From: Sphingomonas adhaesiva
Lineage (GTDB): Bacteria; Pseudomonadota; Alphaproteobacteria; Sphingomonadales; Sphingomonadaceae
Assembly (NCBI RefSeq): GCF_036946125.1
Contig: NZ_JAQIJT010000001.1
Span: 151,284 to 215,283, forward strand
DNA: 64,000 bases
Reading direction: 5' to 3'
Shown: one piece after another, positions 1 to 64,000 of the stretch
How positions within the stretch are numbered: position 1 is the stretch's first letter
Layout: the number at the start of each line of letters is the position of its first letter
Program-made: the position numbers and the translations under genes
The notes under the pieces: model-generated
What the model saw: the letters and a program-made list of their open reading frames with translations, nothing else
What the model was told of the DNA's origin: nothing
The model's database searches: none

Positions 1-539
1 GCGCCCGCCGCGGGGGCGGCCGGCAGCGGCAGGTTCGACCCCTGCTGGTTCATATAGGCGATGAGGTCCGCGCGATCCTTCGGATTGCCGAGCCCGGCGA
101 AGGTCATCTTGGTACCGTTCGCGAACTTGCGCGGGCTGGTCAGCCACGCGTCCAGCTTTTCGAAGTCCCACGTGCCGCCGACCGACTTCAGCACCTCGGA
201 GAAGGCGAAGCCGCCCTTGCCCTGCCCGACGCCCTCGCCCAGCGTGCCGTACAGGTTCGGGCCGATGCCGTTGGCGCCCCCCTGGTTGATCGTGTGGCAC
301 GCGGCGCACTTCTTGAAGACCTCGGCGCCCTTGGCCGGATCGGCCGTGGCGAGGCGTACCGCGATCGGCTCCGCCGCTTCGGCACCGCCGCCACCGGCCT
401 CCTCGACGCCCTCGATCGCATAGCCCATCTTCTCGGGACGCTCGCCGTGGAATATCATGCCACCCACGATCGAGAGGCCCAGTGCCGCACCCGCACCCGC
501 CAGCACCCAGCCCGCAATCGTGTTGTTCCGATCGTCCAT
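1..539 (-). CDS. membrane-anchored cytochrome c family protein (CycM-like); C-terminus runs off the left edge of the window
   Basis: Minus-strand ATG at 539-537. My translation reads MDDRNNTIAGWVLAGAGAALGLSIVGG (N-terminal TM anchor), then ...FKKCAACHTINQGGANGIGPNLYG..., with a CxxCH heme-c motif and a class-I cytochrome c fold signature. It is absent from the ORF track because no stop lies in the window. Confidence 0.8.
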   Translation of the reverse strand, partial: MDDRNNTIAGWVLAGAGAALGLSIVGGMIFHGERPEKMGYAIEGVEEAGGGGAEAAEPIAVRLATADPAKGAEVFKKCAACHTINQGGANGIGPNLYGTLGEGVGQGKGGFAFSEVLKSVGGTWDFEKLDAWLTSPRKFANGTKMTFAGLGNPKDRADLIAYMNQQGSNLPLPAAPAAG

Positions 540-643
540 GTCGCGCTATCCGCCCCTTTTAGATGCCCACCCCATAGAAAAGCCCCGTCCACACCGCAAG
601 CGCTTGAGCGAAGCGCCGGCGTCTTCTACCCAGCGCGGCCATC

Positions 644-1534
644 ATGGACAGCTACGCCGCCCCCGCCCGCTCGCTCGTCGCCGCCCTGGCCGCCGCCGCC
701 GGCGCCGATCCGTCGCGCGCGGTCGCCTTTCAGGGCGCGCCTGGCGCGAACAGCCATGTCGCGGTGACCGAAGCGTTCCCGGACGCGCTCGCGCTCCCCT
801 GTTTCAGCTTCGACGATGCGCTCGACGCGGTAAAGGACGGCCGCGCCGACCGCGCGATGATCCCGATCGAGAATTCGCTCCACGGCCGCGTCGCCGACAT
901 CCATTTCCTGCTGCCCGAATCCGGGCTGGTCATTACGGCCGAGCATTTCCTCGGCATCCGCCACGCGCTGATCGGCTGCGGCCCGAAGGACGGCGTGCGC
1001 CAGGCGATGAGCCACCCGCAGGCGCTGGGCCAATGCCGCCACTGGCTGAAGGCGCACGGGATCGAGCCGGTCAACTACGCCGACACCGCCGGCGCCGCCG
1101 CGCTCGTGGCGGAGCGGCGCGACCCCGCGATCGCCGCGCTCGCCCCGCCGGGCGCGGCGGCGCTCTACGGCCTCGACCTGCTCGCGACCGACATCGCCGA
1201 CGCCGACCACAACATGACCCGCTTCGTCACGCTGGCGCGCGGCACGAAGCCGCTGCTGGGCGAAGGGCCGTGGATGACGACCTTCATCTTCGAGGTGCGG
1301 AACGTCCCCGCCGCGCTCTACAAGGCGATGGGCGGTTTCGCGACGAACGGCGTCAACATGACCAAGCTGGAAAGCTACCAGCGCGGCGGCAGCTTCGCCG
1401 CGACCGAATTCTTCTGCGATGTCGAGGGGCGCCCGGGCGACCCGGCGTTCGACCGCGCGATGGAGGAGCTGGGCTTCCATTGCAAATGGGTCCGCGTGCT
1501 CGGCACCTATGCGCAAGCAAGGGCGCGGGGCTAG
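644..1534 (+). CDS. pheA: prephenate dehydratase
   Basis: 296-aa ORF. AFQGAPGANSHVA...IPIENSLHGRV...TRF motifs and a C-terminal ACT-like region are typical of PheA. Divergent from cytochrome c, as in many alphaproteobacteria. Confidence 0.9.
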   Translation: MDSYAAPARSLVAALAAAAGADPSRAVAFQGAPGANSHVAVTEAFPDALALPCFSFDDALDAVKDGRADRAMIPIENSLHGRVADIHFLLPESGLVITAEHFLGIRHALIGCGPKDGVRQAMSHPQALGQCRHWLKAHGIEPVNYADTAGAAALVAERRDPAIAALAPPGAAALYGLDLLATDIADADHNMTRFVTLARGTKPLLGEGPWMTTFIFEVRNVPAALYKAMGGFATNGVNMTKLESYQRGGSFAATEFFCDVEGRPGDPAFDRAMEELGFHCKWVRVLGTYAQARARG

Positions 1535-2970
1535 TTGCCCCCTGCCGTCGCCCCGGGCTTGAGCCGGGGTGACGAAAGGGACGCATGCGCCGCCTTCAGG
1601 TCCTCCACGAAGCGCGCATATTCCGCCTCCCGCGCCGCCTCGTCGGGCAGCCGCAGCAGGTAGCTGGGGTGCACCGTGATCCACGCCGCCCCCCCGTCGG
1701 GCAGCCGCTGCGCCCGCCCGCGCTCGCGCGAGATCGTCATCGTCCGCCCGAACAGGCTGCGCGCCGCGGTCGCGCCCAGCGCCACCGTGACAGCGGGGCG
1801 CAACAGCATCTGTTCCTGCTCGATCCACCAGCGACACGCATCGATCTCGCCCGCATCCGGCCTGGCATGGATGCGCCGCCGCCCGCGCGGCTCGAACTTG
1901 AAATGCTTCACCGCATTGGTGACATATGTTTCCGCGCGCGTGATGCCCGCGGCGGCCAGCGCGCGATCGAACACCTGTCCCGCCGGTCCGACGAAGGGAT
2001 GCCCCGCCAGGTCCTCCTGGTCGCCCGGCTGCTCGCCGACGAACATCATGCCGGCGTCGAGCGGCCCTTCGCCGAACACCGTCTGGGTCGCCGGCTTGTA
2101 CAGCGGACAGCGCGTACACCCCGCCGCTTCCTCGCGCAGCGCCTCCCACGCCGCGGTGACGTTTCCGCCCATGTCCGACCGTGACGTCGCGATCATTCCG
2201 CTCTCCCGTGCCTGCGCGCTCGCCAGCAGCTGCGGCACCAGCGCGGTTTCCGGCATGTTCTTCCAGTATTTGCGCGGCATCTCCTTCAGCATCGCGCCGA
2301 CCTTCACGCGCGCGGGATTGAAGATGCTGGCGTAATAGGTCTTCCACACCTCCTCGACGGGGTCGCCGTCCGGCGCCTCCGCACGCGACGCCCCCGGCCC
2401 CTCCGACAATGCCCTGCCGTCCCAATGGAGCGATACCCCGGGCGTCAGGATCGACCAGCGCATGCTGGCGAAGCGGTTGACGAAGAAGGCGGCGTTGGCG
2501 CGGACGATATGATGCTCCGGCTCGAACCAGGCGACGTAGCGCGTGCCGCCTTCCTCCTCGCCCCTCTCCTCGACGGCACGGAAGCGCAGGAAGGCGCGCA
2601 TCTTGTGGATGTCGCGCCGCACCGCCTTCGCCAGCCCCTCCAGCCGCCGCACCAGCGGATCGGCATGGTCCTCCGCCAGCTTCGGCGCGTCGCGCAGCCG
2701 CCACAGCATCGCATAGAGCAGCGCGAACCGCTCCGGATCGGCGTGAAGCGCCGCGTCGCCCGCGAGGGCGAGGAACGCGCGCGACACCCGCAGCGGTGCG
2801 CCGGTCGGATCGGCACGCGGCGCCGCCGCGGCCTGGGCGAACAGATCGGTCGAGGCATCGCCCAGCTGCCATACGACGCGGTCGGGTGGAATGTCGTCCG
2901 CGATCAGCCCCCGCGCGGCACCGCGCCACGCGTCGACATCGTCGGGGGCGGGCAAGGTGACGGTGCGCAT
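1531..2970 (-). CDS. DUF4130 (TIGR03915-like) domain fused to a UdgX-type family-4 uracil-DNA glycosylase domain
   Basis: 479 aa. The C-terminal half has family-4 UDG motif A GEQPGDQEDLAGHPFVGPAG and the UdgX-like loop FKFEPRGRRRIH. The N-terminal half resembles the conserved partner of the TIGR03916 radical SAM protein. The last ~15 codons (..SPRLKPGATAGGN) lie in a REP-like palindrome at 1546-1574. Confidence 0.85.
   Translation of the reverse strand: MRTVTLPAPDDVDAWRGAARGLIADDIPPDRVVWQLGDASTDLFAQAAAAPRADPTGAPLRVSRAFLALAGDAALHADPERFALLYAMLWRLRDAPKLAEDHADPLVRRLEGLAKAVRRDIHKMRAFLRFRAVEERGEEEGGTRYVAWFEPEHHIVRANAAFFVNRFASMRWSILTPGVSLHWDGRALSEGPGASRAEAPDGDPVEEVWKTYYASIFNPARVKVGAMLKEMPRKYWKNMPETALVPQLLASAQARESGMIATSRSDMGGNVTAAWEALREEAAGCTRCPLYKPATQTVFGEGPLDAGMMFVGEQPGDQEDLAGHPFVGPAGQVFDRALAAAGITRAETYVTNAVKHFKFEPRGRRRIHARPDAGEIDACRWWIEQEQMLLRPAVTVALGATAARSLFGRTMTISRERGRAQRLPDGGAAWITVHPSYLLRLPDEAAREAEYARFVEDLKAAHASLSSPRLKPGATAGGN
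1546..1574. repeat. REP-like palindrome (cgtcgCCCCGGgcttgagCCGGGGtgacg), family E
   Basis: Inverted repeat seen directly. Related copies at 19879-19904, 45688-45713, 45725-45770 and 49689-49736. Confidence 0.7.
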
Positions 2971-2996
2971 CTAGGACGCACCACCCCCACCCGCAT

Positions 2997-3092
2997 CGTC
3001 ATTCCCGCGAAGGCGGGAGTCCAGACACGCTGACGCCGCGACCATCATCGAAACGTCGGCGTATCTGAATCCCCGTCTCCGCGGGGATGACG
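2997..3092. repeat. pair of REP-like hairpins in inverted orientation (cgtcattcccgcgaaggcgggagtcc ... gaatccccgtctccgcggggatgacg)
   Basis: Two short stem-loops whose outer ends (cgtcat / atgacg) are mutually inverted. They sit between the hemerythrin gene and the UdgX-like gene. Confidence 0.65.
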
Positions 3093-3107
3093 GCGCGAAG
3101 GAACGCC

Positions 3108-3593
3108 TCACTCGCGCTCGTCGCCCCCCGGCGGGTTGGCACGCGCCAGTTCCAGCTCCTCGGGCTTGCGCTCCTCATACGTTTCCGCCAGCCGTTCCTC
3201 GGTCGTGCTGTCGAGCTCCTTCTCCGCGGCGGGGAACATCTCTTCCTCCTCCTCGTCGATATGATGCTCGTAGCGGTGGCGCATGTGGAAGAATTTCGAC
3301 TCCCATTCGTCCGATGCAAAATCCAGGTCCATCATCTCGCCCAGCAGGTCGTCGACCTCCTTGTGCTCGGCGACCGAATGCCGCGCATCGTCGCGCAGAT
3401 CGGGGTTGCTCAGCATCTCGGCATAAAGCGATTCCTCTTCCGCCGCGGCGTGGCTCTGCACCTCCAGCCGGAAGTCCTCGAACAGCTTCTGCCGCTTCTT
3501 CGCATCGCCCTTCAGCTCGGCAAGTTCCTTCAGCATCTTGCGCTGCTTGTCGTGATCGCGCTTCAGATCGGCGTAGATTGCGGCGGTCGCCAT
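3108..3593 (-). CDS. hemerythrin-like (HHE cation-binding) domain protein
   Basis: Start chosen at MATAAIYADLKRDHDKQRKML (ATG 3593), with GGAG 8 nt upstream. His/Glu-rich helices (DHD, QSHAAAEEE, HSVAEHKEVDD, RYEHHIDEEEEE) are typical of the hemerythrin/HHE family. Confidence 0.8.
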   Translation of the reverse strand: MATAAIYADLKRDHDKQRKMLKELAELKGDAKKRQKLFEDFRLEVQSHAAAEEESLYAEMLSNPDLRDDARHSVAEHKEVDDLLGEMMDLDFASDEWESKFFHMRHRYEHHIDEEEEEMFPAAEKELDSTTEERLAETYEERKPEELELARANPPGGDERE

Positions 3594-3656
3594 CGGACAT
3601 CTCCTTCGCCACCGACAGCGCACGACCGCGCGCACCGTTTCACCCGCGAGTCATTC

Positions 3657-4910
3657 TCACGCGGCGAACAATTCCAGCTGTTGCGTCCTTGCCTTCGGCG
3701 CGACCAGCGGCGTCAGATCGGCACGGTCCGCCAGCACCACCGGGCGCCAGTCCTCGGTCGTGATGAACGGCCGAACGCGCGCGATCGACACCGTCAGCCG
3801 CGCGACATCGTCCAGCCGCAACCGCCGCCAGCGCCGCGCCGCCAGGATGCTCGCCACCGCCTTCGTCCCCAGCCCCGGCACGCGCCACAGCAGCTCGCGC
3901 GGCGCGCGATTGATGTCGACCGGGAAGCGCTCGCGAAATTTCAGCGCCCACGCCAGCTTGGGGTCCATATCGAGCGGCAGCATCCCCGTCGCCGCATCGG
4001 TCGCCGCCACCACCTCCGCGGGCTGGAAGCCGTAGAAGCGCATCAGCCAGTCCGACTGGTACAGCCGGTGCTCGCGCATCAGCGGCGGGCGCTGGAGCGG
4101 CAGCACCGCGGACGCGTCCGGGATCGGGCTGAAGGCCGAATAATAGACCCGCCGCAAGCCGAAGCGGTCGTACAGCGCCGACGCCCTGGTCACGATGTCG
4201 CCGTCCGTCGCGGCATCCGCCCCGACGATCATCTGCGTCGACTGCCCCGCGGGCGCGAACGTCGGCGCCGATCTGTAGCGCTTCTTCGCATCCGCCGTAT
4301 CGACGATCGCGCTCTTCATGTCGCGCATCGCGCCCTCGATCCGCGCCCCGTCCTTCTCGGGCGCCAGCCGCTTCAGCCCGCCCGCGGTCGGCAGCTCGAC
4401 GTTGATCGAGACGCGGTCGGCAAACAGGCCCGCGCGATGCACCAGCTCCGGATCGGCGTCGGGGATCGTCTTGAGGTGGATGTATCCGCGAAAATGATGA
4501 TCCTCGCGCAGCGACCGCGCCACCTCGACGATCTGTTCCATCGTATAGTCCGACGAATGGATGATCCCCGACGACAGGAACAGCCCCTCGATATAATTGC
4601 GCCGATAGAAGGACAGGGTGAGGTTCACCACCTCCTGCGCGGTTAACCGCGCGCGCCGCACGTTCGAGCTCTTGCGGTTGATGCAATAATGACAGTCGAA
4701 GATGCAGCTGTTGGTCAGCAGGATCTTGAGCAGCGAAATGCACCGGCCATCAGGGGCATAGGCATGGCAGATGCCCATCCCCTCGGTCGAACCCAGCCCC
4801 TTGCCGTCCTTCGAGTTCCGCTTCGCCGTGCCCGACGACGCGCAGGACGCATCGTACTTCGCCGCATCGGCGAGGATCTCCAGCTTCCGGCGGGTGTCGA
4901 GTTGCGCCAT
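3657..4910 (-). CDS. putative DNA modification/repair radical SAM protein (TIGR03916-like)
   Basis: CX3CX2C cluster CIFDCHYC. The N-terminus MAQLDTRRKLEILADAAKYDASCASSG matches the family's usual start, so I prefer ATG 4910. An in-frame upstream ATG at 4964 is the alternative. Confidence 0.85.
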   Translation of the reverse strand: MAQLDTRRKLEILADAAKYDASCASSGTAKRNSKDGKGLGSTEGMGICHAYAPDGRCISLLKILLTNSCIFDCHYCINRKSSNVRRARLTAQEVVNLTLSFYRRNYIEGLFLSSGIIHSSDYTMEQIVEVARSLREDHHFRGYIHLKTIPDADPELVHRAGLFADRVSINVELPTAGGLKRLAPEKDGARIEGAMRDMKSAIVDTADAKKRYRSAPTFAPAGQSTQMIVGADAATDGDIVTRASALYDRFGLRRVYYSAFSPIPDASAVLPLQRPPLMREHRLYQSDWLMRFYGFQPAEVVAATDAATGMLPLDMDPKLAWALKFRERFPVDINRAPRELLWRVPGLGTKAVASILAARRWRRLRLDDVARLTVSIARVRPFITTEDWRPVVLADRADLTPLVAPKARTQQLELFAA

Positions 4911-4912
4911 AT

Positions 4913-4927
4913 GTTCGATGTATGTTC
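4913..4927. promoter_or_regulatory. alphaproteobacterial LexA (SOS) box GTTC-N7-GTTC
   Basis: The sequence GTTCgatgtatGTTC (minus strand GAACatacatcGAAC) lies 2 nt upstream of the preferred radical SAM start, inside the 65-bp divergent region shared with the GT87-like gene. Confidence 0.6.
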
Positions 4928-4975
4928 GCGCGCGCGCCTTGTCGAGGGCGAACCGTGCTGCCATGGATCAAGTCG

Positions 4976-6199
4976 ATGAAGCGTATCGTCGATCGGCTCG
5001 GCCCCAACGGCCCCTATCTGGCGCTGGCCCTGACCTGCCTGCTCGGCTGGGGGTTCAAGGCGCATTGCGGCGCGGGCTGGACCGGCAGCGAACAATATAC
5101 CACCGGCTGTTACAGCGACGCCGTCCCCTTCTGGGGGATGCGCGGGCTGGCCGACGGCAAGGTGCCGTACTTCCAGGCGCGGATGGAATATCCGGTGCTG
5201 ACCGGCGCGCTGATCTGGGTCGAGGCGCTGTTCGCGCGGGTCACCGCCGGCGTCCGCGCCGATGCCGCCACCTTCCTCAACGCGGTCGTGCTGGGCAATG
5301 CGATCCTCGCCTTCGCCATTCTGGAGATGATCCGGGGCGTCGGCCTGTCGCTTCGGCGCCAGTATGCCTGGGCACTGGCGCCGCCGCTTGTCCTCTACCT
5401 CGGCCACAATTGGGACCTGCTGGCCGCATCCTTCGCGGTAGCTGCGATGCTGGCAGCCCGTCGCGACCGGCGCGTCCGCGCCACCGCGCTCGCTGCACTG
5501 GGCGGCGCGGCGAAGCTCTTCCCGGTGCTGATGCTGCCGCTTCTCGGGCTGGGCGCGCTGTTCGCACCCCGACGCTCCCACCGGGACCGTTTCGTCGGCG
5601 CGGCGTCGCTGGTCGTCGTGGCGATCGCCGCATGGGGCGCGGTGAACCTGCCGGTGGCCGCGCTCGCCTTCGACAACTGGCGCGAATTCTACGCCTTCTC
5701 CGGCGAGCGCCCCGGCACGGCGGCGAGCATGTGGGAGCTGATGGCGCAATTCGGCTGGTGGATCACCGACGTGCCGACGCGCAACCTGTGGTCGTTCCTG
5801 CTGTTCGCCGGCGGCGCGGCGACGATCGTCGCGGCTGGATGGCGGCGGCATGGCGAACAGCCGTGGCTGCTGTTCACCCCGGTGCTCGCGTGGTTCCTGC
5901 TGACCAACAAGGTGTGGTCGCCGCAATTCGACCTGTGGCTCTGGCCGATGCTGGTGCTGACCGGCACGCGCGCGCGCCCGATGGCATTGTTCCTGCTGGG
6001 CGACGTGGCCGCCTATTTCGCCGAATTCTGGATGTTCGCCGGCATGGAAGGCGCCTCCCCCTCCGCCACCCACACCGACATCCTCACCGCCGCCCTGGTC
6101 CGCGCCGTTGCGATCCTGTGGCTGATCCACGCGGCGGTCCGCGACCCGGCGCCGAGTTGGGCGCGATTCACGCGAAGCCGCGAAGACGCAAAGGCGTAG
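4976..6199 (+). CDS. polytopic membrane protein resembling DUF2029 / GT87-type polyprenyl-phosphate-mannose glycosyltransferases
   Basis: Start taken at MKRIVDRLGPNGPYLALAL (ATG 4976). There are multiple TM segments, and CYSDAVPFWGMRGL..PYFQARMEYPVLTG resembles the N-terminal loop motif of actinobacterial DUF2029/GT87 proteins. The last ~11 codons are encoded by the tandem repeat. Confidence 0.6.
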   Translation: MKRIVDRLGPNGPYLALALTCLLGWGFKAHCGAGWTGSEQYTTGCYSDAVPFWGMRGLADGKVPYFQARMEYPVLTGALIWVEALFARVTAGVRADAATFLNAVVLGNAILAFAILEMIRGVGLSLRRQYAWALAPPLVLYLGHNWDLLAASFAVAAMLAARRDRRVRATALAALGGAAKLFPVLMLPLLGLGALFAPRRSHRDRFVGAASLVVVAIAAWGAVNLPVAALAFDNWREFYAFSGERPGTAASMWELMAQFGWWITDVPTRNLWSFLLFAGGAATIVAAGWRRHGEQPWLLFTPVLAWFLLTNKVWSPQFDLWLWPMLVLTGTRARPMALFLLGDVAAYFAEFWMFAGMEGASPSATHTDILTAALVRAVAILWLIHAAVRDPAPSWARFTRSREDAKA

Positions 6200-6387
6200 C
6201 GCCCGGCGCAAAGCGCCCTTACTGGATCGCGCAGAGGAAGACAGGCCCCCGCCGTCCCCGAGCGCTCCATCTTCGCGTCTTCGCGTCTTCGCGAGAGAAA
6301 GGGATACACGCGGAGGCGCGGAGGCGCGGAGGCGCGGAGAGCATCGGCACCGCCCTCTGCGTCCTTCGCGTGCTCTGCGCGAACCAG

Positions 6388-6413
6388 AAAAAAAGAGCCG
6401 CCCGTGGCGGCTC
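6388..6413 (-). terminator. intrinsic-terminator-like hairpin plus T7 (minus strand), repeat unit 1
   Basis: gagccgcc-cgt-ggcggctc is an 8-bp perfect stem. On the minus strand it is followed by TTTTTTT (plus-strand A7 at 6388-6394). Confidence 0.5.
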
Positions 6414-6660
6414 GGAACGACCCCGGCGCCGGCCTGAATCGGATTCACGCGAAGCCGCGAAGACGCGAAGGCGGAGCGCCCTTACTGGTTCGCGCAGAGC
6501 ACGCAGAGAACGCAGAGGAAGACAGGCCCCCGCCGCCCCCGAGCGCTCCATCTTCGCGTCTTCACGTCTTCGCGAGAGAAAAGGATTCACGCGGAGGCGC
6601 GGAGGCGCAGAAAGCATCGGCACCGCCCTCTGCGTCCTTCGCGTGCTCTGCGCGAACCAG

Positions 6661-6686
6661 AAAAAAAGAGCCGTCCGTGGCGGCTC
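6661..6686 (-). terminator. intrinsic-terminator-like hairpin plus T7 (minus strand), repeat unit 2
   Basis: gagccgtc-cgt-ggcggctc (one G-U pair), preceded on the plus strand by A7 (6661-6667). Confidence 0.5.
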
Positions 6687-6920
6687 GGAGCGACCCCGGC
6701 GCCGGCCTGAATCGGATTCACGCGAAGCCGCGAAGACGCGAAGGCGGAGCGCCCTTACTGGTTCGCGCAGAGTACGCAGAGAACGCAGAGGAAGACAGGC
6801 CCCCGCCGCCCCCGAGCGCTCCATCTTCGCGTCTTCGCGTCTTCGCGAGATAAAAGGATTCACGCGGATGCGCAGAGAGCATCGGCACCACCCTCTGCGT
6901 CCTCCGCGTGCTCTGCGCGA

Positions 6921-6950
6921 ACCAGAAAAGAGAGCCGCCCGTGGCGGCTC
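6921..6950 (-). terminator. probable smc terminator (hairpin plus TCTTTTCT on the minus strand), repeat unit 3
   Basis: Same 8-bp stem, at 6932-6950, ~58 nt downstream of the smc stop at 7008-7010. The minus-strand tail is T-rich. Confidence 0.55.
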
Positions 6951-7007
6951 GGAACGCAGCAACAGACGCCACACCTCCGCGTCTTCGCGCCTCCGCGTGA
7001 ACCCGAT

Positions 7008-10000
7008 CTACTCCGCCGCCAGCAATTCCGCCGCCTGAAGGTCCACCGACACCAGCCGGCTCACCCCCTTTTCCACCATCGTCACCCCGAACAGCCGGTG
7101 CATCCGGCTCATCGTCACCGCATTGTGCGTCACGATCAGGTACCGCGTGTCGGTTTCCTGCGTCATCCGGTCGAGCAGGTCGCAGAATCGCTCGATATTC
7201 GCATCGTCCAGCGGCGCATCCACCTCGTCCAGCACGCAGATCGGCGCCGGATTCGTCAGAAACAGCCCGAAGATCAGCGCCACCGCGGTCAACGCCTGCT
7301 CGCCCCCCGACAATAACGTCAGCGATTGCAGCCGCTTGCCCGGCGGTTGCGCCATGATCTCCAGCCCCGCCTCCAGCGGATCGTCCGAATCCACCATCGC
7401 CAGATGCGCCTGCCCGCCGTCGAACAGCGTCGTGAACAGCCGCCGGAAATGCCCGTCCACCGCCTCGAACGCCGCCAGCAGCCGCTGCCGCCCCTCGCGG
7501 TTGAGCGTCCCGATCGACCCGCGCAGCCGGTTGACCGCCTGCCCCAGCTCGTCGCGTTCCGCCGCGGTCGCGCTGCCCGTCGCCTCCAGCTCGGCCAGTT
7601 CGCGCTCCGCGACCAGATTGACCGGCCCCAGCCGCTCGCGATCGAGCGTCAGCCGCTCGTGCGCCTGCGACTCGGCCTGCGGCGTGGCCACCGACCCGCT
7701 GTCGAACCCCGCCTTCTTCGGCAGCACGGGGGCGGGACATTCGAACCGTTCGCCCGCGACCCGCCCCATCTCGACACGGCGCAGGTCGTGGTTCTCCGCC
7801 CGCGCCGCCGCCCCCGCGCGTGCCTCGCGGGCGGCGGCGAGCGCCTCGTTCGCGCGCGCCTGCGCCGCATCGGCTGCGCGTACCGCGCTATCCGCATCCC
7901 GCTCCGCCGCCTGCGCGACATCTGCCGCCTCCTGCGTCTCGCGGTGCGCGGTCTCCAGCGTCGCGATCTGCGCCGTCAGCTGCGCCGGGCGATCGACCAG
8001 TCTCTCCAGCTCCGCGCCCAGATCGCCCGCGCGCTTGTCCATGTCGCCGATCCGCCGCGCCGCCTCGCCTGCGCGCGCGCGCCAGCCCTTCGCCTCCGCG
8101 GTTCCCGCCGCGCGCCGCTCGCGCGCGGTCGCCAGCATGCGGTCGTGCGAGGTGCGATCGGCCCGCGCCAGCGCCACCTGCGCGCGCGCCGCCTGCGCCT
8201 CGGCCTGCAACCGCGCGACCTCGCCCGCCGCGCCGCTGCCATCGGGGAGCGCCTCCAGCGCAGCCTGCGCGCCGTCGCGCTCGCGCTCCGCCTCGGCGAC
8301 GTCCGCCGCCGCACGCTCCGCCCGGACGGTCAGGTCCCGGCGCTGCTCCGCCAGCCGGTCCAGTTGCGCGGCGGCGCGATCCTCCTCGCGCTGTGCGGCG
8401 CGCTCCTCTTCCTCCGCCCTGGTCAGCAGCGCGCGCGCCGATTGCGCCGCACCGCGCGCGCGCGCGATCCGCTCGTCGACCGCCGCGCGGCGCTGCGTCG
8501 CCTGCGCCACCGCCGCCTCGACGCCGGGCCGCTCGGCCTCGATCGCGGCCAGCCGGTTGCGCCGCTCCATCCGCTCCGCCGCCGCCGCGCCCCCGCCGGT
8601 GGTGATATAGCCGTCCCACCGTCGCAGCCGCCCCTCGCGCGTGACCAGCCGCTGCCCGGGCGACAGCGGCTGCCCCGAATCCGCCTCCACCAGAAAGATC
8701 TGCGACAGCCGCCGCGTCATCGCGTCCGGCGCGGTGACGCGCGCGGCGAGCGGCAGCGTCCCCACCGGCGCCGGCGGGTCGGTCTTGCGCACCGCCGACC
8801 CGCGCCAGTCCTCCAGCGAGGATTCCAGATCGTCCCCCAGCGCCGCCGCCAGCGCACGTTCGAACCCCGGCTCCGCGCTGATCGCATCGACCAGCCGGTC
8901 GCCCGCCTCGCGCGTGGCGCGGCGCAGCGCCGCCGCCTCGCCGTCCAGCGCCGCGAGCGCGGCGATCGCCGCGGCGCGCGCCGCCTCCGCCGGATCGCGG
9001 TCCTCGCGCGCCTCCGCCTCGCTGGTATCCGCCCAGTCGAGCGCCGCGCGCGCCTTCGCCGCCTGCTCGCGCGCCGTCGCCTGCGCCGCCGCCGCGGCAT
9101 CGCGCGCGGCCTCCAGCACCGCCGGGTCGTCGAGGGACGCGAGCGCACGCGTCACCTGCTCGCCATCGCGCACCGCGCGATCGTGGCGCGCCTGCGCAGC
9201 CGCCAGCGCGGCGGCGGCAACGCGCCGCTCCGCCGCCTCCGCCGCCTGCGCCGACAGCGCCTGCGCCAGCGTCACCTCGACATCGCGCGCCGCACGTTCC
9301 GCGTCGGACAGCGCCTGCTCCAGCGCAGGGACCGCCGCGGTCGCCTCGGCGATACGGCGGTCGAGGTCGGCCGCCTCCTCGCCCAGCCGCGCCAGCGCCT
9401 CCGATGCGTCGTGCGCCAGCGCATCCTCACGCGCGCGATCCTCCGCGATCCGCCTGGCGGTGGTCTCCATCTCCAGCAACCGGCGCTGGAGCCCGTGGCG
9501 CTGCTCTCGCGCGCGGGTCAGCTGATGACCCACCTCGCCCGCCCGGTCGCGCGCCGCCAGCGCCGCGGAGCGCGCGGCCGCCAGCGTCGCCGCCGCGTCG
9601 CGCTGTGCGGCCAGCGTCGCCTGCTCCGCGGTCGTCGCGTCCGCGACCGCGCGGTCCGCCGCCGCCGCCTCGGCGCGCGCCGCCTCCGCCGCCGCCGCGG
9701 CATCGCGCCAGCGCGCATAGATCATCCGCGCCTCCGCCACGCGGATCCGCTCCGACAGCAGCCGATAGCGTTCCGCCGCGCGCGCCTGCCGCCGCAGCGC
9801 CGCGACGCGCGTCGCCTGGTCCGCCATCAGTTCGTCGAGCCGCGCCAGATTGGCCTCGGTCGCGCGCAGCCGCGCCTCGGCATCCTTGCGCCGCACGTGG
9901 AGGCCCGCGATCCCGGCGGCTTCCTCCAGCATCGCCCGCCGCTCGCCGGGCTTCGCCGAAATGATCGCGCCGATCCGGTTCTGGCTGACCAGCGCGGGCG

Positions 10001-10400
10001 AATGCGCGCCCGTCGCCGAATCGGCGAACAGCAACTGCACGTCCCTGGCGCGCACGTCGCGCCCGTCGATCCGGTAGGCGCTGCCCGCGCCGCGCTCGAT
10101 CCGGCGCACCACCTCGCTTTCGGTGGCGCCGTCCGGGCCGTCGACCTCGGCCAGCAGCGCGACCTCGGCGAAGTCGCGCGGCGGACGCGTCGCGGTGCCC
10201 GCGAAGATCACGTCCTCCATGCCCGCGCCGCGCATCGACTTCGCGCTGTTCTCGCCCATCGTCCAGCGCAGCGCTTCGAGCAGGTTGGACTTGCCGCAGC
10301 CGTTGGGGCCGACGACGCCGGTCAGCCCGGGCTCGATGCGCAGGTCGGCCGGGTCGACGAAGCTCTTGAAGCCCGTCAGCCGCAGCCGCTTGATCCGCAT
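7008..10400 (-). CDS. smc: chromosome segregation protein SMC
   Basis: 1130 aa. N-terminal MRIKRLRLTGFKSF...GPNGCGKSNLLEALRW (Walker A), a long Ala/Glu/Arg coiled coil, and C-terminal LSGGEQALTAVALIF...LDEVDAPLD. Confidence 0.95.
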   Translation of the reverse strand: MRIKRLRLTGFKSFVDPADLRIEPGLTGVVGPNGCGKSNLLEALRWTMGENSAKSMRGAGMEDVIFAGTATRPPRDFAEVALLAEVDGPDGATESEVVRRIERGAGSAYRIDGRDVRARDVQLLFADSATGAHSPALVSQNRIGAIISAKPGERRAMLEEAAGIAGLHVRRKDAEARLRATEANLARLDELMADQATRVAALRRQARAAERYRLLSERIRVAEARMIYARWRDAAAAAEAARAEAAAADRAVADATTAEQATLAAQRDAAATLAAARSAALAARDRAGEVGHQLTRAREQRHGLQRRLLEMETTARRIAEDRAREDALAHDASEALARLGEEAADLDRRIAEATAAVPALEQALSDAERAARDVEVTLAQALSAQAAEAAERRVAAAALAAAQARHDRAVRDGEQVTRALASLDDPAVLEAARDAAAAAQATAREQAAKARAALDWADTSEAEAREDRDPAEAARAAAIAALAALDGEAAALRRATREAGDRLVDAISAEPGFERALAAALGDDLESSLEDWRGSAVRKTDPPAPVGTLPLAARVTAPDAMTRRLSQIFLVEADSGQPLSPGQRLVTREGRLRRWDGYITTGGGAAAAERMERRNRLAAIEAERPGVEAAVAQATQRRAAVDERIARARGAAQSARALLTRAEEEERAAQREEDRAAAQLDRLAEQRRDLTVRAERAAADVAEAERERDGAQAALEALPDGSGAAGEVARLQAEAQAARAQVALARADRTSHDRMLATARERRAAGTAEAKGWRARAGEAARRIGDMDKRAGDLGAELERLVDRPAQLTAQIATLETAHRETQEAADVAQAAERDADSAVRAADAAQARANEALAAAREARAGAAARAENHDLRRVEMGRVAGERFECPAPVLPKKAGFDSGSVATPQAESQAHERLTLDRERLGPVNLVAERELAELEATGSATAAERDELGQAVNRLRGSIGTLNREGRQRLLAAFEAVDGHFRRLFTTLFDGGQAHLAMVDSDDPLEAGLEIMAQPPGKRLQSLTLLSGGEQALTAVALIFGLFLTNPAPICVLDEVDAPLDDANIERFCDLLDRMTQETDTRYLIVTHNAVTMSRMHRLFGVTMVEKGVSRLVSVDLQAAELLAAE

Positions 10401-10425
10401 CGCGCCCCCCGCCAGCCGCCGGGCG

Positions 10426-11163
10426 TCAGGCGCCCGCGTTCTTCAACGCGCCCTCGACCGCCTGCCACGTCACCGCATTGTCCAGCTTCTGCCCGTTCAG
10501 GAAGAAGGTCGGCGTGCCGGTGACGCCCGCGTTCGAGCCTGCGTCCATATACTTCACCAGCGCATCGATCTGCTTCTGGTCGCTCAGGCAGGCGCGGACC
10601 TGCGCCTCGGTCAGCCCGCGCTGCTTGGCGAAGTCGATGAAGCCCAGCTTCTCGGCCCAGGCGGTGAAGATCTTCGCCGGGGGCTGCCCCTGCAACTGCT
10701 GCTGGAACGCGCCTGCATCCTCCATCCTGGGCAGTACCTGCGGCTGTTCGGCGAACATCTGCTCCAGCATCGGGAAGAACGGCTGCGCCCCGGCGCAGCG
10801 CCCGATCAGCGCGGGCGCGAAATCGGGCGCGCCGTGGACCAGGAACTCGCGGAACTCGTACGACACCTTCCCCGCTTTGACGTAATTGTCGATCAGCGGG
10901 CGCATGCCGGTGTTGGCGAAGGCGCCGCACGTCGGGCACAGCCGCGAGCCGTACTCGACCAGCTTCAGCGGCGCGTCGGGATTGCCCATCACATAGCCGC
11001 CCTCCGGCGTCGCGGCCACGGTCTGCGTCCAGTCCTGCCCGGCGGGCGCACTGACCGCCGCGACCGAATTGGCGGGCGCGGCGACGTTGCCGTCCCCGCC
11101 CGAGCCGCATGCCGCCAGCAGCGCCGCAGGGATCAGCGAGAGGATCGCGATACGCTTCATCAT
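10426..11163 (-). CDS. DsbA-family thiol:disulfide oxidoreductase, probable lipoprotein
   Basis: MMKRIAILSLIPAALLAAC lipobox. Thioredoxin-fold active site CPTC within LVEYGSRLCPTCGAF. Confidence 0.8.
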   Translation of the reverse strand: MMKRIAILSLIPAALLAACGSGGDGNVAAPANSVAAVSAPAGQDWTQTVAATPEGGYVMGNPDAPLKLVEYGSRLCPTCGAFANTGMRPLIDNYVKAGKVSYEFREFLVHGAPDFAPALIGRCAGAQPFFPMLEQMFAEQPQVLPRMEDAGAFQQQLQGQPPAKIFTAWAEKLGFIDFAKQRGLTEAQVRACLSDQKQIDALVKYMDAGSNAGVTGTPTFFLNGQKLDNAVTWQAVEGALKNAGA

Positions 11164-11172
11164 GTCACTCCA

Positions 11173-11859
11173 TCACTTCGCGCCGGCGGCGCGCAATTGC
11201 GGTTGCAGCTGGGCCCAGCCGACATTCTGCACCAGGCGGCCGTTGATGCGGAAGGCCGGCGTGCCCTGCACCCCGCCCTGCGGCCCCGCGCTCGTCGCCT
11301 CCGACACCGCCAGCACGCGCTTCACCGCGGCATCGCTGGCGAAGCAGGCGTCGATCGCCGGCGCGGGGGCACCCGCGGCGCGCGCGATCGCGGTCAGCCC
11401 GGCGCCCTCGGCCATCGCCTTCATCTGCGCCAGCTGCGGCCAGCTGGCGATCCGCTCGCGATTGCCCTCGCCCCATTCGCCCGCACGCTCGATCCATTGC
11501 ATCTGATCGGCGAAGACGCGCTCGTGATAGGCCGGCCAGGCGCGCGGCCCGACGCAGCGCGCCAGCGTGGCCGCAATCAGGTCGAGCCCGTCGTGCACCT
11601 GGTTGCGCACCTCGACGCTCAGCGTACCGGAGCGCACCATCGACGTGACGACCGGCTTCGATTCGGCGGCATAATGCGCGCAGTGCGGACAGGTGTAGCT
11701 GACATATTCGACCAGCTTCACGCCCGCCCTGGGATTGCCGGTCACGTAGCTTCCCGTGGCGACCGGCGTGACGACGGCGGTCCACGGCCGCGCCGGGGCG
11801 GCGGCGGTGATCGGCGCGGCGAGCAGGACCAGCGCCGCAAAGGGCAGGAAACGGCGCAT
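11173..11859 (-). CDS. DsbA-family thiol:disulfide oxidoreductase (secreted)
   Basis: Start is MRRFLPFAALVLLAAPITAAA (ATG 11859), overlapping the upstream gene's stop by 1 nt (TGATG). Active site CPHC within VEYVSYTCPHCAHY. The upstream part of the 417-aa track ORF is a shadow. Confidence 0.8.
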   Translation of the reverse strand: MRRFLPFAALVLLAAPITAAAPARPWTAVVTPVATGSYVTGNPRAGVKLVEYVSYTCPHCAHYAAESKPVVTSMVRSGTLSVEVRNQVHDGLDLIAATLARCVGPRAWPAYHERVFADQMQWIERAGEWGEGNRERIASWPQLAQMKAMAEGAGLTAIARAAGAPAPAIDACFASDAAVKRVLAVSEATSAGPQGGVQGTPAFRINGRLVQNVGWAQLQPQLRAAGAK

Positions 11860-12401
11860 CAGCGGACCTTCGGCAGGGTGAGAGGGGGCGCGGCGACACC
11901 GGCGGCGAGCGCCTCCAGCACCGCCTTCAGCTCGGGATCGGCGATCGTCTTCAGGCTCTCGCCCATCTCGGACGGCGCGGGCGCCAGCGTCGGCGCGACG
12001 CGCCGCTCGGGACGCTTGCTCACCTCGCCCTGCCGGATCGCGACCTTCACCACCGCGCCATAGCCGAAGAAGCGGTTGACCCGCTCGATGATCTCCGGCG
12101 TCAGGTGCGTCATCATCGGTGCGTGCGCGCCGCGCACGACCAGCGTCAGCGTGCCGTCCTGCTTCTTGCCCATCGGAAAGCGGATCGATTCGGGGGTGCT
12201 GACCGCCGACAGCCGCTCGCCGACGATCTCGGGCCAGCGCGACACGACCGCGGACTGGACGAAGCCGAATTTGCGAAACGCCGCGCCGCCGATCGCGGGC
12301 AACAGCTCGGCGACCGCGCGCGAGCGGTTCTGCCGCTCGGGCTCGGCCTTGGGCGGCTTCGGGGTGGGGGCGCGCTCGCGCTTGCTCATTTGCCGCCCCA
12401 T
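11859..12401 (-). CDS. DUF721 (DciA-like) domain protein
   Basis: 180 aa. The basic N-terminus followed by ...FGFVQSAVVSRWPEIVGERL...LTLVVRGAHAPMMTHLTPEIIERVNRFFG is typical of DUF721. Confidence 0.7.
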   Translation of the reverse strand: MGRQMSKRERAPTPKPPKAEPERQNRSRAVAELLPAIGGAAFRKFGFVQSAVVSRWPEIVGERLSAVSTPESIRFPMGKKQDGTLTLVVRGAHAPMMTHLTPEIIERVNRFFGYGAVVKVAIRQGEVSKRPERRVAPTLAPAPSEMGESLKTIADPELKAVLEALAAGVAAPPLTLPKVR

Positions 12402-12415
12402 GCCATAGCCGGGGC

Positions 12416-13456
12416 ATGGACGCCAAGCGCCGCGACGTCGCCCCTTTGCTGCTCGACTGGTACGACCGTCATCGCCGCGACCTGCCCTGGCGCGCGCGCG
12501 CGGGCGAGACGCCCGATCCGTACCGCGTCTGGCTGTCGGAGGTGATGCTCCAGCAGACCACCGTCGCCACCGTGCGCCCGCGCTTCGCCGCGTGGACCCG
12601 GCGCTGGCCGACCTTCGCCGATCTGGCCGCGGCCGGCGACGAGGACGTCATGGCCGCCTGGGCGGGGCTCGGCTATTACGCCCGCGCGCGCAACCTGCTC
12701 GCCGCCGCACGCACGATCGCGCGCGATCACGGGGGACGGCTGCCCGATAGCGAGGCCGCGCTGCGCGCGCTGCCCGGCTTCGGCGACTATACCGCCGCCG
12801 CGGTCGCCGCGATCGCCTTCGGACGGCGCGCGGTCGTCGTCGATGCCAATGTCGAGCGCGTCGTCGCGCGGCTGTTCGCGATTCGCGAGCCCCTGCCCAG
12901 CGCCCGCCGCGCGATCCGCGCCGCCGCCGGGACGATCACGCCTGACACGCGCGCCGGCGATTTCGCGCAAGGAATGATGGACCTGGGCTCTGCGATCTGC
13001 ACCCCGCGCAAGCCCCGCTGCCTGCTGTGCCCGATCGCGACTGCGTGCGACGCGCTCGCCGCCGGCGCGCCCGAGGCGTTCCCGGTCAGGAAGCCCAAGG
13101 CGGCGCGCCCGCACCGCCACGGCACGATCTTCTGGCTGGAGCGCGACGGCGCGGTGCTGCTCGTGCGCCGCCCCGATACCGGGCTGCTCGGCGGGATGCG
13201 CGCCTTGCCCACCGGCGCGTGGAGCGATGCCCCGCCGGGGCTGGCCGACGCCCCCGCGGATGCGGCGTGGCAGGTGCTGGACGAGCGGGTCCACCACGGC
13301 TTCACCCATTTCACGCTCGACCTTGCGCTGGCGGTCGCGCGGACGCATCACGCGGTGAATACAGGCGAATGGTGGCCGATCGCGCGGCTGGACGAGGCGG
13401 GGCTGCCCACCTTGTTCGCGAAGGCGGCCGGGATCGTGAGGAGAGCGGAACGATGA
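12416..13456 (+). CDS. mutY: A/G-specific adenine DNA glycosylase
   Basis: LLDWYDRHRRDLPWR...PYRVWLSEVMLQQTTV, the 4-Cys Fe-S cluster loop (CTPRKPRCLLCPIATAC) and a C-terminal NUDIX-like domain. Confidence 0.9.
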   Translation: MDAKRRDVAPLLLDWYDRHRRDLPWRARAGETPDPYRVWLSEVMLQQTTVATVRPRFAAWTRRWPTFADLAAAGDEDVMAAWAGLGYYARARNLLAAARTIARDHGGRLPDSEAALRALPGFGDYTAAAVAAIAFGRRAVVVDANVERVVARLFAIREPLPSARRAIRAAAGTITPDTRAGDFAQGMMDLGSAICTPRKPRCLLCPIATACDALAAGAPEAFPVRKPKAARPHRHGTIFWLERDGAVLLVRRPDTGLLGGMRALPTGAWSDAPPGLADAPADAAWQVLDERVHHGFTHFTLDLALAVARTHHAVNTGEWWPIARLDEAGLPTLFAKAAGIVRRAER

Positions 13457-14787
13457 AGGCGAGATCGATGCTGGCCGCCACGCTGGTGCTGGCCGCCGGC
13501 GGCAGCGCGCTGGCGCAGCAGGCGCGCCCCGCGCCCGCCCTCCCCGGCGATGCCGAGGCCCGCGTCACCCCCGCCTTGCCCGCGACGCAGGCGCTGTTCG
13601 ACGGCTATGTCGCGCAACGGCGCGTTCCCGGCATCGTCGGCGCGTTCGGGGTCGGCGACGCTCCGACGGCCTTCGTCGCCTCGGGCCGGATCGCCTACGA
13701 CCCGTCCGCCCCCGCCGCCGGGCCGGACAGCCTGTGGCGCATCTATTCGATGACGAAGCCGATCACCGCGATGGCGGCGATGATCCTGATCGAGGAGGGG
13801 AAGATCGGGCTCGACGATCCGCTGTCGAAATACTTCCCCGCCTTCGCGCGCATGCGCGTGCTGACCAGTCCCGACACGTCGCTCGAGTCGAAGCCGGCGA
13901 CCAGGCCGATCACGATCCGCGAACTGCTCACCCACACCGCCGGCCTGGGCTACAACATCAACGCCAAGGGACCGCTGCTCAAGGAATACGAGCGCCTCGG
14001 CATCCTGCCGGCGCAGCTCAACGCGCCCACCGAGGCGCAGGCGCGCGCGGTACGCCCCAAGACGCTGGAGGAATTCGCCAACCGCGTCGCGACCGTGCCG
14101 CTGATCGCGGAGCCGGGGACGACGTGGCATTATTCGATCGGCCTCGACATCATGGGCGCGGTGATCGAGAAGGCGAGCGGGATGCCGTTCGACCGCTTCG
14201 TCCAGACGCGGCTGCTGGACCCGCTCCAGATGACCTCGACCTTCTGGCACGTGCCCGCAGGCGACACGAGCCGGTTCGCCACCAATTACGCGGTCGTCGA
14301 CGGGCGGAGCCTGCCGATCGACCCCGCGGCGACATCTCCCTATCGGCAACGCCCCAGCTTCCCCTATGGCGGCGCGGGGCTGGTGTCGTCCGCGCGCGAC
14401 TACGACCGCTTCCTCCACATGGTACAGGACAGCGGCACGCTGGACGGCGTCCGGGTACTCAAGCCGGAGACGATCGCGCTTGCGACCTCCAACCTGCTGC
14501 CCCCGGGCGTGACCTTCACCGGGGTGACGCCGGGCGCGAACACCAACGCCGGCTACGGCGCGGGCGGCTATGTCATCCTCGCGGACAAGCCCGGCGTGAT
14601 GGCGGGCACCTGGGGCTGGGACGGCGCGGCCAACACCGTCGCCTGGGCCAATCCGAAGCGGCGCATGCGCGGCGTGGTGATGGTCAACATCTTCCCGCCC
14701 GGCTCGCTGCCGCTGCGCGCCGAGGTGCCGCGCGCGCTGTTGGCGGATGCGGCGCGGATGAACACGCCTGCGGGAGCGCTCAAGTGA
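13453..14787 (+). CDS. secreted serine hydrolase, beta-lactamase (class C / EstB-like) family
   Basis: Start is MKARSMLAATLVLAAGGSALAQQ (ATG 13453), an ATGA overlap with the mutY stop. SxxK motif SMTKPIT. Confidence 0.8.
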   Translation: MKARSMLAATLVLAAGGSALAQQARPAPALPGDAEARVTPALPATQALFDGYVAQRRVPGIVGAFGVGDAPTAFVASGRIAYDPSAPAAGPDSLWRIYSMTKPITAMAAMILIEEGKIGLDDPLSKYFPAFARMRVLTSPDTSLESKPATRPITIRELLTHTAGLGYNINAKGPLLKEYERLGILPAQLNAPTEAQARAVRPKTLEEFANRVATVPLIAEPGTTWHYSIGLDIMGAVIEKASGMPFDRFVQTRLLDPLQMTSTFWHVPAGDTSRFATNYAVVDGRSLPIDPAATSPYRQRPSFPYGGAGLVSSARDYDRFLHMVQDSGTLDGVRVLKPETIALATSNLLPPGVTFTGVTPGANTNAGYGAGGYVILADKPGVMAGTWGWDGAANTVAWANPKRRMRGVVMVNIFPPGSLPLRAEVPRALLADAARMNTPAGALK

Positions 14788-15671
14788 TCGCCCCGGCCAT
14801 TCCAGCGCCCGGCTTCACCGGCGGCCTGCTCGACCGCGCCGATCATCTGCGCCACGATGCCGATGCCTTCGCCAGCGCGATGGGCAATTGGCAGGCGCGC
14901 CTGCTCAAGCTGCACGATTTCGAGCCGGAGGTGACCGAGGACGGCCGCCTCGCGTGGACCATGCTGACCGAGGCGCCCGACGAGGCGGAGTTCGTGCTGC
15001 TCGGGCTCGACAACGGTCGCCCGCGCTTCGCCGCGGTGATGCCGGGGCAGGCCGCGCCGCCGCCCTTCCGCTCCCCCAACCTGTTCGCATTGCTCGACCA
15101 GATGCAGCCGGGCGAGGCGGCGACCTTCGCCGCCGCCCGCTCCCTGATCGACTGGCATGCGCGGCATCCGTTCTGCGCGCGCTGCGGCGTGAAGACCGCG
15201 ATCTTCCGCGCCGGGTGGGGCCGGAAGTGCGACGGCTGCGGCACCGAGCATTTCCCGCGCGTCGATCCGGTCGTCATCATGATCGCCGAGCATGACGGGC
15301 GCGCGCTTCTGGGCCGCCAGCCGTCCTGGCCGCGCGGCCGTTACTCCGCGCTCGCCGGCTTCCTGGAGCCGGGCGAATCGATCGAGGAAGCGGTGACGCG
15401 CGAAATCTCGGAAGAGGCCGGGATAAAGGTGACGAACGTCCGCTACATCGCGAGCCAGCCCTGGCCGTTCCCGTCGCAGCTGATGATCGCCTGCGTCGCG
15501 ACCGCGGCCGACGATACGCTCACGCTCGACACCAACGAGCTGGAGGATGCGATCTGGGTGACGCGCGACGAGGTCCGCGCGGCGCTGGCAGGCGAAGAGG
15601 CACCGTTCCTCGCACCCCCGCCCTACGCCATCGCGCACACGCTGCTGGCGACCTGGGCGGAGGGAGCGTAG
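14784..15671 (+). CDS. nudC: NAD+ diphosphatase (NADH pyrophosphatase), Nudix family
   Basis: GTG 14784 overlaps the preceding stop (GTGA). Zn ribbon CARCG...CDGCG, and Nudix box GFLEPGESIEEAVTREISEEAGI. Confidence 0.85.
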   Translation: MIAPAIPAPGFTGGLLDRADHLRHDADAFASAMGNWQARLLKLHDFEPEVTEDGRLAWTMLTEAPDEAEFVLLGLDNGRPRFAAVMPGQAAPPPFRSPNLFALLDQMQPGEAATFAAARSLIDWHARHPFCARCGVKTAIFRAGWGRKCDGCGTEHFPRVDPVVIMIAEHDGRALLGRQPSWPRGRYSALAGFLEPGESIEEAVTREISEEAGIKVTNVRYIASQPWPFPSQLMIACVATAADDTLTLDTNELEDAIWVTRDEVRAALAGEEAPFLAPPPYAIAHTLLATWAEGA

Positions 15672-15675
15672 CACC

Positions 15676-15857
15676 ACCCCGGCGAGGGCGGGGCCTTTGC
15701 AAAAGGCCACACCGTGCTCCTGCGTAGGCAGGAGCCCAGGGTCGCAGGTCCCATAAGGCGTTGATGTGCTGGGCCCTGGGCTCCTGCCTGCGCAGGAGCA
15801 CGGCGTGGGCTCGGTGCTGTTGCACCTGTTTTTGCAAAGGTCCCGCCTTCGCCGGGG
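15676..15857. repeat. ~180-bp nested-palindrome element, family 1, copy A (inverted relative to copies B and C)
   Basis: Outer IR ccccggcgagggcggggcctttgcaaa / tttgcaaaggtcccgccttcgccgggg. The inner ~29-bp IR ccgtgctcctgcg.aggcaggagcccaggg / its complement spans 15712-15803. Confidence 0.85.
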
Positions 15858-15872
15858 TGGCATAGGGCGATA

Positions 15873-16667
15873 TCAAAGCTCCCGCGGGTCCGGCCCCATC
15901 CGCCCGTCGGGATCGTCCATCGCATCGATCCCGGCGATGTCCGCGTCGCTCAGCCGGACGTTTCGCGCGCCCCAGTTGCTCTCCAGATGGTCGGGATCGG
16001 CGGCCTTGGGGATCACCGACAGCCCCTTGGCCAGATGCCAGGCGATGATGACCTGCGCCGGGGTCGCCCCGACGCGCTCGGCTATGGCGACGATCCGCTC
16101 GTCCTTCAGCGTCGCGCCCTGCCCCAGCGGGCTCCAGCTCTGCGTCACGATGCCGTGCGCCCGATTGTATGCCTGCACCTCGCGCTGCTGGAACGTCGGG
16201 TGCAACTCGATCTGATTGACCGCCGGTGTCACGCCGGTCGCCTCGACGATCGCGTCGAGATGCTCGGGCAGGAAGTTCGAGACGCCGATCGACCGCGCCT
16301 TCCCCGCCTCGCGAAGCGCCACCAGCCCCTTCCACGCCTCGACGAACTTGCCGCCCGCGGGATGCGGCCAGTGGATCAGGTACAGGTCCACCGCCTCGCG
16401 CCCTAGCAGTGCCAGGCTCGCGTCGAGCGCGCCTTCGGCGTCGCCGTGCTGGTCGTGCCACAGCTTGGTCGTCACCCAGACGTCGTCATGGCCCAGCCCG
16501 TCGCCGACGCCGCGCTCGTTATGATACAGCGCCGCGGTGTCGATCAGGCGGAAGCCCAGGTCGATCCCGGCGCGTACCACCGGCGCCACCTGCGAATCGG
16601 GGATCTGATAGGTGCCGAGCCCCAGCTGGGGCATGCTGCGGCCGTCGTTCAGGGTCAGGTCGGTCAT
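15873..16667 (-). CDS. aldo/keto reductase (2,5-diketo-D-gluconate reductase-like)
   Basis: Start is MTDLTLNDGRSMPQLGLGTYQ (ATG 16667). AKR motifs: IDTAALYHNE, LYLIHWP, IGVSNF. Confidence 0.85.
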   Translation of the reverse strand: MTDLTLNDGRSMPQLGLGTYQIPDSQVAPVVRAGIDLGFRLIDTAALYHNERGVGDGLGHDDVWVTTKLWHDQHGDAEGALDASLALLGREAVDLYLIHWPHPAGGKFVEAWKGLVALREAGKARSIGVSNFLPEHLDAIVEATGVTPAVNQIELHPTFQQREVQAYNRAHGIVTQSWSPLGQGATLKDERIVAIAERVGATPAQVIIAWHLAKGLSVIPKAADPDHLESNWGARNVRLSDADIAGIDAMDDPDGRMGPDPREL

Positions 16668-16747
16668 CCGCCACGAACCGTCGCTGGCGCGTGCGGTTCC
16701 CGCTTTCGCGCTTCCCTTTCCGGCGCGTCTGTCGCAGGGGCGCGAAC

Positions 16748-17380
16748 ATGGTCGAGAAGATCCTTGCCGCACTGGCGCTGTTCGCCGTCTCCGTGATCCG
16801 CGCCGGTGGCTATTGGGGCGTCGCCCTTCTGATGGCGATCGAGAGCGCCTGCATCCCGCTGCCGTCGGAGATCATCATGCCCTTCGCGGGCTATCTGGTC
16901 TCGACCGGCGAGATGAACCTGTTGCTCGCCGCGACCGCGGGCGCGCTGGGGTGCAACCTGGGCTCGATCGTCGCCTATGAGATCGGGCGGCGCGGCGGGC
17001 GGCCGATGGCCGAGAAGTTCGGCCGCTACGTCCTGATCGGCCCGGGCGAGCTCGACCTCGCCGATCGATTCTTCAACCGCTGGGGGACGTGGGCGATCCT
17101 GATCGGGCGGATGCTGCCGGTGATCCGCACCTTCATCGCCTTCCCCGCAGGCGTCGCACGGATGAAGCTGATCCCGTTCCACGTCTACACCTTCGTCGGC
17201 AGCTGGCCGTTCTGCCTGCTGCTCGCCTGGATCGGCGCGACGCTGGGCGACAAGTGGAACAGCGACCCCCGGCTGAAGGCGTTCTTCCACCGCGCCGATG
17301 CAGTCATCGGCGTGGTGCTGGTGGCGGCGATCGCCTTCTACATCTGGCACCGCGTGAAGGGGCTGAAGAAGGCGGAATAA
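16748..17380 (+). CDS. DedA family membrane protein
   Basis: Start is MVEKILAALALFAV (ATG 16748). ...ESACIPLPSEIIMPFAGYL... and FIAFPAGVARM are typical of DedA/SNARE-associated proteins. Confidence 0.85.
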   Translation: MVEKILAALALFAVSVIRAGGYWGVALLMAIESACIPLPSEIIMPFAGYLVSTGEMNLLLAATAGALGCNLGSIVAYEIGRRGGRPMAEKFGRYVLIGPGELDLADRFFNRWGTWAILIGRMLPVIRTFIAFPAGVARMKLIPFHVYTFVGSWPFCLLLAWIGATLGDKWNSDPRLKAFFHRADAVIGVVLVAAIAFYIWHRVKGLKKAE

Positions 17381-17385
17381 CTGCC

Positions 17386-17445
17386 GCACCGTCGTCGCTG
17401 CGAGCGTAGCGAAGCAATGACGACGGTGCCCCCCCCCCCCCCCCC
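17386..17445. repeat. 11-bp-stem hairpin (gcaccgtcgtc...gacgacggtgc) abutting a C17 homopolymer
   Basis: The hairpin spans 17386-17429 and its loop carries the common cgagcgtagcgaagcaat REP-like core. An uninterrupted run of 17 C lies at 17429-17445, between the convergent dedA-like and DJ-1-like genes. Confidence 0.8.
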
Positions 17446-17448
17446 GCC

Positions 17449-18138
17449 TTAAAACCCCCGCCGCGCCGCCAGCGCCCGCAGCCGCTCGTCGCGCCCCGGC
17501 GCCAGCTGCGCGACGCGCTTCTCATAGGCCTCCACCGCCGCCACGCCCGCGCGCTCGGGCGAGCCTGCATCGAACGGCGGCGCGGGATCATATTCCAGCG
17601 ACAGCTGCACCGCGCGCGCATGCGCCTCGCCGCGGATCAGCGCCATCAGCGTCAGCGCGAAGTCGATCCCCGCGGTCACCCCGCCGCCCGTCACGCGGTT
17701 GCGGTCGACCACCACGCGCTCCGCCACCGGCTCCGCACCGAACAGCGGCAGCATATGTCGTTGCGCCCAATGGCACCCCGCCTCGTACCCGCGCAGCAAC
17801 CCCGCGGCGCCCAGCACCAGCGAGCCGGTGCACACGCTCGTCACCCAGGTCGCCCCCTCCCCGATGCGACGGACCCAGTCCATCGTCCGGTCGTCGGCGA
17901 TGACCTGCATCGTCCCGAACCCGCCGGGGATGCACAGAATGTCCGCCGCGGTCACCTCGTCGAAGGTGGCGGTGGGCAGGATCGAGAAGCCCGCGTCGGT
18001 CGGCACCGGCTCCAGCGTGGCGGCGACCAGGTCGAGCCGGGCATTGCCCAGCCGCGACAGCACCTGCGCCGGGCCGGTCAGGTCCAGCTGGGTCACGTCG
18101 GGGAACAGCAGGAAAGCGATTCGCAGCGTCTCGGTCAT
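17449..18138 (-). CDS. DJ-1/PfpI family protein (isocyanide-hydratase / ThiJ-like)
   Basis: Start is MTETLRIAFLLFPDVTQLDLTGP (ATG 18138, with GGAG upstream). Nucleophile elbow VTSVCTGSLVLGAAGLL. Confidence 0.8.
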   Translation of the reverse strand: MTETLRIAFLLFPDVTQLDLTGPAQVLSRLGNARLDLVAATLEPVPTDAGFSILPTATFDEVTAADILCIPGGFGTMQVIADDRTMDWVRRIGEGATWVTSVCTGSLVLGAAGLLRGYEAGCHWAQRHMLPLFGAEPVAERVVVDRNRVTGGGVTAGIDFALTLMALIRGEAHARAVQLSLEYDPAPPFDAGSPERAGVAAVEAYEKRVAQLAPGRDERLRALAARRGF

Positions 18139-18268
18139 GCCACAGGCTCCTTCGTCACGAGGGTGCCCAGGCGCGCGGCGGAAAAGTCGGGGTCGCGCTT
18201 CCCCGCGGTGCTCCGCGAATGCGCCAGTCACGCGACCGGGCGGATGCTATCAGCCCGCCCGCACCCTG

Positions 18269-18721
18269 TCACGGCACATCGTTGGCGCCCTTCGCCGCGG
18301 CGCGCTGTTCGCGCTTCCACCGCGTGGCGTTCTGCACGACGCAGCCCGTCGCGCTGTTCGCGCCGACCGTGGAACAGGTGCCGACCCCGACGTTGCCGAC
18401 CTCCTGGTTCGCCTGCACCTGCGTCGCCCAGGACTGGTTCTCGGGCGTCACCTCGAAATTGCGCAGCTCCTTGGGGATGCGGAACTGCTCTTCGGCGGGA
18501 CGGCGCGAGCACACCACGATTTCCTCGCCATTGGCGTTCGTCGGGCATCGCTCGTTGCCATAGAGCACCAGTACCCCGTTGACCGGCGCACTGCGCGAGG
18601 CGCCGCCCGCCAGACCCCCGGTCTTCGGCTTGCGCACCATATCGGGAGACGGCGGTCCGCTTTGCGCCAGCGCCGCTGCGGGCAGCAGGGCGAACGACAG
18701 CAGCAGGGCGACAGCACGCAT
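18269..18721 (-). CDS. small secreted 4-Cys protein, function unknown
   Basis: MRAVALLLSFALLPAAALAQ signal peptide. The start is 5 nt after the coq7 stop, with GAGGA inside the coq7 3' end. Cys pairs at ERCPTN...VVCS and GTCST...TGCVV. Confidence 0.55.
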   Translation of the reverse strand: MRAVALLLSFALLPAAALAQSGPPSPDMVRKPKTGGLAGGASRSAPVNGVLVLYGNERCPTNANGEEIVVCSRRPAEEQFRIPKELRNFEVTPENQSWATQVQANQEVGNVGVGTCSTVGANSATGCVVQNATRWKREQRAAAKGANDVP

Positions 18722-18726
18722 CGGGG

Positions 18727-19260
18727 TCAGATCCTCTTGGCGGTGGCGATGGCGATGCGGCATCCCAGCCGGATCGCGGCGGACATCAGCGGATAGGCGG
18801 GCGCATCCTCCGCGCCGCTCGCCAGCGCGGTATCGCGATGCTCCAGTTCCTCGGCCTGGAATTCGGCGATGGCGTGCGACAGCTCGGGGTCGCTGTCGCC
18901 CAGCTCGACCAGCTGGTCGGCATAATGCTTGTCGATCTCGGTCTCGACCGCGGCGGTGCAGGCCATCGCCGCCTCCGGCCCGATCGCGGCGGTGACCGCC
19001 CCCAGCGCGAAGCCGGCCACGTCCCAGAACGGTTGCAGGATCGTCGGGCGCACGCCGCGCTCCGCGATCATCCGGTCGAAGAAGGCGCGGTGCCGCTCCT
19101 CCTGCAACGCCATTGCGGAAATCTTGCGCGCCATCGGCGAGCGCTGGCCCATGATCGCCAGCTGCCCGGCATAGATGCGCGTCGCGCCATATTCGCCCGC
19201 CTGATCGACGCGGATCATCGAAGCGCTCGCCGCGGGACGATCGCCCGGCTTCCATCCCAT
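18727..19260 (-). CDS. coq7: demethoxyubiquinone hydroxylase (Coq7 family di-iron carboxylate)
   Basis: Start is MGWKPGDRP...IRVDQAGEYGATRIYAGQ (ATG 19260). EERH and EELEH di-iron motifs. The upstream part of the track ORF is a shadow. Confidence 0.85.
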   Translation of the reverse strand: MGWKPGDRPAASASMIRVDQAGEYGATRIYAGQLAIMGQRSPMARKISAMALQEERHRAFFDRMIAERGVRPTILQPFWDVAGFALGAVTAAIGPEAAMACTAAVETEIDKHYADQLVELGDSDPELSHAIAEFQAEELEHRDTALASGAEDAPAYPLMSAAIRLGCRIAIATAKRI

Positions 19261-19739
19261 CACCGCCTCCTCAGCTGCATCGCGATCAGCGCGGCGCCGA
19301 TGAGCGAGACGACCGCGTTCCACCCCGCCAGCGATATGCCCAGCAACGTCCACTGTGCCGCATCGCATCGAACGATCGGCGCGGCGAGCAGGTCCTTGAG
19401 CGCCTCCTCGGTCGAGCGCCCGGCGGTGGAGACGGTCTGGGTGCAGGCCGTGATCCCCTGCCACCAATGATATTCCACCCCGGCGTGGAAGACGCCGATC
19501 AGCCCGGAGATCGCGATCAGCGCCGCCGCGCCGGCGACCAGCGTCGCCTTGCCGCGCGGCCCGCCGGTCACGAACGCGAGCGCGGCAAAGACCAATGCGC
19601 CGTAATGCGGCCAGCGCTGCCAATGGCACATCTCGCACGGATACAGACCGCCGATCAGCTGGAACGCCCAGGCCCCGCCGAGCAGCGCGGCGGGGATGAG
19701 CAGCGCGAGCAGCCGCGCGTTGCGCAAGGCAAGCGTCAT
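19260..19739 (-). CDS. dsbB: disulfide bond formation protein B
   Basis: 159 aa with 4 TM segments and the CEMCHWQRWPHY first periplasmic loop. The stop overlaps the coq7 start by 1 nt (TGATG). Confidence 0.85.
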   Translation of the reverse strand: MTLALRNARLLALLIPAALLGGAWAFQLIGGLYPCEMCHWQRWPHYGALVFAALAFVTGGPRGKATLVAGAAALIAISGLIGVFHAGVEYHWWQGITACTQTVSTAGRSTEEALKDLLAAPIVRCDAAQWTLLGISLAGWNAVVSLIGAALIAMQLRRR

Positions 19740-19755
19740 GCCGCCCGCCCTCCCC

Positions 19756-19904
19756 CGTCATGCCGGGCTCGTCCCGGCCTCCAGGGCGCCGCGCGCCTCA
19801 CGATCGTTGATCGCGCGGAACCCTGGACCCCGGAACAAGTCCGGGGTGACGAGGTGGTGGAGGCTACCGCTAGAGCCCCGTCACCCCGGGCTTGACCCGG
19901 GGTC
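19756..19904. repeat. REP-like elements, family E (cgtcatgccgggctcgtcccggc...ccctggaccccggaac..gtccggggtgacg, plus cgtcaccccgggcttgacccggggtc)
   Basis: Palindromic units seen directly. Related to 35768-35848, 45688-45770, 49689-49736 and 1546-1574. Confidence 0.75.
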
Positions 19905-19929
19905 CCGTTCGCTTTCGCCTGCGCGTCCC

Positions 19930-21282
19930 TCACTTCTTCGCGTCCGGCTTCGCCATCGCCGCCGTCACCGCGGCGACCTGCTGCGCCCCGCCCAGCCGCG
20001 CGATCGTCTTCAGCGCGTACCACAGCTGGAAATCATCGACCCCCTGCTTCTTCAGCGCCTCGGGCGTGGCGGAGAAGCGCGGATCGTCCTTCACATCCTC
20101 CTCCAGCACCGCATTGTCGGGCGCCTTGATCTCGTTGATGAGGTGGCGGCGCAGGTCGCTCTCGCGGAACACCGGGCGGTTCTTGTAATCCGGGTCGGAC
20201 AGCTGGGGCACGCGGATGTCGGGTTCGATCCCGCCTTCCTGCACGCTGCGGCCCGACGGGGTGAAGTAGCGCGCCGTCGTCAGCCGCAGCGCGGTGCGCG
20301 GCCCCAGCGGCAACAGCGTCTGCACCGATCCCTTGCCGAACGTCCGCTCGCCCATCACCAGCGCGCGGTGGTGGTCCTGAAGCGCACCCGCGACGATCTC
20401 GCTGGCGGACGCGGTGCCCGCATCGGTCAGCACGATCACCGGCAGCCCGTGCGCGTCGTCGCCCGGCTTCGCATAGTAACGCTGCGTATTGGCCGCCTCG
20501 CGCTCACGCTGCGACACGATCTCGCCGCGCTCCAGGAACGAGTCCGCGACCGCGATCGCCTGGTCCAGCAGCCCGCCGCCATTCTCGCGCAGGTCGACGA
20601 CATAGCCGAGCGGGCGATGCCCCAGCGCCTTGTCGATCGCCATGATCGCGGCGCGCGTGTCGGCGCCGGTCTGCTCGGAGAAGGTGTTGATGTTGATATA
20701 GCCGACGTCGCCCTTCACCTCCCATTTCACCGGGCGCTGGACGATGACCTCGCGCACCAGCGTGACGACGATCGGCTTGTCGCGGCCGGGGCGGACCAGC
20801 GTCAGCGTCACCTTGCTGCCCGGACGCCCGCGCATCTGCGCCGTCGCCTCGTCCAGCGTGCCGCCGTAGATCAGCTTGCCGTCGATATGCGTGATATAGT
20901 CGCCCGACTTGATCCCGGCGCGCCCAGCGGGCGTATCCTCCTGCGGCGCGACGACCTTCACCGCGCCGTCCTCCATCGACACGGTCAGGCCCAGCCCGCC
21001 GTAGCTCCCCTGCGTCTGGATGCGCAGATTGTCGAAATCGGACCCGTCGACATAGCTGGAATGCGGATCGAGCGCGGCGAGCATGCCGTCGATCGCGCCC
21101 TTCATCAGCTGTTCGTCGGTGACCTTGTCGACATAATCCGCCTTCACGCGGTTGTAGACGTCGAGGAACTTGTCGAGCTCGCGGTAACTGACGGTGTCGG
21201 CCGCGGCCATCGCCCCGGTGGCGACGGGGACCATCGCGATTCCGGTGACCAGCGCGGCGGCCTGAAGCAGTCTGGACTTCAT
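19930..21282 (-). CDS. ctpA: carboxy-terminal processing protease (S41 family)
   Basis: Start is MKSRLLQAAALVTGIAMV (ATG 21282). PDZ region, then GTASASEIVAGALQD and ERTFGKGSVQ catalytic motifs. Confidence 0.9.
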   Translation of the reverse strand: MKSRLLQAAALVTGIAMVPVATGAMAAADTVSYRELDKFLDVYNRVKADYVDKVTDEQLMKGAIDGMLAALDPHSSYVDGSDFDNLRIQTQGSYGGLGLTVSMEDGAVKVVAPQEDTPAGRAGIKSGDYITHIDGKLIYGGTLDEATAQMRGRPGSKVTLTLVRPGRDKPIVVTLVREVIVQRPVKWEVKGDVGYININTFSEQTGADTRAAIMAIDKALGHRPLGYVVDLRENGGGLLDQAIAVADSFLERGEIVSQREREAANTQRYYAKPGDDAHGLPVIVLTDAGTASASEIVAGALQDHHRALVMGERTFGKGSVQTLLPLGPRTALRLTTARYFTPSGRSVQEGGIEPDIRVPQLSDPDYKNRPVFRESDLRRHLINEIKAPDNAVLEEDVKDDPRFSATPEALKKQGVDDFQLWYALKTIARLGGAQQVAAVTAAMAKPDAKK

Positions 21283-21421
21283 ACGATCGGATCGATCCTG
21301 CGACGAAAGAAGGCGAAAAGCCGGTGTAGCGGAAAGGCGGGCGCGATCAAAGCGGGTCCGTCCGCACCGGCATCCGCCGCCCACCATGGGCATCGCCGCC
21401 TGAACCCCCGCTGAGCGTGCG

Positions 21422-22540
21422 TCACCCCACCAGCCGCGCGATGTCCATCGGCCGCCCCAGCCGCCGCAATTCCACCGTCACCTGCGCCCCGTCGTTGACC
21501 GCCGCCCGCCCGATCGGAGCACCCGCCGCCACCGTCTGCCCGGGCCGTACCGACAGCGTCCCCAGCCCGGTCAGCAGCGTCGTCCACCCCGCGCCGTGAT
21601 CGACGATGACGACGCCGCCATAGCTGCGGAACGGACGCGCATAGGCGATCCGCCCAGCGGCGGGCGCGACCATCGCCGCGCCGGGCGCGACGGCGAAGGT
21701 CAGCCCCCGCGCGCGCACCCCGTCGCCCGACACCTCGCCCAGCCCGGTGACCAGCCGCCCGCGCACCGGCAGGCGATAGGCGGGCGCGTCCGCCACCGCG
21801 GCCGGGGGGGCCGCCGCGGGTGGCCCCGGCAGCGCGATGACGTCGCCCAGCACCGCCTGTTCCCCGCCGATCCGCGCCAGCCGTTCGCCGGTGTCGCGCG
21901 CGACCTCGCCCAGCGCCAGCGCGCGCTCGTCGCCGTCCCCCACCGCGCCGCGCAGCGCCGCGAGTTGTTCGCGCGCCTCGACCAGCCGGCCGCGACCGTC
22001 CTCCAGCGCACGCGCCGCCGTCTCGGCATTGTCCTGCAGGGTACGGGTCCGCGCCACCTGCGCGCGCAGCGTCGCGGTCCGCTCGCGCAGGGCGGGCAGC
22101 GTCGTCGCCAGCACCGCCTGCACATGCACCAGGTCGCTCACGCTACCGGGCCGCACCAGCGTCACCAGCGCCGGGCGCCGGGCGAGCGTGACGAGCGATT
22201 CCAGCGCCGCCGCGATCGGGGCCTGCTGCGCGGCCAGCGCGCGGCGCTGCTCGCTGAGCAACGCGCCGATCAGCGCCGCGCGCGTGCGCCCGGCGGCGAT
22301 CTCCGCCTCCGCCGCGGCCACGCGCGCGGCGACCGCCTGCTCCTGCCACCGTGCGCGTTCCGCCGGATCGGTCGCGGCATCGGCCCGCGCGTCAAACGCG
22401 CGCGCCTGCCGCTGTGCGATCAGCACCGCCGCCTTGGCACCGCGCAGGTCGTCCCCCGTCGCCGCCGTCGCCGCCGCCCAGGCCGCGGCGCTCGCGACCG
22501 ACGCGACCGCCGCCGCCAGCAGGAGACGTCCGCGTGTCAT
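21422..22540 (-). CDS. murein hydrolase activator EnvC-like / M23 (LytM) peptidase domain protein
   Basis: Start is MTRGRLLLAAAVASVASAAA (ATG 22540), an ATGA overlap with the rlmH stop. Coiled-coil N-terminus and a C-terminal LytM domain (YGGVVIVDHGAGWTTLL...GQTVAAGAPIG). Confidence 0.8.
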   Translation of the reverse strand: MTRGRLLLAAAVASVASAAAWAAATAATGDDLRGAKAAVLIAQRQARAFDARADAATDPAERARWQEQAVAARVAAAEAEIAAGRTRAALIGALLSEQRRALAAQQAPIAAALESLVTLARRPALVTLVRPGSVSDLVHVQAVLATTLPALRERTATLRAQVARTRTLQDNAETAARALEDGRGRLVEAREQLAALRGAVGDGDERALALGEVARDTGERLARIGGEQAVLGDVIALPGPPAAAPPAAVADAPAYRLPVRGRLVTGLGEVSGDGVRARGLTFAVAPGAAMVAPAAGRIAYARPFRSYGGVVIVDHGAGWTTLLTGLGTLSVRPGQTVAAGAPIGRAAVNDGAQVTVELRRLGRPMDIARLVG

Positions 22541-22962
22541 CCCTCGCGGTGATAGGGATGGTTGGCCAGGATGCTGGTGGCGCGGAACAATTGCTCCGCC
22601 AGCATCGCGCGCGCCAGCAGGTGGGGCCAGGTCGCGCGTCCGAACGACAGCAGCAGGTCCGCCTCGCCGCGCTCGGCGTCGGAAAAGCCGTCCGCCGCGC
22701 CGATCAGGAAGCGCGCCTCGCGCACGCCATCGTCGCGCCACCGCCCCAGCCGCTCCGCCAGCGCCATCGACGCCAGCACCTCGCCCTTTTCGTCGAGCAG
22801 GATGCGGCGCGCCTGCGCCACCGGGCGATCGGGCTCGCGCCCGCCGCGATCGGGCAGCTCGCTGACGCGCGTCGGCCAGGCGATCCGCTTCATGTAGCGA
22901 TCGACCAGCTCGGCCTCGGGCGAGCGCGCGATCCGCCCGCGCGCGACGATGTGGAGCAGCAT
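22537..22962 (-). CDS. rlmH: 23S rRNA (pseudouridine1915-N3)-methyltransferase
   Basis: 141 aa, MLLHIVARGRI...YMKRI...FLIGAADGFS...LSFGRATWPHLLARAMLAEQLFRA. Confidence 0.9.
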   Translation of the reverse strand: MLLHIVARGRIARSPEAELVDRYMKRIAWPTRVSELPDRGGREPDRPVAQARRILLDEKGEVLASMALAERLGRWRDDGVREARFLIGAADGFSDAERGEADLLLSFGRATWPHLLARAMLAEQLFRATSILANHPYHREG

Positions 22963-22980
22963 GTCAGCCGCGCTGGCGCG

Positions 22981-23406
22981 TCAGGCGGTCCCCGTGGCGG
23001 GGGCGGTCGCTGGTCCTGTCGCCGGGGCTGCGGGCGCGTCGCCGAACGACCACATCCGCTCCAGATTGTAGAAGCTGCGCACCTCGGGGCGGAACAGGTG
23101 GACGATCACGTCGCCCGCATCGATCAGCACCCAATCCGCATTGGGCAGCCCCTCGATCCGCGCCGATCGCCCGGTCTCGACCTTGATCCGCTGCGCCAGC
23201 TTCGACGCCATCGACGCCACCTGCCGGGTGGAGCGGCCGCTGGCGATCACCATATGGTCCGCGATCGACGACTTCCCCGCGAGCGGGATCGAGATCGTGT
23301 CCACCGCCTGATCGTCGTCCAGCGACTCCAGGACGAGCTTGTGCAGCGCCTCGATCACCTCGTCGGACGGGCGTTCGGGGGCGGAAGACGGGTCGGTAGC
23401 GGGCAA
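22981..23406 (-). CDS. rsfS: ribosome silencing factor
   Basis: TTG start at 23406, 5 nt after AGGAG (which overlaps the nadD stop). DHMVIASGRSTRQVASMA...DWVLIDAGDVIVHLFRPEVRSFYNLERMW is canonical RsfS. The longer 188-aa track ORF is an N-terminal over-extension. Confidence 0.85.
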   Translation of the reverse strand: MPATDPSSAPERPSDEVIEALHKLVLESLDDDQAVDTISIPLAGKSSIADHMVIASGRSTRQVASMASKLAQRIKVETGRSARIEGLPNADWVLIDAGDVIVHLFRPEVRSFYNLERMWSFGDAPAAPATGPATAPATGTA

Positions 23407-23414
23407 GATGGCTC

Positions 23415-24035
23415 CTAGGATTGCCGGTTCGGTGAGGATATGGGATCGTCGACGTGCCGGTGCCAGTCGGGATCCTGCGCGCGCAGCTGCGTCGCGGATG
23501 TCGTGTCGGGGCGGAACCGCAGCAGCACCAGCGCCGGAACGCTCCATTCGGCCCAGTCACCTGACTGGCATGCGGGCCGCCGAAAGCGCCGCAGCCACGC
23601 CATCGCGGGCGCCGCGAGGGCACGCGCATCATAGCCGGGGCGCGCCACGACCGCAATCGGCATCGTGCGCGCGATCGTTCGCCACTGCCGCCAGCGGTCG
23701 AACTGCGCCAGATTGTCCGCCCCCATGATCCAGACGAAGCGGATGCGCGGATAGCGCCGCACCAGCGCGCGCAGCGTATCGACGGTGTAGCGGGTGCGCA
23801 GCCGCGCCTCGATATCGGTCGCGCGGATCGGCGCCCGCCGCGCCATCCGGCGTGCCGAGGCGAGCCGCGCGGGCAGCGGCGCCATGCCGGCGACGGGCTT
23901 CAGCGGGTTGCCCGGCGACACCAGCCACCACGCCTCGTCCAGCTCCAGCGCGCGGATCGCCGCCAGCGTGACGTGCCGATGCCCGCGATGCGCCGGGTTG
24001 AAGGAGCCGCCGAGCAGCCCGACGCGGCGCGTCAT
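23415..24035 (-). CDS. nadD: nicotinate-nucleotide adenylyltransferase
   Basis: VGLLGGSFNPAHRGH motif; 206 aa. Confidence 0.9.
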   Translation of the reverse strand: MTRRVGLLGGSFNPAHRGHRHVTLAAIRALELDEAWWLVSPGNPLKPVAGMAPLPARLASARRMARRAPIRATDIEARLRTRYTVDTLRALVRRYPRIRFVWIMGADNLAQFDRWRQWRTIARTMPIAVVARPGYDARALAAPAMAWLRRFRRPACQSGDWAEWSVPALVLLRFRPDTTSATQLRAQDPDWHRHVDDPISSPNRQS

Positions 24036-24322
24036 GGCGCGATCTGCCAGTCTTCGCGCTCATGATAGACGCGTAGAACGTCGACCTGCCGACCGGGCCC
24101 GAGCTGATAATGAATAAGATACGGAGTACCAAGCACCCGCAGGATACGGGTGCCGTCGGCATGGGGGCGCCCGCCCCGAGGAAACCTGGCCAGGAAGCTC
24201 GCCCGCTCGCGGATGCTGGCGAGCGTGACGATCGCGAATTGGGGGCTCGCCTCTCGTTCAAGCCACGCGTCGATGTCACGCAGGTCGTCCCGCGCCGCGA
24301 TCGACCATCGCACCGCCGTCAT
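24032..24322 (-). CDS. parE: type II toxin, RelE/ParE family (ParE-like)
   Basis: 96 aa. The pattern W...A..DL..I..W... / ..YLIHYQL....VDVLRVYHERED is typical of ParE. ATGA overlaps at both ends. Confidence 0.8.
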   Translation of the reverse strand: MTAVRWSIAARDDLRDIDAWLEREASPQFAIVTLASIRERASFLARFPRGGRPHADGTRILRVLGTPYLIHYQLGPGRQVDVLRVYHEREDWQIAP

Positions 24323-24570
24323 CGACGGCGCCGCTCAATCATCTCCGACAGTTCCTGCATCATCTCTTCATGCGTGACGTACTCGCCCCGCGCGATCTGG
24401 TCTGCACCGACCCGGACGAACGCGGCAAAGTCGGCCTCGCTCTCAGCTACCCGTCGGATCGCCTCGGCCGCGAAGTCGTCGCGTGACATGCCGCGGGCGG
24501 CTGCCAGCTGTTCGACCAGGGCCAGCGTATCATCGCCGAGCTCCGGGCGAAGCGGGCGATGCGCGTTCAC
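24319..24570 (-). CDS. putative cognate antitoxin (83 aa; ribbon-helix-helix / ParD-like?)
   Basis: GTG 24570 overlaps the proA stop (GTGA), and its stop overlaps the toxin ATG (ATGA). The sequence [41 protein letters not shown]... looks like an RHH-type antitoxin. The 362-aa track ORF is a shadow extension. Confidence 0.6.
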
Positions 24571-25838
24571 GGCCGCACCTGCCCGGTGCCGCGCCCGACC
24601 CATTTGTACGTCGTCAGCCCCTCCAGCGCGACCGGCCCGCGCGCGTGGAGGCGCCCCGTGGCGATGCCGATCTCCGCGCCCAGCCCGAATTCGCCGCCAT
24701 CGGCGAACTGCGTGGAGGCGTTCCACAGCACGATCGCCGAATCGACCTGCGCCAGGAAGCGTTCCGCCACCGCCGCGTCGCCCGCCACGATCGCATCGGT
24801 ATGCCCGGAGGCGTGCCGCGCGATATGCGCCAGCGCGCCGGCCAGCCCGTCGACCAGCGCGACGGAGCAGATCGCGTCGAGATATTCCGTATCCCAATCC
24901 GCCGCATCCGCCGGCTCGACGATCTCCCCGATCGATGCCTCCCGCGGGTCGCCGCGCACCTCGCATCCCGCGGCCTGCAACGCCTCGACCAGCTCGACCG
25001 GCCGCGCATAGGCGCGGTCGATCAGCAGCGTCTCCATCGCGCCGCACACCCCGGTGCGCCGCATCTTGGCATTGAGCGCCACCGCGCGCGCCATCGCCGG
25101 ATCGGCCGACGCATCGACATAGAGGTGGTTGACGCCGTCGAGGTGCGCCAGCACCGGCACCCTCGCCTCCGCCTGCACCCGCGCGACCAGGCTCTTGCCC
25201 CCGCGCGGGATGATGAGGTCGATCGCGCCCTCCGCCGCCAGCATCGCCCCCACCGCCGCCCGGTCGGTCGTCGGCACCAGCTGGACCGCATCCGCGGGAA
25301 GCCCCGCCGTCACGATCCCCTCCACCATCGCGGCGTGGATCGCGCGGTTGCTCTCCACCGCCTCCGACCCGCCGCGCAGGATCACCGCATTGCCCGAGCG
25401 CAGACACAGCGCCGCGGCGTCCGCGGTCACGTTCGGCCGGCTTTCGTAGATGATGCCGATCACCCCGATCGGCACGCGCACGCGCGACAGCCGCAGCCCG
25501 TTGGGCCGCTCGCTGCGGTCGATCACCTGCCCCACCGGATCGGGGAGCGCCGCGACCGCCGCGACGCCGTCCGCGGTCGCCGCCAGCCGCCTTTCATCCA
25601 GCCGCAGCCGGTCGAGCATCGCCGCGCTCAGCCCCGCCGCCCCGCCGCGCGCGACGTCGGCCGCATTCGCCGCCAGGATCGCCGGCGCCGCCGCGCGGAT
25701 CGCCTCGGCCGCCAGCGTGAGCGCCCGCGCCTTTGCGGCATCGCCGGCGCGCGCCATCGACGCAGCGGCGGTACGCGCGCGCGTGCCCATGGCAGACATC
25801 AGCGCGACAGGGGATTGGGGGTCCAGCATGACGGCCAC
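24567..25838 (-). CDS. proA: glutamate-5-semialdehyde dehydrogenase
   Basis: 423 aa. ...[31 protein letters not shown]... and the [10 protein letters not shown] catalytic Cys region. Confidence 0.9.
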
Positions 25839-25862
25839 CCTATCACGCCGCGATGCCTCACC

Positions 25863-26135
25863 TCAATCGCGCGAGAGCGGCTCCGCCTCAAGCGGGGCAG
25901 GCGCGGTGCAATCCCCCTCGCGCATGGTCGCGGCGGGGCGGGCGCGCCCCATCGTCCAGTTCGCCTGCATCCGCACCTTCGGGTTGGGCGCACACCAGAT
26001 CTCGCCCGTCGCGTTGATCGCAGTGACCCAGATGAGGTTGTGCTCCTGCCCGTAATCGATCACCGCGATCGCGAAGCCGGGACCCTTGTCGAGGACATGG
26101 ATCGGGATCGGCGGATCGAGCTGCTGGAACGACAT
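25863..26135 (-). CDS. hypothetical 90-aa protein
   Basis: ORF MSFQQLDPPIPIHVLDKGPGFAIAVIDYGQEHNLIWVTAINATGEIWCAPNPKVRMQANWTMGR..., 24 nt upstream of proA on the same strand. I recognise no family. Confidence 0.45.
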   Translation of the reverse strand: MSFQQLDPPIPIHVLDKGPGFAIAVIDYGQEHNLIWVTAINATGEIWCAPNPKVRMQANWTMGRARPAATMREGDCTAPAPLEAEPLSRD

Positions 26136-26229
26136 GGGAATAGACCTTTCGGTTCAGCCATATAACCGATGCCGGCTGGGTACGGTTCCGGCCCGTGGCG
26201 TCCGGCCGGCGCACGCCTATATTGCCGTC

Positions 26230-26727
26230 ATGACCGACACCGCCCCCGACCGCCGCCGTTTCCTGACGCTTGCCGGACTGGGCACGCTGTCGCTCCCGCT
26301 GATCGCCTGCGGCACGCGCAGCGCCGCCGCGGCGGAGCGTTTCCCGGTGACGAAGACCGACGCGCAGTGGCGCGCGCAGCTGGGCCCCGCCGCCTATGAC
26401 GTATTGCGGCGTGAGGGCACCGAACGCCCCTTCTCCAGCCCGCTCAACGACGAGCATCGCGCCGGCACCTTCGCCTGCAAAGGCTGCGCGCAGCCGCTCT
26501 TCCCGTCGCGGACGAAGTTCGACAGCGGCACCGGCTGGCCCAGCTTCTGGGCGCCGCTCAAGGATGCGGTGGCAACGCGGCGCGACGGATCGCTGGGGAT
26601 GACGCGGGTGGAGGTGCATTGCCGCCGCTGCGGCGGGCATCTGGGCCATGTGTTCGACGACGGGCCGAAGCCGACCGGCAAGCGCTATTGCATGAACGGC
26701 GTGGCGATGACGTTCCGGGCGGCGTAA
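26230..26727 (+). CDS. msrB: peptide-methionine (R)-S-oxide reductase with a Tat/lipoprotein-like signal
   Basis: Start is MTDTAPDRRRFLTLAGLGTLSLPLIAC (ATG 26230). SelR domain with CKGC...CRRCGGHLGHVF...RYCMNG. Confidence 0.85.
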   Translation: MTDTAPDRRRFLTLAGLGTLSLPLIACGTRSAAAAERFPVTKTDAQWRAQLGPAAYDVLRREGTERPFSSPLNDEHRAGTFACKGCAQPLFPSRTKFDSGTGWPSFWAPLKDAVATRRDGSLGMTRVEVHCRRCGGHLGHVFDDGPKPTGKRYCMNGVAMTFRAA

Positions 26728-26742
26728 AACGCCGCCGATGCG

Positions 26743-27288
26743 TCAGTTCGCCGCGATCGATACCGGCACGGTGGCGGCGGTCGCGATCGTCAGCGGGGGC
26801 AGCGCCTCCTCGACCGGGGCAGGCGTCGCCGGAGCCTTGCCCGCATAGATGAACCCGGCCACCGGATAACTGCTGGTGCCCAGCCCGCCGACCGGCGCGA
26901 ACCACACGCGGACCTGGCTCCAGTCGCCTGCCGCCGACACGTCGATCGCACGTACGTTGCGCTCCACGCCGCCGCGGCGCGACCAGTTGGCGTGGGTCAG
27001 CAGCACTTCGCGCGCGCTCACCACCTTGCTCACCATGGCGACATGACCGACCGGCATGGAACGGACCGCCTTGAACGCCATCACCGCGCCGACCTGCGGC
27101 GTGGCGCCGCGCTCGTAGCGGCCGGCGGCCTGGCCCCACCAGGTGTTGGCGTTGCCGCGGATCTCGATGCCCGACACCTCACGCGCGAACGGCGCGCACT
27201 GCAGGTAACCTGCCTGTGCCGCGGTCGCCGTCATCAGGGCGCACGATGCCACCAGCGCAAAACGCGCTGCCAAAGCCTTCAACGTCAA
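26743..27288 (-). CDS. secreted CHAP-domain protein (cysteine peptidase/amidase)
   Basis: Signal peptide, then GYLQCAPFAREVSG (catalytic Cys) and ...PVGHVAMVSKV (His), typical of CHAP. Confidence 0.75.
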   Translation of the reverse strand: MTLKALAARFALVASCALMTATAAQAGYLQCAPFAREVSGIEIRGNANTWWGQAAGRYERGATPQVGAVMAFKAVRSMPVGHVAMVSKVVSAREVLLTHANWSRRGGVERNVRAIDVSAAGDWSQVRVWFAPVGGLGTSSYPVAGFIYAGKAPATPAPVEEALPPLTIATAATVPVSIAAN

Positions 27289-27453
27289 GGGAGACCCCCC
27301 GGTCCGAAACTGTCGAATGTGGGGCTACCGGGGGACGTTGCGCGCCACAACCATCGCCGGGCACCGATCGGATGAACGGGACGTGACCGGCGACGAACGG
27401 ACGCGAGATGCGACGAAACACTTCATCGCACGCTGCAAACGTTACCGAAACCT

Positions 27454-28953
27454 TTACGCGAAGGGCTCTCGCGGTGCCGAATCGATGACCGGCGCGCCCG
27501 TCAACTTGGCCATCCGCAGTTCATGCTCGCGCCGGCCGAACGGGAAGCGGGTGTAGAAGAAGGCCGCCAGGACGTTGAACGCGACATAGCAGCAGGCATA
27601 GATCAGCGTCAGCCGGTCGAGCACGGCGGGCGCGACCTGCCCCGGCACCGCCTTCTCCGGAAAGCCCGCCGCCGCGAGGATCAGCCCGCAGACGAAGATG
27701 CCGATGCCGCTGGTGCATTTCTGCACGAAGAAACCGCCGGCGAAGAACATCCCCTCCGACCGGCGTCCGGTGCGCACCTCCGAATCCTCGACCACATCGG
27801 CCAGCATCGACGCGCCCAGGATATAGGCGGTGACGCCGCACGCGGTGCCTGCGGTCGCGAAGGCGAACAGCAGCGGCAGCATCGCGGGCTCGCCCACGGT
27901 GGGGAACACCCCCGCCAGCCGCAACCAATAGGGCGTCGTGCCCAGCGTCACGCTCAACAGCGCCGCGACGGCGGCGGCGCGCGGTTTGGCCAGCCTCGCC
28001 CCGATCTTCGGCGCGGCGATGAAGGCGACCATCACGCCCGCGAACAGCGACATGCTGAAATAGACGAAGGTCGCGCCGCGAAATCCCCAGACGAAGCTGT
28101 AGAGGTAGTTGGACAGCGCATAGACCAGCCCCTGCCCGGTATAGGCGCACACCCCCGCCAGCATCAGGATCGCGAACGCGCGGTTCCTCACCGTCTCCGC
28201 GATCTCGGCGAAGCTCTCCTTCAGCGACTGCGCCCGATGCGCCTGCTTGGGCAGGTACGGGATCTCCTTGTGCGTTCCCAGCGCGGAGATGACGATCGTC
28301 AGCCCCATCATGATCGCGCCCGCGATCGCGAAGCCGCGATAGCCCGCCGGATTGAGCAGCCCGTTGGGATAGCCCGGCGCCGGCGCCAGGAAATACATAT
28401 AGGCCGACACCAGCATCAGCAGCCCGCCGGCCCAGCCGAAGAGATAGCGATACGCCATGATCCGCGTCCGTTCGTCGTAATCGCCCGACAGTTCGGCGGC
28501 GAGCGCCTGGCTCGGCACCTCATAGGCGCTGACCGCCGACCGCACGATCACCGCGACGACGAACAACCAGCCCAGCACCATCTGGTGCGAGGCCGCGGGC
28601 GGGTTCCACAGCAGCAGCCAGCCGAGCATGATCGGCAGCGCGGCGCCGTACATCCACGGATGCCGCCGCCCCCAGCGCCCGCGCGTGCGATCCGAGAGAA
28701 AACCGATCGTGGGATCGACGAATGCGTCGACGATCAGCGCGCACATCACGACGAACCCCACGGTCGCCGCGGGCACGCCCACCACCTGGTTGTAGAACAG
28801 CAGCAGGAAGGTACCGAACCCGCTGTCCTTCACGCCGTACGCCGCCGCCCCCAGGCCATAGCTGGCCATCGTGCCCGGCGAGAGGCGGCGGACCATCGGC
28901 GCGCTCGACGCAGGCGTCGCCCCCGCGGCGTCGACCGCGCCGGGGGCGGTCAC
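27454..28953 (-). CDS. MFS transporter, glycoside-pentoside-hexuronide (GPH):cation symporter family
   Basis: GPH motif DRTRGRWGRRHPWM and ~12 TM segments. GTG 28953 overlaps the SDR stop (GTGA); the alternative start is ATG 28896 (MVRRLSPG). The 936-aa track ORF is a shadow extension. Confidence 0.75.
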   Translation of the reverse strand: MTAPGAVDAAGATPASSAPMVRRLSPGTMASYGLGAAAYGVKDSGFGTFLLLFYNQVVGVPAATVGFVVMCALIVDAFVDPTIGFLSDRTRGRWGRRHPWMYGAALPIMLGWLLLWNPPAASHQMVLGWLFVVAVIVRSAVSAYEVPSQALAAELSGDYDERTRIMAYRYLFGWAGGLLMLVSAYMYFLAPAPGYPNGLLNPAGYRGFAIAGAIMMGLTIVISALGTHKEIPYLPKQAHRAQSLKESFAEIAETVRNRAFAILMLAGVCAYTGQGLVYALSNYLYSFVWGFRGATFVYFSMSLFAGVMVAFIAAPKIGARLAKPRAAAVAALLSVTLGTTPYWLRLAGVFPTVGEPAMLPLLFAFATAGTACGVTAYILGASMLADVVEDSEVRTGRRSEGMFFAGGFFVQKCTSGIGIFVCGLILAAAGFPEKAVPGQVAPAVLDRLTLIYACCYVAFNVLAAFFYTRFPFGRREHELRMAKLTGAPVIDSAPREPFA

Positions 28954-29780
28954 TGGAACGCCTCCAGCGCGCTGAACAACGACGGCTGCGTCTCGTCCCA
29001 GCTGGCACGGGTGCCGATGGTGAGCCCGCCGTCGACCAGGATGTGCGTGCCGGTGACGAAGGCCGCGTCGTCGCTGGCGAGATAGGCGACCGCGGCGGCG
29101 ATATCCTCGGGCCGCCCGGCGCGCTTCACCGGCTGCGCCGCGGCGGCGACCTGCGCGATCGCCTGGTTGGCGGCCTGTCGCTTCTCCTCCGGCACGTCGA
29201 GGTGGCGGGTGAAGATGTTGGTCGTGATGAAGCCGGGCACCACCGCGTTGACGCGGATATTGTGGCGCGACAGCTCCGCCGCGGCCATCCTCGTCAGGTG
29301 GAGCACGCCCGCCTTTGCGGTCGAATAGGCGAGCGGTGCATAGCCCGATCCCAGCGCCGACACGCTGGAGGTGTTGACGATCGCGCCCCCGCCGCGCGCG
29401 GTCATCAGCGGCGCGGCATGCCGGATGCCGAGCGCCACGGAGCGGAGCAGCAGCGCCTGCGTACGGTCCCAGTCGGCCGCCGAAATCTCGTCGATCCGCT
29501 CGCGCGCGCCGCCGGCACCGGCGTTGTTGAAGACGATATCGAGGCCGCCGGCCAAATCGGCGGCCTGCATCAGCGCCGCGATCGCGGCGTCGTCGGTGAC
29601 GTCGGTGTGCTGGAAACGAATCCGGCCGTTCGACGTCGCGGCGAGCTCCTCGCCCGCGCCGCTGTCGATATCGCCGATCCAGACCTCGGCACCCTCTTCC
29701 ACCAGACGAAGCGCGGTAGCGCGTCCGATGCCCGATGCACCGCCCGTCACCACCGCGCGCTTGCCCTGAAGCCGCATCAC
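28950..29780 (-). CDS. SDR family oxidoreductase
   Basis: VTGGASGIGRAT Rossmann motif and YSTAK catalytic motif. Confidence 0.85.
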   Translation of the reverse strand: MMRLQGKRAVVTGGASGIGRATALRLVEEGAEVWIGDIDSGAGEELAATSNGRIRFQHTDVTDDAAIAALMQAADLAGGLDIVFNNAGAGGARERIDEISAADWDRTQALLLRSVALGIRHAAPLMTARGGGAIVNTSSVSALGSGYAPLAYSTAKAGVLHLTRMAAAELSRHNIRVNAVVPGFITTNIFTRHLDVPEEKRQAANQAIAQVAAAAQPVKRAGRPEDIAAAVAYLASDDAAFVTGTHILVDGGLTIGTRASWDETQPSLFSALEAFQ

Positions 29781-29905
29781 ACTCTCCTGCGAACGGCCGG
29801 TTTCCCGGCTCTTTCGGCAGCATAGTATGGTGGTTCAGCGCGTCAACACAACGCCGTTCGAATAATGGGTTTGCCCTGTCGCGATGTTCGGCATAGACCG
29901 CGCGC

Positions 29906-31051
29906 ATGGCTCTCGATCCCGAAACCTTCGACGCACTCATCGACAACATCCGCCGCTTCGTCGGCGAGCGCCTGCGCCCGCTGGAGGCGCAGGTGGAGGC
30001 CGATGACGCCATCCCTGCGAACGTCGTGCAGGAAATGCGCGACATGGGGCTGTTCGGCCTCTCGATCGCGGAGGAATATGGCGGGCTGGGCCTCGACATG
30101 ATGGAGGAGGCGCGCGTCGCCATCGAGCTGGGCCGCACGACGCCGGCGTTCCGCAGCAACTTCGGCACCAACGTGGGCATCGGCTCGCAGGGCCTCGTCA
30201 TGGCCGGCACCCCCGAACAGAAGGCGGAGTGGCTGCCCCGAATCGCGAGCGGCGACATCATCACCAGCTTCGCGCTGACCGAGCCCGACGTCGGCAGCGA
30301 TTCGGGCAGCGTGAAGACGCGCGCGGTGCGCGACGGCGACGTCTATCGCCTGTCGGGCACGAAGCGCTACATCACCAATGCCGACCGCGCCGACCTCTTC
30401 ACCGTCATGGCGCGCACCGGCGACGAGCCCGGCGGGCGCGGCGTCTCCGCCTTCCTGGTGCCGAAGTCGCTGGCCGGCGTCTCGATCGGCGAGCCCGAGA
30501 AGAAGATGGGGCAGAAGGGCGCGAAGGTCGCCGACGTGATCTTCGACGACGCCCCCGTCCCCGTCGGCAACCGGCTGGGTGCGGAAGGGGAGGGCTTCAA
30601 GATCGCGATGCGCGTCCTCGACCGCGGGCGGCTCCACATCTCCGCGGTGTGCATCGGCGTCGCCGAGCGGCTGATCGCGGACTGCGTCGCCTATGCCGGC
30701 GAGCGCAAGCAGTTCGGCAAGCCGATCGCCGAGCACCAGTTGATCCAGGCGATGATCGCCGATTCCAAGACCGAGGCGCTCGCCGCGCGTGCGCTGGTGC
30801 TGGAAACCGCCGCCGCCAAGGATGCGGGCAAGGACGTGGTGATGGAGAGCGCCGCGGCGAAATATTACGCCAGCGAGATGGTCGGCCGCGTCGCCGATCG
30901 CGCGGTGCAGATCTTCGGCGGCGCGGGCTATATCGCCGATTACGGGATCGAGCGGCTGTACCGCGACGTGCGGCTGTTCCGCATCTACGAAGGTACCAGC
31001 CAGATCCAGCAGATCATCATCGCGCGCGAGACGATGAAGCGCGGCGGCTGA
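29906..31051 (+). CDS. acyl-CoA dehydrogenase
   Basis: 381 aa. ...FALTEPDVGSDSGS..., ...IFGGAGYIADYGIERLYRD..IYEGTSQIQ. Confidence 0.9.
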   Translation: MALDPETFDALIDNIRRFVGERLRPLEAQVEADDAIPANVVQEMRDMGLFGLSIAEEYGGLGLDMMEEARVAIELGRTTPAFRSNFGTNVGIGSQGLVMAGTPEQKAEWLPRIASGDIITSFALTEPDVGSDSGSVKTRAVRDGDVYRLSGTKRYITNADRADLFTVMARTGDEPGGRGVSAFLVPKSLAGVSIGEPEKKMGQKGAKVADVIFDDAPVPVGNRLGAEGEGFKIAMRVLDRGRLHISAVCIGVAERLIADCVAYAGERKQFGKPIAEHQLIQAMIADSKTEALAARALVLETAAAKDAGKDVVMESAAAKYYASEMVGRVADRAVQIFGGAGYIADYGIERLYRDVRLFRIYEGTSQIQQIIIARETMKRGG

Positions 31052-31074
31052 ACCCAATACACGAGAGGATATCG

Positions 31075-31863
31075 ATGGATACCACCAACCTGTTCCGGCT
31101 GGACGGCCGCGTCGCGCTCGTCACCGGGGGCAGCCGCGGCATCGGCAAGATGATCGCCGCCGGCTTCATCGCGCAGGGCGCGAAGGTCTATATCTCCAGC
31201 CGCAAGGCGCCCGCCTGCGAAGAGACCGCCGCAGAGCTGGGGCCGAACTGCATCCCCCTGCCCATGGACGTCTCGACCGTCGAGGGCTGCCGCGCGCTCG
31301 CCGCGGCGATGGCGGAGCGCGCGGAACGGCTCGACATCCTGGTCAACAACGCCGGCGCCGCCTGGGGCGTGCCGTTCGAGGAGTTTCCGGAGAGCGGCTG
31401 GGACAAGGTCATGGACCTCAACGTCAAGTCGCCCTTCTTCCTGACGCAGGCGCTGCACGACATGCTGAAGGCGGGGGCCGCGACCGGCACGGTGGCGAAG
31501 GTCATCAACATCACCTCGATCGACGGACTGCGGCTGAACCCGTGGGAGACGTACAGCTACCACGCCTCCAAATCGGCGCTGATCTACCTGACGAAGCGGA
31601 TCGCCGCGCGGCTGGTGAAGGACGGGATCAACGTCACCTCGATCGCCCCCGGCGCCTTCGCCAGCGAGATGAACCGCGCCGCGCGCGACCACGGCGAGCA
31701 GGTCGCCAAGGCGATCCCCGCGCGCCGCATCGGCGAGCAGGAGGATATGGCCGGCACCGCCATCTACCTCGCCAGCCGCGCGGGCGACTATGTCATCGGT
31801 GAGACGATCGCGGTCGACGGCGGCATCGTCAACGCGTCGCTGGGCAGCAGCATCGACGCGTAG
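31075..31863 (+). CDS. SDR family oxidoreductase (3-oxoacyl reductase-like)
   Basis: Start is MDTTNLFRLDGRVALVTGGSRGIG (ATG 31075). NNAG and YHASK motifs. Confidence 0.85.
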   Translation: MDTTNLFRLDGRVALVTGGSRGIGKMIAAGFIAQGAKVYISSRKAPACEETAAELGPNCIPLPMDVSTVEGCRALAAAMAERAERLDILVNNAGAAWGVPFEEFPESGWDKVMDLNVKSPFFLTQALHDMLKAGAATGTVAKVINITSIDGLRLNPWETYSYHASKSALIYLTKRIAARLVKDGINVTSIAPGAFASEMNRAARDHGEQVAKAIPARRIGEQEDMAGTAIYLASRAGDYVIGETIAVDGGIVNASLGSSIDA

Positions 31864-31912
31864 GAACGCGCACGTCGCGGCCGTCGTTCTGCCCTTCAGC
31901 AGGAGAATGACG

Positions 31913-32080
31913 ATGGCCGCCGACGATCCGATCAAGCCCACCTCCGAAACCGACCGCCCCAATCTGTCGACCGAGCATCAGCGCGACGGCGATGCGCGCC
32001 GCCCGTCCGACACGCTCGACAAGGGGCAGCCGAACGAGGAGACGATCCCGCGCAAGTCGTCGCTGCTCGGGGACGGATGA
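31913..32080 (+). CDS. possible 55-aa hydrophilic protein
   Basis: ATG 31913 lies 7 nt after GGAG. The sequence MAADDPIKPTSETDRPNLSTEHQRDGDARRPSDTLDKGQPNEETIPRKSSLLGDG is charged and looks disordered. Its stop overlaps the next ATG (ATGA). Confidence 0.3.
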   Translation: MAADDPIKPTSETDRPNLSTEHQRDGDARRPSDTLDKGQPNEETIPRKSSLLGDG

Positions 32081-32376
32081 CCTTCGACCTGCGCGCCGCC
32101 TTGCTGAAGAAGGGCGAGGTCGAGAGCGCCCGGCTCGACGACTTCGCCTTTCGCCTGCGCGCGCGCACGATGCGGGTGCTGGCGGCGAGGCTGGGGGAGG
32201 ACGCCGACGCGCTGGCCGCGCGCGTCGCGGCGGCCGACGATGCGACGATCCTGTCCGATCTGGCACTGCGCCATGACCCGGAGGCGCTGCATGCCGCCTT
32301 CCGGGGCGCGCGGGCGGAGGCACGCGACGCGCTGATCGCCGATCTCGGCGACCCGACGCCGCATCGGCTGGCATAA
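32077..32376 (+). CDS. hypothetical 99-aa helical protein (only a vague resemblance to DUF1476-type proteins)
   Basis: ORF MTFDLRAALLKKGEVESARLDDFAFRLRARTMRVLAARLGEDADAL..., translationally coupled to the preceding small ORF. Confidence 0.45.
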   Translation: MTFDLRAALLKKGEVESARLDDFAFRLRARTMRVLAARLGEDADALAARVAAADDATILSDLALRHDPEALHAAFRGARAEARDALIADLGDPTPHRLA

Positions 32377-32383
32377 AGCCCTA

Positions 32384-32411
32384 CGTCAGGCCGGGACGAG
32401 CGCGGCGTGAC
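32384..32411. repeat. REP-like palindrome (cgtcaggccgggacgagcgcggcgtgacg)
   Basis: Inverted ends cgtca/tgacg around a GC core, family-E-like. Lies at the 3' flank of ssrA. Confidence 0.5.
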
Positions 32412-32414
32412 GAA

Positions 32415-32795
32415 GGAAAAGGGAAGTGGAGGGGCTTCTGTTGCCCGGCGCCCTCCGAACCGCTGGAATCCCTTCTGTTGCCCGGTGGGTCCAACCGCGC
32501 TATTTTGGTGTAACGTCAGGCCGTTAGGCCATCAGTTACGCCGCAATCGCGAGTGCTTCGTTATCGTTGGCACTTGTGTAATGGGCCGTTGCGGTGGTCC
32601 CATTCCGAGCGAAAACAGCGCCTTTCAATACACGTCGATCCTGGTTCGGCCCCATCAGCTGAGCCGCTTTGCCGGCACGCCTCACGCGTGTCGGCAAAGC
32701 GGCGCAAGTGGTGGAGCCGCCGGGTACTGCCCCCGGGTCCGCTGCATCTATTCTACGCCGCGATTTATCGCCATAGCCGGGTAGAACCCGGCGCG
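32415..32795 (-). ncRNA. ssrA: two-piece (circularly permuted) tmRNA gene; boundaries approximate
   Basis: On the minus strand: the acceptor piece ends ...GGACCCGGGGGCAGTACCCGGCGGCTCCACCA (CCA at 32708); an 18-bp-stem intervening hairpin follows (32653-32707); the coding piece begins GGGGCCGAACCAGGATCGACG at 32652. GGGGCCG pairs with CGGCUCC, giving a G3:U70 pair. The tag frame GCC AAC GAT AAC GAA GCA CTC GCG ATT GCG GCG TAA encodes ANDNEALAIAA (32536-32571). A terminal hairpin plus T-rich tail lies at 32412-32455. Confidence 0.85.
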
Positions 32796-32876
32796 ACCCA
32801 TATAGGGGGCCCGCACGCCGGAGAAAAGCCCATGGCGGCCCTGACAGCGCCACAATATCCCTGTAAAGGATAGGAC

Positions 32877-33308
32877 ATGCTTACCCAGCGGTCCCGTTAC
32901 GCCCTGCGCTCGATGCTGTTCCTCGCCACCGCACCGGCCACGACCCCGCCGATCCCGATGACGAAGATCGCGGCCGAGGCGAACGTCCCGCGCAAGTTCC
33001 TCGAGCTGATCCTCGCCGACCTACGCGATGCGGGGCTGCTGCACAGCACGCGCGGCAAGATGGGCGGCTATCGGCTGTCGCGCCCCGCGCACCTCATCTC
33101 GCTCGGCGAGATCATCCGCATCATCGAAGGGCCGCTGGCGCTCGTCCCCTGCGTCAGCCGCACCGCCTATCGCCCCTGCAACGACTGCAAGAGCGAGGCC
33201 GATTGCGCAATCCGCCACGCGATGATGCGCGTGCGCGACGAAACCGCGCGGATCCTCGACGGCACCAGCCTGGCGGATGCGGTGGCCGAGGATCTGGCGG
33301 CGGCGTGA
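32877..33308 (+). CDS. Rrf2 family transcriptional regulator (three-Cys, Fe-S type)
   Basis: MLTQRSRYALRSMLFLA... wHTH domain and Cys triad CVS...C.DC...C. Confidence 0.85.
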   Translation: MLTQRSRYALRSMLFLATAPATTPPIPMTKIAAEANVPRKFLELILADLRDAGLLHSTRGKMGGYRLSRPAHLISLGEIIRIIEGPLALVPCVSRTAYRPCNDCKSEADCAIRHAMMRVRDETARILDGTSLADAVAEDLAAA

Positions 33309-33337
33309 TGGAGTTCCGGACGCCGGAACGTATCTTT

Positions 33338-33516
33338 CTCCGGCGAAGGCAAGGCCTTTGCAAAACGTGTTGAACAGCACCGACTCCACGCCGTGCTCCT
33401 GCGCAGGCAGGAGCCCAGGGTTGCAATTCCCATAAGGCGTTGTTCTGCTTGGCCCTGGGCTCCTGCCTTCGCAGGAGCACGGTGTAGCCTTTGCAAAGGT
33501 CCCGCCTTCGCCGGGG
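33338..33516. repeat. ~180-bp nested-palindrome element, family 1, copy B
   Basis: Same outer and inner IRs as copy A, with the inner palindrome at 33391-33482. Confidence 0.85.
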
Positions 33517-33562
33517 ATCAGGCAAGTCATTGGGCCGCGCAGGAGCCCGCTTTCGCAGGTGA

Positions 33563-35722
<2,160 letters not shown>

Positions 35723-35767
35723 CCGGAACCAAGGGTAGCCGGTCGCTCCGGACAGCCTCATCCTCTT

Positions 35768-35848
35768 CGTCATGCCGGGCTCGTCCCGGCATCCAGGGTT
35801 CCACGATCCTCGCCGCGATGTAGTGCAAGGAACGCTGGACCCCGGAAC
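35768..35848. repeat. REP-like element, family E
   Basis: cgtcatgccgggctcgtcccggcatccaggg...ctggaccccggaac. Near-identical 5' half to the copy at 19756. Confidence 0.7.
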
Positions 35849-35892
35849 CAGTCGAAACCTCTGCGAGAATCGTGGATCGTTCGATAATTCCG

Positions 35893-35986
35893 CCGTTCCC
35901 CGGCGAAGGCCGGGGCCCAGTTGGCGCGGCTTTTCCGTCTGTTACCACCGTCCCCCAGCTGGGCCCCGGCCTTCGCCGGGGAGCAA
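35893..35986. repeat. palindromic element, family D (27-bp IR tccccggcgaaggccggggcccagttgg / cccagctgggccccggccttcgccgggga)
   Basis: The IR is seen directly with a ~33-nt loop. A second copy lies at 46011-46095. Confidence 0.8.
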
Positions 35987-36088
35987 GGAACCGGATTTCG
36001 CGGAGGTCTCGCTCAAGGCCAGGTGACGGTGGGTGTGGGGCGACCACCTTCCCGATCCCTTAACCATTCCCCCGCTACACCGCGGCGC

Positions 36089-37366
36089 ATGTATCACGAC
36101 CCCGCGCTCGCCTCCGCCGCCCGCGTGCCGCTCCGCCCCGCCTCGGCGGTGTCGCACGGCGTCGGCGTGGCGGGGCTGGCGGGGCTGGCGGCGTGGCTGA
36201 TCGTCGCGATCCGTTATCGCATGGACGGCCCCTATGCCGCGCTCGTCGGCGTGGCGGCGTGCGGATTGCCGATGGTCCTGTGGTCGCTGCTGGTCGACCG
36301 GGTACACCGCAACCCCTCCACCGGAATCGACTGGAGCACCGCGCGACCCTGGCGCGAGACGATCGACGTCAGCCTGGTCAAACTGGCCGGGCTATGGGTC
36401 ACCTGGACGGGGATCGCGCTGATCTACGCGACGGGACGCTTCTATGGGGAAATGCCCTTCGCCTTCGCGATCTGGTGCCTGGAAACCGCCGCGCCCGCGC
36501 TGTTCGTGCTCTCGATCCCCTATGTCCTGTGGCTCGATCGCCATCTGGAGAGCCCGCGCGACGGGGCATGGCATCTGGGCACCTGGCTGCTCGGCACCGG
36601 CACCGCCGATATCGGCCGGATCCACGCGCATCTGCGCGCCTGGGCGGTGAAGGCGTTCTTCCTCGCCTTCATGCTGGCGATCGTGCCGGGCGGGTTCGGG
36701 GAGTTCGTCGCGATGGACCCGCGCGCGGCGCTCGCCGATCCGGTGCGGCTGGCCAACTGGCTCATCACGCTGATGTTCGTGATCGACGTCGCCTTCGCCA
36801 CCGTCGGCTATCTGCTGACGATGCGTCCGCTCGACGCGCATATCCGCTCCGCCAACCCGTTCATGGCGGCCTGGACCGCGGCGCTGATCTGCTACCCGCC
36901 GTTCATCATGATGGATGACGGGCGGCCGTTCGACTATCGCCCCGGCACCGCCGACTGGACCCACTGGATGCAGGGGCATCCGTGGCTGCTGGCGATGACG
37001 GGCGCGGTACTGGTCGCGCTGACCGCGATCTATGCCTGGGCGACGGTGGCGTTCGGGCTGCGGTTCTCCAACCTGACGAACCGCGGCGTGCTGACGCACG
37101 GCCCCTATGCGTGGTCGCGGCATCCGGCCTATCTGGCGAAGAATCTGTTCTGGTGGATGTCGACCATCCCGATGCTGTCGACCGGATCGCTGGTCGACGC
37201 CGCGCGCGCGACGATCCTGCTCGGCGTGGTCAGCGGCATCTATTACTGGCGCGCGAGGACCGAGGAGCGGCACCTGCGGCTCGACCCGGCCTACCGCGAC
37301 TATGACGAATGGATCGAGGCGCACGGCGCGGTGCCGCGGTTCCTGCGCTGGGCGCGGGGGCGCTGA
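36089..37366 (+). CDS. polytopic membrane protein with a C-terminal ICMT/PEMT-like methyltransferase domain
   Basis: Start is MYHDPALAS (ATG 36089). C-terminal GVLTHGPYAWSRHPAYLAKNLFWW...RARTEERHL resembles the isoprenylcysteine carboxyl / phospholipid methyltransferase family. Confidence 0.55.
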   Translation: MYHDPALASAARVPLRPASAVSHGVGVAGLAGLAAWLIVAIRYRMDGPYAALVGVAACGLPMVLWSLLVDRVHRNPSTGIDWSTARPWRETIDVSLVKLAGLWVTWTGIALIYATGRFYGEMPFAFAIWCLETAAPALFVLSIPYVLWLDRHLESPRDGAWHLGTWLLGTGTADIGRIHAHLRAWAVKAFFLAFMLAIVPGGFGEFVAMDPRAALADPVRLANWLITLMFVIDVAFATVGYLLTMRPLDAHIRSANPFMAAWTAALICYPPFIMMDDGRPFDYRPGTADWTHWMQGHPWLLAMTGAVLVALTAIYAWATVAFGLRFSNLTNRGVLTHGPYAWSRHPAYLAKNLFWWMSTIPMLSTGSLVDAARATILLGVVSGIYYWRARTEERHLRLDPAYRDYDEWIEAHGAVPRFLRWARGR

Positions 37367-37380
37367 ACGACCTGCCCCCG

Positions 37381-37413
37381 CTCGAAGGGCCAGCGCCGCG
37401 CTGGTGCTTCGAG
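37381..37413. terminator. hairpin between convergent genes (ctcgaagggccagcg-ccg-cgctggtgcttcgag), possible bidirectional terminator / REP
   Basis: Inverted repeat seen directly. There is no U-tract. Confidence 0.3.
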
Positions 37414-37466
37414 ACGGCGCTTCGACAAGCCCAGCGCTTCCTCAGCACGAACGGCGGTAGGTTCGT

Positions 37467-38840
37467 TCAGAACCGCGCTTCGTCGTACACCTTCGACACG
37501 TCGCCGTTCCAGGCCCCGTGGTAGCGCTCCAGCAGCACCTCCGCCGGCACCTTTCCCGACCGCACGATCTCGCGCAGCGGGTCGAGGAACCCCGTCTCGT
37601 CGTCGCCCGCGCCATTGGTCCGCGCCCGCGCGGCCAGCCCGGCGTGCGCGATGTCGAGCACCGCGCCGGCGATGTCGCGCAGCTGCCCGCCGCCCGGGAT
37701 CGGCGCCGACAGCCCCAGCTTCGGCACCGCGTCGCGCAGCGCCTGCCGCTCGTCGAGCGTCCAGCCCTTCACCACGTCCCACGCCGCATCCAGCGCGCCC
37801 TGATCGTACAGCAGCCCGACCCAGAACGCCGGCAGCGCGCAGATGCGGCCCCACGGCCCGCCGTCCGCGCCGCGCATCTCCAGGAAGGTCTTGAGCCGCA
37901 CCTCCGGGAAGGCGGTCGACAGGTGATCGTTCCAGTCGTCGATCGTCGGCCGCTCGCCCGGCAGCACCGACAGCTCGCCCTTCATGAAGTCGCGGAAGGA
38001 CAGCCCGGCGGCGTCGATATACCGGCCGTCGCGGTAGACGAAGTACATCGGCACATCGAGCATGTAATCGGCATAGCGTTCGTAGCCGAAGCCGTCCTCG
38101 AACACGAACGGCAGCATGCCGGTGCGTGCGGGATCGGTGTCCGACCAGATATGGCTGCGATAGCTAAGGAAGCCGTTGGGCTTCCCTTCGGTGAACGGCG
38201 AATTGGCGAACAGCGCGGTGGCAAGCGGCTGGAGCGCCAGCCCGACGCGGAACTTCTGCGCCATGTCGGCTTCGCTGGCATAGTCCAGGTTCACCTGGAT
38301 CGTGCAGGTGCGCAGCATCATGTCGAGCCCCATCGTGCCGACGCGCGGCATGTGGCGCAGCATGATCGCATAGCGGCCCTTGGGCATGATGGGCAGCTCG
38401 TCGCGGCGCTTGTCGGGCCACATGCCCAGCCCCAGGAAGCCGACGCCCAGCCGCTCGCCCGCCGCCTTCACCTGCTGCAGATGACGCCCCGTCTCGGCGC
38501 AGGTCTGGTGCAGGTTGTCGAGCGGCGCGCCCGACAGCTCGAACTGTCCCGCCGGCTCCAGGCTGACCGACCCGTCCGCCCCGCTCAGCGCGATGATCTT
38601 CCCGCCCTCTTCGATCGGCTTCCAGCCATGCTGCTGCAATTCCAGCAGAAGCGCGCGGATACCGCCCGGCTCGTCCCACGACGGCGCATGATGGTCCGCG
38701 GTCGCATAGACGAACTTTTCATGCTCGGTGCCGATGCGCCAGCGGTCCGCCGGCTTCTCCCCGCCCGCGAAATGGGCGATGAGCTCGTTGCGCGATCCGA
38801 TGACCGCTGCGTTGCTGTTCGAAACGGTCTTCGTGGACAT
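37467..38840 (-). CDS. gshA: glutamate--cysteine ligase (plant/alphaproteobacterial GCS2 type)
   Basis: 457 aa. ...RIGTEHEKF... and TIQVNLD motifs, and a length typical of the GshA group-3 type. Confidence 0.9.
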   Translation of the reverse strand: MSTKTVSNSNAAVIGSRNELIAHFAGGEKPADRWRIGTEHEKFVYATADHHAPSWDEPGGIRALLLELQQHGWKPIEEGGKIIALSGADGSVSLEPAGQFELSGAPLDNLHQTCAETGRHLQQVKAAGERLGVGFLGLGMWPDKRRDELPIMPKGRYAIMLRHMPRVGTMGLDMMLRTCTIQVNLDYASEADMAQKFRVGLALQPLATALFANSPFTEGKPNGFLSYRSHIWSDTDPARTGMLPFVFEDGFGYERYADYMLDVPMYFVYRDGRYIDAAGLSFRDFMKGELSVLPGERPTIDDWNDHLSTAFPEVRLKTFLEMRGADGGPWGRICALPAFWVGLLYDQGALDAAWDVVKGWTLDERQALRDAVPKLGLSAPIPGGGQLRDIAGAVLDIAHAGLAARARTNGAGDDETGFLDPLREIVRSGKVPAEVLLERYHGAWNGDVSKVYDEARF

Positions 38841-38897
38841 GACGCGCGCCTTACTCGCGGATGAACGGGTGCGCTAGGGGGTGCCGACCAGCATGGA

Positions 38898-39650
38898 TCA
38901 GCCCCAGTCCCCGGCCGCCGCCATCCACACCGAAACGGCCGCCGCCGCCGCGGTTTCGGCGCGCAGGATCCGCGGGCCGAGCGTGATGCCGACCGCCTGC
39001 GGATGCGCGCGGATCGCGGCGCGCTCGCCCTCGTCGAAGCCGCCCTCCGGCCCGATCAGGATCGCCGCCGGCCCCGGCCGCGCGCGCATCGCCGCGGCGG
39101 CGGGCTCGCCCCCCGTCTCGTCGGCGAAGAACAAGGCGCGCCCCTCCGGCCAGTCGCGCAACAGATGCGGCAGCTTCACCGCGTCCGCCACCCGCGGCAG
39201 CGCGGTACGTCCGCATTGCTCCGCCGCCTCGATCATCTGCGTGCGCAGGCGGTCGGTGTTGGGCCGGTCGACGACGGTGCGGTGGGTGACGACGGGAACC
39301 AGCCGATCGACGCCCAGCTCGCACGCCTTCTCCGCCAGCCAGTCGACGCGCCCCTTCTTGAGCGGCGCGGCGCACAGCCACAGGTCGGGCACGGCTTCGC
39401 GCGCGCGCAGCCGTTCGGTCACGTCCAGCGAGACGTCGCGGCGCCCCGCCTGCGTGACCAGCGCCAGCCACTCGCCGGTCGTATCGTCGAACAATGTGAC
39501 CGGATCGCCGGGCTTCGCGCGCATGACGGTCGCCAGGTAATGCGCCTGCGCGCCCTCCAGCCGCAGCGCGCCCGCGGTCAGGGCCCTGTCCACGAACACC
39601 CGCGGCGTCGATCGCGGCGGCCACGCCGGCTGTGCGCCCATCACCGTCAC
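38898..39650 (-). CDS. rsmE: 16S rRNA (uracil1498-N3)-methyltransferase
   Basis: PRVFVD...L.GAQAHYLATVMRAKPGD and the C-terminal ILIGPEGGFDEGE...LGPRILRAETAA SPOUT knot. Confidence 0.85.
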   Translation of the reverse strand: MTVMGAQPAWPPRSTPRVFVDRALTAGALRLEGAQAHYLATVMRAKPGDPVTLFDDTTGEWLALVTQAGRRDVSLDVTERLRAREAVPDLWLCAAPLKKGRVDWLAEKACELGVDRLVPVVTHRTVVDRPNTDRLRTQMIEAAEQCGRTALPRVADAVKLPHLLRDWPEGRALFFADETGGEPAAAAMRARPGPAAILIGPEGGFDEGERAAIRAHPQAVGITLGPRILRAETAAAAAVSVWMAAAGDWG

Positions 39651-39653
39651 CCC

Positions 39654-39815
39654 TCATCCACCTCGGCGTACGATCAGCATCCGCGCGACCCAGAACAGGA
39701 TCGCGACCGCCAGCGCAATCCCCAGCACGCCGCCCGCGATCGTCCCCGCCACCTTCAGCATGGCGAAGAACAACGCCTCGAAGAACCGGCCGATCGCGAC
39801 CGAGAGGTGGATCAC
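39654..39815 (-). CDS. possible small (53-aa, or 35-aa from an internal ATG) membrane protein
   Basis: My own translation is VIHLSVAIGRFFEALFFAMLKVAGTIAGGVLGIALAVAILFWVARMLIVRRGG, with one clear TM helix plus a basic tail. It is in frame immediately after the DUF2147 stop. There is no strong SD, and it is below the ORF-track length cutoff. Confidence 0.25.
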   Translation of the reverse strand: MIHLSVAIGRFFEALFFAMLKVAGTIAGGVLGIALAVAILFWVARMLIVRRGG

Positions 39816-39839
39816 TGCGCCACGATCACTGGACCGGCA

Positions 39840-40232
39840 TCATCGCGCGGCGACGCGGGTCCAGCGCTGCTCCTTGCACCCGAACCCGGCGAACAGGCAG
39901 CCCTGCACCACCAGCGTATCGCGCCCCGCCAGTTGCAGCGTGCCGTCCACCTCGCTCCCGATGTCGGGAACGAAGACGCTGCCCGCCCATGTCCCGTCGC
40001 CCTGCGGCTCGACACGGAGCAATTCGGTCCCGATCAGCCGGTCGGTGCCGCCGCGTGCGGCATCCTCGCGCGCCCTGGCGTCCGCGGCGACCACCGTGCC
40101 GCACACGCCCGGCTCGCCGCGGCACCGCGCGATGCGGATGCGCACCGTGTCGCCGGCATTGCGCCAGGTGCCCGCCACGGGATCGGACGCCGGCGCCGCG
40201 GCCAGCGCGAGGAGGGAGAGAAGCATCGACAT
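39840..40232 (-). CDS. DUF2147 domain protein (secreted)
   Basis: Signal peptide MSMLLSLLALAAA. G.W......V.I..C....CG.V and ...W.G.VF.P........L....L.V.GC pattern. Confidence 0.7.
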   Translation of the reverse strand: MSMLLSLLALAAAPASDPVAGTWRNAGDTVRIRIARCRGEPGVCGTVVAADARAREDAARGGTDRLIGTELLRVEPQGDGTWAGSVFVPDIGSEVDGTLQLAGRDTLVVQGCLFAGFGCKEQRWTRVAAR

Positions 40233-40275
40233 GGCAGCAAGATAGGATGCCGCCCGGTGGAGATAAGGGGCGCGG

Positions 40276-41589
40276 TCAGGCCGCGCGCGCCAGCAGCGCT
40301 TCCCACGCCGACAGCTTCGGCTGATCCGGCCATAGCCCCCGCGTATCGTAGACCAGCTTGTCCGCCCGTTCGTCTAGCGGCACGGAGCGGAACACGTCGT
40401 GGTCGACCAGCACGATCATCGCATCGCACGTCGCCAGTGCGCTATCCAGGTCGATCAGCGCCGCGCCCGTCCCCGCGAAGGCGGCGGGCAGCGCCTCGAC
40501 ATGCGGCTCCACCAGCGCGATCCGGTCGCCGAACCGCCGCGCGAGCGCCGCGGCGATCTCCACCGCCGGGCTTTCGCGCAGATCGTCGATGTTCGGCTTG
40601 AAGGCGAGGCCCAGGCACGCGACGCGGGTATCGGGCAACCGCTCGATCAGCCGCAGCGCGCGGCCGATGACATGGTCGGTCTTCGCCTCGTTCACCTCGC
40701 GCGCGGTGCGGATCAGCCGGCTGTTGACCGGGTCCCCCGCGACCAGGAACCACGGATCGACCGCGATGCAATGCCCGCCGACGCCGGGGCCGGGTTGCAG
40801 GATCGACACGCGCGGGTGACGGTTGGCGAGGCGGATCACCTCCCACACGTCGATCGCCATTCCCTCCGCGATCAGCGACAGTTCGTTGGCGAAGGCGATG
40901 TTGACGTCGCGGTAGCTGTTCTCGACCAGCTTCACCATTTCCGCCGACCGCGCGGTGGTGGTCAGGCATTCGCCGCGCACGAAGCGCCGGTAGAAGGCCA
41001 TGGCGCGGCGTGCGCAGCGCGGAGTGATGCCGCCGATGACGCGGTCGTTGTCGATCAGCTCGATCAGGATGCGCCCCGGCAGCACGCGCTCCGGGCAATA
41101 GGCGATGAACAGGTCAGCCGCGCCCGTGCCGCGTCCCGGGACCGACAGGTCGGGGCGCAGCGCCGCGATCGTCGCCGCGACCTGCTCGGTGGTGCCGACG
41201 GGCGAGGTGGATTCGAGGATGACGAGGTCGCCGCGCTTCAGCACCGGCGCGATGGTGCGCGCGGCGGCCAGCACATGGCTGACGTCGGGGCGATGATCGG
41301 CATCGAACGGGGTCGGCACCGCGATGATGAACGTGTCCGCCGCCTCCGGCGCGGCCGCGGCGCGCAGCAGCCCGCGCGCGGTCACGCCCTGCACCAGCCC
41401 GTGCAGGTCGACTTCCTCGATATGGACGCGCCCCTCCGCGACGGTGGCGACGACCTGCGCATTGACGTCGACGCCCAGCGTGGGGATGCCGGCGCGTGCG
41501 ATCACCGCGGCGGTCGGCAGGCCGATATAGCCCAGCCCCATCACCACGGCGCCGAGCGCGGGCGCTTCCTGGTCAGCGGCGGTGGGCAT
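40276..41589 (-). CDS. wecC: UDP-N-acetyl-D-mannosamine dehydrogenase (nucleotide-sugar dehydrogenase)
   Basis: VMGLGYIGLPTA Rossmann motif and GGHCIAVDP catalytic Cys. ATG 41589 overlaps the wecB 3' end by 17 nt; the alternative start is 41541. Confidence 0.85.
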   Translation of the reverse strand: MPTAADQEAPALGAVVMGLGYIGLPTAAVIARAGIPTLGVDVNAQVVATVAEGRVHIEEVDLHGLVQGVTARGLLRAAAAPEAADTFIIAVPTPFDADHRPDVSHVLAAARTIAPVLKRGDLVILESTSPVGTTEQVAATIAALRPDLSVPGRGTGAADLFIAYCPERVLPGRILIELIDNDRVIGGITPRCARRAMAFYRRFVRGECLTTTARSAEMVKLVENSYRDVNIAFANELSLIAEGMAIDVWEVIRLANRHPRVSILQPGPGVGGHCIAVDPWFLVAGDPVNSRLIRTAREVNEAKTDHVIGRALRLIERLPDTRVACLGLAFKPNIDDLRESPAVEIAAALARRFGDRIALVEPHVEALPAAFAGTGAALIDLDSALATCDAMIVLVDHDVFRSVPLDERADKLVYDTRGLWPDQPKLSAWEALLARAA

Positions 41590-42700
41590 CCTCGACGATC
41601 CTCGCGATCCGTGGTGCTGCCTGCCCGTCGCCATAGGGATTGTGCGCACGGGCCATGGCGGCATGCGCCCGGTCATCGTCGAGAAGAGCGAAGATATGGT
41701 TGACGATCGCGTCGGGATCGGTGCCGACGAGCGTCGCGGTGCCCGCCGCGACACCCTCCGGCCGCTCGGTCGTGTCGCGCATCACCAGCACCGGCGTGCC
41801 CAGGCTCGGCGCCTCTTCCTGCACGCCGCCCGAATCGGTCAGCATGACGTCGGCCAGCGCCATCAGCCGGACGAAGTGCGGATAATCGAGCGGCTCGACC
41901 AGCGCGACGTTCGCGTGGCGCCGCAGCGGCGCCATCGCGTCGCGCACCTGCGGGTTGGGGTGGACCGGGAAGATGACCGCGACGTCGCCGCGGTCGGCCA
42001 CCCGCGCGATCGCGGCGGCGACGCGGGCCATCCCCTCCCCCCAATTCTCCCGCCGGTGCGTGGTGACCGCGACGATGCGCTTCCCCGCAAAGCGCGCGAC
42101 GAGCGGGTCGAGTCCCGCGGCGAGCCCCGGCTCGCGCACCAGCCGGTCGCGCATCGCCAGCAGTGCATCGATCACGGTGTTGCCGGTGACGTGGATCGCG
42201 CCCGCCACATTTTCCGCGCGCAGGGCGGCTGCGGCCTGCGGCGTCGGGGCGAAGTGCAGGTCCGCGATCGTGCCCGCGATGCGGCGGTTGCCTTCCTCCG
42301 GCCAGGGCGACAGCAGGTCGCCGCTGCGCAATCCCGCCTCGACATGCGCCACGGGCACGCGGCGGAAGTAGGCCGCCAGCGTCGCCACCATCGTCGTCAG
42401 CGTGTCGCCGTGCACCAGGACGCGGTCGGGCCGCTCCGCGTCCAGCGCCGCGCCGAACGCGGTCAGCATCCGCGCGGCAAGCGCGTCGAGCGACTGGCCC
42501 GCCTGCATCAGGTCGAGGTCGATGTCGGGCACGATGCCGAAGATCGCCAGCACCTGGTCGAGCATCTCGCGGTGCTGCGCGGTCACCGCGACGCGTACCT
42601 CCAGCGTGCCGCGCGCGCGCAGTGCCGCGACGACGGGCGCCATCTTGATCGCCTCGGGGCGGGTGCCGAACACGACGAGAATGCGCGGGCGCTGGATCAC
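41573..42700 (-). CDS. wecB: UDP-N-acetylglucosamine 2-epimerase (non-hydrolysing)
   Basis: ILVVFGTRPEAIKMAPV, HVEAGLRS, DSGGVQEEAPSLGTPVLVMRDTTERPE. Confidence 0.9.
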   Translation of the reverse strand: MIQRPRILVVFGTRPEAIKMAPVVAALRARGTLEVRVAVTAQHREMLDQVLAIFGIVPDIDLDLMQAGQSLDALAARMLTAFGAALDAERPDRVLVHGDTLTTMVATLAAYFRRVPVAHVEAGLRSGDLLSPWPEEGNRRIAGTIADLHFAPTPQAAAALRAENVAGAIHVTGNTVIDALLAMRDRLVREPGLAAGLDPLVARFAGKRIVAVTTHRRENWGEGMARVAAAIARVADRGDVAVIFPVHPNPQVRDAMAPLRRHANVALVEPLDYPHFVRLMALADVMLTDSGGVQEEAPSLGTPVLVMRDTTERPEGVAAGTATLVGTDPDAIVNHIFALLDDDRAHAAMARAHNPYGDGQAAPRIARIVEDAHRR

Positions 42701-42800
42701 GATGGCGGGCTTGTCATACAGGCGTTGCGATCAGGTGTATGGTGCGCCGCGGAACTTGGCCATGCCCCCGCGGATTTTGCGGGCGAGCGAGGAGACGACG

Positions 42801-43787
42801 ATGCGACTGGTGATGATCGGGCTGGGGCGGATGGGCGGCAACATGGCGCGCCGTCTGATGAAGGCCGGGCACGAGATCGTCGCCTATGATCGCGATGCCG
42901 AGGCGGTCGCGAAGCTGGTGGCGGACGGCGCCACCGCCGCGATCGGGGTCGACGATGCGCGCGCGAAGGCGGGCAGCCCCGCGACCTGGTGGATCATGCT
43001 GCCGCACGGCGCGGTGACCGACGGCATGATCGGGGAGATCGCGGAGGGTGCGTCCGCGGGCGAGATCGTGATCGACGGCGGCAACAGCTTCTACAAGGAC
43101 GACATCCGCCACGCGAAGATGCTCGCGGAGCGGCAGGTCCATTACGTCGACGTCGGCACCTCGGGCGGGGTGTGGGGGCTCGATCGCGGCTATTGCATGA
43201 TGATCGGCGGCCCGGACGAGGTCGTGCGCCGGCTCGACCCGATCTTCGCCGCACTGGCGCCGGGCGAGGGCACGATCTCGCGCACCCCCGGTCGCGACGG
43301 CAACGACGCGGTCGATACGCGCGCGGAGAAGGGCTATATCCACGCCGGTCCCGCGGGTGCCGGGCATTTCGTGAAGATGATCCACAACGGCATCGAATAC
43401 GGGCTGATGCAGGCCTATGCCGAGGGATTCGACGTGCTCAAGGGCAAGGCATCCGAGCATCTGCCGGAGGATGAGCGCTACGACCTGAACCTCGCCGACA
43501 TCGCCGAGGTGTGGCGGCGCGGCAGCGTCATCTCCTCCTGGCTGCTGGATCTGACCGCACAGGCGCTGGCGAAGGACGGAAAGCTGGAGCAGTTCAGCGG
43601 ACACGTCGCCGATTCGGGCGAGGGTCAATGGACGATCGAGGCGGCGATGGAGGAGGCCGTGCCCGTCAACGTGCTGACGACAGCGCTCTTCGCGCGCTAT
43701 CGCAGCCGCGTCGACCATACCTTCGGAGAGAAGGCGCTGTCGGCGATGAGGTTCGGCTTCGGCGGGCATGTCGAGATGCCGCAATAA
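42801..43787 (+). CDS. gnd: decarboxylating 6-phosphogluconate dehydrogenase, short (~330 aa) form
   Basis: Start is MRLVMIGLGRMGGNMA (ATG 42801, with GAGGAG upstream). GAGHFVKMIHNGIEYGLMQAYAEG. Confidence 0.85.
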   Translation: MRLVMIGLGRMGGNMARRLMKAGHEIVAYDRDAEAVAKLVADGATAAIGVDDARAKAGSPATWWIMLPHGAVTDGMIGEIAEGASAGEIVIDGGNSFYKDDIRHAKMLAERQVHYVDVGTSGGVWGLDRGYCMMIGGPDEVVRRLDPIFAALAPGEGTISRTPGRDGNDAVDTRAEKGYIHAGPAGAGHFVKMIHNGIEYGLMQAYAEGFDVLKGKASEHLPEDERYDLNLADIAEVWRRGSVISSWLLDLTAQALAKDGKLEQFSGHVADSGEGQWTIEAAMEEAVPVNVLTTALFARYRSRVDHTFGEKALSAMRFGFGGHVEMPQ

Positions 43788-44599
43788 TGCCGATCCGCTT
43801 GCTGGTGTCGGACATCGACGGCACGCTGGTGAACCGGGACAAGGCGCTGACCCCCGCGACGATCGCCGCGGTGAAGCGCCTGCGCGAGGCCGGTATCGGC
43901 TTCACCGTCATCAGCGCGCGGCCGATGTCGGGGCTGCGTCCGCTGCTGGCGCCGCTGGGGCTGACGGGCGAGGTCGCGGCGTTCAACGGCGGGCTGATCG
44001 CGCGAGCCGACGGCACCGTCGCCTACCACGCCACGATCGACGCGGACGCGGCGCGCACCGCGATGCGGCTGGCGCGTGGGGCGGCGGTCGACACATGGAT
44101 CTTCGCCGACAATCGATGGTATGCGACCGACCCGGACGGCCCGCATACCGCGAGCGAGCGGCGCTCCTCCGCGCAGGAGCCGCTGACGCATGCCGACATG
44201 GATGCGCTGCTGGACCATGCCGACAAGATCACCTTCGTCAGCGACGACGAGGGCGCCCTGCGCGCGCTCTACGACACGGTGCACGCCGCGATCGGCGACC
44301 GCGCGACCGTCGCCCAGTCGCAGACCTATTACCTCGACGTGACCGCCACGACCGCCAACAAGGGCGACGGCATCGCGGCGCTGGCGAAGGCGCTGGGCGT
44401 CGACCTGGCCGATACCGCCGCCATCGGCGACCAGGCCAACGACCTGCCGATGCTGACCCGCGCCGGCCTTTCCATCGCGATGGGCAACGCGCCCGACGCG
44501 GTGAAGGCGGCGGCCGGCCACACCACTCGCACCAACGACGAAGATGGCGTAGCCCACGCCGTCGACACCCTGATCCTGCCCCACGGAGACCCTGCATGA
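43787..44599 (+). CDS. Cof-type HAD-IIB phosphatase
   Basis: LLVSDIDGTLV and ...AIGDQANDLPML motifs. TAATG overlap with the gnd stop. Confidence 0.8.
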   Translation: MPIRLLVSDIDGTLVNRDKALTPATIAAVKRLREAGIGFTVISARPMSGLRPLLAPLGLTGEVAAFNGGLIARADGTVAYHATIDADAARTAMRLARGAAVDTWIFADNRWYATDPDGPHTASERRSSAQEPLTHADMDALLDHADKITFVSDDEGALRALYDTVHAAIGDRATVAQSQTYYLDVTATTANKGDGIAALAKALGVDLADTAAIGDQANDLPMLTRAGLSIAMGNAPDAVKAAAGHTTRTNDEDGVAHAVDTLILPHGDPA

Positions 44600-45342
44600 A
44601 GAAGCTCGTCGCATTCGACCTCGATGGCACGCTGGCGCTGAGCAAGCAGCCGCTGAAGGACGACATGGGCGAGACGCTGGCGGACCTGCTCGGCGTGGCG
44701 GACGTCGCGGTCATCTCCGGCGGCGACTGGCCGCAGTTCGACAAGCAGGTGGCGAGCCGCCTGCCCGAGCGCGCCGATCGCGCGCGGTTGTGGCTGATGC
44801 CGACGACGGGGACGAAACTCTATACGTGGCAGGACGGCCGATGGACGACCGTCTATGCCGAGCTGTTCGACGAGGGCGAGAAGAAGAAGATCGTCGACGC
44901 GTTCGGCGAGTCGCTGGAGGCGACCGGGTTCGTGCCGGAGAAGACCTGGGGCGAGCGGATCGAGGATCGCGGCAGCCAGATCACCTTCTCCGCGCTGGGC
45001 CAGGAAGCACCGATCGAGGCGAAGGAGCATTGGGATCCCGATTTCGCCAAGCGCAAGGTGATCCAGGCCGACCTCAGGCAGCGCCTCCCCGGCCTCGCGA
45101 TCAACATGGGCGGCGCCACCTCGATCGACATCACGCGCGAGGGCGTCGACAAGGGTTACGGCCTGCGCAAGCTGTCGGCGGAGAGCGGGTTCGGGCTGGA
45201 CGAGATGCTGTTCATCGGCGATGCGATCTTCCCCGGCGGCAACGACTATCCCGCGCACGAGGCGGGCGTCGATTGCGTGCGCGTCCGCGATCCGCAGGAG
45301 ACGATCAGCGTCGTCACCGCCATCGTCGCCTGCCAGAAGTAG
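44596..45342 (+). CDS. HAD-IIB family hydrolase (phosphomannomutase-like fold)
   Basis: VAFDLDGTL and FIGDAIFPGGNDYP motifs. ATGA overlap with the previous gene. Confidence 0.7.
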   Translation: MKKLVAFDLDGTLALSKQPLKDDMGETLADLLGVADVAVISGGDWPQFDKQVASRLPERADRARLWLMPTTGTKLYTWQDGRWTTVYAELFDEGEKKKIVDAFGESLEATGFVPEKTWGERIEDRGSQITFSALGQEAPIEAKEHWDPDFAKRKVIQADLRQRLPGLAINMGGATSIDITREGVDKGYGLRKLSAESGFGLDEMLFIGDAIFPGGNDYPAHEAGVDCVRVRDPQETISVVTAIVACQK

Positions 45343-45351
45343 GCGCCGCGC

Positions 45352-45678
45352 TTGGACATTCCCGGCCTCTGGGCACGGTTCATCCAGTGGATCGGCGACG
45401 GCACCGGGCTGCCCGACACCATCCTGCACATCCATGCCGGGATGGCGGTGCTGCTGATCGCGCGGGTCGTCACGCGCCGCTCGCTCGGCACGTTCGTCCC
45501 GCTCTCCGTCGTGATCGCGGCGGAGGCGGCGAACGAGATCCTCGACCGGCTGCACTGGGGCAGCTGGCGCTGGTCGGACACGATCGGCGACGTGGTGAAT
45601 ACATTGTTCTGGCCGACCGTGATCTGCCTCGCGGTCAGGCTGCGCCCGATGGTCGCCCGCGACGCGCGGCGGCGCTGA
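45352..45678 (+). CDS. hypothetical small membrane protein
   Basis: 108-aa ORF with a TTG start and 2-3 hydrophobic segments. I recognise no family. Confidence 0.4.
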   Translation: MDIPGLWARFIQWIGDGTGLPDTILHIHAGMAVLLIARVVTRRSLGTFVPLSVVIAAEAANEILDRLHWGSWRWSDTIGDVVNTLFWPTVICLAVRLRPMVARDARRR

Positions 45679-45687
45679 GCGCGGACC

Positions 45688-45770
45688 CGTCACCCCGGGC
45701 TCGACCCGGGGTCCAGCTGCTTCTCGTCACCGGCCGGAAAGCGGGACCCCGGATCCAGTCCGGGGTGACG
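45688..45770. repeat. two REP-like palindromes, family E
   Basis: cgtcaccccgggctcgacccggggtc and cgtcaccggccggaaagcgggaccccggatccagtccggggtgacg. Confidence 0.7.
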
Positions 45771-45832
45771 GAGCCGAAGCCTCAGACAATTTCGAGTTTG
45801 ATCCACGCGGCTTGAACCGGCCACAACCGCCT

Positions 45833-46011
45833 CCCCGGCGTAGGCGGGGCCTTTGCAGAACAGTGCAACAGCACCGAGCCCACGCCGTGCTCCTGCGCAG
45901 GCAGGAGCCCAGGGCCAGGCAGAACAACGCCCGATGGGACCTGCAACTCCGGGCTCCTGCCTGCGCAGGAGCACGGTGTAGCCTTTTGCAAAGGTCCCGC
46001 GTAGGCCGGGG
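45833..46011. repeat. ~180-bp nested-palindrome element, family 1, copy C (central loop inverted relative to copy B)
   Basis: Outer IRs and the inner 26-bp perfect IR (45885-45976) are as in copies A and B. The loop sequence is the reverse complement of the copy-B loop. Confidence 0.85.
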
Positions 46012-46095
46012 TCCAGTTGGGCAGCGCTGGTGATCGAGCGCTCGCTTCCTCACCGAAGCCTTCCCAACTGGGCCCCGGCCTTCGCCGGGGAAGTG
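46011..46095. repeat. family D palindromic element fused to the right end of copy C
   Basis: ggggtccagttgg ... cccaactgggccccggccttcgccgggga. The left arm is shared with the terminal IR of copy C. Confidence 0.7.
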
Positions 46096-46117
46096 CTTCA
46101 GCCTGAATGGATCACGC

Positions 46118-47512
46118 CTAGTTCGCCGTCGCGATCGCCAGCAGCGCGCGGTCGATCGCGGCGGTGGCGGAGGCGTCGTCGGCCATGTCGTTGGCCAGCG
46201 CGGAGAAGGTCAGCGTGCGCCCCGACGCCGCGATCAGATAGCCCGACAGCGCGTTCGCGGCGTTGAGCGTGCCGGTCTTGGCGAACAATTTCCCGTCGAG
46301 CGGCGTGCCCGCGAAGCGTCTGGCCAGCGTGCCGTCGACCCCGCCGACCGGCAACGTCTCTCGCCACGCCGCGCCCCACGGCTGGGTCGCCGCCCAGCGC
46401 AGCAGCGCGACCGCGCTGCGCGGCGAGATGCGGTTGTAGCTCGACATCCCCGACCCGTCCGAGAAGTCGTAACCCGCACGCGCCACACCGGCCTTGTCGA
46501 GCAGCGCCGCCACCACCGCCTGTCCGTCCGCGACCGAACCGCTGCCCGTCACGCGCCCGACACGGCGCAGCAGCAGGTCGGCGTGCAGGTTCTGGCTGAC
46601 CTTGTTGGTGAGGCGCACATCCTCGGCCAGCGGCCCCGGGGTGAGGCGCGCGAGCGGAACCGGCTCCGGCGCGCGCGCAACCGGCGCTTGCCCGCGCGTC
46701 GCCGGATCGTCGGCCGGTGTGACCGCGCGGTGGCGCACCCGCGCCGTACCCGTCACCCGCACCCCGGCGGCGCGCAGCAACCGCACGAAGCGCCACGCCG
46801 CACGGTGCGCGGGATCGTCCACGCCCACCGTCAGCGTCACCGGCGCATGGCCCGCGGGGATCGTGCCCGTCACCGTCATCCGGTCGCTGCCCGGCAGCCG
46901 CGCATAGCCCAGCGACGGTTCGCCCCCGGTCGTCACGTCGACGCGGCCGTCGATGCGGTAATAGCCGTCCCCGCTCACCTTCCCCGCGCCATCGACGGTC
47001 AGCGTCGTGACATTGTCGTCGAGCGTCAGCGCGGAAATCGCGGTGCCGTAGCGGCCGGGGATGTTGTTCCAGCTCATCCCCGCGGGCCAGCGCTCGTCGG
47101 GAAAGGCGGTGTCGTCGCCGATGACGTCGCGCACCGTGCGCGTCCTCGCCACGACCGCGCGCGCCAGCTCGGCGAGGCAGTCGGCGGTGCAGTCCGCCGC
47201 GCTCGACAGCCGCGCATCGCCGTGTCCGGCCAGCACGACGTCGCGCCCCTCCAGCCGCACCGTGGCACCGCCCGCCACGTCCGGTGCGGCGGTGTCGAGC
47301 GTGGCGAAGGCGGCGGCGGTGGTGAACAGCTTGGTATTCGATGCCGGGACGAACCGCTCGTCCGCGCGCACCGCGGCCAGTTCGCGACCGTCCGCATCGA
47401 CCACCAGCAGCCCGATGCGCGTGCCCGGCGGCGCACTCGCCAGCGCCTGTTCGACCGTCTCCGCCGCGGCGGGGGTGGCAAGCAGCAGCAGCGGCAGCAG
47501 GATGTGGCGCAT
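46118..47512 (-). CDS. dacB: D-alanyl-D-alanine carboxypeptidase/endopeptidase (PBP4, S13 family)
   Basis: Start is MRHILLPLLLLATPAAA (ATG 47512), a TGATG overlap with the LysR stop. FVPASNTKLFT (SxxK), SQN-type motif NKVSQNLHAD and KTGT motif FAKTGTL. Confidence 0.85.
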   Translation of the reverse strand: MRHILLPLLLLATPAAAETVEQALASAPPGTRIGLLVVDADGRELAAVRADERFVPASNTKLFTTAAAFATLDTAAPDVAGGATVRLEGRDVVLAGHGDARLSSAADCTADCLAELARAVVARTRTVRDVIGDDTAFPDERWPAGMSWNNIPGRYGTAISALTLDDNVTTLTVDGAGKVSGDGYYRIDGRVDVTTGGEPSLGYARLPGSDRMTVTGTIPAGHAPVTLTVGVDDPAHRAAWRFVRLLRAAGVRVTGTARVRHRAVTPADDPATRGQAPVARAPEPVPLARLTPGPLAEDVRLTNKVSQNLHADLLLRRVGRVTGSGSVADGQAVVAALLDKAGVARAGYDFSDGSGMSSYNRISPRSAVALLRWAATQPWGAAWRETLPVGGVDGTLARRFAGTPLDGKLFAKTGTLNAANALSGYLIAASGRTLTFSALANDMADDASATAAIDRALLAIATAN

Positions 47513-48417
47513 CAGCGTCCCTCGATGACGTCGCCGACCACCGCCAGGAACTCCGCGGCGAGCGCGCTGGGGGGTCGGTCGAGCAGGTGGATGGCGTGGA
47601 CGTCGAACGTCAGCGGCGGCTTGAGCGAGCGCATCGCCAGCTCCTCCGCGCCGCTGCCCGCCAGCGTCGCATCGGCGGTGAAATTGTCGACCACGGTCAC
47701 GCCGACGCCCGCGCGCACCAGCGCGGCGGCGATGTAGAAGGTGCGGGCGGAGGCGACCTCGTCCAGCTCCAGCCCCAGCCGCTCCAGCTCGTCGGTGAAC
47801 AGCCGCCCGATCGGTCCCGACGCGGCCAGCGTGATGAACGGATGCCCCGCCAGTCGCGCCAGCTCGGTTCGCGGCGGCAGGTCGGGCAGGTCCGCCTCGC
47901 GGTGGAGCACGACCAGCTCGCCCTCGCCGAGCCACGTCTGCCCCAGCGGCGCGCCGCGCGGCACCTCGTTGGCGATCGCGATGTCCGCCTCGCGCTCGTA
48001 CAGCTTGCGCAGCAGGTCGTCGTGATGGACGGTCTGCAGGTCGAAGCGGACCTCCGGGCGCTTCTTCAGGAACCGCGCCACCGCCTGCGGGATCACCCCC
48101 AACCCCAGACTTGGCAGCGCGGAGATGCGCAGCGTCGCGCCCGCGCCCGCACGCAGGTTGCGCCCCGCCTCGCGCAGCGCGCGCACCCGGTCCTGGATCT
48201 CCGCGACGCCGGAAAACAGCGCATGCGCATCCTCGGTCGGGACCAGCCGCCCGCCGGTGCGCTGGAACAGTTCGAACCCCAGCAGCGTCTCGGCATGGCG
48301 CAGCGTCTTCGACACCGACGGCTGCGACACGTTGAGCGCGCGCGCCGCCGCGCTGACCGATCCGTTGACATAGACGGCGTGGAAAATCTCGATGTGGCGC
48401 AGGTTCATGGGGCTCAC
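47512..48417 (-). CDS. LysR family transcriptional regulator
   Basis: MNLRHIEIFHAVYVNGSVSAAARALNVSQPSVSKTL wHTH domain plus a substrate-binding domain. Confidence 0.9.
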   Translation of the reverse strand: MSPMNLRHIEIFHAVYVNGSVSAAARALNVSQPSVSKTLRHAETLLGFELFQRTGGRLVPTEDAHALFSGVAEIQDRVRALREAGRNLRAGAGATLRISALPSLGLGVIPQAVARFLKKRPEVRFDLQTVHHDDLLRKLYEREADIAIANEVPRGAPLGQTWLGEGELVVLHREADLPDLPPRTELARLAGHPFITLAASGPIGRLFTDELERLGLELDEVASARTFYIAAALVRAGVGVTVVDNFTADATLAGSGAEELAMRSLKPPLTFDVHAIHLLDRPPSALAAEFLAVVGDVIEGR

Positions 48418-48433
48418 CGTAGCGCTGCGTCGG

Positions 48434-49675
48434 CTATTCGGCCACTCGCCCGCGGAAGCGCGCCTCGTCCAGCGCGCCCTCGCCGCGCGCGACCAGCGTC
48501 GCGACGGTGAGGTTGGCGGAGGCGGACGGCACGGTGCGGGTCATGTCGAGCAGGCGGTCGAACGGCAGGACCAGCCCGACGACCAGCGCGGTCTGCTCCG
48601 CTCCCACTCCCACCGCCGACAGCATCGCGGCCAGCATGAAGAGCGACGCGGAGGGAACCGGCGCGGTGCCGAACGCGGCCAGCGCGCCGGTCATCAGCAT
48701 CACCGCCAGCATCCACGCGTCGGGTACGATCCCCATCGCCTGAAGCGCGAACTGCCCGAGCAGCCCCACGTACATCGCGGTGCCGTCCTTCCCGATCGAG
48801 GCGCCCAGCGGCAGCACGGTGGACGCGACCGGGCGCGCGATGCCGAGATTGTCCTGCGCCACCCGCAACGCCACCGGCAGCGTCGCGGACGAGGAAGCGG
48901 TCGAGAAGGCGACGATCAGCGCATCGACGATGCCGCGAAAGAAGCGCGCCACCGGCAGCCGCGCCACCAGCCGCAGCAGCCCGGCATGGACCAGCAGCAT
49001 CTGCACCAGCGACGCCGCGACGACGCACAGCGCGAGCCAGCCGACGTTGACGAAGACCGCCGCGCCCCCGCTCGCCACCGCATGGGCGATGAGCGCGGCG
49101 ACGCCGAACGGCGTGACTTCCATCACGATGCGCACGATCTGGAGCAGCACCGCGGCGAGGCCCTGGAGCAGGTTGACGACCGGCCTGCCCGCCTCGCCCG
49201 CGACCACGCTGCCGATGCCGAGCAGGATCGCGGTGAAGATGATCGCCAGCATGTCGCCGCGCGCCAGCGCGTCGACGATGTTGGCCGGGACGATGTTCAG
49301 CAATTGCTCGGACGGGGGGACCGGCGCGCCGAGCACGTGCGGCGCCACTCCGCTCAGCCGGATGCCCGCGCCGGGCCGCACCAGCAGCCCCGCCGCCATC
49401 CCGATCGCGACCGAGACCAGCGTCGTCAGCGCGAACAGCCCGACGGTGCGCCCGCCGATCGGCCCCAGCCGCCGCGGATCGCCCAGTGCCGCGATCCCCG
49501 CCGCGATGGTGACGAGGACGACGGGCACGACCAGCATCTTGATGAGCCGGACGAACAGATCGCCGACGATCCGGATCGCGGCCGCCCCCTCCGGCCACAG
49601 CGCGCCGATCAGGATGCCGACGATCAGCCCCCCGACGACGCGCCGCCACAGCGGGATCGCGAACCAGCGGTTCAT
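48434..49675 (-). CDS. dicarboxylate/amino acid:cation symporter (DAACS family, GltP/DctA-like)
   Basis: 413 aa. LIKMLVVPVVLVTIAAGIA, and the SSSATLP and GASIGKDGTA hairpin motifs. Confidence 0.85.
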   Translation of the reverse strand: MNRWFAIPLWRRVVGGLIVGILIGALWPEGAAAIRIVGDLFVRLIKMLVVPVVLVTIAAGIAALGDPRRLGPIGGRTVGLFALTTLVSVAIGMAAGLLVRPGAGIRLSGVAPHVLGAPVPPSEQLLNIVPANIVDALARGDMLAIIFTAILLGIGSVVAGEAGRPVVNLLQGLAAVLLQIVRIVMEVTPFGVAALIAHAVASGGAAVFVNVGWLALCVVAASLVQMLLVHAGLLRLVARLPVARFFRGIVDALIVAFSTASSSATLPVALRVAQDNLGIARPVASTVLPLGASIGKDGTAMYVGLLGQFALQAMGIVPDAWMLAVMLMTGALAAFGTAPVPSASLFMLAAMLSAVGVGAEQTALVVGLVLPFDRLLDMTRTVPSASANLTVATLVARGEGALDEARFRGRVAE

Positions 49676-49688
49676 GGTCGGGCGATTT

Positions 49689-49736
49689 CGTCATGCCGGG
49701 CGTGTCCCTGGACCCCGGAACGGGTCCGGGGTGACG
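49689..49736. repeat. REP-like palindrome, family E
   Basis: cgtcatgccgggcgtgtccctggaccccggaacgggtccggggtgacg. Confidence 0.7.
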
Positions 49737-49754
49737 AAGGAGCCGGGGCAGCCG

Positions 49755-50744
49755 TCACGCCGCCCCCCAGAAACCGCGCGCCGGCGGGTGCAGGATGCCG
49801 CCGCGATTCCGCACGCCGCCGTCGCGGTCCTGCGCCAGCCACAGCGGTCCGTCGAGGTCGACGAACGCCGCCCGCCCTGCCAGCAGCAGCGCCGGCGCGA
49901 TGCCGAGCGACGAACAGACCATGCACCCCACCATCAGCCCGAACCCCTTCGCGACCGCATCGTCGGCCAGCGCCAGGGCTTCGGTGAGCCCGCCGGTCTT
50001 GTCCAGCTTGACGTTCACATGGCTGTAGCGCCCGCGCAGCGCCGCCAGATCGGCACGCGTGTGGAGCGATTCGTCGGCACAGATCGCGATCCCCGCCGAT
50101 ACCTGCGCCAGCGCGCCGTCTTCGCCCGCCGGGAGCGGCTGTTCGAGCAGGTCGACGCGCTGTTCGCGCAGGAACGCGGCGAGCCCGTCGACCTCGGCGA
50201 TGGTCCAGCTTTCGTTCGGGTCGACGATCAGCCGCGGCGCGGGGGCGGCGGCGCGGACGGCGGCGATCTGCGCCGCGGCATCCTCGCGGTTGACCTTTAC
50301 CTTGAGCAGCGGGACGGTCGCGTGCCGCGCGGCGACCGCAGCCATCGCGTCGGGCGCGTCGATCGCGATCGTGATGGCGGAGGCGACCGGCGCGGCGGCG
50401 GCGACCCCGGCCAGCGCGGCGACCTCGCGGCCCGCCACGCGCGCCTCCACGTCCCACAGCGCATTGTCGACCGCGTTGCGCGCCGCGCCTGCGGGCATCA
50501 CGGTCGCGATGTCGGCGCGCGATGCGCCCGCCTCGACCAGCGCGGCGATCGCGGCGATCTGCGCCAGTGCGTCGGGGATCGTCTCGCCATAGCGCGGATA
50601 CGGCACGCCCTCGCCGCGCCCGACGTGCGCGCCGTCGCGGATATTCACCGTCACCACATCCGCCGCGGTCTTCACCCCGCGCGCGATGCGGAACGGCGCG
50701 TTCAGCGCGAAGCGGTCATGGGATGCGGAGAGGGTGCGCAGCAC
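49755..50744 (-). CDS. enolase-superfamily epimerase annotated-type 'dipeptide epimerase' (DgcA-like N-acetyl-D-Glu racemase candidate)
   Basis: The GTG 50744 start gives VLRTLSASHDRFALNAPFRIARGVK... KVKV, DPNESW and ADES metal/base motifs. The start overlaps the upstream gene by 43 nt. Confidence 0.75.
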   Translation of the reverse strand: MLRTLSASHDRFALNAPFRIARGVKTAADVVTVNIRDGAHVGRGEGVPYPRYGETIPDALAQIAAIAALVEAGASRADIATVMPAGAARNAVDNALWDVEARVAGREVAALAGVAAAAPVASAITIAIDAPDAMAAVAARHATVPLLKVKVNREDAAAQIAAVRAAAPAPRLIVDPNESWTIAEVDGLAAFLREQRVDLLEQPLPAGEDGALAQVSAGIAICADESLHTRADLAALRGRYSHVNVKLDKTGGLTEALALADDAVAKGFGLMVGCMVCSSLGIAPALLLAGRAAFVDLDGPLWLAQDRDGGVRNRGGILHPPARGFWGAA

Positions 50745-51739
50745 GTCAGGGTCCAATCGACGATGGCGTCCGCACCGAAGCGGTACGGATCGGTGCAGGG
50801 CAGGCCGAGCGCGTCGGCCGTCTCGGCGCACAGGCGGCGCGCAGCGGCCTCGTCCAGCTTCACGGTGTTGAGCGCGACGCCGACCGCCTGCACGTCCGGA
50901 CTGGTCAGCCGCGCGACCGAAAGGTTGGCGGCGAGGCATTCCGCCAGCCCCGGCAGCGCATAATGCGGCAGCCCGCGCATATGGCCGCGCGACGGATCGT
51001 GGCACAGCACGATCGCGCGCGGCTGCGCCCCGTGGAGCAGCCCGGTCGACACGCCCGCGAAGCTGGGGTGGAACAGCGATCCCTGCCCCTCGATCAGGTC
51101 CCAGCCGTCGTCGTCGCGCGCCGGCGTCAGCACCTCGATCGCGCCCGAGATGAAGTCCGCCACCACCGCGTCGAGCGGCACGCCGTCGCCGGCGATCAGG
51201 ATGCCGGTCTGCCCCGTCGCGCGAAAGTCCGCCGCGAGCCCGCGCGCGCGGAACGCATCGCGCAGGGTCAGCGTCGCGTACATCTTGCCCACGGAGCAAT
51301 CGGTGCCGACCGTCAGCAGGCGGTTGCCCGCACGCGCGCGGCCGTTGCCGACGGGCAGGTGCGCGGGCGGATCGCGCACGTCGAACAGCGACACCCCCGC
51401 CTGCGCGGCGGCGGCGACCAGCCGCGGTTCGTCGCGCAGCCGCTGGTGGAGCCCCGACGCGACGTTCATGCCGCTCGCGATCGCGGTCAGCGCGTCCGCG
51501 ATCAGGTCCGCGCCCAGCGTGCCGCCGGCATTGGCGATCCCCAGCACCAGCGTGCGCGCGCCGGCGGCGCGACCGGCGGCGGCATCCATCCGCGGCAGGT
51601 CGAGCGTCAGCGGGCAATCGTCATGCCGCCACTCCCCGACGCAATCGTCCCGGCGGAAGGCGGCGAGCCCGCGCGAGGTCTTGATGCCGATCTCGTCATC
51701 GGAATGGCCGAGGTAGAGGAGGTAGGGGCCGGGGATCAT
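50702..51739 (-). CDS. DUF1611 domain protein (DgcN-like D-glutamate N-acetyltransferase candidate)
   Basis: Start is MIPGPYLLYLGHS (ATG 51739). GTDCSVGKMYATL and IEGQGSLFHPSFAGVSTGLLHGAQP are DUF1611 hallmarks. Confidence 0.75.
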   Translation of the reverse strand: MIPGPYLLYLGHSDDEIGIKTSRGLAAFRRDDCVGEWRHDDCPLTLDLPRMDAAAGRAAGARTLVLGIANAGGTLGADLIADALTAIASGMNVASGLHQRLRDEPRLVAAAAQAGVSLFDVRDPPAHLPVGNGRARAGNRLLTVGTDCSVGKMYATLTLRDAFRARGLAADFRATGQTGILIAGDGVPLDAVVADFISGAIEVLTPARDDDGWDLIEGQGSLFHPSFAGVSTGLLHGAQPRAIVLCHDPSRGHMRGLPHYALPGLAECLAANLSVARLTSPDVQAVGVALNTVKLDEAAARRLCAETADALGLPCTDPYRFGADAIVDWTLTCCAPSPHPMTASR

Positions 51740-51848
51740 CGCGCACCTGTGTCGGAAGGATGACACGGAGCGTAGGGGCGGGCCGTGTCGACGCGCCAAT
51801 CATGGTGACGGCGGTGGGTATAAAGCGGGATTATGGGCGCGCGGCGCG

Positions 51849-53435
51849 TCACGAACACCCCTTTGGCGTCGCGCGCAACAGCACCCGCCCCGGCATCGCT
51901 CCGGTCGCCGCGCCGTCACGCAGCGCCAGCTTTCCGTTGACGAACAGCGCGCTGACACCGGCGCTGGCGACGCGCGGGTGGACATAGTCCGCGCGCGGCG
52001 CGTAACGCGCGGGATCGAACACCACGACATCCGCGAAATAGCCCGGCCGCAGATACCCGCGCCGCGCGATGCGATAGATGTCCGCGGTCGCGCCGGTCGA
52101 GCGGCGGATGAAATCGGCGAGCGTGATGACCTTCCGCTCCACCACATAGGTCCGGTATTTCTTCGGGAAGGTCGCCCATTGCCGCGGATGGCCGTCCGAC
52201 CCGTCGGAGCTGGTGACCACCCACGGCTGCTGCATGAGGAGGTCGACGTCGCGGTCCGCCATGTTGAAGCTGGCGATCGCGCTCCCTGCGGGGTCCGTCC
52301 GGTCCCTGTTCGGCACGCGCAGGATGCGGATCGCGGCATCGACCGGCGACAGTTTCCACAGCGTCGCCATCTGCCCCAGCGTGCGCCCGGTCCACGGCTG
52401 CCCCTGCGCGGTCAGCAGGATCGATTCCCTGCCCCCGCGGCGGCGCAGGTTCTCCGCCATCTCCGCCTTGATCTTTGCCAGCGTCGCGGGGTCGTCGAAC
52501 CGCGCGATCATCCTCGCATAGCCGCCGTCGACCGCCCAGCCCGGCACCAGCGCGGCGTCCACGCTGCTGCCCGAGGCGAGCCAGGGATATTGGTCCGCGG
52601 TCACCTCCTGCCCCGCGCGGCGCGCCGCCTCGATCGTGGCGATCAGCGTCGGGGCCATGCCCTGCACGTCGACGCCCAGCGCCTTCAGGTGCGCGATATG
52701 CACCGGCATCCCAGCCTCGCGCCCGATCCGGATCGCCTCCTTCGTGGAGGCGATCAGGCCGATCGTATAATTGGATTCGTCGCGCTGGTGGCTGTCGTAC
52801 ATGCCGCCGCGCGACGCCGCCTCGCGGGCGACCGCGATCACCTCCTCGGTCTTCGCATAGCTTTGCGGGGCGTAGAACAGCCCCGTCGAGAAGCCGGTCG
52901 CCCCCTGGCACATCGCGCCCGCGACCAGCGCCTTTTCCCGCGCCAGTTCGGCCGGCGTCGGCGCACGGTCGTCGCGTCCCAGCACGCGCGTGCGCACCGC
53001 GCCGAAGCCGACGAAGGGCACGATGTTGGTGCCCACGCCGCCGGCGGTCAGCTTGCGTGCGTCCGCCGCCACGTCGGGCGTGCCGTATCCGTCGACCCCG
53101 GTGACGATCGTCGCCACCCCCTGCGCCAGCCAGGGCAGGTTGACGTGCTGCCGTACATCGGCGGCGCGGATATAGGTATCGGGGTGGGTGTGCGCGTCGA
53201 TGAAGCCCGGCGCGACGATGCGGTGGCGCGCGTCCACGACCTGTTTCGCGCGCGTATCGCGGGTCGGGCCGACATAGACGATGCGGTCGCCGACGATCTC
53301 CACGTCGCCGGTGACGGGGGCGGTGGAGGCCCCGGTGTAGATGGTGCCGCCGCGGATCACGATATCGACGGTGGTGCCCGCCTGCGCGACCGCGGGGCCG
53401 GCGAGCAGCGCGGCGAGAGCGAACATCGGCTTCAT
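51849..53435 (-). CDS. secreted N-acyl-D-amino-acid deacylase (D-aminoacylase) family amidohydrolase
   Basis: Start is MKPMFALAALLAGPAVAQA (ATG 53435), an ATGA overlap with the acylase stop. GFIDAHTH metal motif and a long D-aminoacylase-type insertion. The 1256-aa track ORF is a shadow extension. Confidence 0.8.
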   Translation of the reverse strand: MKPMFALAALLAGPAVAQAGTTVDIVIRGGTIYTGASTAPVTGDVEIVGDRIVYVGPTRDTRAKQVVDARHRIVAPGFIDAHTHPDTYIRAADVRQHVNLPWLAQGVATIVTGVDGYGTPDVAADARKLTAGGVGTNIVPFVGFGAVRTRVLGRDDRAPTPAELAREKALVAGAMCQGATGFSTGLFYAPQSYAKTEEVIAVAREAASRGGMYDSHQRDESNYTIGLIASTKEAIRIGREAGMPVHIAHLKALGVDVQGMAPTLIATIEAARRAGQEVTADQYPWLASGSSVDAALVPGWAVDGGYARMIARFDDPATLAKIKAEMAENLRRRGGRESILLTAQGQPWTGRTLGQMATLWKLSPVDAAIRILRVPNRDRTDPAGSAIASFNMADRDVDLLMQQPWVVTSSDGSDGHPRQWATFPKKYRTYVVERKVITLADFIRRSTGATADIYRIARRGYLRPGYFADVVVFDPARYAPRADYVHPRVASAGVSALFVNGKLALRDGAATGAMPGRVLLRATPKGCS

Positions 53436-55777
53436 GCGCGGGTCCCGGGCGACAGGGTGGTGACGGTGCGGACATGCGCGTCGACCGCGGCGCGCGTGTA
53501 CAGCATCGGGTGCATTTGGCCCGCGATCCACGGATCGTACTGATCGCGGTAGTGCGGGCTCTTCGGATCGGCGGACTGGCCGGGCAGGTTGAGCATGAGC
53601 GACTGGTCCCACGCCCCGACGTCGATCACCTGAAGGTAGCTCGCCCCGCCCCCGGTGCGCCAGCCCGGACCATTGCCCAGCCAGCGCGCCATCACCGTAT
53701 AGCCGTCCCCGCCCGATCCCTTGCCGTCGATCGGCGGGAAGGCGGCGGCGATCGCGGGGATGCGCGACAGCGGATGCGCGATGCGCACCTGATGCAGCGC
53801 GTCCCACCGCCACGCCGCAGGATCGGGGCCAAGGAGGGCGCCCGCCCGGTCCCACCCGGCGGCCAGCGACGCGGCGACCAGCGCGGGGCGCTTGCGCGCC
53901 TCCGCCACCAGGACGCCGGGCGCGATCTCTGTCACCAGATCCTGCGCGCGCGGCGGGATCAGCACGCCCAGCATCCGCCGCGACAGGTCGCGCCAGACGA
54001 TCTCGAACAACGCCGCCGCCGCGCTGGCGCCGTCCAGCCGCGCGTTCCAGCCGCGCAGCATGTCCGCCGCGGGGGACGCGCCGGCAGGCAGCAACGCCAC
54101 GAACGCCTGCGCGGGCAGCGACAGCGTATCGTGCTGGAGCGCGACGCTGTCGGCCAACGTGTGCCGGGGCTGGGCGGACAGCACCGCGGCGATCCGGTCG
54201 TAGCGATAGGGATCGCGGAACGAATAGGCCGGGACGCGGTCCGCGGGCCAATCGGCGGGCAGATTGTTCTGATTGGCCGATGCGAACCACCCTTTGGCCG
54301 GATTGTATTCGCTCGGCAGGCGGCGGAAGTCGGTGTAGCCGGTCCAGTCGTAGCGCCCGTCGCCCGGCACCGGCAGCAGCCCGTCGCCCCTCTTTCGCGT
54401 CGGCTGGAAACCGATCACCTGCCACCCGGTGTTGCCCGCGACGTCGGCATAATGGAAATTGGTCGGCGACGGATGCAGCACGAACGCCTGCTTCAGCGAG
54501 GCCCAGTCGCCGGCCAGGTTGATCGCGATCATCGCGAACGCGCCGCTGCCGCCCGGCTGCATCCCGATCGTCGCCAGCACCGTGGCGCGGCGGCGCGCGG
54601 GGTCGTGGCTGACCACCGGCCCCTGCACCGCATGGCGCAGCGTCGCGGCGGCGGGGGCGGCATCCTTGACCGGGATCGCCACGTCGATGCGGTCGAACCG
54701 CTTCCACCCGCCGCCGTGGCGGTAGCGTTCGGGGTCGTCGGGGTGCAGCTCCAGCACGAACAGGTCGGACTGGTCGATGTGGAAATTGGTGCGTCCGAAC
54801 GCGAAGCGATCGGTGTGCCCCTGCATGATCCCCGGCAGCCCGGGCGCGCCGCCGCCGATCACGTCCAGCCCCGGCGCGGTCAGATGGGCGACGTGGCGCG
54901 GTGCGAAGCCGCCGATCCCCAGATGCGGATCGTTGGCCAGGATCGCACGGCCCGTCGCGGAGCGCTGCGGCGCGATCGTCCAGGCGTTGCTGCCCGCATT
55001 GGCGCGCTCCAGCGGGGTGTCCGGCTCCCCCGGCTCGCGGGTCGGCGTCTGCGGCCCGAACGGCAGCGCCCCCAGCCGCAGCACGCCCAGATCCGCTTCG
55101 CTCACCGCGGTCACGTCCAGCCCGTCGGGCACGGTCATGCGGTGCGCCGGGCGGAGCGGCGCGACGATCGCATCCAGCTCCAGCAGCCCCAGCGCGGCGA
55201 GCTGCGCGCGGCGCACCTCGTCGTCGGCATTTCCCTCCGCCCCGCCGCGCGCCAGCACGAAATCGCGCACGTCCCACGTCAGCGGGCGCACGTTCAGGAT
55301 CGCATATTCGGCCGGCAGCAGCGACGGATCGGCGGTCACCTCCGCGACGCGGGCGTTGATCCCGGCGCAATAGGCGCGCGCGCAGGCCAGTACGTCGGCG
55401 GGCACCCGCGCCAGTTCCGCCGCCGGGTCGCCGCGATAATGGAACAGGCGCGCCGCGGCGTCGTGCCGCGCGAAGTCCGCCCCGAACGCCTCCGCCATCC
55501 GCCCCAGGTCGCGGCGGTGCGACAGGTCGATCTGGAACAGCCGGTCGCGCGCGACGACATAGCCCTGCCCGAAGAAGGCATCCGGGATCGTCGCGGCGCG
55601 GATGTGCGGCACGCCCCATTCGTCATCCGCGATCTCGATCGGCGCGGACGCTTCCGCCACGACGACGGTGCGCGACGGCGTCGCGACGCCGGCGGGACGC
55701 TGCGGCTTCGCCCGGCACGCCGGGGCCAGCGCCACGACCGCGGCGGAGCCGAGCAGGAAGGAGCGACGGTCGAACAT
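53432..55777 (-). CDS. penicillin/cephalosporin/AHL acylase family Ntn-hydrolase, Tat-exported
   Basis: Start is MFDRRSFLLGSAAVVALA (ATG 55777). WGVPHI, and the autoproteolytic site ..NAGSNAWTIAP.. (Ser nucleophile). Confidence 0.85.
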   Translation of the reverse strand: MFDRRSFLLGSAAVVALAPACRAKPQRPAGVATPSRTVVVAEASAPIEIADDEWGVPHIRAATIPDAFFGQGYVVARDRLFQIDLSHRRDLGRMAEAFGADFARHDAAARLFHYRGDPAAELARVPADVLACARAYCAGINARVAEVTADPSLLPAEYAILNVRPLTWDVRDFVLARGGAEGNADDEVRRAQLAALGLLELDAIVAPLRPAHRMTVPDGLDVTAVSEADLGVLRLGALPFGPQTPTREPGEPDTPLERANAGSNAWTIAPQRSATGRAILANDPHLGIGGFAPRHVAHLTAPGLDVIGGGAPGLPGIMQGHTDRFAFGRTNFHIDQSDLFVLELHPDDPERYRHGGGWKRFDRIDVAIPVKDAAPAAATLRHAVQGPVVSHDPARRRATVLATIGMQPGGSGAFAMIAINLAGDWASLKQAFVLHPSPTNFHYADVAGNTGWQVIGFQPTRKRGDGLLPVPGDGRYDWTGYTDFRRLPSEYNPAKGWFASANQNNLPADWPADRVPAYSFRDPYRYDRIAAVLSAQPRHTLADSVALQHDTLSLPAQAFVALLPAGASPAADMLRGWNARLDGASAAAALFEIVWRDLSRRMLGVLIPPRAQDLVTEIAPGVLVAEARKRPALVAASLAAGWDRAGALLGPDPAAWRWDALHQVRIAHPLSRIPAIAAAFPPIDGKGSGGDGYTVMARWLGNGPGWRTGGGASYLQVIDVGAWDQSLMLNLPGQSADPKSPHYRDQYDPWIAGQMHPMLYTRAAVDAHVRTVTTLSPGTRA

Positions 55778-56094
55778 CGGACACGAACTCCGGTGGGGAT
55801 GGCGAATGTCCACGCTAACGGCCCTGCCGCCGCCGTCCATACCGCAGGCGGACGGCGGGCATAGGGCACGGCTATGGCGCGACCGCCGGACGCCACCGTA
55901 TAGTCGCGGGCTATGGCCTCGCGAAGCGTTCGAAGCGCCGCGCCGCTTGACGCGTCCCGCGCCCGCCCGGCACCTTCGCCCATCGAAACCCGCCAGACCG
56001 CCGGCATCCAACGACCGGGGCGCGGGGATCGCGTCGCGCGGGAGCGACGGAAGGCCGCGCCCCGGCGGCGCGGTCAGCGAGCCATTAGGGGGCC

Positions 56095-59000
56095 ATGATG
56101 ACGATTGAGAGGCAGTTCGACCGCCGCAAGGCTTTCCTCGCCGGCTTCGCGAGCATGGCGGCGCTGGCCGTATCGCTCCCCGCCGCCGCGCAGGAGGCGG
56201 CGCCGACCCGCAACACCGCCACCGCGCAGGCGCCGGAGCCCGCGTCCGACAGCGGCGAGGCGGGCCCCGACGTCGTCGTGACCGGCACGCGCATCGTCCG
56301 CAGCGGCTTCGAGGCACCGACGCCGCTGACGGTGCTCAGCCGTGAGGACATCCAGAACGGCTCGCCGTCGAACAACATCGCGGACTTCGTCAACCAGCTG
56401 CCCGCCCTCGCCGGGTCGACCCGGCCGTCCAACTCGCGCCTCAACCTGTCGAGCGGGCAGGCGGGCATCAATGCGCTCAACCTGCGCAACCTGGGGCCGG
56501 AGCGAACGCTGGTGCTGCTCGACGGACGGCGGTCGGTGCCGTCGACGATCAACGGGCTGGTCGACATCAATACGCTGCCGCAGGCACTGATCGAACGGGT
56601 CGAGGTCGTCACCGGGGGCGCATCCGCCGCTTACGGCTCGGACGCGGTCGCCGGCGTGGTCAACTTCGTCCTGAACAAGAAGTACCAGGGGCTCAAGGTC
56701 GCGATCGACAGCGGCATCACCGAGGAAGGCGACGGCGGGAATTACTCGTTCCAGGTCGCGGGCGGCACCTCGTTCGCCGGTGGTCGCGGCCATATCCTGC
56801 TGAGCGGGGAGGTCGCGCATCGCGACGGCATCTTCTCGGTCGACCGCGACTGGAACCAGATCGGCTTCCTCCGCTTCGAAAACCCGGCCTACAACGCCGC
56901 CACCAACTCCAGCGTCCCGCAGTACATCTTCGTGCGCGGCGCCGGGCCGACCAATTCCACCCCGGGCGGCATCATCACCAATTCCGCCGGCACCACGCCC
57001 AACGCGCTGCGCGGCCTCTATTTCGGGCCGGGCGGGCAGCCGCTGCAATATCAATATGGCGCGCTGACCTTTCCCGCGGTGAGCGGGTCGGCGGCACCGG
57101 CGCGGACCGTCGGAGGCGACTGGCGCGTCAACGATACGGGACGGCGCATCGGGCTCGATCCGCTCGACGACCGCTACGGCGTGTTCGGTCGCGTCAGCTT
57201 CGAGGTGGCGGACGGGGTCGAGCTGTTCGCGGAAGGGGCGTACAACCGCCAGCACGTCTTCTTCAACGCCGGGCCGAACCTGTCGACCGGCGCGGTGCTG
57301 AACGCCACCGGCTGTTCGGGCGCGGCGACCGCCGCGGCCGCGCCGCTGACCTGCAATGCCTTCCTCTACAATACGCTGGGACCCGCGCGGTTGCAGGGCG
57401 TGACGAGCGTCACCGTCGCCACGAGCTTCGCCGACCTGCCGTTCCGCGCGGTCGACAACAAGCGCGAGGCGCAGCGTTACGCGGTGGGCGCGGAGGGCGA
57501 TCTGAACCTGTTCGGCAAACGATCGCCGTGGAACGTCTATGCGCAATACGGCCGCGTGGATACGCGCGAGCAGCTGCGCAACATCCAGAACGTCACGCGG
57601 CTGAACAATGCCACGAGCGTCGCCTTCGCGCCGGTGGGCAACGCCGGCGGCTATGCGCCGGGCTCGATCCAGTGCCTCGTCAACCTGAACGCCAGCACCG
57701 CCGACGACGATCGCGCCTGCGTGCCGCTCAACCGGCTGGGGCTGGGCGTCGCCAACCCGGCGGCGATCCCGTACGTGCTGGGCGATCCCTACCGCGAGCA
57801 GCGGCTGCAACAGATCACCGCGGGCGCCAACCTGTCGCTGACGCCGTTCGCCACCTGGGCGGGCGACGTCAGCATCGCGGTGGGCGCGGAATATCGCGAG
57901 GAGAAGGTCAGCGGCTTCGTGCCCAGCGAGTTTCAGCCGGTTCCGGTGCGTGACGCCAGCGGCAACGTCACCGGCGCGACGAACCGCTGGTCGGTCGGCA
58001 ATTATCTGGCCAGCGTCGGGCGCTACGACGTCAAGGAAGCGTATCTGGAGACGGCGGTCCCGCTCGGCTTCGGGCTGGAGTTCAACGGCGCGGCGCGAGC
58101 GACCGACTATTCGACCGCCGGCTACGTCACGACATGGAAGGCGGGCGCGACCTGGCAGCCGATCGAGGACATCCGCCTGCGCGTGACGCGGTCGCGCGAC
58201 ATCCGCGCGCCCAACCTGAACGACCTGTTCCAGGCGGGCGCCGCCAACAGCGATTCGGTGACCAACCCCGGGTTCCAGGACGGCCGCGCCCCCGCCTTCA
58301 TCCCCGCGGGTCAGCCGCCGCAGTCGGGCTACTCCTATTCGGGCTTCGCCACCGGCAACACGCGGCTGGGCCCGGAGAAGTCCGACCAGTGGAACGTCGG
58401 CGCGGTGCTGACGCCGCGCTTCCTGCCGGGGTTCAACCTGTCGGTCGACTATTTCGACATCAAGGTGCGCGACGGGATCAGCACGTTCAGCGCACAGCAG
58501 ATCGTGAACCTCTGCTATCTCGGCAATACCGACTTCTGCGACGCGGTCAGCATCGATCAGTCGCGGACGCAGAACCCGGCGCAGCCGTATCTCATCATCG
58601 GCAGCCAGCCGTTCAACGCGGCGAGCCAGAAGGTGCGCGGGGTCGATATCGACGCCTCCTACCGCCTGCCGCTCGACCGGCTGTTCGGGGAGACCAACGG
58701 CGCGGTGACGGTACGCGGCATCGCCACGCGCTACATCGACAATCTGTTCGACAGCGGCGTGCCGCAGTCGATCGTGCTCAATTCGGTGGGCGTCAACAGC
58801 GGGCAGACCACGACGCCGACGTGGATCTACCGGGCGAGCGTCGCGGTCGACACCGACGATTTCTCGATCACCGCGGTGGGTCGCGGGGTGAGCGCGGGCA
58901 AATATGCCGCCAGCGGGATCGAGTGCCAGACGACGTGCCCGGTCGCGACGACCAACGTCCCGACCTATCAGTCGAACCGGATCGACGGCGTGTTCTATGC

Positions 59001-59184
59001 CGACCTCAACCTGACGCAGAAGGTGCGGTTCGACGGCGCCGAGGCGGAGTTCTTCGTCAACGTGACGAACCTGTTCAACCGCGATCCGATGCTGCTGCCG
59101 GAAACCGGGCTGGCAGCCAACAGCACCTATTCGGACCTGCTGGGGCGGCAGTTCCGCATCGGCATCCGCATGGAAACGCGCTGA
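56095..59184 (+). CDS. TonB-dependent receptor
   Basis: 1029 aa. Signal peptide, TonB box/plug (VVVTGTRI..., NLRNLGPERTLVLLDGRR, IERVEVVTGGASAAYGSDAVAGVVNF) and a beta-barrel with the C-terminal ...GRQFRIGIRMETR. Confidence 0.9.
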   Translation: MMTIERQFDRRKAFLAGFASMAALAVSLPAAAQEAAPTRNTATAQAPEPASDSGEAGPDVVVTGTRIVRSGFEAPTPLTVLSREDIQNGSPSNNIADFVNQLPALAGSTRPSNSRLNLSSGQAGINALNLRNLGPERTLVLLDGRRSVPSTINGLVDINTLPQALIERVEVVTGGASAAYGSDAVAGVVNFVLNKKYQGLKVAIDSGITEEGDGGNYSFQVAGGTSFAGGRGHILLSGEVAHRDGIFSVDRDWNQIGFLRFENPAYNAATNSSVPQYIFVRGAGPTNSTPGGIITNSAGTTPNALRGLYFGPGGQPLQYQYGALTFPAVSGSAAPARTVGGDWRVNDTGRRIGLDPLDDRYGVFGRVSFEVADGVELFAEGAYNRQHVFFNAGPNLSTGAVLNATGCSGAATAAAAPLTCNAFLYNTLGPARLQGVTSVTVATSFADLPFRAVDNKREAQRYAVGAEGDLNLFGKRSPWNVYAQYGRVDTREQLRNIQNVTRLNNATSVAFAPVGNAGGYAPGSIQCLVNLNASTADDDRACVPLNRLGLGVANPAAIPYVLGDPYREQRLQQITAGANLSLTPFATWAGDVSIAVGAEYREEKVSGFVPSEFQPVPVRDASGNVTGATNRWSVGNYLASVGRYDVKEAYLETAVPLGFGLEFNGAARATDYSTAGYVTTWKAGATWQPIEDIRLRVTRSRDIRAPNLNDLFQAGAANSDSVTNPGFQDGRAPAFIPAGQPPQSGYSYSGFATGNTRLGPEKSDQWNVGAVLTPRFLPGFNLSVDYFDIKVRDGISTFSAQQIVNLCYLGNTDFCDAVSIDQSRTQNPAQPYLIIGSQPFNAASQKVRGVDIDASYRLPLDRLFGETNGAVTVRGIATRYIDNLFDSGVPQSIVLNSVGVNSGQTTTPTWIYRASVAVDTDDFSITAVGRGVSAGKYAASGIECQTTCPVATTNVPTYQSNRIDGVFYADLNLTQKVRFDGAEAEFFVNVTNLFNRDPMLLPETGLAANSTYSDLLGRQFRIGIRMETR

Positions 59185-59195
59185 TACGGACCTCC

Positions 59196-59218
59196 GGGCG
59201 GGGGCCGCACCCCGCCCG
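59196..59218. terminator. GC hairpin between convergent genes (cgggcgggg-ccgca-ccccgcccg)
   Basis: 9-bp perfect stem. There is no U-tract. Confidence 0.35.
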
Positions 59219-59227
59219 CCGGCCCGC

Positions 59228-59677
59228 CTACGGCCGCAGCGTCGGCGTCAGCTCGCTGATGCGCACGCGGAAGGTCTCGACCTGGCTCTTCAGGATCGCG
59301 ATCTCCTCCAGCGTCATGCCCGATTTCGCGATCAGTTCCTCGCCCAGGCAGGCGCAGCGGTCGCGCATATCGCGGCCCTTTCCGGTCAGGCGCACCTGCA
59401 CCTGCCGTTCGTCCAGCGGGTTGCGCGACCGCTCCACCAGCCCCGCCGCCTCCAGCCGCTTCACCAGCGGGGTCACCGTACTGGATTCCAGCGTCAGCCG
59501 CTGCGCGATCGTACCGACCGTGCGTCCATCCTCCTCCCACAGCGCATGCAGGACGAGATATTGCGGATAGGTGATGCCCAGCGCGTCCAGCATGGGCTTG
59601 TACGTCCGCCCCACCGCCATGTTCGCTGCATAGAGCGAGAAGCAGAACTGGTCTTCCAGCGGTAACGTGCTGCCCAA
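59228..59677 (-). CDS. ohrR: MarR family organic-hydroperoxide-sensing repressor
   Basis: TTG start with GGAGA 8 nt upstream. Sensing Cys in [10 protein letters not shown], wHTH domain, and a C-terminal Cys (DRCAC). Divergent from ohr. Confidence 0.85.
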
Positions 59678-59726
59678 GGCGGATTCTCCGGTACGTCTCG
59701 CGAGCGCTATCGCACAAAGACGAGCC

Positions 59727-59790
59727 TTTACAAGGCCTCGCCGACCGCCCTAGAATATATTATTGCGGTAATCGATATTGCGATAATCAT
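59727..59790 (+). promoter_or_regulatory. putative ohr promoter (TTTACA-18-TAGAAT) followed by two contiguous 15-bp direct repeats (candidate OhrR operator)
   Basis: TTTACA at 59727-59732 and TAGAAT at 59751-59756. tattgcggtaatcga (59761-59775) and tattgcgataatcat (59776-59790). This is the most AT-rich stretch of the window. Confidence 0.45.
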
Positions 59791-59803
59791 GAGGAGCGAC
59801 CGG

Positions 59804-60229
59804 ATGTCCATCGACGTGAAATATCGCACCACCGCCACCGCCACGGGCGGCCGCGAAGGCCATGCGCGCAGCGACGACGGCGCGCTGGACGTGACGCTGT
59901 CGACCCCGCGCGCGCTGGGGGGCGCCGGCGGGGCCGGCACCAATCCCGAGCAGATGTTCGCCGCGGGCTATTCCGCCTGCTTCATCGGCGCGCTGAAGGT
60001 CGCGGGCCAGCAGCTGAAGGTGAAGGTGCCCGACGACACGACCGTCGTCGCCAGCATCGGCATCGGGCCGCGCGCCGCCGGCGGCTTCGGGCTGACCGCG
60101 GAGCTGACCGTCGACCTGCCGGAGATCGACCCCGCGACGGCGGAGCGACTGGTCGCCGCGGCGCACGACATCTGCCCCTATTCGAACGCGACGCGGGGGA
60201 ATATCGACGTGGGGCTGGCGCTCGCCTGA
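59804..60229 (+). CDS. ohr: organic hydroperoxide resistance protein
   Basis: Start is MSIDVKY (ATG 59804, with GAGGAG upstream). Catalytic Cys motifs GYSACF and DICPYSNA. Confidence 0.9.
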
Positions 60230-60250
60230 CCGTTCACGGAGATATCGATC

Positions 60251-60757
60251 ATGTCCCGCATTCCCGGTACCGAGGGGTTCGTGCTGAACCAGACGATGCT
60301 GCGCGTGCGCGATCCGCGCGCGTCGCTCGCCTTCTACCGCGACGTGCTGGGCATGACGCTGCTCCAGCAGCTGGACTTCGCGGAGATGAAGTTCTCGCTC
60401 TACTTCCTGGCCTATCTGAAGGACGGCGAGGTGGTGCCGGAGCATCCGGTCGAGCGCGCGCATTTCATCTTCACGCGCGAAACCACGCTGGAGCTGACGC
60501 ACAATTGGGGGACCGAGAGCGATCCCGGTTTCGCCGGCTATCACAGCGGCAACGAGGAACCGCGCGGGTTCGGGCATCTGGGCGTGTCGGTTCCCGATGT
60601 CGCGGCGGCGTGCGCGCGGTTCGAGGAACTGGGCGTGCCGTTCAGGAAGCGGCCGCAGGACGGCGCGATGAAGGAGATCGCCTTCATCACCGATCCCGAC
60701 GGTTACTGGATCGAGATCCTGTCCCCCGCCGGCATGGCGCCCGCGCTACAGCAATAG
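60251..60757 (+). CDS. gloA: lactoylglutathione lyase (glyoxalase I, long eukaryote-like type)
   Basis: [39 protein letters not shown] and [10 protein letters not shown]. Confidence 0.9.
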
Positions 60758-61525
60758 CCGCGCGCCGACGATCACCAGCACCACCGCCAGCGCGGGCGTG
60801 ACGAACCGCTCCGGCAGATAGCCGGTCAGTCGCGCCCCCAGCAGCACGCCCGGGATCGACCCCAGCAGCAGCGCACCCAGCAGCCGCAGGTCGATGTTGC
60901 CGATCAGCGCATGCCCGATCCCGCCGATCAGTGCGACCGGCACCGCATGGACGATGTCGGTCCCCACCAGCCGCCGCGCGGTCAGCCGCAGCGGGTAGAG
61001 CAGCAGCAGCAGCGTCGCCCCCAGCGCGCCCGCGCCGACCGACGTCAGCGTGATGAGCGTGCCCAGCAGCGCGCCGGCCGCCACCGTCAGCGCGGGCTGC
61101 CACCGCAGGAACGCCTGCGTCCGGGCCCCGTCCGCGCGCGCGAAGCGCGCCGCCAGCGCGCGGCGGAACGGCGTCGCCAGCCCCGACAGCAGCAGCGCGA
61201 CGCCCAGCGTGGTGACGATCAGCCCGTTCTTCTCCGCGGTCCGGCCATGCGCCGACAGCCACCAGAGGGTCAGCCCGACCGCGGGCAGGCTGCCCCAGCA
61301 CAGCCGCTTCACGATCTGCCAGTCGGTATTGTCCTGGCGGTGGTGCATCGCGCCGCCCGCCACCTTCGTGATCGCGGCGAACCACAGGTCGGTGCCGACC
61401 GCGGTCGCGGGCGCGACGCCGAACATCAGGATCAGCAGCGGCGACATCAGCGAGCCGCCGCCGACCCCCGTCAGTCCGACGATCGCACCGACCAGAAATC
61501 CCGCCAGCGTGCTCAGCCAGTCCAC
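60746..61525 (-). CDS. TauE/SafE family sulfite/anion exporter
   Basis: GTG 61525 gives [31 protein letters not shown]. Two internal repeats carry the GVGGG/SVGAG motifs. Confidence 0.8.
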
Positions 61526-61668
61526 TCTCGTCCCTTCGCGGTTCGGCCGCCCTTTGTCGCCTCGCCCGGCCGACGGCAATGGCAGAAAAGCTTGGGCGCC
61601 CCGCAGGTACGATGCGCGACCGCGGCGCGCCGGTGGCGCCGGACCGGGCCAGCCGCTATCGCAGACGC

Positions 61669-62580
61669 ATGACCGGAGCCGACATCGTCCCCGACAGCGA
61701 GCACCGCGGCCTGCTGTCGATCCTGCCGCCGCGCACGCGCGCCTTCGCCTCGCTCGCGCGGTTCGACCGGCCGATCGGCTGGTGGCTGTTGTTCTGGCCC
61801 GGTGCATGGGCGGTCGCGCTGGCGGGAGAGGTCGTGTCGCGCTGGACGCTGATCGCCTGGCTGCTGCTGGGCAGCATCGCGATGCGCGGCGCGGGCTGCG
61901 TCTACAACGACATCGTCGACCGCGAGCTGGACGCCAGCGTCGCGCGGACGCGCCACCGCCCGCTCGCCAGCGGCGCGGTGTCGCTGCGCGCGGCGTGGAT
62001 CTGGCTGGTCGCGCTGTGCCTGATCGGCTTCGTCGTGCTGCTGCAACTGCGCTGGCCCGCCGCGATCGTCGCGCTCGCTGCGCTCGCGCCGGTGGCGGCC
62101 TATCCCTTCATGAAGCGGATCACCTGGTGGCCGCAGGCGTGGCTCGGACTCGTCTTCTCCTGGGCCGCGCTGGTGGGGTGGACCGAAAGCTGGGGGACGC
62201 TCGGTGCGCCGGGGCTGCTGCTGTACGCCGGCACGATCTTCTGGGTCATCGGCTACGACACGATCTACGCGCTGCAGGACCGCGAGGACGACGCGCTGGT
62301 CGGGATCGGCTCCTCCGCGCTGGCGATGGGGCGGCATGTCCGCGCCGGGGTCGCGATATGCTACGCGCTGGCGGTGGCGGGCTGGGCGACGGCGCTGTGG
62401 CAGGTGCGCGCCGATCCGCTGGCGCTCGTCGCGCTGCTGCCCGTCGCCCTGCATCTCGCGTGGCAGGTCGCGACGCTCGACCCGGACGACGGCGATGGCG
62501 CGCTGCGGCGTTTCCGCGCCAACCGCTTCGCCGGGCTGCTGATGTTCCTCGCCTGCGCCGCGGTGGGCACGCGGCTCTAG
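61669..62580 (+). CDS. ubiA: 4-hydroxybenzoate polyprenyltransferase
   Basis: Start is MTGADIVPD (ATG 61669). RFDRPIGWWLL, NDIVDRELD and YDTIYALQDREDD Asp-rich motifs. The stop codon lies in the MITE terminal repeat. Confidence 0.85.
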   Translation: MTGADIVPDSEHRGLLSILPPRTRAFASLARFDRPIGWWLLFWPGAWAVALAGEVVSRWTLIAWLLLGSIAMRGAGCVYNDIVDRELDASVARTRHRPLASGAVSLRAAWIWLVALCLIGFVVLLQLRWPAAIVALAALAPVAAYPFMKRITWWPQAWLGLVFSWAALVGWTESWGTLGAPGLLLYAGTIFWVIGYDTIYALQDREDDALVGIGSSALAMGRHVRAGVAICYALAVAGWATALWQVRADPLALVALLPVALHLAWQVATLDPDDGDGALRRFRANRFAGLLMFLACAAVGTRL

Positions 62581-62791
62581 AACGTGTTTATGCTGAGTGG
62601 AGGCATCGTGATTGCCCTGTCGTGCTCGTCCGGCTGCGTCGCAGGGCAACCGCGCCGCGGCGGGCCGATTTTGGCCCGGGGCGGCGTCGTTCGTCGGTCA
62701 CGATGCAAAAGCATCGCCCGCTCCTCACTTCTTGCCCTGAACCAAAATCGACTCCGTCACGAGGCCTCCACTCAGCCTAAACACGCTCTAG
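62577..62791. mobile_element. 215-bp MITE-like element with ~28-bp terminal inverted repeats
   Basis: The left end is ctagaacgtgtttatgctgagtggaggc and the right end is gcctccactcagcctaaacacgctctag, with 26 of 28 positions complementary. CTAG occurs at both extremities (either part of the TIR or a 4-bp duplication). The interior has three small hairpins, no ORF, and lower GC. Confidence 0.6.
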
Positions 62792-62823
62792 CAACCGGCC
62801 CGCACCGCCCCTAAGTCGGGGAT

Positions 62824-64000
62824 ATGCTGACCCCGGATCAGGCGCAGGAGCGCGCCCACGACATCGTTCGCCGCGCCACCGCCGCCGGGGCCGATGCCGC
62901 CGACGCCGTCTTCGCCGCGCATGCCTCCACCGACGTGTCGGTGCGGCTGGGCAAGCTGGAGGATGTCGGCCGGTCGGAGGGCGAGGACCTGGGGCTGCGC
63001 GTGTTCGTCGGGCAGCGCTCCGCCAGCGTATCCACCTCCGACCTGTCGTCCGCGGCGATGGACGCGCTGGTCGAGCGCGCGGTGGCGATGGCGCGCGAGG
63101 CGCCGGAGGACCGCTGGGCGGGCCTCGCGCCGAAGGAGCGGCTGCTCCACGGCGCCGCGCCGCTGCTCGATCTCGCCGACCATGCCCAGGTCACGCCGCA
63201 GGCGCTGCGCGACGCCGCGACCGCGGCGGAGGATGCCGCGCGCGCGGTCGCCGGCGTCACCAACAGCGAGGGCGGCGGCGCGTCCGCCTCGTCCAGCGTC
63301 TGGGCGCTCGCCACCAGCCACGGCTTCGCCGGCGCCTATGCCACCACCGGCTACGGCCTGTCGGCCAGCGTCATCGCGGGCGAGGGCGCGGGGATGCAGC
63401 GCGACTATGCGCACCATTCCAGCCGCCATCACGCGCGGCTCGACGCGCCGGAGACGATCGGCCGCACCGCGGGCGAGCGCGCGGTGGCGCGGCTGAACCC
63501 GGCACGTATCGCCAGCGGGGCGATGCCGGTGGTGTTCGATCCGCGCGTCGGCGCCAGCCTGATCGGGCACCTGATCTCCGCCATCGGGGGCAGCGCGATC
63601 ACGCGGCGGACCAGCTTCCTGCTCGACGCGATGGGGACGCAGGTCTTCGCGCCCGGCATCGCGATTCAGGACGATCCGCAGCGCCCGCACGGGCTGCGCT
63701 CGCGTCCGTTCGACGGCGAGGGGCTGCCGGTCGGCCCGACCGCGATCGTCAGCGACGGCATGCTGGAGACGTGGCTGCTCGATTCCGCCTCCGCGCGCCA
63801 GCTGGGGCTGGAGCCGACCGGCCATGCCGCGCGCGGCATCGCGGGCGCGCCGGGGGTGTCGAGCAGCAACCTCTACATGGAGGCGGGAAAGGTGCCGGTC
63901 GCGACGCTGATCGGCGACATCGTGCACGGCGTCTATATCACCGAGCTGATCGGTCAGGGCGTCAATCCCGTCACCGGCGACTACAGCCGCGGCGCGGCCG
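62824..64000 (+). CDS. pmbA: TldD/PmbA family metalloprotease (PmbA-like); 3' end beyond the window
   Basis: My own translation is MLTPDQAQERAHDIVRRATAAGADAADAVFAAHASTDVSVRLGKLEDVGRSEGEDLGLRVFVGQRSASVSTSDLS... through ...GVNPVTGDYSRGAA. It is absent from the track because no stop lies in the window. Confidence 0.85.
   Translation, partial: MLTPDQAQERAHDIVRRATAAGADAADAVFAAHASTDVSVRLGKLEDVGRSEGEDLGLRVFVGQRSASVSTSDLSSAAMDALVERAVAMAREAPEDRWAGLAPKERLLHGAAPLLDLADHAQVTPQALRDAATAAEDAARAVAGVTNSEGGGASASSSVWALATSHGFAGAYATTGYGLSASVIAGEGAGMQRDYAHHSSRHHARLDAPETIGRTAGERAVARLNPARIASGAMPVVFDPRVGASLIGHLISAIGGSAITRRTSFLLDAMGTQVFAPGIAIQDDPQRPHGLRSRPFDGEGLPVGPTAIVSDGMLETWLLDSASARQLGLEPTGHAARGIAGAPGVSSSNLYMEAGKVPVATLIGDIVHGVYITELIGQGVNPVTGDYSRGAA

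Follow-up and report, generated by a model that had tools for sequence, protein, structure and literature searches.

Organization of the locus

The region considered here lies within a stretch of 64,000 nucleotides of Sphingomonas adhaesiva DNA, which as a whole is called the window. It holds three genes that are read from the minus strand, in the order radical SAM protein of family TIGR03916 (4910-3657), hemerythrin-like protein (3593-3108) and a fusion of DUF4130/TIGR03915 with a UdgX-type uracil-DNA glycosylase (UDG; 2970-1531). The features are the following.

4940-4945, minus strand: -35-like hexamer TCGACA of the radical SAM promoter, at -35 to -30 relative to the A of the start codon (4910)
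4913-4927, minus strand: LexA box GAACATACATCGAAC, overlapping the -10 region TACATC (4917-4922) and ending 2 nt before the ATG
3657-4910, minus strand: TIGR03916 radical SAM protein, 417 aa (565 bits, cutoff 343.5)
3617-3641, minus strand: motif GAAAC-N16-CGCT, resembling a promoter of the EcfG (general stress sigma) type; 23 nt separate its end from the hemerythrin ATG
3108-3593, minus strand: hemerythrin-like di-iron protein, 161 aa, four-helix bundle plus fifth helix (PF01814, 59 bits)
2992-3097, no strand assigned: REP-like inverted-repeat pair separating the hemerythrin gene from DUF4130-UdgX; a long hairpin in the RNA, not followed by a U tract
2245-2946, minus strand: DUF4130/TIGR03915 domain, N-terminal half of the fusion (CDS 1531-2970; TIGR03915 214 bits, PF13566 131 bits)
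1591-2238, minus strand: UdgX-type family-4 UDG domain (TIGR03914, 315 bits)

A sequence-only reading had described a cassette of these elements between 1531 and 4975, with a hemerythrin gene set between the two partners. Profile searches and sequence coordinates place all of them at or near the positions it gave, and the PF01814 match falls in the ORF 3635..3108.

SOS regulation of the COG1573-COG4277 pair has been reported for Alphaproteobacteria, Verrucomicrobia and Bacteroidetes (PMC8565304, where da Rocha 2008 and Erill 2016 are cited for the alphaproteobacterial operon), and in Moraxellaceae the cassette genes belong to the DNA damage response controlled by DdaA (PMC12392091). The window shares with the COG4277-COG1573 SOS operon of Caulobacter, other Alphaproteobacteria, Verrucomicrobia and Bacteroidetes both protein families and their order, as well as a promoter with a class-specific LexA box, the GTTCN7GTTC direct repeat. 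It differs in that a third gene, equipped with an EcfG-type promoter of its own, separates the partners, and in the Sphingomonadales the LexA box abuts the ATG, which indicates a leaderless mRNA. A description of either feature was not found in the accessible literature on the operon. SOS control of the cassette is already published, and the fusion protein carries the NCBIfam and RefSeq name 'UdgX family uracil-DNA binding protein'; what is new is the hemerythrin, which brings the UdgX gene under a second input, driven by stress. We regard it as likely that the region is an alphaproteobacterial SOS-regulated radical SAM/DUF4130-UdgX cassette in a three-gene form that is specific to Sphingomonadaceae and has two promoters.

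The LexA box and the start of the radical SAM gene

The radical SAM protein carries the cluster motif CIFDCHYC (4683-4706); a PDB relative was not found by sequence. Its reading frame is open from 4964, but alignments with homologues begin at residue 1 of the protein as started at 4910, and in 46 of 81 loci in-frame stops precede the ATG. Scanning the window for GTTCN7GTTC returned one exact match, GTTCgatgtatGTTC at 4913-4927. By itself this proves nothing, since about 0.98 exact matches are expected by chance per 64 kb and 63 of 100 shuffles contained at least one. Its conservation upstream of the orthologues shows that the box is real. The corresponding GAACN7GAAC was found in 78 of 80 Sphingomonadales loci, each from a different species, and in all four replicons inspected from other alphaproteobacterial orders (Rhizobiales, Rhodospirillales, Rhodobacterales). 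In 70 of the 80 it is positioned at -17/-18 from the ATG and ends 2-3 nt before it.

A simple sigma-70 scanner reported zero promoters in 1300-5200. A position matrix of 67 loci gave a -35 consensus cTTGaC at -36 to -31, in which 60 loci have T at -35 and 61 have G at -33. Only 17 of these loci have a Shine-Dalgarno-like tetramer within -16 to -5, and there it is located inside the LexA box itself. The earlier suggestion of an SOS operator abutting the 4910 start, with a leaderless transcript as one outcome, agrees with this arrangement of -35 element, box at -17 to -3 and upstream stops; on sequence grounds, the radical SAM protein is probably translated from a leaderless mRNA starting at 4910. 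Promoter 1 would be of the sigma-70 type, with the LexA box covering the -10 region and the start site, and transcription would begin at the ATG or 1-2 nt from it. DNA damage would lead to cleavage of LexA, which is expected to bind here in S. adhaesiva as well, and to derepression of promoter 1, the mRNA of which probably continues through both downstream genes.

The DUF4130-UdgX fusion

The UDG domain contains the motifs GEQPGDQED (2011-2037), RGRRRIH in the R-loop (1867-1887, with His368 at 1867-1869) and HPSYLLR (1651-1671). It matches the structures of Mycobacterium smegmatis UdgX (6AIL, 6AJO) with E = 5e-50 and about 55% identity over 184 residues. Both proteins have motif A (GEQPG), the crosslinking His of the R-loop, motif B (HPS) and aligned Cys residues, and the loop RRRIH of the fusion aligns with KRRIH and His109 of the mycobacterial enzyme. 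The UdgX-type signature recognized in the sequence-only reading is thus well founded, and GEQPG, the RRIH His loop and HPS are invariant in 74 of 74 orthologues. In contrast to M. smegmatis UdgX, a free-standing protein of some 209 aa with KRRIH rather than RRRIH in the loop, the domain in the window is fused behind DUF4130 next to a radical SAM gene, and its crosslinking activity is a prediction. The UdgX domain would excise uracil and then tether itself to the abasic site through His368, while DUF4130 would serve to dock the radical SAM protein on the nucleic acid.

The hemerythrin-like protein

The true start of the hemerythrin gene is the ATG at 3593, which is preceded by the Shine-Dalgarno sequence AAGGAG. 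The His and Glu metal ligands are invariant in 36 homologues. An AF2 model (pLDDT 93) has as its top PDB match the hemerythrin-like protein (HLP) of Mycobacterium kansasii (6Q09; TM 0.78, rmsd 2.3 Å). The mycobacterial HLPs, including Rv2633c, share with it the four-helix bundle with a fifth helix and the His/Glu di-iron site, but identity is just 24% and the genomic context is different. The M. kansasii protein has catalase and NO-peroxidase activity, and mycobacterial hemerythrin-like proteins are induced by stress (PMC8913304). The protein is most likely a di-iron protector reacting with peroxide or NO, which would lessen damage to DNA as well as to the Fe-S clusters of the two neighbouring proteins.

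An EcfG-type promoter of the hemerythrin gene

The 63-nt spacer past the radical SAM stop codon contains an EcfG-type promoter motif that travels with the hemerythrin gene. Of 30 regions upstream of hemerythrin genes, 22 contain its core, AAC-N16-17-[CG]GTT, whereas 1.6% of random windows do. Across loci the motif keeps a fixed distance to the hemerythrin ATG within an otherwise variable spacer, and it accompanies the gene even where other genes part it from the radical SAM gene (L020, L009, L032). The -10 variant CGCT occurs in the window and in L003; CGTT or GGTT is commoner, and for this reason the promoter may be weaker here. The CGCT variant is found among direct EcfG targets of S. melonis Fr1 in published RNA-seq data.

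In that strain the orthologous hemerythrin gene, Sphme2DRAFT_0733, was scored among the direct targets of EcfG; its site, GAAACGCCGTGCGCGCTCGCCGGTT, stands 24 nt away from the CDS (23 nt in the window). The motif type is the same in both species, but the window has the CGCT variant of the -10 element, unlike the Fr1 site. Deletion of ecfG changed expression of 0733 by log2 -2.5 under low stress and -4.3 in a stress mix. The neighbouring 0732, annotated 'uracil-DNA glycosylase, family 4', changed by -2.2 and -4.3, and its stress induction (+1.9) was seen only in the wild type. A contig with the exact GAAACGCCGTGCGCGCTCGCCGGTT 25-mer has the order radical SAM, site, hemerythrin, DUF4130. By synteny 0734 is inferred to be the radical SAM gene; it is not among the supplementary-table rows listed, which is weak evidence. 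The Fr1 paper has 0733 and 0732 in supplementary tables only, and relates them neither to SOS nor to the radical SAM/UdgX cassette.

The EcfG-type promoter of the hemerythrin gene and the EcfG dependence of both Fr1 genes point to a second, stress-driven input to UdgX. Promoter 2 would drive the hemerythrin gene and, by read-through, the DUF4130-UdgX fusion, so that general stress would raise a di-iron protein and a uracil-crosslinking glycosylase independently of SOS. Two stress signals thus probably reach part of the operon, and the hemerythrin is not simply an SOS accessory or an extra cistron of the SOS operon.

Linkage of the hemerythrin gene to the cassette

Three other roles can be considered. 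In the first, which is possible but which we doubt, the hemerythrin would serve the radical SAM/UdgX machine as a dedicated accessory subunit, an O2, NO or iron sensor or Fe-S protector encoded as a cistron of the LexA operon and needed by an O2-labile enzyme in a strict aerobe. In a synteny comparison of 75 loci, 22 had the gene between the partners, each a species of the Sphingomonadaceae branch, with 36-85% identity to the window protein. Starting from the hemerythrin, seven of nine contexts fell in a cassette. The gene overlaps that of DUF4130-UdgX as TGATG (stop/start) in L009, L011 and L017, the di-iron ligands are invariant, and there are Fe-S neighbours on both sides, namely the CxxxCxxC of the radical SAM protein and the family-4 UDG Cys residues aligned with UdgX. 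Yet it has its own conserved promoter, and its Fr1 orthologue depends on EcfG, the radical SAM gene not being among the rows listed. It was absent from the cassette in all 27 loci of the Novosphingobium/Erythrobacteraceae branch and in the four other orders sampled, disappeared from an intact cassette several times within Sphingomonas, and stands without a cassette in two of nine contexts (L088, L100). Given these losses and its survival without the cassette, a tight biochemical partnership is not required. The sequence-only reading had proposed an accessory sensor or protector within the operon: the linkage is conserved, so an objection from lack of linkage falls away, but the promoter, the Fr1 data, the losses and the cassette-free genes tell against an accessory cistron. 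It may still serve the radical SAM enzyme in a protective or sensing function.

The second role, which we consider unlikely, is that of a passenger, an ordinary general-stress gene in an insertion-tolerant site, functionally unrelated to the cassette and with incidental read-through into UdgX. The same site accommodates a beta-helix and dihaem cytochrome pair in L020, L028, L031 and L099, a DUF1080 protein (L041), an opposite-strand transporter (L029), an Asp beta-hydroxylase-like gene (L045) and, in other species, REP-like palindromes, and losses have gone in both directions. However, the hemerythrin was retained at this site across deep divergence (identity down to 36%, against 77-90% for the radical SAM protein) and acquired new translational coupling to DUF4130-UdgX. 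Despite the inserts it adjoins DUF4130-UdgX in L020 and the radical SAM gene in L028 and L031, and the Fr1 UDG matches its EcfG dependence in magnitude.

Thirdly, a growth brake of the PA2171 type, which would bind to ribosomes and to FtsZ and pause both translation and division upon damage in the role of SulA or SidA of other SOS regulons, is very improbable: NF053874 (PA2171 family) is the sole NCBIfam match and covers nearly the full protein, and PA2171 is a five-helix hemerythrin-like inhibitor of translation and FtsZ polymerisation (PMC13041383), but the match reaches 55 bits where the cutoff is 190, the conservation of all di-iron ligands suggests that metal chemistry is important, and in structure the mycobacterial HLP, not PA2171, is the closest relative.

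Under the preferred reading of a stress-driven module added to an SOS cassette, the ancestral radical SAM and DUF4130 genes would have overlapped or stood within about 40 nt; in loci without hemerythrin they are tightly coupled. Insertion of the hemerythrin module would have broken this coupling, and in several species hemerythrin would later have become translationally coupled to DUF4130-UdgX through the overlapping TGATG.

The REP-like hairpin

In the window the hemerythrin and DUF4130-UdgX genes are parted by a REP-like hairpin, a 44-nt imperfect inverted repeat (arms 2992-3035 and 3054-3097, 77% complementary) with a folding energy of -83.7 kcal/mol (z = -6.1). No terminator-like site was reported at 2992..3097. 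Transcription into DUF4130-UdgX would have to cross the hairpin, which could reduce read-through from either promoter. The sequence-only reading had called the element a REP pair. The unit has no second copy in the 64-kb window, which leaves that name less secure there, but the inverted repeat is present and the unit, GTCAT(T/C)CCCGC...GCGGG, recurs in loci L001, L010 and L080.

Composition of the cassette

The cassette is the known SOS-controlled pair of a radical SAM protein and a DUF4130-UdgX fusion, and the variant of the Sphingomonadaceae carries an additional module that consists of a putative promoter and the hemerythrin gene. The module probably adds general-stress control of the hemerythrin and the UdgX fusion to the SOS control exerted from the putative leaderless promoter upstream. 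In the window the three genes are co-oriented on the minus strand, and the features are as follows.

4913-4927: LexA box, GTTCgatgtatGTTC
4910-3657, minus strand: radical SAM gene (TIGR03916), with the cluster motif at 4683-4706
3641-3617, minus strand: EcfG-type motif, ending 23 nt before the hemerythrin ATG
3593-3108, minus strand: hemerythrin gene
2992-3097: REP-like pair (inverted-repeat hairpin)
2970-1531, minus strand: DUF4130 (TIGR03915)-UdgX fusion gene

The observation as a whole was confirmed, and the four families named in the sequence-only reading all scored above their cutoffs in profile searches. The radical SAM protein reached 565.1 bits with TIGR03916 (cutoff 343.5) and has its CxxxCxxC cluster motif as CIFDCHYC at residues 69-76. 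In the fusion, the DUF4130 part gave 214.5 bits with TIGR03915 (cutoff 112.25) and 131.6 bits with PF13566 (cutoff 27), and the UdgX part 315 bits with TIGR03914 (cutoff 189.95). The hemerythrin scored 59.4 bits with PF01814 (gathering cutoff 25.3). The interpretation attached to the observation was supported in part: the LexA operator and the UdgX signature stood, but the hemerythrin as a plain SOS cistron did not, since its gene is preceded by a promoter motif of its own.

A PDB sequence search returned no significant relative of the radical SAM protein, spore photoproduct lyase included, so the label 'SplB-like' is unsupported at the sequence level. A role in anti-phage defence was rejected because none of the three cassette proteins matched a PADLOC defence-system model. 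A 2026 preprint has modelled a DUF4130-radical SAM complex and suggested that DUF4130 binds nucleic acid. The cassette is flanked by a convergent prephenate dehydratase gene and by a divergent gene for a weakly GT87-like membrane protein with its ATG at 4976.

Genomes were scanned with the radical SAM protein, which gave 80 species-level loci, all from Sphingomonadales. A TIGR03915 partner lies within 5 kb of the radical SAM gene in 74 of these 80, and in the window the two genes share an operon. The partner was not found on the fragments of loci L001, L037, L046, L055 and L057, several of which are short contigs, and the fragment of L058 contains only the start of the partner gene. Loci L001 and L037 have a radical SAM gene with a LexA box, yet no DUF4130-UdgX gene within 5 kb downstream, and are exceptions to strict adjacency of the partners; in L001 a REP-like palindrome lies directly 3' of the radical SAM gene.

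The LexA operator and the start of the radical SAM gene

The LexA box is the sole exact GTTCN7GTTC in the 64-kb window. About one such match is expected by chance per 64 kb, and conservation was examined instead. A GAACN7GAAC box is present upstream of the radical SAM gene in 78 of the 80 Sphingomonadales loci, and 70 of the 80 have it at -17/-18, with 2-3 nt between its end and the ATG. It is also found just upstream of the annotated start in all four replicons from other orders (Allorhizobium, Azospirillum, Paracoccus and Phaeobacter), with Phaeobacter again having it at -17. In view of this conservation, both across Sphingomonadales and in the orthologous promoters of other orders, we take the operator to be real, and the proposed SOS operator abutting the start codon at 4910 was borne out.

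The sequence-only reading had left two options, a leaderless transcript starting at 4910 or a start codon at 4964. The latter was rejected because the Met at 4910 is where the alignments with radical SAM homologues begin, and because in 46 of 81 loci the stretch that would extend the gene to 4964 is interrupted by an in-frame stop. A promoter matrix was made from 67 sequences with the box at -17, which are 66 loci and the window. A -35-like cTTGaC lies at -36 to -31, where 60 of the 67 share the T at -35 and 61 the G at -33, and the spacer of the LexA box provides a -10-like TATAAg at -12 to -7. The A of the radical SAM ATG coincides with the expected position of the transcript start, and a Shine-Dalgarno-like tetramer between -16 and -5 occurs in just 17 of the 67 sequences, inside the LexA box itself. 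The best reading of this promoter geometry and its conservation is a leaderless radical SAM promoter that would be occluded by LexA, with 4910 as the start. Several Erythrobacteraceae loci have the box 28-42 nt upstream of the start and GAAAGG-like leaders that by eye resemble a Shine-Dalgarno sequence.

A scan of 1300-5200 for sigma-70 promoters and terminators gave no promoter-like sites and no convincing intergenic terminator, so the promoter assignments stand on comparative footprints. Neither the hemerythrin start nor the DUF4130 start has an exact LexA box nearby; matches with one mismatch, at 3194-3208, 2725-2739 and 2246-2260, all fall within coding sequence.

SOS control of the cassette is already known, and the operon is not a new regulon member. 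According to PMC8565304, SOS regulation of a COG1573-COG4277 'UDG base excision repair' operon had been reported for Alphaproteobacteria and Verrucomicrobia, and the same paper predicts it for Bacteroidetes. In Moraxellaceae, these genes belong to the damage response that the activator DdaA governs (PMC12392091). The pair is widespread and damage-inducible via several unrelated regulators.

The spacer between the radical SAM ATG and the divergent GT87-like ATG is 65 nt long (4911-4975). It is filled mostly by the LexA box and the radical SAM promoter, and the promoter of the GT87-like gene may therefore overlap them. Most other loci have a different upstream neighbour.

The UdgX domain

Residues 278-461 of the fusion align with the M. 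smegmatis UdgX structures 6AIL and 6AJO (E = 5e-50). In this alignment GEQPGDQEDL corresponds to GEQPGDKEDL, RRRIH to KRRIH, which contains His109, and HPSYLLR to HPSSLLR. PMC10359453 describes GEQPG as motif A of UdgX, with Q replacing the A/G of family 4. None of the 74 orthologues deviates at GEQPG, its Q included, at the loop His or at HPS, so the UdgX signature proposed earlier, which a non-conserved His loop would have undone, is upheld. The UdgX identity is not new: the NCBIfam name of TIGR03914 is now 'UdgX family uracil-DNA binding protein', and RefSeq already applies this label to alphaproteobacterial fusions. By homology, an SDS-resistant covalent complex with uracil-containing DNA is predicted. 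The radical SAM partner is unmentioned in the open-access UdgX papers that are searchable in full text.

Linkage of the hemerythrin gene to the cassette

Where a hemerythrin gene is absent, the radical SAM gene overlaps the start of DUF4130 with its stop codon (TGAATG) or ends at most about 40 nt before it, which looks like the ancestral, coupled state. Of the 75 loci that have both genes, 22 carry a hemerythrin homologue between them, with 36-85% identity to the window protein. On the radical SAM tree, the hemerythrin is missing throughout the Novosphingobium/Erythrobacteraceae branch and patchy in the Sphingomonas branch, a pattern that implies an old insertion and repeated losses. Sampling from the hemerythrin side sidesteps selection bias; of nine diverse homologues examined in this way, seven are in the cassette and two stand alone. 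Both comparisons of synteny show that the position of the hemerythrin between the partners, pointed out in the sequence-only reading, is a conserved linkage. All named homologues are from Sphingomonadaceae.

The hemerythrin gene runs into the DUF4130 gene in L009, L011 and L017, where stop and start codon share the sequence TGATG. Between these two genes, palindromic elements roughly 150 nt long are inserted in the window, L014, L018, L020 and L024, and unrelated inserts occupy the same intergenic site in other species. The REP pair noted earlier is indeed inverted and forms a strong hairpin (-83.7 kcal/mol), but the exact unit is found only once within the 64 kb; three further Sphingomonadales loci contain units that resemble it. 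The hairpin may damp read-through in the window.

Locus L100 (hemerythrin at 3001-3468), one of the two stand-alone cases, keeps the CtpB-DsbB-COQ7 neighbourhood of L092, while the radical SAM and DUF4130-UdgX genes are missing with no detectable remnant. Comparison of the two loci indicates that the cassette can go while the hemerythrin remains.

The putative hemerythrin promoter

Upstream of the hemerythrin ATG a footprint (T)GAAAC/TGAAC/GCAAC-N16-17-C(C/G)GTT is conserved that ends about 22-33 nt before the start, the remaining spacer being variable. Its core was found in 22 of 30 hemerythrin upstream regions; random 100-nt stretches of these loci contained it in 1.6% of cases. The footprint travels with the hemerythrin where other genes intervene (L020, L009, L032), and in loci with a short spacer its -35 element sits in the final codons of the radical SAM gene. 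As a sequence, it matches the consensus of the general stress sigma factor EcfG from Sphingomonas melonis Fr1, GGAAC-N17-20-GTT (PMC6599016). Motifs of the EcfG regulon are of the GGAAC-N16-17-CGTT type and lie about 100 nt or less upstream of a coding sequence. The window motif, GAAAC-N16-CGCT, misses the strict core; in Fr1, both the GAAAC and the CGCT variants occur in direct EcfG targets, CGCT in several high-scoring ones.

The Fr1 gene Sphme2DRAFT_0733, which adjoins the family-4 UDG gene 0732, encodes the orthologous hemerythrin. According to the supplementary data, its site is GAAACGCCGTGCGCGCTCGCCGGTT, 24 nt from the coding sequence, with a motif score of 17.2. The log2 ratio of ecfG deletion to wild type for 0733 is given there as -2.53 under low stress and -4.31 in a stress mix, and stress induction in the wild type alone as +1.41; transcription of this orthologue is EcfG-dependent. 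A metagenome contig with the exact 25-mer carries the radical SAM gene with its LexA box, the site, the hemerythrin gene 24 nt later and DUF4130, and from this gene order the Fr1 locus is orthologous. The next Fr1 gene, 0734, was not found among the supplementary-table rows listed. No paper that joins EcfG and hemerythrin was found by full-text search; the link surfaced solely in supplementary tables.

The Sphingomonadaceae variant would be a naturally occurring cassette whose UdgX half responds to general stress as well. Such an input points to conditions under which the substrate could be searched for, namely oxidative, nitrosative, desiccation or UV-type stress. It would also be a clear example of how insertion of a gene with its own promoter rewires part of an operon from SOS into a second regulon, that of EcfG.

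The hemerythrin protein and its possible role

The hemerythrin has 161 amino acids. Its start codon, the ATG at 3593, is preceded by an AAGGAG Shine-Dalgarno sequence, and the protein is 100% identical to P0001, a homologue from a Sphingomonas adhaesiva MAG. The His and Glu metal ligands H14, H48, E52, H72, H77, H111 and E114-116 are invariant among 36 sequences. An AF2 model (pLDDT 93) has a four-helix bundle and a fifth helix. Its sole strong match in the PDB is 6Q09, the M. kansasii hemerythrin-like protein (TM 0.78, 24% identity), for which weak catalase and NO-peroxidase activity was described (PMC8913304). Membership of the PA2171 family of ribosome-binding persister proteins (NF053874) was rejected, as the score of 55.3 bits is far under the cutoff of 190.

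A further step would be to regard the hemerythrin as a functional partner of the radical SAM/UdgX machine and the EcfG promoter as a selected merger of SOS and general-stress control, which we consider rather unlikely. As a partner, the hemerythrin might scavenge peroxide or NO, or repair Fe-S clusters. It may help the two Fe-S enzymes directly: the long time for which it has been kept and its translational coupling speak for a link, its repeated losses and its persistence as a stand-alone gene against an obligate one. If the partnership were true, the hemerythrin would let an oxygen-labile radical SAM DNA enzyme and an Fe-S glycosylase work in strict aerobes, SOS and general-stress signals would merge on one repair pathway, and NO or reactive oxygen species would not only cause the uracil lesions but also act as the signal for more of the enzyme that marks them. 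The conserved di-iron neighbour offers a handle on whether the enzyme is limited in aerobes by protection of its Fe-S clusters or from oxygen.

Additional observations

Three kinds of further genes were seen in or next to the cassette.

Genes inserted in or flanking the cassette in related loci (positions are those of each locus)
L028 6808-9014; L031 6768-9010; L099 3657-5875: beta-helix/haem pair, after the hemerythrin
L020 6285-8728: beta-helix/haem pair, before the hemerythrin, whose promoter motif is kept
L032 6333-6641; L067 6320-6673; L090 3636-3947: small membrane protein gene, upstream of the hemerythrin
L049 6317-6715: small membrane protein gene, sole insert there
L082 1615-2637 and 5980-7986; L097 1-835; L096 5242-5724: stress-type flanking genes

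The two-gene pair inserted inside the cassette encodes a NosD-like parallel beta-helix protein and a protein with CxxCH haem motifs. The small predicted membrane protein (about 100-130 aa, no Pfam match on record) is encoded directly 3' of the radical SAM gene in four loci, a second accessory gene that recurs in the cassette. The flanks of the cassette in distant alphaproteobacteria hold typical general-stress genes, namely those for topoisomerase IB, an HWE histidine kinase and a protein of the Pyrid_ox_like/pyridoxamine 5'-phosphate oxidase family. The EcfG targets in S. melonis Fr1 include topoisomerase IB and a general stress protein 26. Such neighbours are a hint that the cassette and the general stress response are linked more widely.

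Elsewhere in the window, between the GT87-like and SMC genes, a tandem repeat at 6230-6956 consists of 2.7 copies of a 273-bp unit with 92% matches. It contains an internal microrepeat, CGCGGAGG, present 3.9 times at 6309-6339, and gives rise to long spurious ORFs on both strands.

Follow-up and report, generated by a model that had tools for sequence, protein, structure and literature searches.

Three tandem repeat units between convergent genes of Sphingomonas adhaesiva as a probable triplicated mosaic of a dispersed inverted-repeat module

In a Sphingomonas adhaesiva MAG, the space between a GT87-like gene and a convergent SMC gene is occupied by about three tandem units of 273-277 bp that are 92-97% identical (positions 6143-7008), and the question raised by this locus is what such an array represents. 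A preliminary description had interpreted it as a possible series of small RNA genes. Our analysis indicates that it is quite probably a triplicated intergenic mosaic of a dispersed inverted-repeat module, which would provide 3'-UTR hairpins or terminators at most and would not constitute sRNA genes. In the window, by which we mean the whole 64-kb stretch of DNA that was analysed (71% G+C), TRF reported a single high-scoring tandem repeat at 6230-6956 (period 273, 2.7 copies, 92% matches, score 1224), and a repeat search aligned 6317-6589 with 6590-6862 at 97% identity. Both agree with the ~275-bp repeat of about three units and periods of 277 and 273 that had been described, with unit starts placed at 6145, 6422 and 6695 and spacings of 277 and 273 bp. 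The location reported earlier, 6165-7000, is correct, but the repeat runs slightly further, from about 6143 within the upstream gene to 7008. Units 1 and 2 are 83-95% identical depending on the segment while units 2 and 3 are 97% identical, with the differences consisting of substitutions, one 9-nt deletion and 8-nt octamer indels. A blastn search of PLSDB plasmids with one repeat unit gave no match. The features of the locus are as follows.

4976-6199, plus strand: GT87/DUF2029-like membrane protein gene, the upstream neighbour
6143-6419: repeat unit 1, which holds the true GT87 3' end, with B5' cut to one octamer and C grown to four
6165-6201, plus strand: module A5' of unit 1, forward
6224-6240, plus strand: module B5' of unit 1, forward, truncated
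6262-6299, minus strand: module A3' of unit 1, reverse
6301-6341, plus strand: module C of unit 1, forward, four octamers CGCGGAGG
6354-6390, minus strand: module B3' of unit 1, reverse
6395-6413, minus strand: GC hairpin followed by T7, a probable duplicated copy of the SMC terminator
6420-6692: repeat unit 2, which opens with the GT87 3' coding end in degenerate, frame-shifted form (ACCCCGGCGCCGGCCTGAATCGG; 83% in the repeat search, also seen by alignment)
6442-6479, plus strand: module A5' of unit 2, forward
6482-6518, plus strand: module B5' of unit 2, forward
6543-6580, minus strand: module A3' of unit 2, reverse
6583-6614, plus strand: module C of unit 2, forward
6627-6663, minus strand: module B3' of unit 2, reverse
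6668-6686, minus strand: GC hairpin with one mismatch followed by T7, a probable duplicated copy
6693-6956: repeat unit 3, which matches unit 2 at 97% identity and has a module C one octamer shorter
6715-6752, plus strand: module A5' of unit 3, forward
6755-6791, plus strand: module B5' of unit 3, forward
6816-6853, minus strand: module A3' of unit 3, reverse
6856-6879, plus strand: module C of unit 3, forward, shortened
6892-6928, minus strand: module B3' of unit 3, reverse
6932-6950, minus strand: GC hairpin with TCTTTTCT after it, 58 nt beyond the SMC stop
6967-7004, minus strand: terminal module T, reverse, single copy, adjoining the SMC stop codon
7008-10400, minus strand: SMC-like chromosome segregation ATPase gene (ORF, 1130 aa), the convergent downstream neighbour

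The array is built from 16 copies of one ~35-nt module, 10 forward and 6 reverse, and one template fits all 16 arms upon alignment. Each unit holds five module copies in both orientations followed by a GC hairpin, with the 16th module ending the array. A module consists of a head, GGnTTCACGCG or TTCGCGC, that is conserved in all 16 window modules as well as in 120 loci found elsewhere (see below), followed by two to four octamers of the form CGCRRAGN. For example, unit 1 contains an octamer expansion of CGCGGAGG x3.9 at 6309-6339, which had been recorded earlier as a threefold micro-expansion. Two module motifs occur in the window 9 and 5 times, against expected counts of 0.05 and 0.00, respectively, and all lie in one module cluster; additional regex matches at 28192 and 34576 are located within coding sequence and were dismissed as chance.

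Long inverted repeats, two pairs per unit, had been reported from first inspection and these are indeed present, with stem A joining 6445-6479 to 6543-6577 (35 nt, 86% complementary) and stem B joining 6482-6518 to 6627-6663 (37 nt, 89% complementary). The two pairs were thought to be interleaved in a pseudoknot topology. The interleaving is observed when arms are paired by best similarity, but a pseudoknot is unnecessary: since every arm belongs to the one module family, a fully nested fold exists, with A3'/C inside, B5'/B3' around it and A5' with the terminal module outermost, and this nested fold is the one of minimum energy. Calling the region a structured element is nonetheless fair, as folding of the whole array gives z = -12.7 to -14.4 on either strand. 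The single units present in the relatives L121 and L122 likewise fold into a single nested hairpin, at -206 kcal/mol for L121 (z = -15.3) and -212 kcal/mol for L122 (z = -14.6), in which terminal module T is the outermost partner of A5', and the L121 unit amounts to a 300-nt palindrome. Six modules folded individually as ssDNA gave z values, relative to shuffles, of -0.3 to -1.4 in five cases and -3.1 in one, with single modules forming only mini-stems of 3-4 bp. Covariation among orthologous units (RNAalifold, three sequences) was uninformative, with 2/108 pairs compensatory and a term of +8.4.

The orthologous locus in related strains is informative as to how the array arose. The two closest relatives, L121 (91% amino-acid identity) and L122 (84%), each contain exactly one unit with the same module order (A5', B5' forward; A3' reverse; C forward; B3' reverse; hairpin; T reverse), and the L122 orthologue of the SMC-like gene has a Pfam SMC_N match. 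S. endophytica and strain BE138 are without the spacer, with GT87 and SMC overlapping. In Leaf412 the order at this locus is A and B forward, two hairpins, then B and A reverse, and S. silueang and S. adhaesiva DSM 7418 exhibit further module arrangements. The GT87-like protein, which is 100% identical to [quoted passage not shown] and weakly matches Pfam GT87 (E = 5e-4), has its last 10 codons (FTRSREDAKA, then stop) encoded by module A5' of unit 1, and units 2 and 3 both open with a frame-shifted copy of ~25 nt of this coding end. Because the closest relatives have a single unit, the three supposed genes are explained by recent local duplication, and because the unit carries the degenerate last ~25 nt of the GT87 coding sequence this would be a segmental duplication and not a gene family. 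Thus, the single-unit relatives together with the copied coding end point to a lineage-specific segmental triplication.

We envisage an ancestral state in which a single imperfect palindrome of ~300 bp, comprised of six modules, was wedged between the stop codons of the GT87-like and SMC genes. The segment extending from the GT87 3' end through A5', B5', A3', C, B3' and the hairpin would then have been tandemly duplicated twice in the present lineage, with the first duplication perhaps illegitimate or microhomology-mediated, the second step possibly involving unequal crossing-over between copies, and octamer slippage following later. The SMC terminator hairpin would have been a passenger of these events. 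Any role of the array is most likely limited to providing very stable 3'-UTR hairpins or terminators for both convergent genes, in which it would be comparable with BIME/REP or Correia-type elements.

The module itself is dispersed well beyond the tandem array, which bears on a distinction between dispersed and tandem repeats that had been raised for the unit. A genome scan revealed at least 120 stretches with the module, mostly from Sphingomonadales but with a reach that includes Acidobacteriota, Verrucomicrobiota, Planctomycetota and other phyla; the 120 pattern-selected loci are biased to the canonical module variant. Searching with nhmmer and a 34-nt module profile recovered 15/16 window modules and few elsewhere, and is too insensitive for a census. 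Several species have multiple module loci (L059/L072, L057/L116), and dispersal within S. adhaesiva is seen via other assemblies (L059, L072, L285), with the window holding its single cluster. The typical gene-less form is an inverted pair located beside gene 3' ends with ~150-200 bp between the modules. For 69 convergent pairs from the 120 loci the median spacing is 164 bp (IQR 146-200 bp), and identity over 34 nt is 77.5% between partner arms versus 71.9% for non-partners (permutation p <= 2e-4). By a crude GC3-based gene call that left 20/50 elements unclassified, the 30 classifiable gene-less pairs are found between tandem genes in 21 cases, convergent genes in 7 and divergent genes in 2 (p = 0.011). 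The link of the modules to GxxExxY genes (see below) also accounts for junk peptide tails (…SRLRVN…, …TRRRGG…) that recur among annotated proteins.

Among known systems, the closest analogues of this module family are BIME, REPIN and MITE-type elements. BIMEs of Escherichia coli and relatives are extragenic clusters of ~35-nt REP sequences in alternating orientation that are located past gene 3' ends, often between convergent genes, with copy number that varies between strains; once transcribed they fold into stable hairpins by which the upstream mRNA can be stabilised or terminated. The 16 window modules share with BIMEs their mixed orientation and extragenic position between convergent genes, and gene-less pairs of the family are rare between divergent genes. 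However, each REP forms an imperfect palindrome of its own, headed by GTAG/GTGG, while the window module is internally octamer-periodic, is not a palindrome and has the head TTCACGCG, so that the GT[AG]G tetranucleotide is replaced by GGnTTCACGCG or TTCGCGC. REPIN-RAYT systems of Pseudomonas and others (Bertels and Rainey) resemble the module family in having inverted doublets of characteristic spacing, sequence variants that are specific to a species, one vertically inherited gene with these repeats in inverted orientation on either side, and no observed target-site duplication. They differ in that their gene is a RAYT (HUH/Y1) transposase while the gene flanked by modules is a PD-(D/E)XK GxxExxY protein of the unrelated nuclease family PF13366, and in that the module arms are octamer repeats and not hairpins, with module mobility being putative. 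MITEs, such as the Correia elements (NEMIS) of Neisseria, are gene-less elements of ~100-300 bp with terminal inverted repeats of ~30 nt that are co-transcribed with their neighbours, fold into long hairpins and vary in presence among related strains. Module pairs likewise form terminal inverted repeats around a short non-coding body and their presence or absence differs between related strains, but the module element has no observed target-site duplication, no known transposase and no autonomous IS known to have module ends; GxxExxY is the only gene seen to share them. To our knowledge GxxExxY is not a known transposase. RIMEs, which are Rhizobium-specific intergenic mosaic elements of the Alphaproteobacteria composed of large palindromes, are similar in kind; however, the module is spread well past the Rhizobiales and Alphaproteobacteria, and there is no evident sequence relation in a comparison made by description. 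Finally, the 23S rRNA intervening sequences with an ORF that are found in Leptospira and Coxiella (IVS, S23p) are considered selfish elements (PMC4990558) and, like the module cassettes, contain a small ORF of unknown function within inverted repeats able to form a long stem. Unlike these sequences, which are located within rRNA helix 45 and whose product is a four-helix-bundle protein, module cassettes and gene-less pairs are intergenic, and the cassette ORF is of the PD-(D/E)XK type.

Modules are also associated with GxxExxY genes in many bacterial phyla. They flank such genes in 10-12 of the 120 pattern-selected loci, with the gene family assigned by TIGR04256 (E = 3e-34) and PF13366 (PDDEXK_3, E = 3e-34). 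When 76 loci were picked by protein alone, modules were present on both sides in 52 (about two thirds) and on at least one side in 67, to be compared with a background module density of 0.245 per kb. The two flanks of a locus also match one another, with 35/76 loci having an own-flank complementarity score >= 40 versus 3/76 cross-locus controls. In two S. adhaesiva genomes the inverted repeat of the cassette equals module A5' of unit 1 over 27 nt, and TTCACGCGAAGCCGCGAAGACGCAAAG within that module recurs unchanged as the cassette's 5' inverted repeat. This link appears to be undescribed. The large family PF13366 has been catalogued under "function unknown, multiple transfers" (PMC3424549). Our literature searches found no paper on GxxExxY/PF13366 function or biochemistry, and nothing relevant under family names, module strings or REP/RAYT/MITE in sphingomonads; a PDB sequence search with GxxExxY found no relative or solved structure. 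GxxExxY genes are often mis-named "iron complex transport substrate-binding protein", a naming that the module association explains. We tentatively propose, as a possibility that we hold with less than even confidence, that the octamer module is the cis partner of the GxxExxY PD-(D/E)XK nuclease. A nuclease gene between inverted modules and numerous gene-less doublets of the same genome would then make up a system, either selfish or domesticated, that resembles REPIN/RAYT or IVS elements.

An extension of this proposal is that the array is composed of gene-less doublets that are actively copied or mobilised in the manner of REPIN/RAYT or MITE elements, a reading that we regard as possible though doubtful. 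It draws on the bracketing of GxxExxY by inverted modules across phyla, on arms that co-vary from locus to locus, on the S. adhaesiva variant common to cassette and gene-less modules, and on D...ExK catalytic residues that are invariant in the GxxExxY alignment. Empty sites (L209, L124) compared with filled sites (L121, L122) at one locus with diverged sequences likewise revealed no target-site duplication, as in REP/IS200-type or homing mechanisms, with junctions of TGG/ACCG/CTATTC versus TGG-GTTGAATTCACG...CGTGAACCAAC-CTATTC. The empty site of S. endophytica does contain a TTCAC, but this candidate for such a duplication was judged coincidental because BE138 is without it. Against active mobilisation, the copied coding fragment makes the present array a plain segmental duplication, and in many species the Sphingomonas cassette is located at one shared fabD-fabG site, as would be expected from vertical inheritance. 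Additionally, the interiors of gene-less pairs, examined as possible internal-deletion derivatives of the cassette, show no clear homology to GxxExxY gene ends (profile matches pass the module by ~40 nt in few cases, with low posterior probability), none of 74 module-containing stretches from viral contigs has a GxxExxY gene, and biochemistry for this family is missing from the literature that we searched. A tblastn search of the whole window with a GxxExxY protein gave no match, so the window array is gene-less. A comparison of G·U with A·C between the arms of cassettes, with counts of 39 and 29 (p = 0.27), gave no signal of strand-specific RNA pairing.

Returning to the segmental triplication, its three-copy count comes from one MAG assembly, and it could be asked whether a single unit was artefactually expanded. 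Repeats of 273 bp are hard for short reads and both close relatives are single-unit. However, artefactual expansion would yield identical copies, and the substitutions and indels that distinguish the units therefore count against it. The contig is also 1.34 Mb long, and sister MAGs from one accession series with it (L040) have "tig" contig names typical of long-read assemblers, which suggests that long reads were used. Consequently, an assembly artefact is quite improbable.

The original proposal, that the array encodes three paralogous ~270-nt RNAs read from the minus strand with their own intrinsic terminators, we consider very improbable. It was based on minus-strand GC hairpins with T-rich tracts at the end of each unit, and three such sites do exist, at 6413-6395 and 6686-6668 (both T7) and at 6950-6932 (TCTTTTCT); a terminator scan counted 5 terminator-like sites versus 1.2 expected. 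Single units also fold well beyond shuffles (z = -6.5 on the minus strand and -7.4 on the plus strand). However, the two strands fold equally well, as DNA palindromes should, and relatives have one unit or none. The unit contains a coding-sequence fragment, and its arms are members of a dispersed module family in which the order varies from locus to locus and from species to species, an outcome that the preliminary description had itself named as incompatible with its proposal. A scan of 5800-7400 for sigma-70-like promoters, with alphaproteobacterial promoter types outside its scope, found none, and Rfam at permissive E-values gave only miRNA-type hairpin matches far under threshold. The hairpin at 6950-6932 has a U run on the SMC strand 58 nt past the stop and thus has the form of an intrinsic terminator. 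It is likely, as judged from this arrangement, to be a working SMC terminator, and its position together with its single occurrence in L121, L122 and L125 suggests that an SMC terminator was copied along with the unit. In L121 and L122 the T run following the hairpin is absent, which also weighs against the sRNA proposal. The array is likely transcribed within the 3' UTRs of the flanking genes.

A coding function of the array, whether for a repetitive low-complexity protein or for an extended C terminus of a neighbour, has negligible probability, since the one plus-strand frame that is open across the array (frame 1, stop-free over 6165-7000, where all frames had been stated to be open) differs from the GT87 frame that stops at 6199, the other five frames have 2-4 stops each, 8- and 9-nt indels between units break any frame, and a G+C content of 71% leads one to expect open frames by chance. 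The array is thus non-coding, as had been supposed. One of its frames stays open throughout, and automated callers of sRNAs or genes will misread the array.

The array itself represents ordinary repeat dynamics, and the bracketing of GxxExxY genes by the same modules is the more interesting lead. This association provides a testable hypothesis on the substrate of the GxxExxY nuclease family. If the proposed partnership is true, the system would use a different enzyme from RAYT and would span many bacterial phyla, and the array in the window would represent a cluster of non-autonomous members of this system that was amplified locally. It may then constitute a second case, after the RAYTs, of a host-resident nuclease that is tied to a genome-wide inverted-repeat family.

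The array of three ~275-bp units is placed between two convergent genes and is closed by a module of its own:

4976-6199, + strand: GT87/DUF2029-like membrane protein gene, upstream of the array
6967-7004, - strand: module T, the sixteenth module, at the end of the array
7008-10400, - strand: SMC-like ATPase gene, downstream of the array

Tandem Repeats Finder detected a single large array at 6230-6956 (period 273, 2.7 copies, 92% matches, score 1224); no other tandem repeat of the 64-kb window reaches a score of 100. A repeat search gave 97% identity between 6317-6589 and 6590-6862, with unit landmarks spaced 277 and 273 bp apart. Both methods agree with the preliminary description of about three ~275-bp units, and the repeat search also recovered its inverted-repeat pairs A (6445-6479 / 6543-6577, 35 nt, 86%) and B (6482-6518 / 6627-6663, 37 nt, 89%). 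The CGCGGAGG micro-expansion in unit 1 was seen by Tandem Repeats Finder, and three GC hairpins on the minus strand, each with a T-rich tract after it, lie at 6413-6395, 6686-6668 and 6950-6932; a terminator scan counted 5 terminator-like sites versus 1.2 expected. All frames had been described as open, but only one of six is stop-free across 6165-7000. These results bear out the preliminary observation, and the element is highly structured.

Every arm is a copy of a single ~35-nt module, in which a head (GGnTTCACGCG, TTCGCGC or CTCTCGC) is followed by 2-4 octamers of the form CGCRRAGN. Each unit carries five modules in the order A5'(+), B5'(+), A3'(-), C(+), B3'(-), and then the GC hairpin. 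Module C contains ~4 octamers in unit 1 (6301-6341), 2-3 in unit 2 (6583-6614) and 1-2 in unit 3 (6856-6879), and thus the octamers appear to act like a microsatellite altered by slippage after duplication. In a Planctomycetota MAG a module match lies within an extended stretch of GGAGACGCGGAGG-type units (L021 5100-5260), so octamer arrays can grow much longer in other phyla.

Module A5' of unit 1 encodes the final ten codons of the GT87 gene. Module-encoded C-termini of ~10 residues (FTRSREDAKA-stop, EFTRSREDAKR-stop) occur in the window (6167-6199) and in two single-unit relatives, L121 (4190-4224) and L122 (4210-4242). In element-free species (L124 3640-3745, L209 2640-2745) the GT87 protein has an unrelated tail and the GT87 and SMC genes overlap by ~55 nt, which indicates that repeat insertion rewrote the 3' end of the GT87 gene. 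Upstream of this gene (window 3657-4964, - strand, and beyond; L121/L122 1-2989), a radical SAM protein, a hemerythrin-domain protein and a DUF4130+UDG protein are syntenic in all Sphingomonas loci compared, a neighbourhood that probably reflects a DNA-repair/modification gene pair without connection to the repeat.

The interleaved arms had been read as a possible pseudoknot. The pairs are real, but one unit reaches its lowest energy in a nested fold, B5'/B3' being outer and A3'/C inner, and any forward module can pair with any reverse module; thus the fold is promiscuous and a pseudoknot is not required. Lone modules are not palindromes. For the whole array the MFE frequency is 0 with no dominant structure, yet z = -12.7 to -14.4. 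In L121 and L122 the single unit folds into one near-perfect nested hairpin, from whose side the terminator hairpin branches (-206 and -212 kcal/mol; z = -15.3 and -14.6), and RNAalifold recovered the same nesting for the single unit. Fold strength is equal on both strands, as expected of DNA palindromes, and G·U-compatible mismatches exhibit no strand asymmetry (39 versus 29, p = 0.27), so that RNA-level and DNA-level pairing are not distinguishable by this measure.

The GT87 protein of the window is 100% identical to that of a Sphingomonas adhaesiva MAG, the closest relatives among those compared being L121 (91% aa) and L122 (84% aa). These two have the same gene order, and their ~260-270 bp spacer holds exactly one unit with the same module order, plus T. 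Among more distant species, S. endophytica and strain BE138 have no spacer and their GT87 and SMC genes overlap; Leaf412 carries a composite of another kind, simply nested (A+ B+ hairpin hairpin B- A-). At the start of units 2 and 3 of the window, the last ~25 nt of the GT87 coding sequence recur in degenerate, frame-shifted form. The single unit in relatives and the copied gene end together indicate that a palindromic element already in place underwent a lineage-specific segmental tandem triplication. Between units there are substitutions, octamer indels of 8 nt and a deletion of 9 nt, and these differences speak against an assembly expansion. No target-site duplication was found at the one empty-versus-filled site compared.

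A scan with pattern TTCACGCGRAGNCGCGRAGRCGC of one genome per species returned at least 120 module stretches, the majority from Sphingomonadales; Thermoanaerobaculia, Gemmatimonadaceae, Verrucomicrobiota, Planctomycetota, Syntrophobacteraceae and further groups are also represented among the matches listed. Elsewhere in the 64-kb window there is no module. Conservation is sharply lost at module borders, and differently ordered mosaic clusters occur in S. silueang and S. adhaesiva DSM 7418, in keeping with a dispersed REP-like composite of no conserved order. Among the matches listed, 69 convergent (+ ... -) pairs have a median spacing of 164 bp (IQR 146-200); partner arms are 77.5% identical versus 71.9% for arms from different loci (permutation p <= 2e-4), and Sphingomonas pairs enclose one or two small GC hairpins. 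With genes called crudely from GC3, 30 pairs could be classified as lying between tandem (21), convergent (7) or divergent (only 2) genes (p = 0.011), and thus nearly all adjoin a gene 3' end. Additionally, 74 viral-contig stretches carry modules; these IMG/VR viral/prophage contigs (L211-L284) match the strict pattern, are mostly 57-70% G+C and include some inverted pairs.

At 10-12 of the 120 pattern-selected loci listed, modules on both sides flank a ~124-aa gene, with TTCACGCGGAGACGCGGAGACGCGGAG, a few bases and ATG upstream and the reverse complement of this repeat downstream. The bracketed gene is GxxExxY (TIGR04256, E = 3e-34) / PDDEXK_3 (PF13366, E = 3e-34), a small predicted nuclease whose D68, E78 and K80 do not vary in the GxxExxY alignment. 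Sphingomonad cassettes lie between fabD and fabG, and their presence in many Sphingomonadaceae (L059 5552-5996, L285 1172-1612, L068 3300-3749, L129-L136, L140, L142) points to an old, vertically inherited insertion within a core fatty-acid synthesis operon. The 5' cassette repeat TTCACGCGAAGCCGCGAAGACGCAAAG of two S. adhaesiva genomes is identical to module A5' of unit 1 and to a module of the L072 cluster.

In the reverse test, 80 metagenome loci were selected by protein similarity only, 76 with usable flanks. Octamer-periodic modules lie on both sides in 52/76 (38 heads-out, 6 heads-in, 8 direct), on one side in 15 and on neither in 9, the background density being 0.245 modules per kb. Cassette loci range from 39-68% G+C and their octamers vary (CGCGGAG, CGCGAAG, CGCAGAG, CGCAAAG, CACGAAG, CGCCAAG, CACGGAG, CACAGAG), yet both arms of one locus match. 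Own-flank complementarity scores >= 40 in 35/76 loci versus 3/76 cross-locus controls. Direct or heads-in modules (L174 1-520, L170, L191, L205), departing from the canonical heads-out layout, hint at genes within larger module arrays, or at an orientation not fixed relative to the gene. Called proteins are 131-160 aa versus the 124-aa core, with tails from read-through of the flanking module. Many of these PF13366/GxxExxY proteins (P0122, P0125, P0132, P0137 and others) bear the source names "iron complex transport system substrate-binding protein" or "Fe3+ hydroxamate ABC transporter substrate-binding protein", apparently a mis-annotation that has spread from record to record. The window contains no GxxExxY gene, tblastn found none in the 74 viral/prophage stretches, and interiors of gene-less pairs show no clear derivation from it.

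The array had been proposed to encode three paralogous sRNAs, each ending in a minus-strand terminator. This reading is not supported: relatives have one unit or none, the modules are dispersed, and the repeated terminator would be that of the SMC gene, carried along in the triplication. The best account of the array is a BIME/REPIN/MITE-like mosaic, built from a dispersed family of modules, that has been triplicated and occupies the 3' region of two convergent genes. The module does not have the sequence features that define true REPs and, unlike in REPIN-RAYT systems, the gene that its copies bracket is not a RAYT; it would thus be a variant of this kind that is itself new. The literature searched contained no description of these sequences and no function for PF13366, and no solved GxxExxY structure was found. 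The part that deserves follow-up is the link, across phyla, between the module and the GxxExxY nuclease gene.
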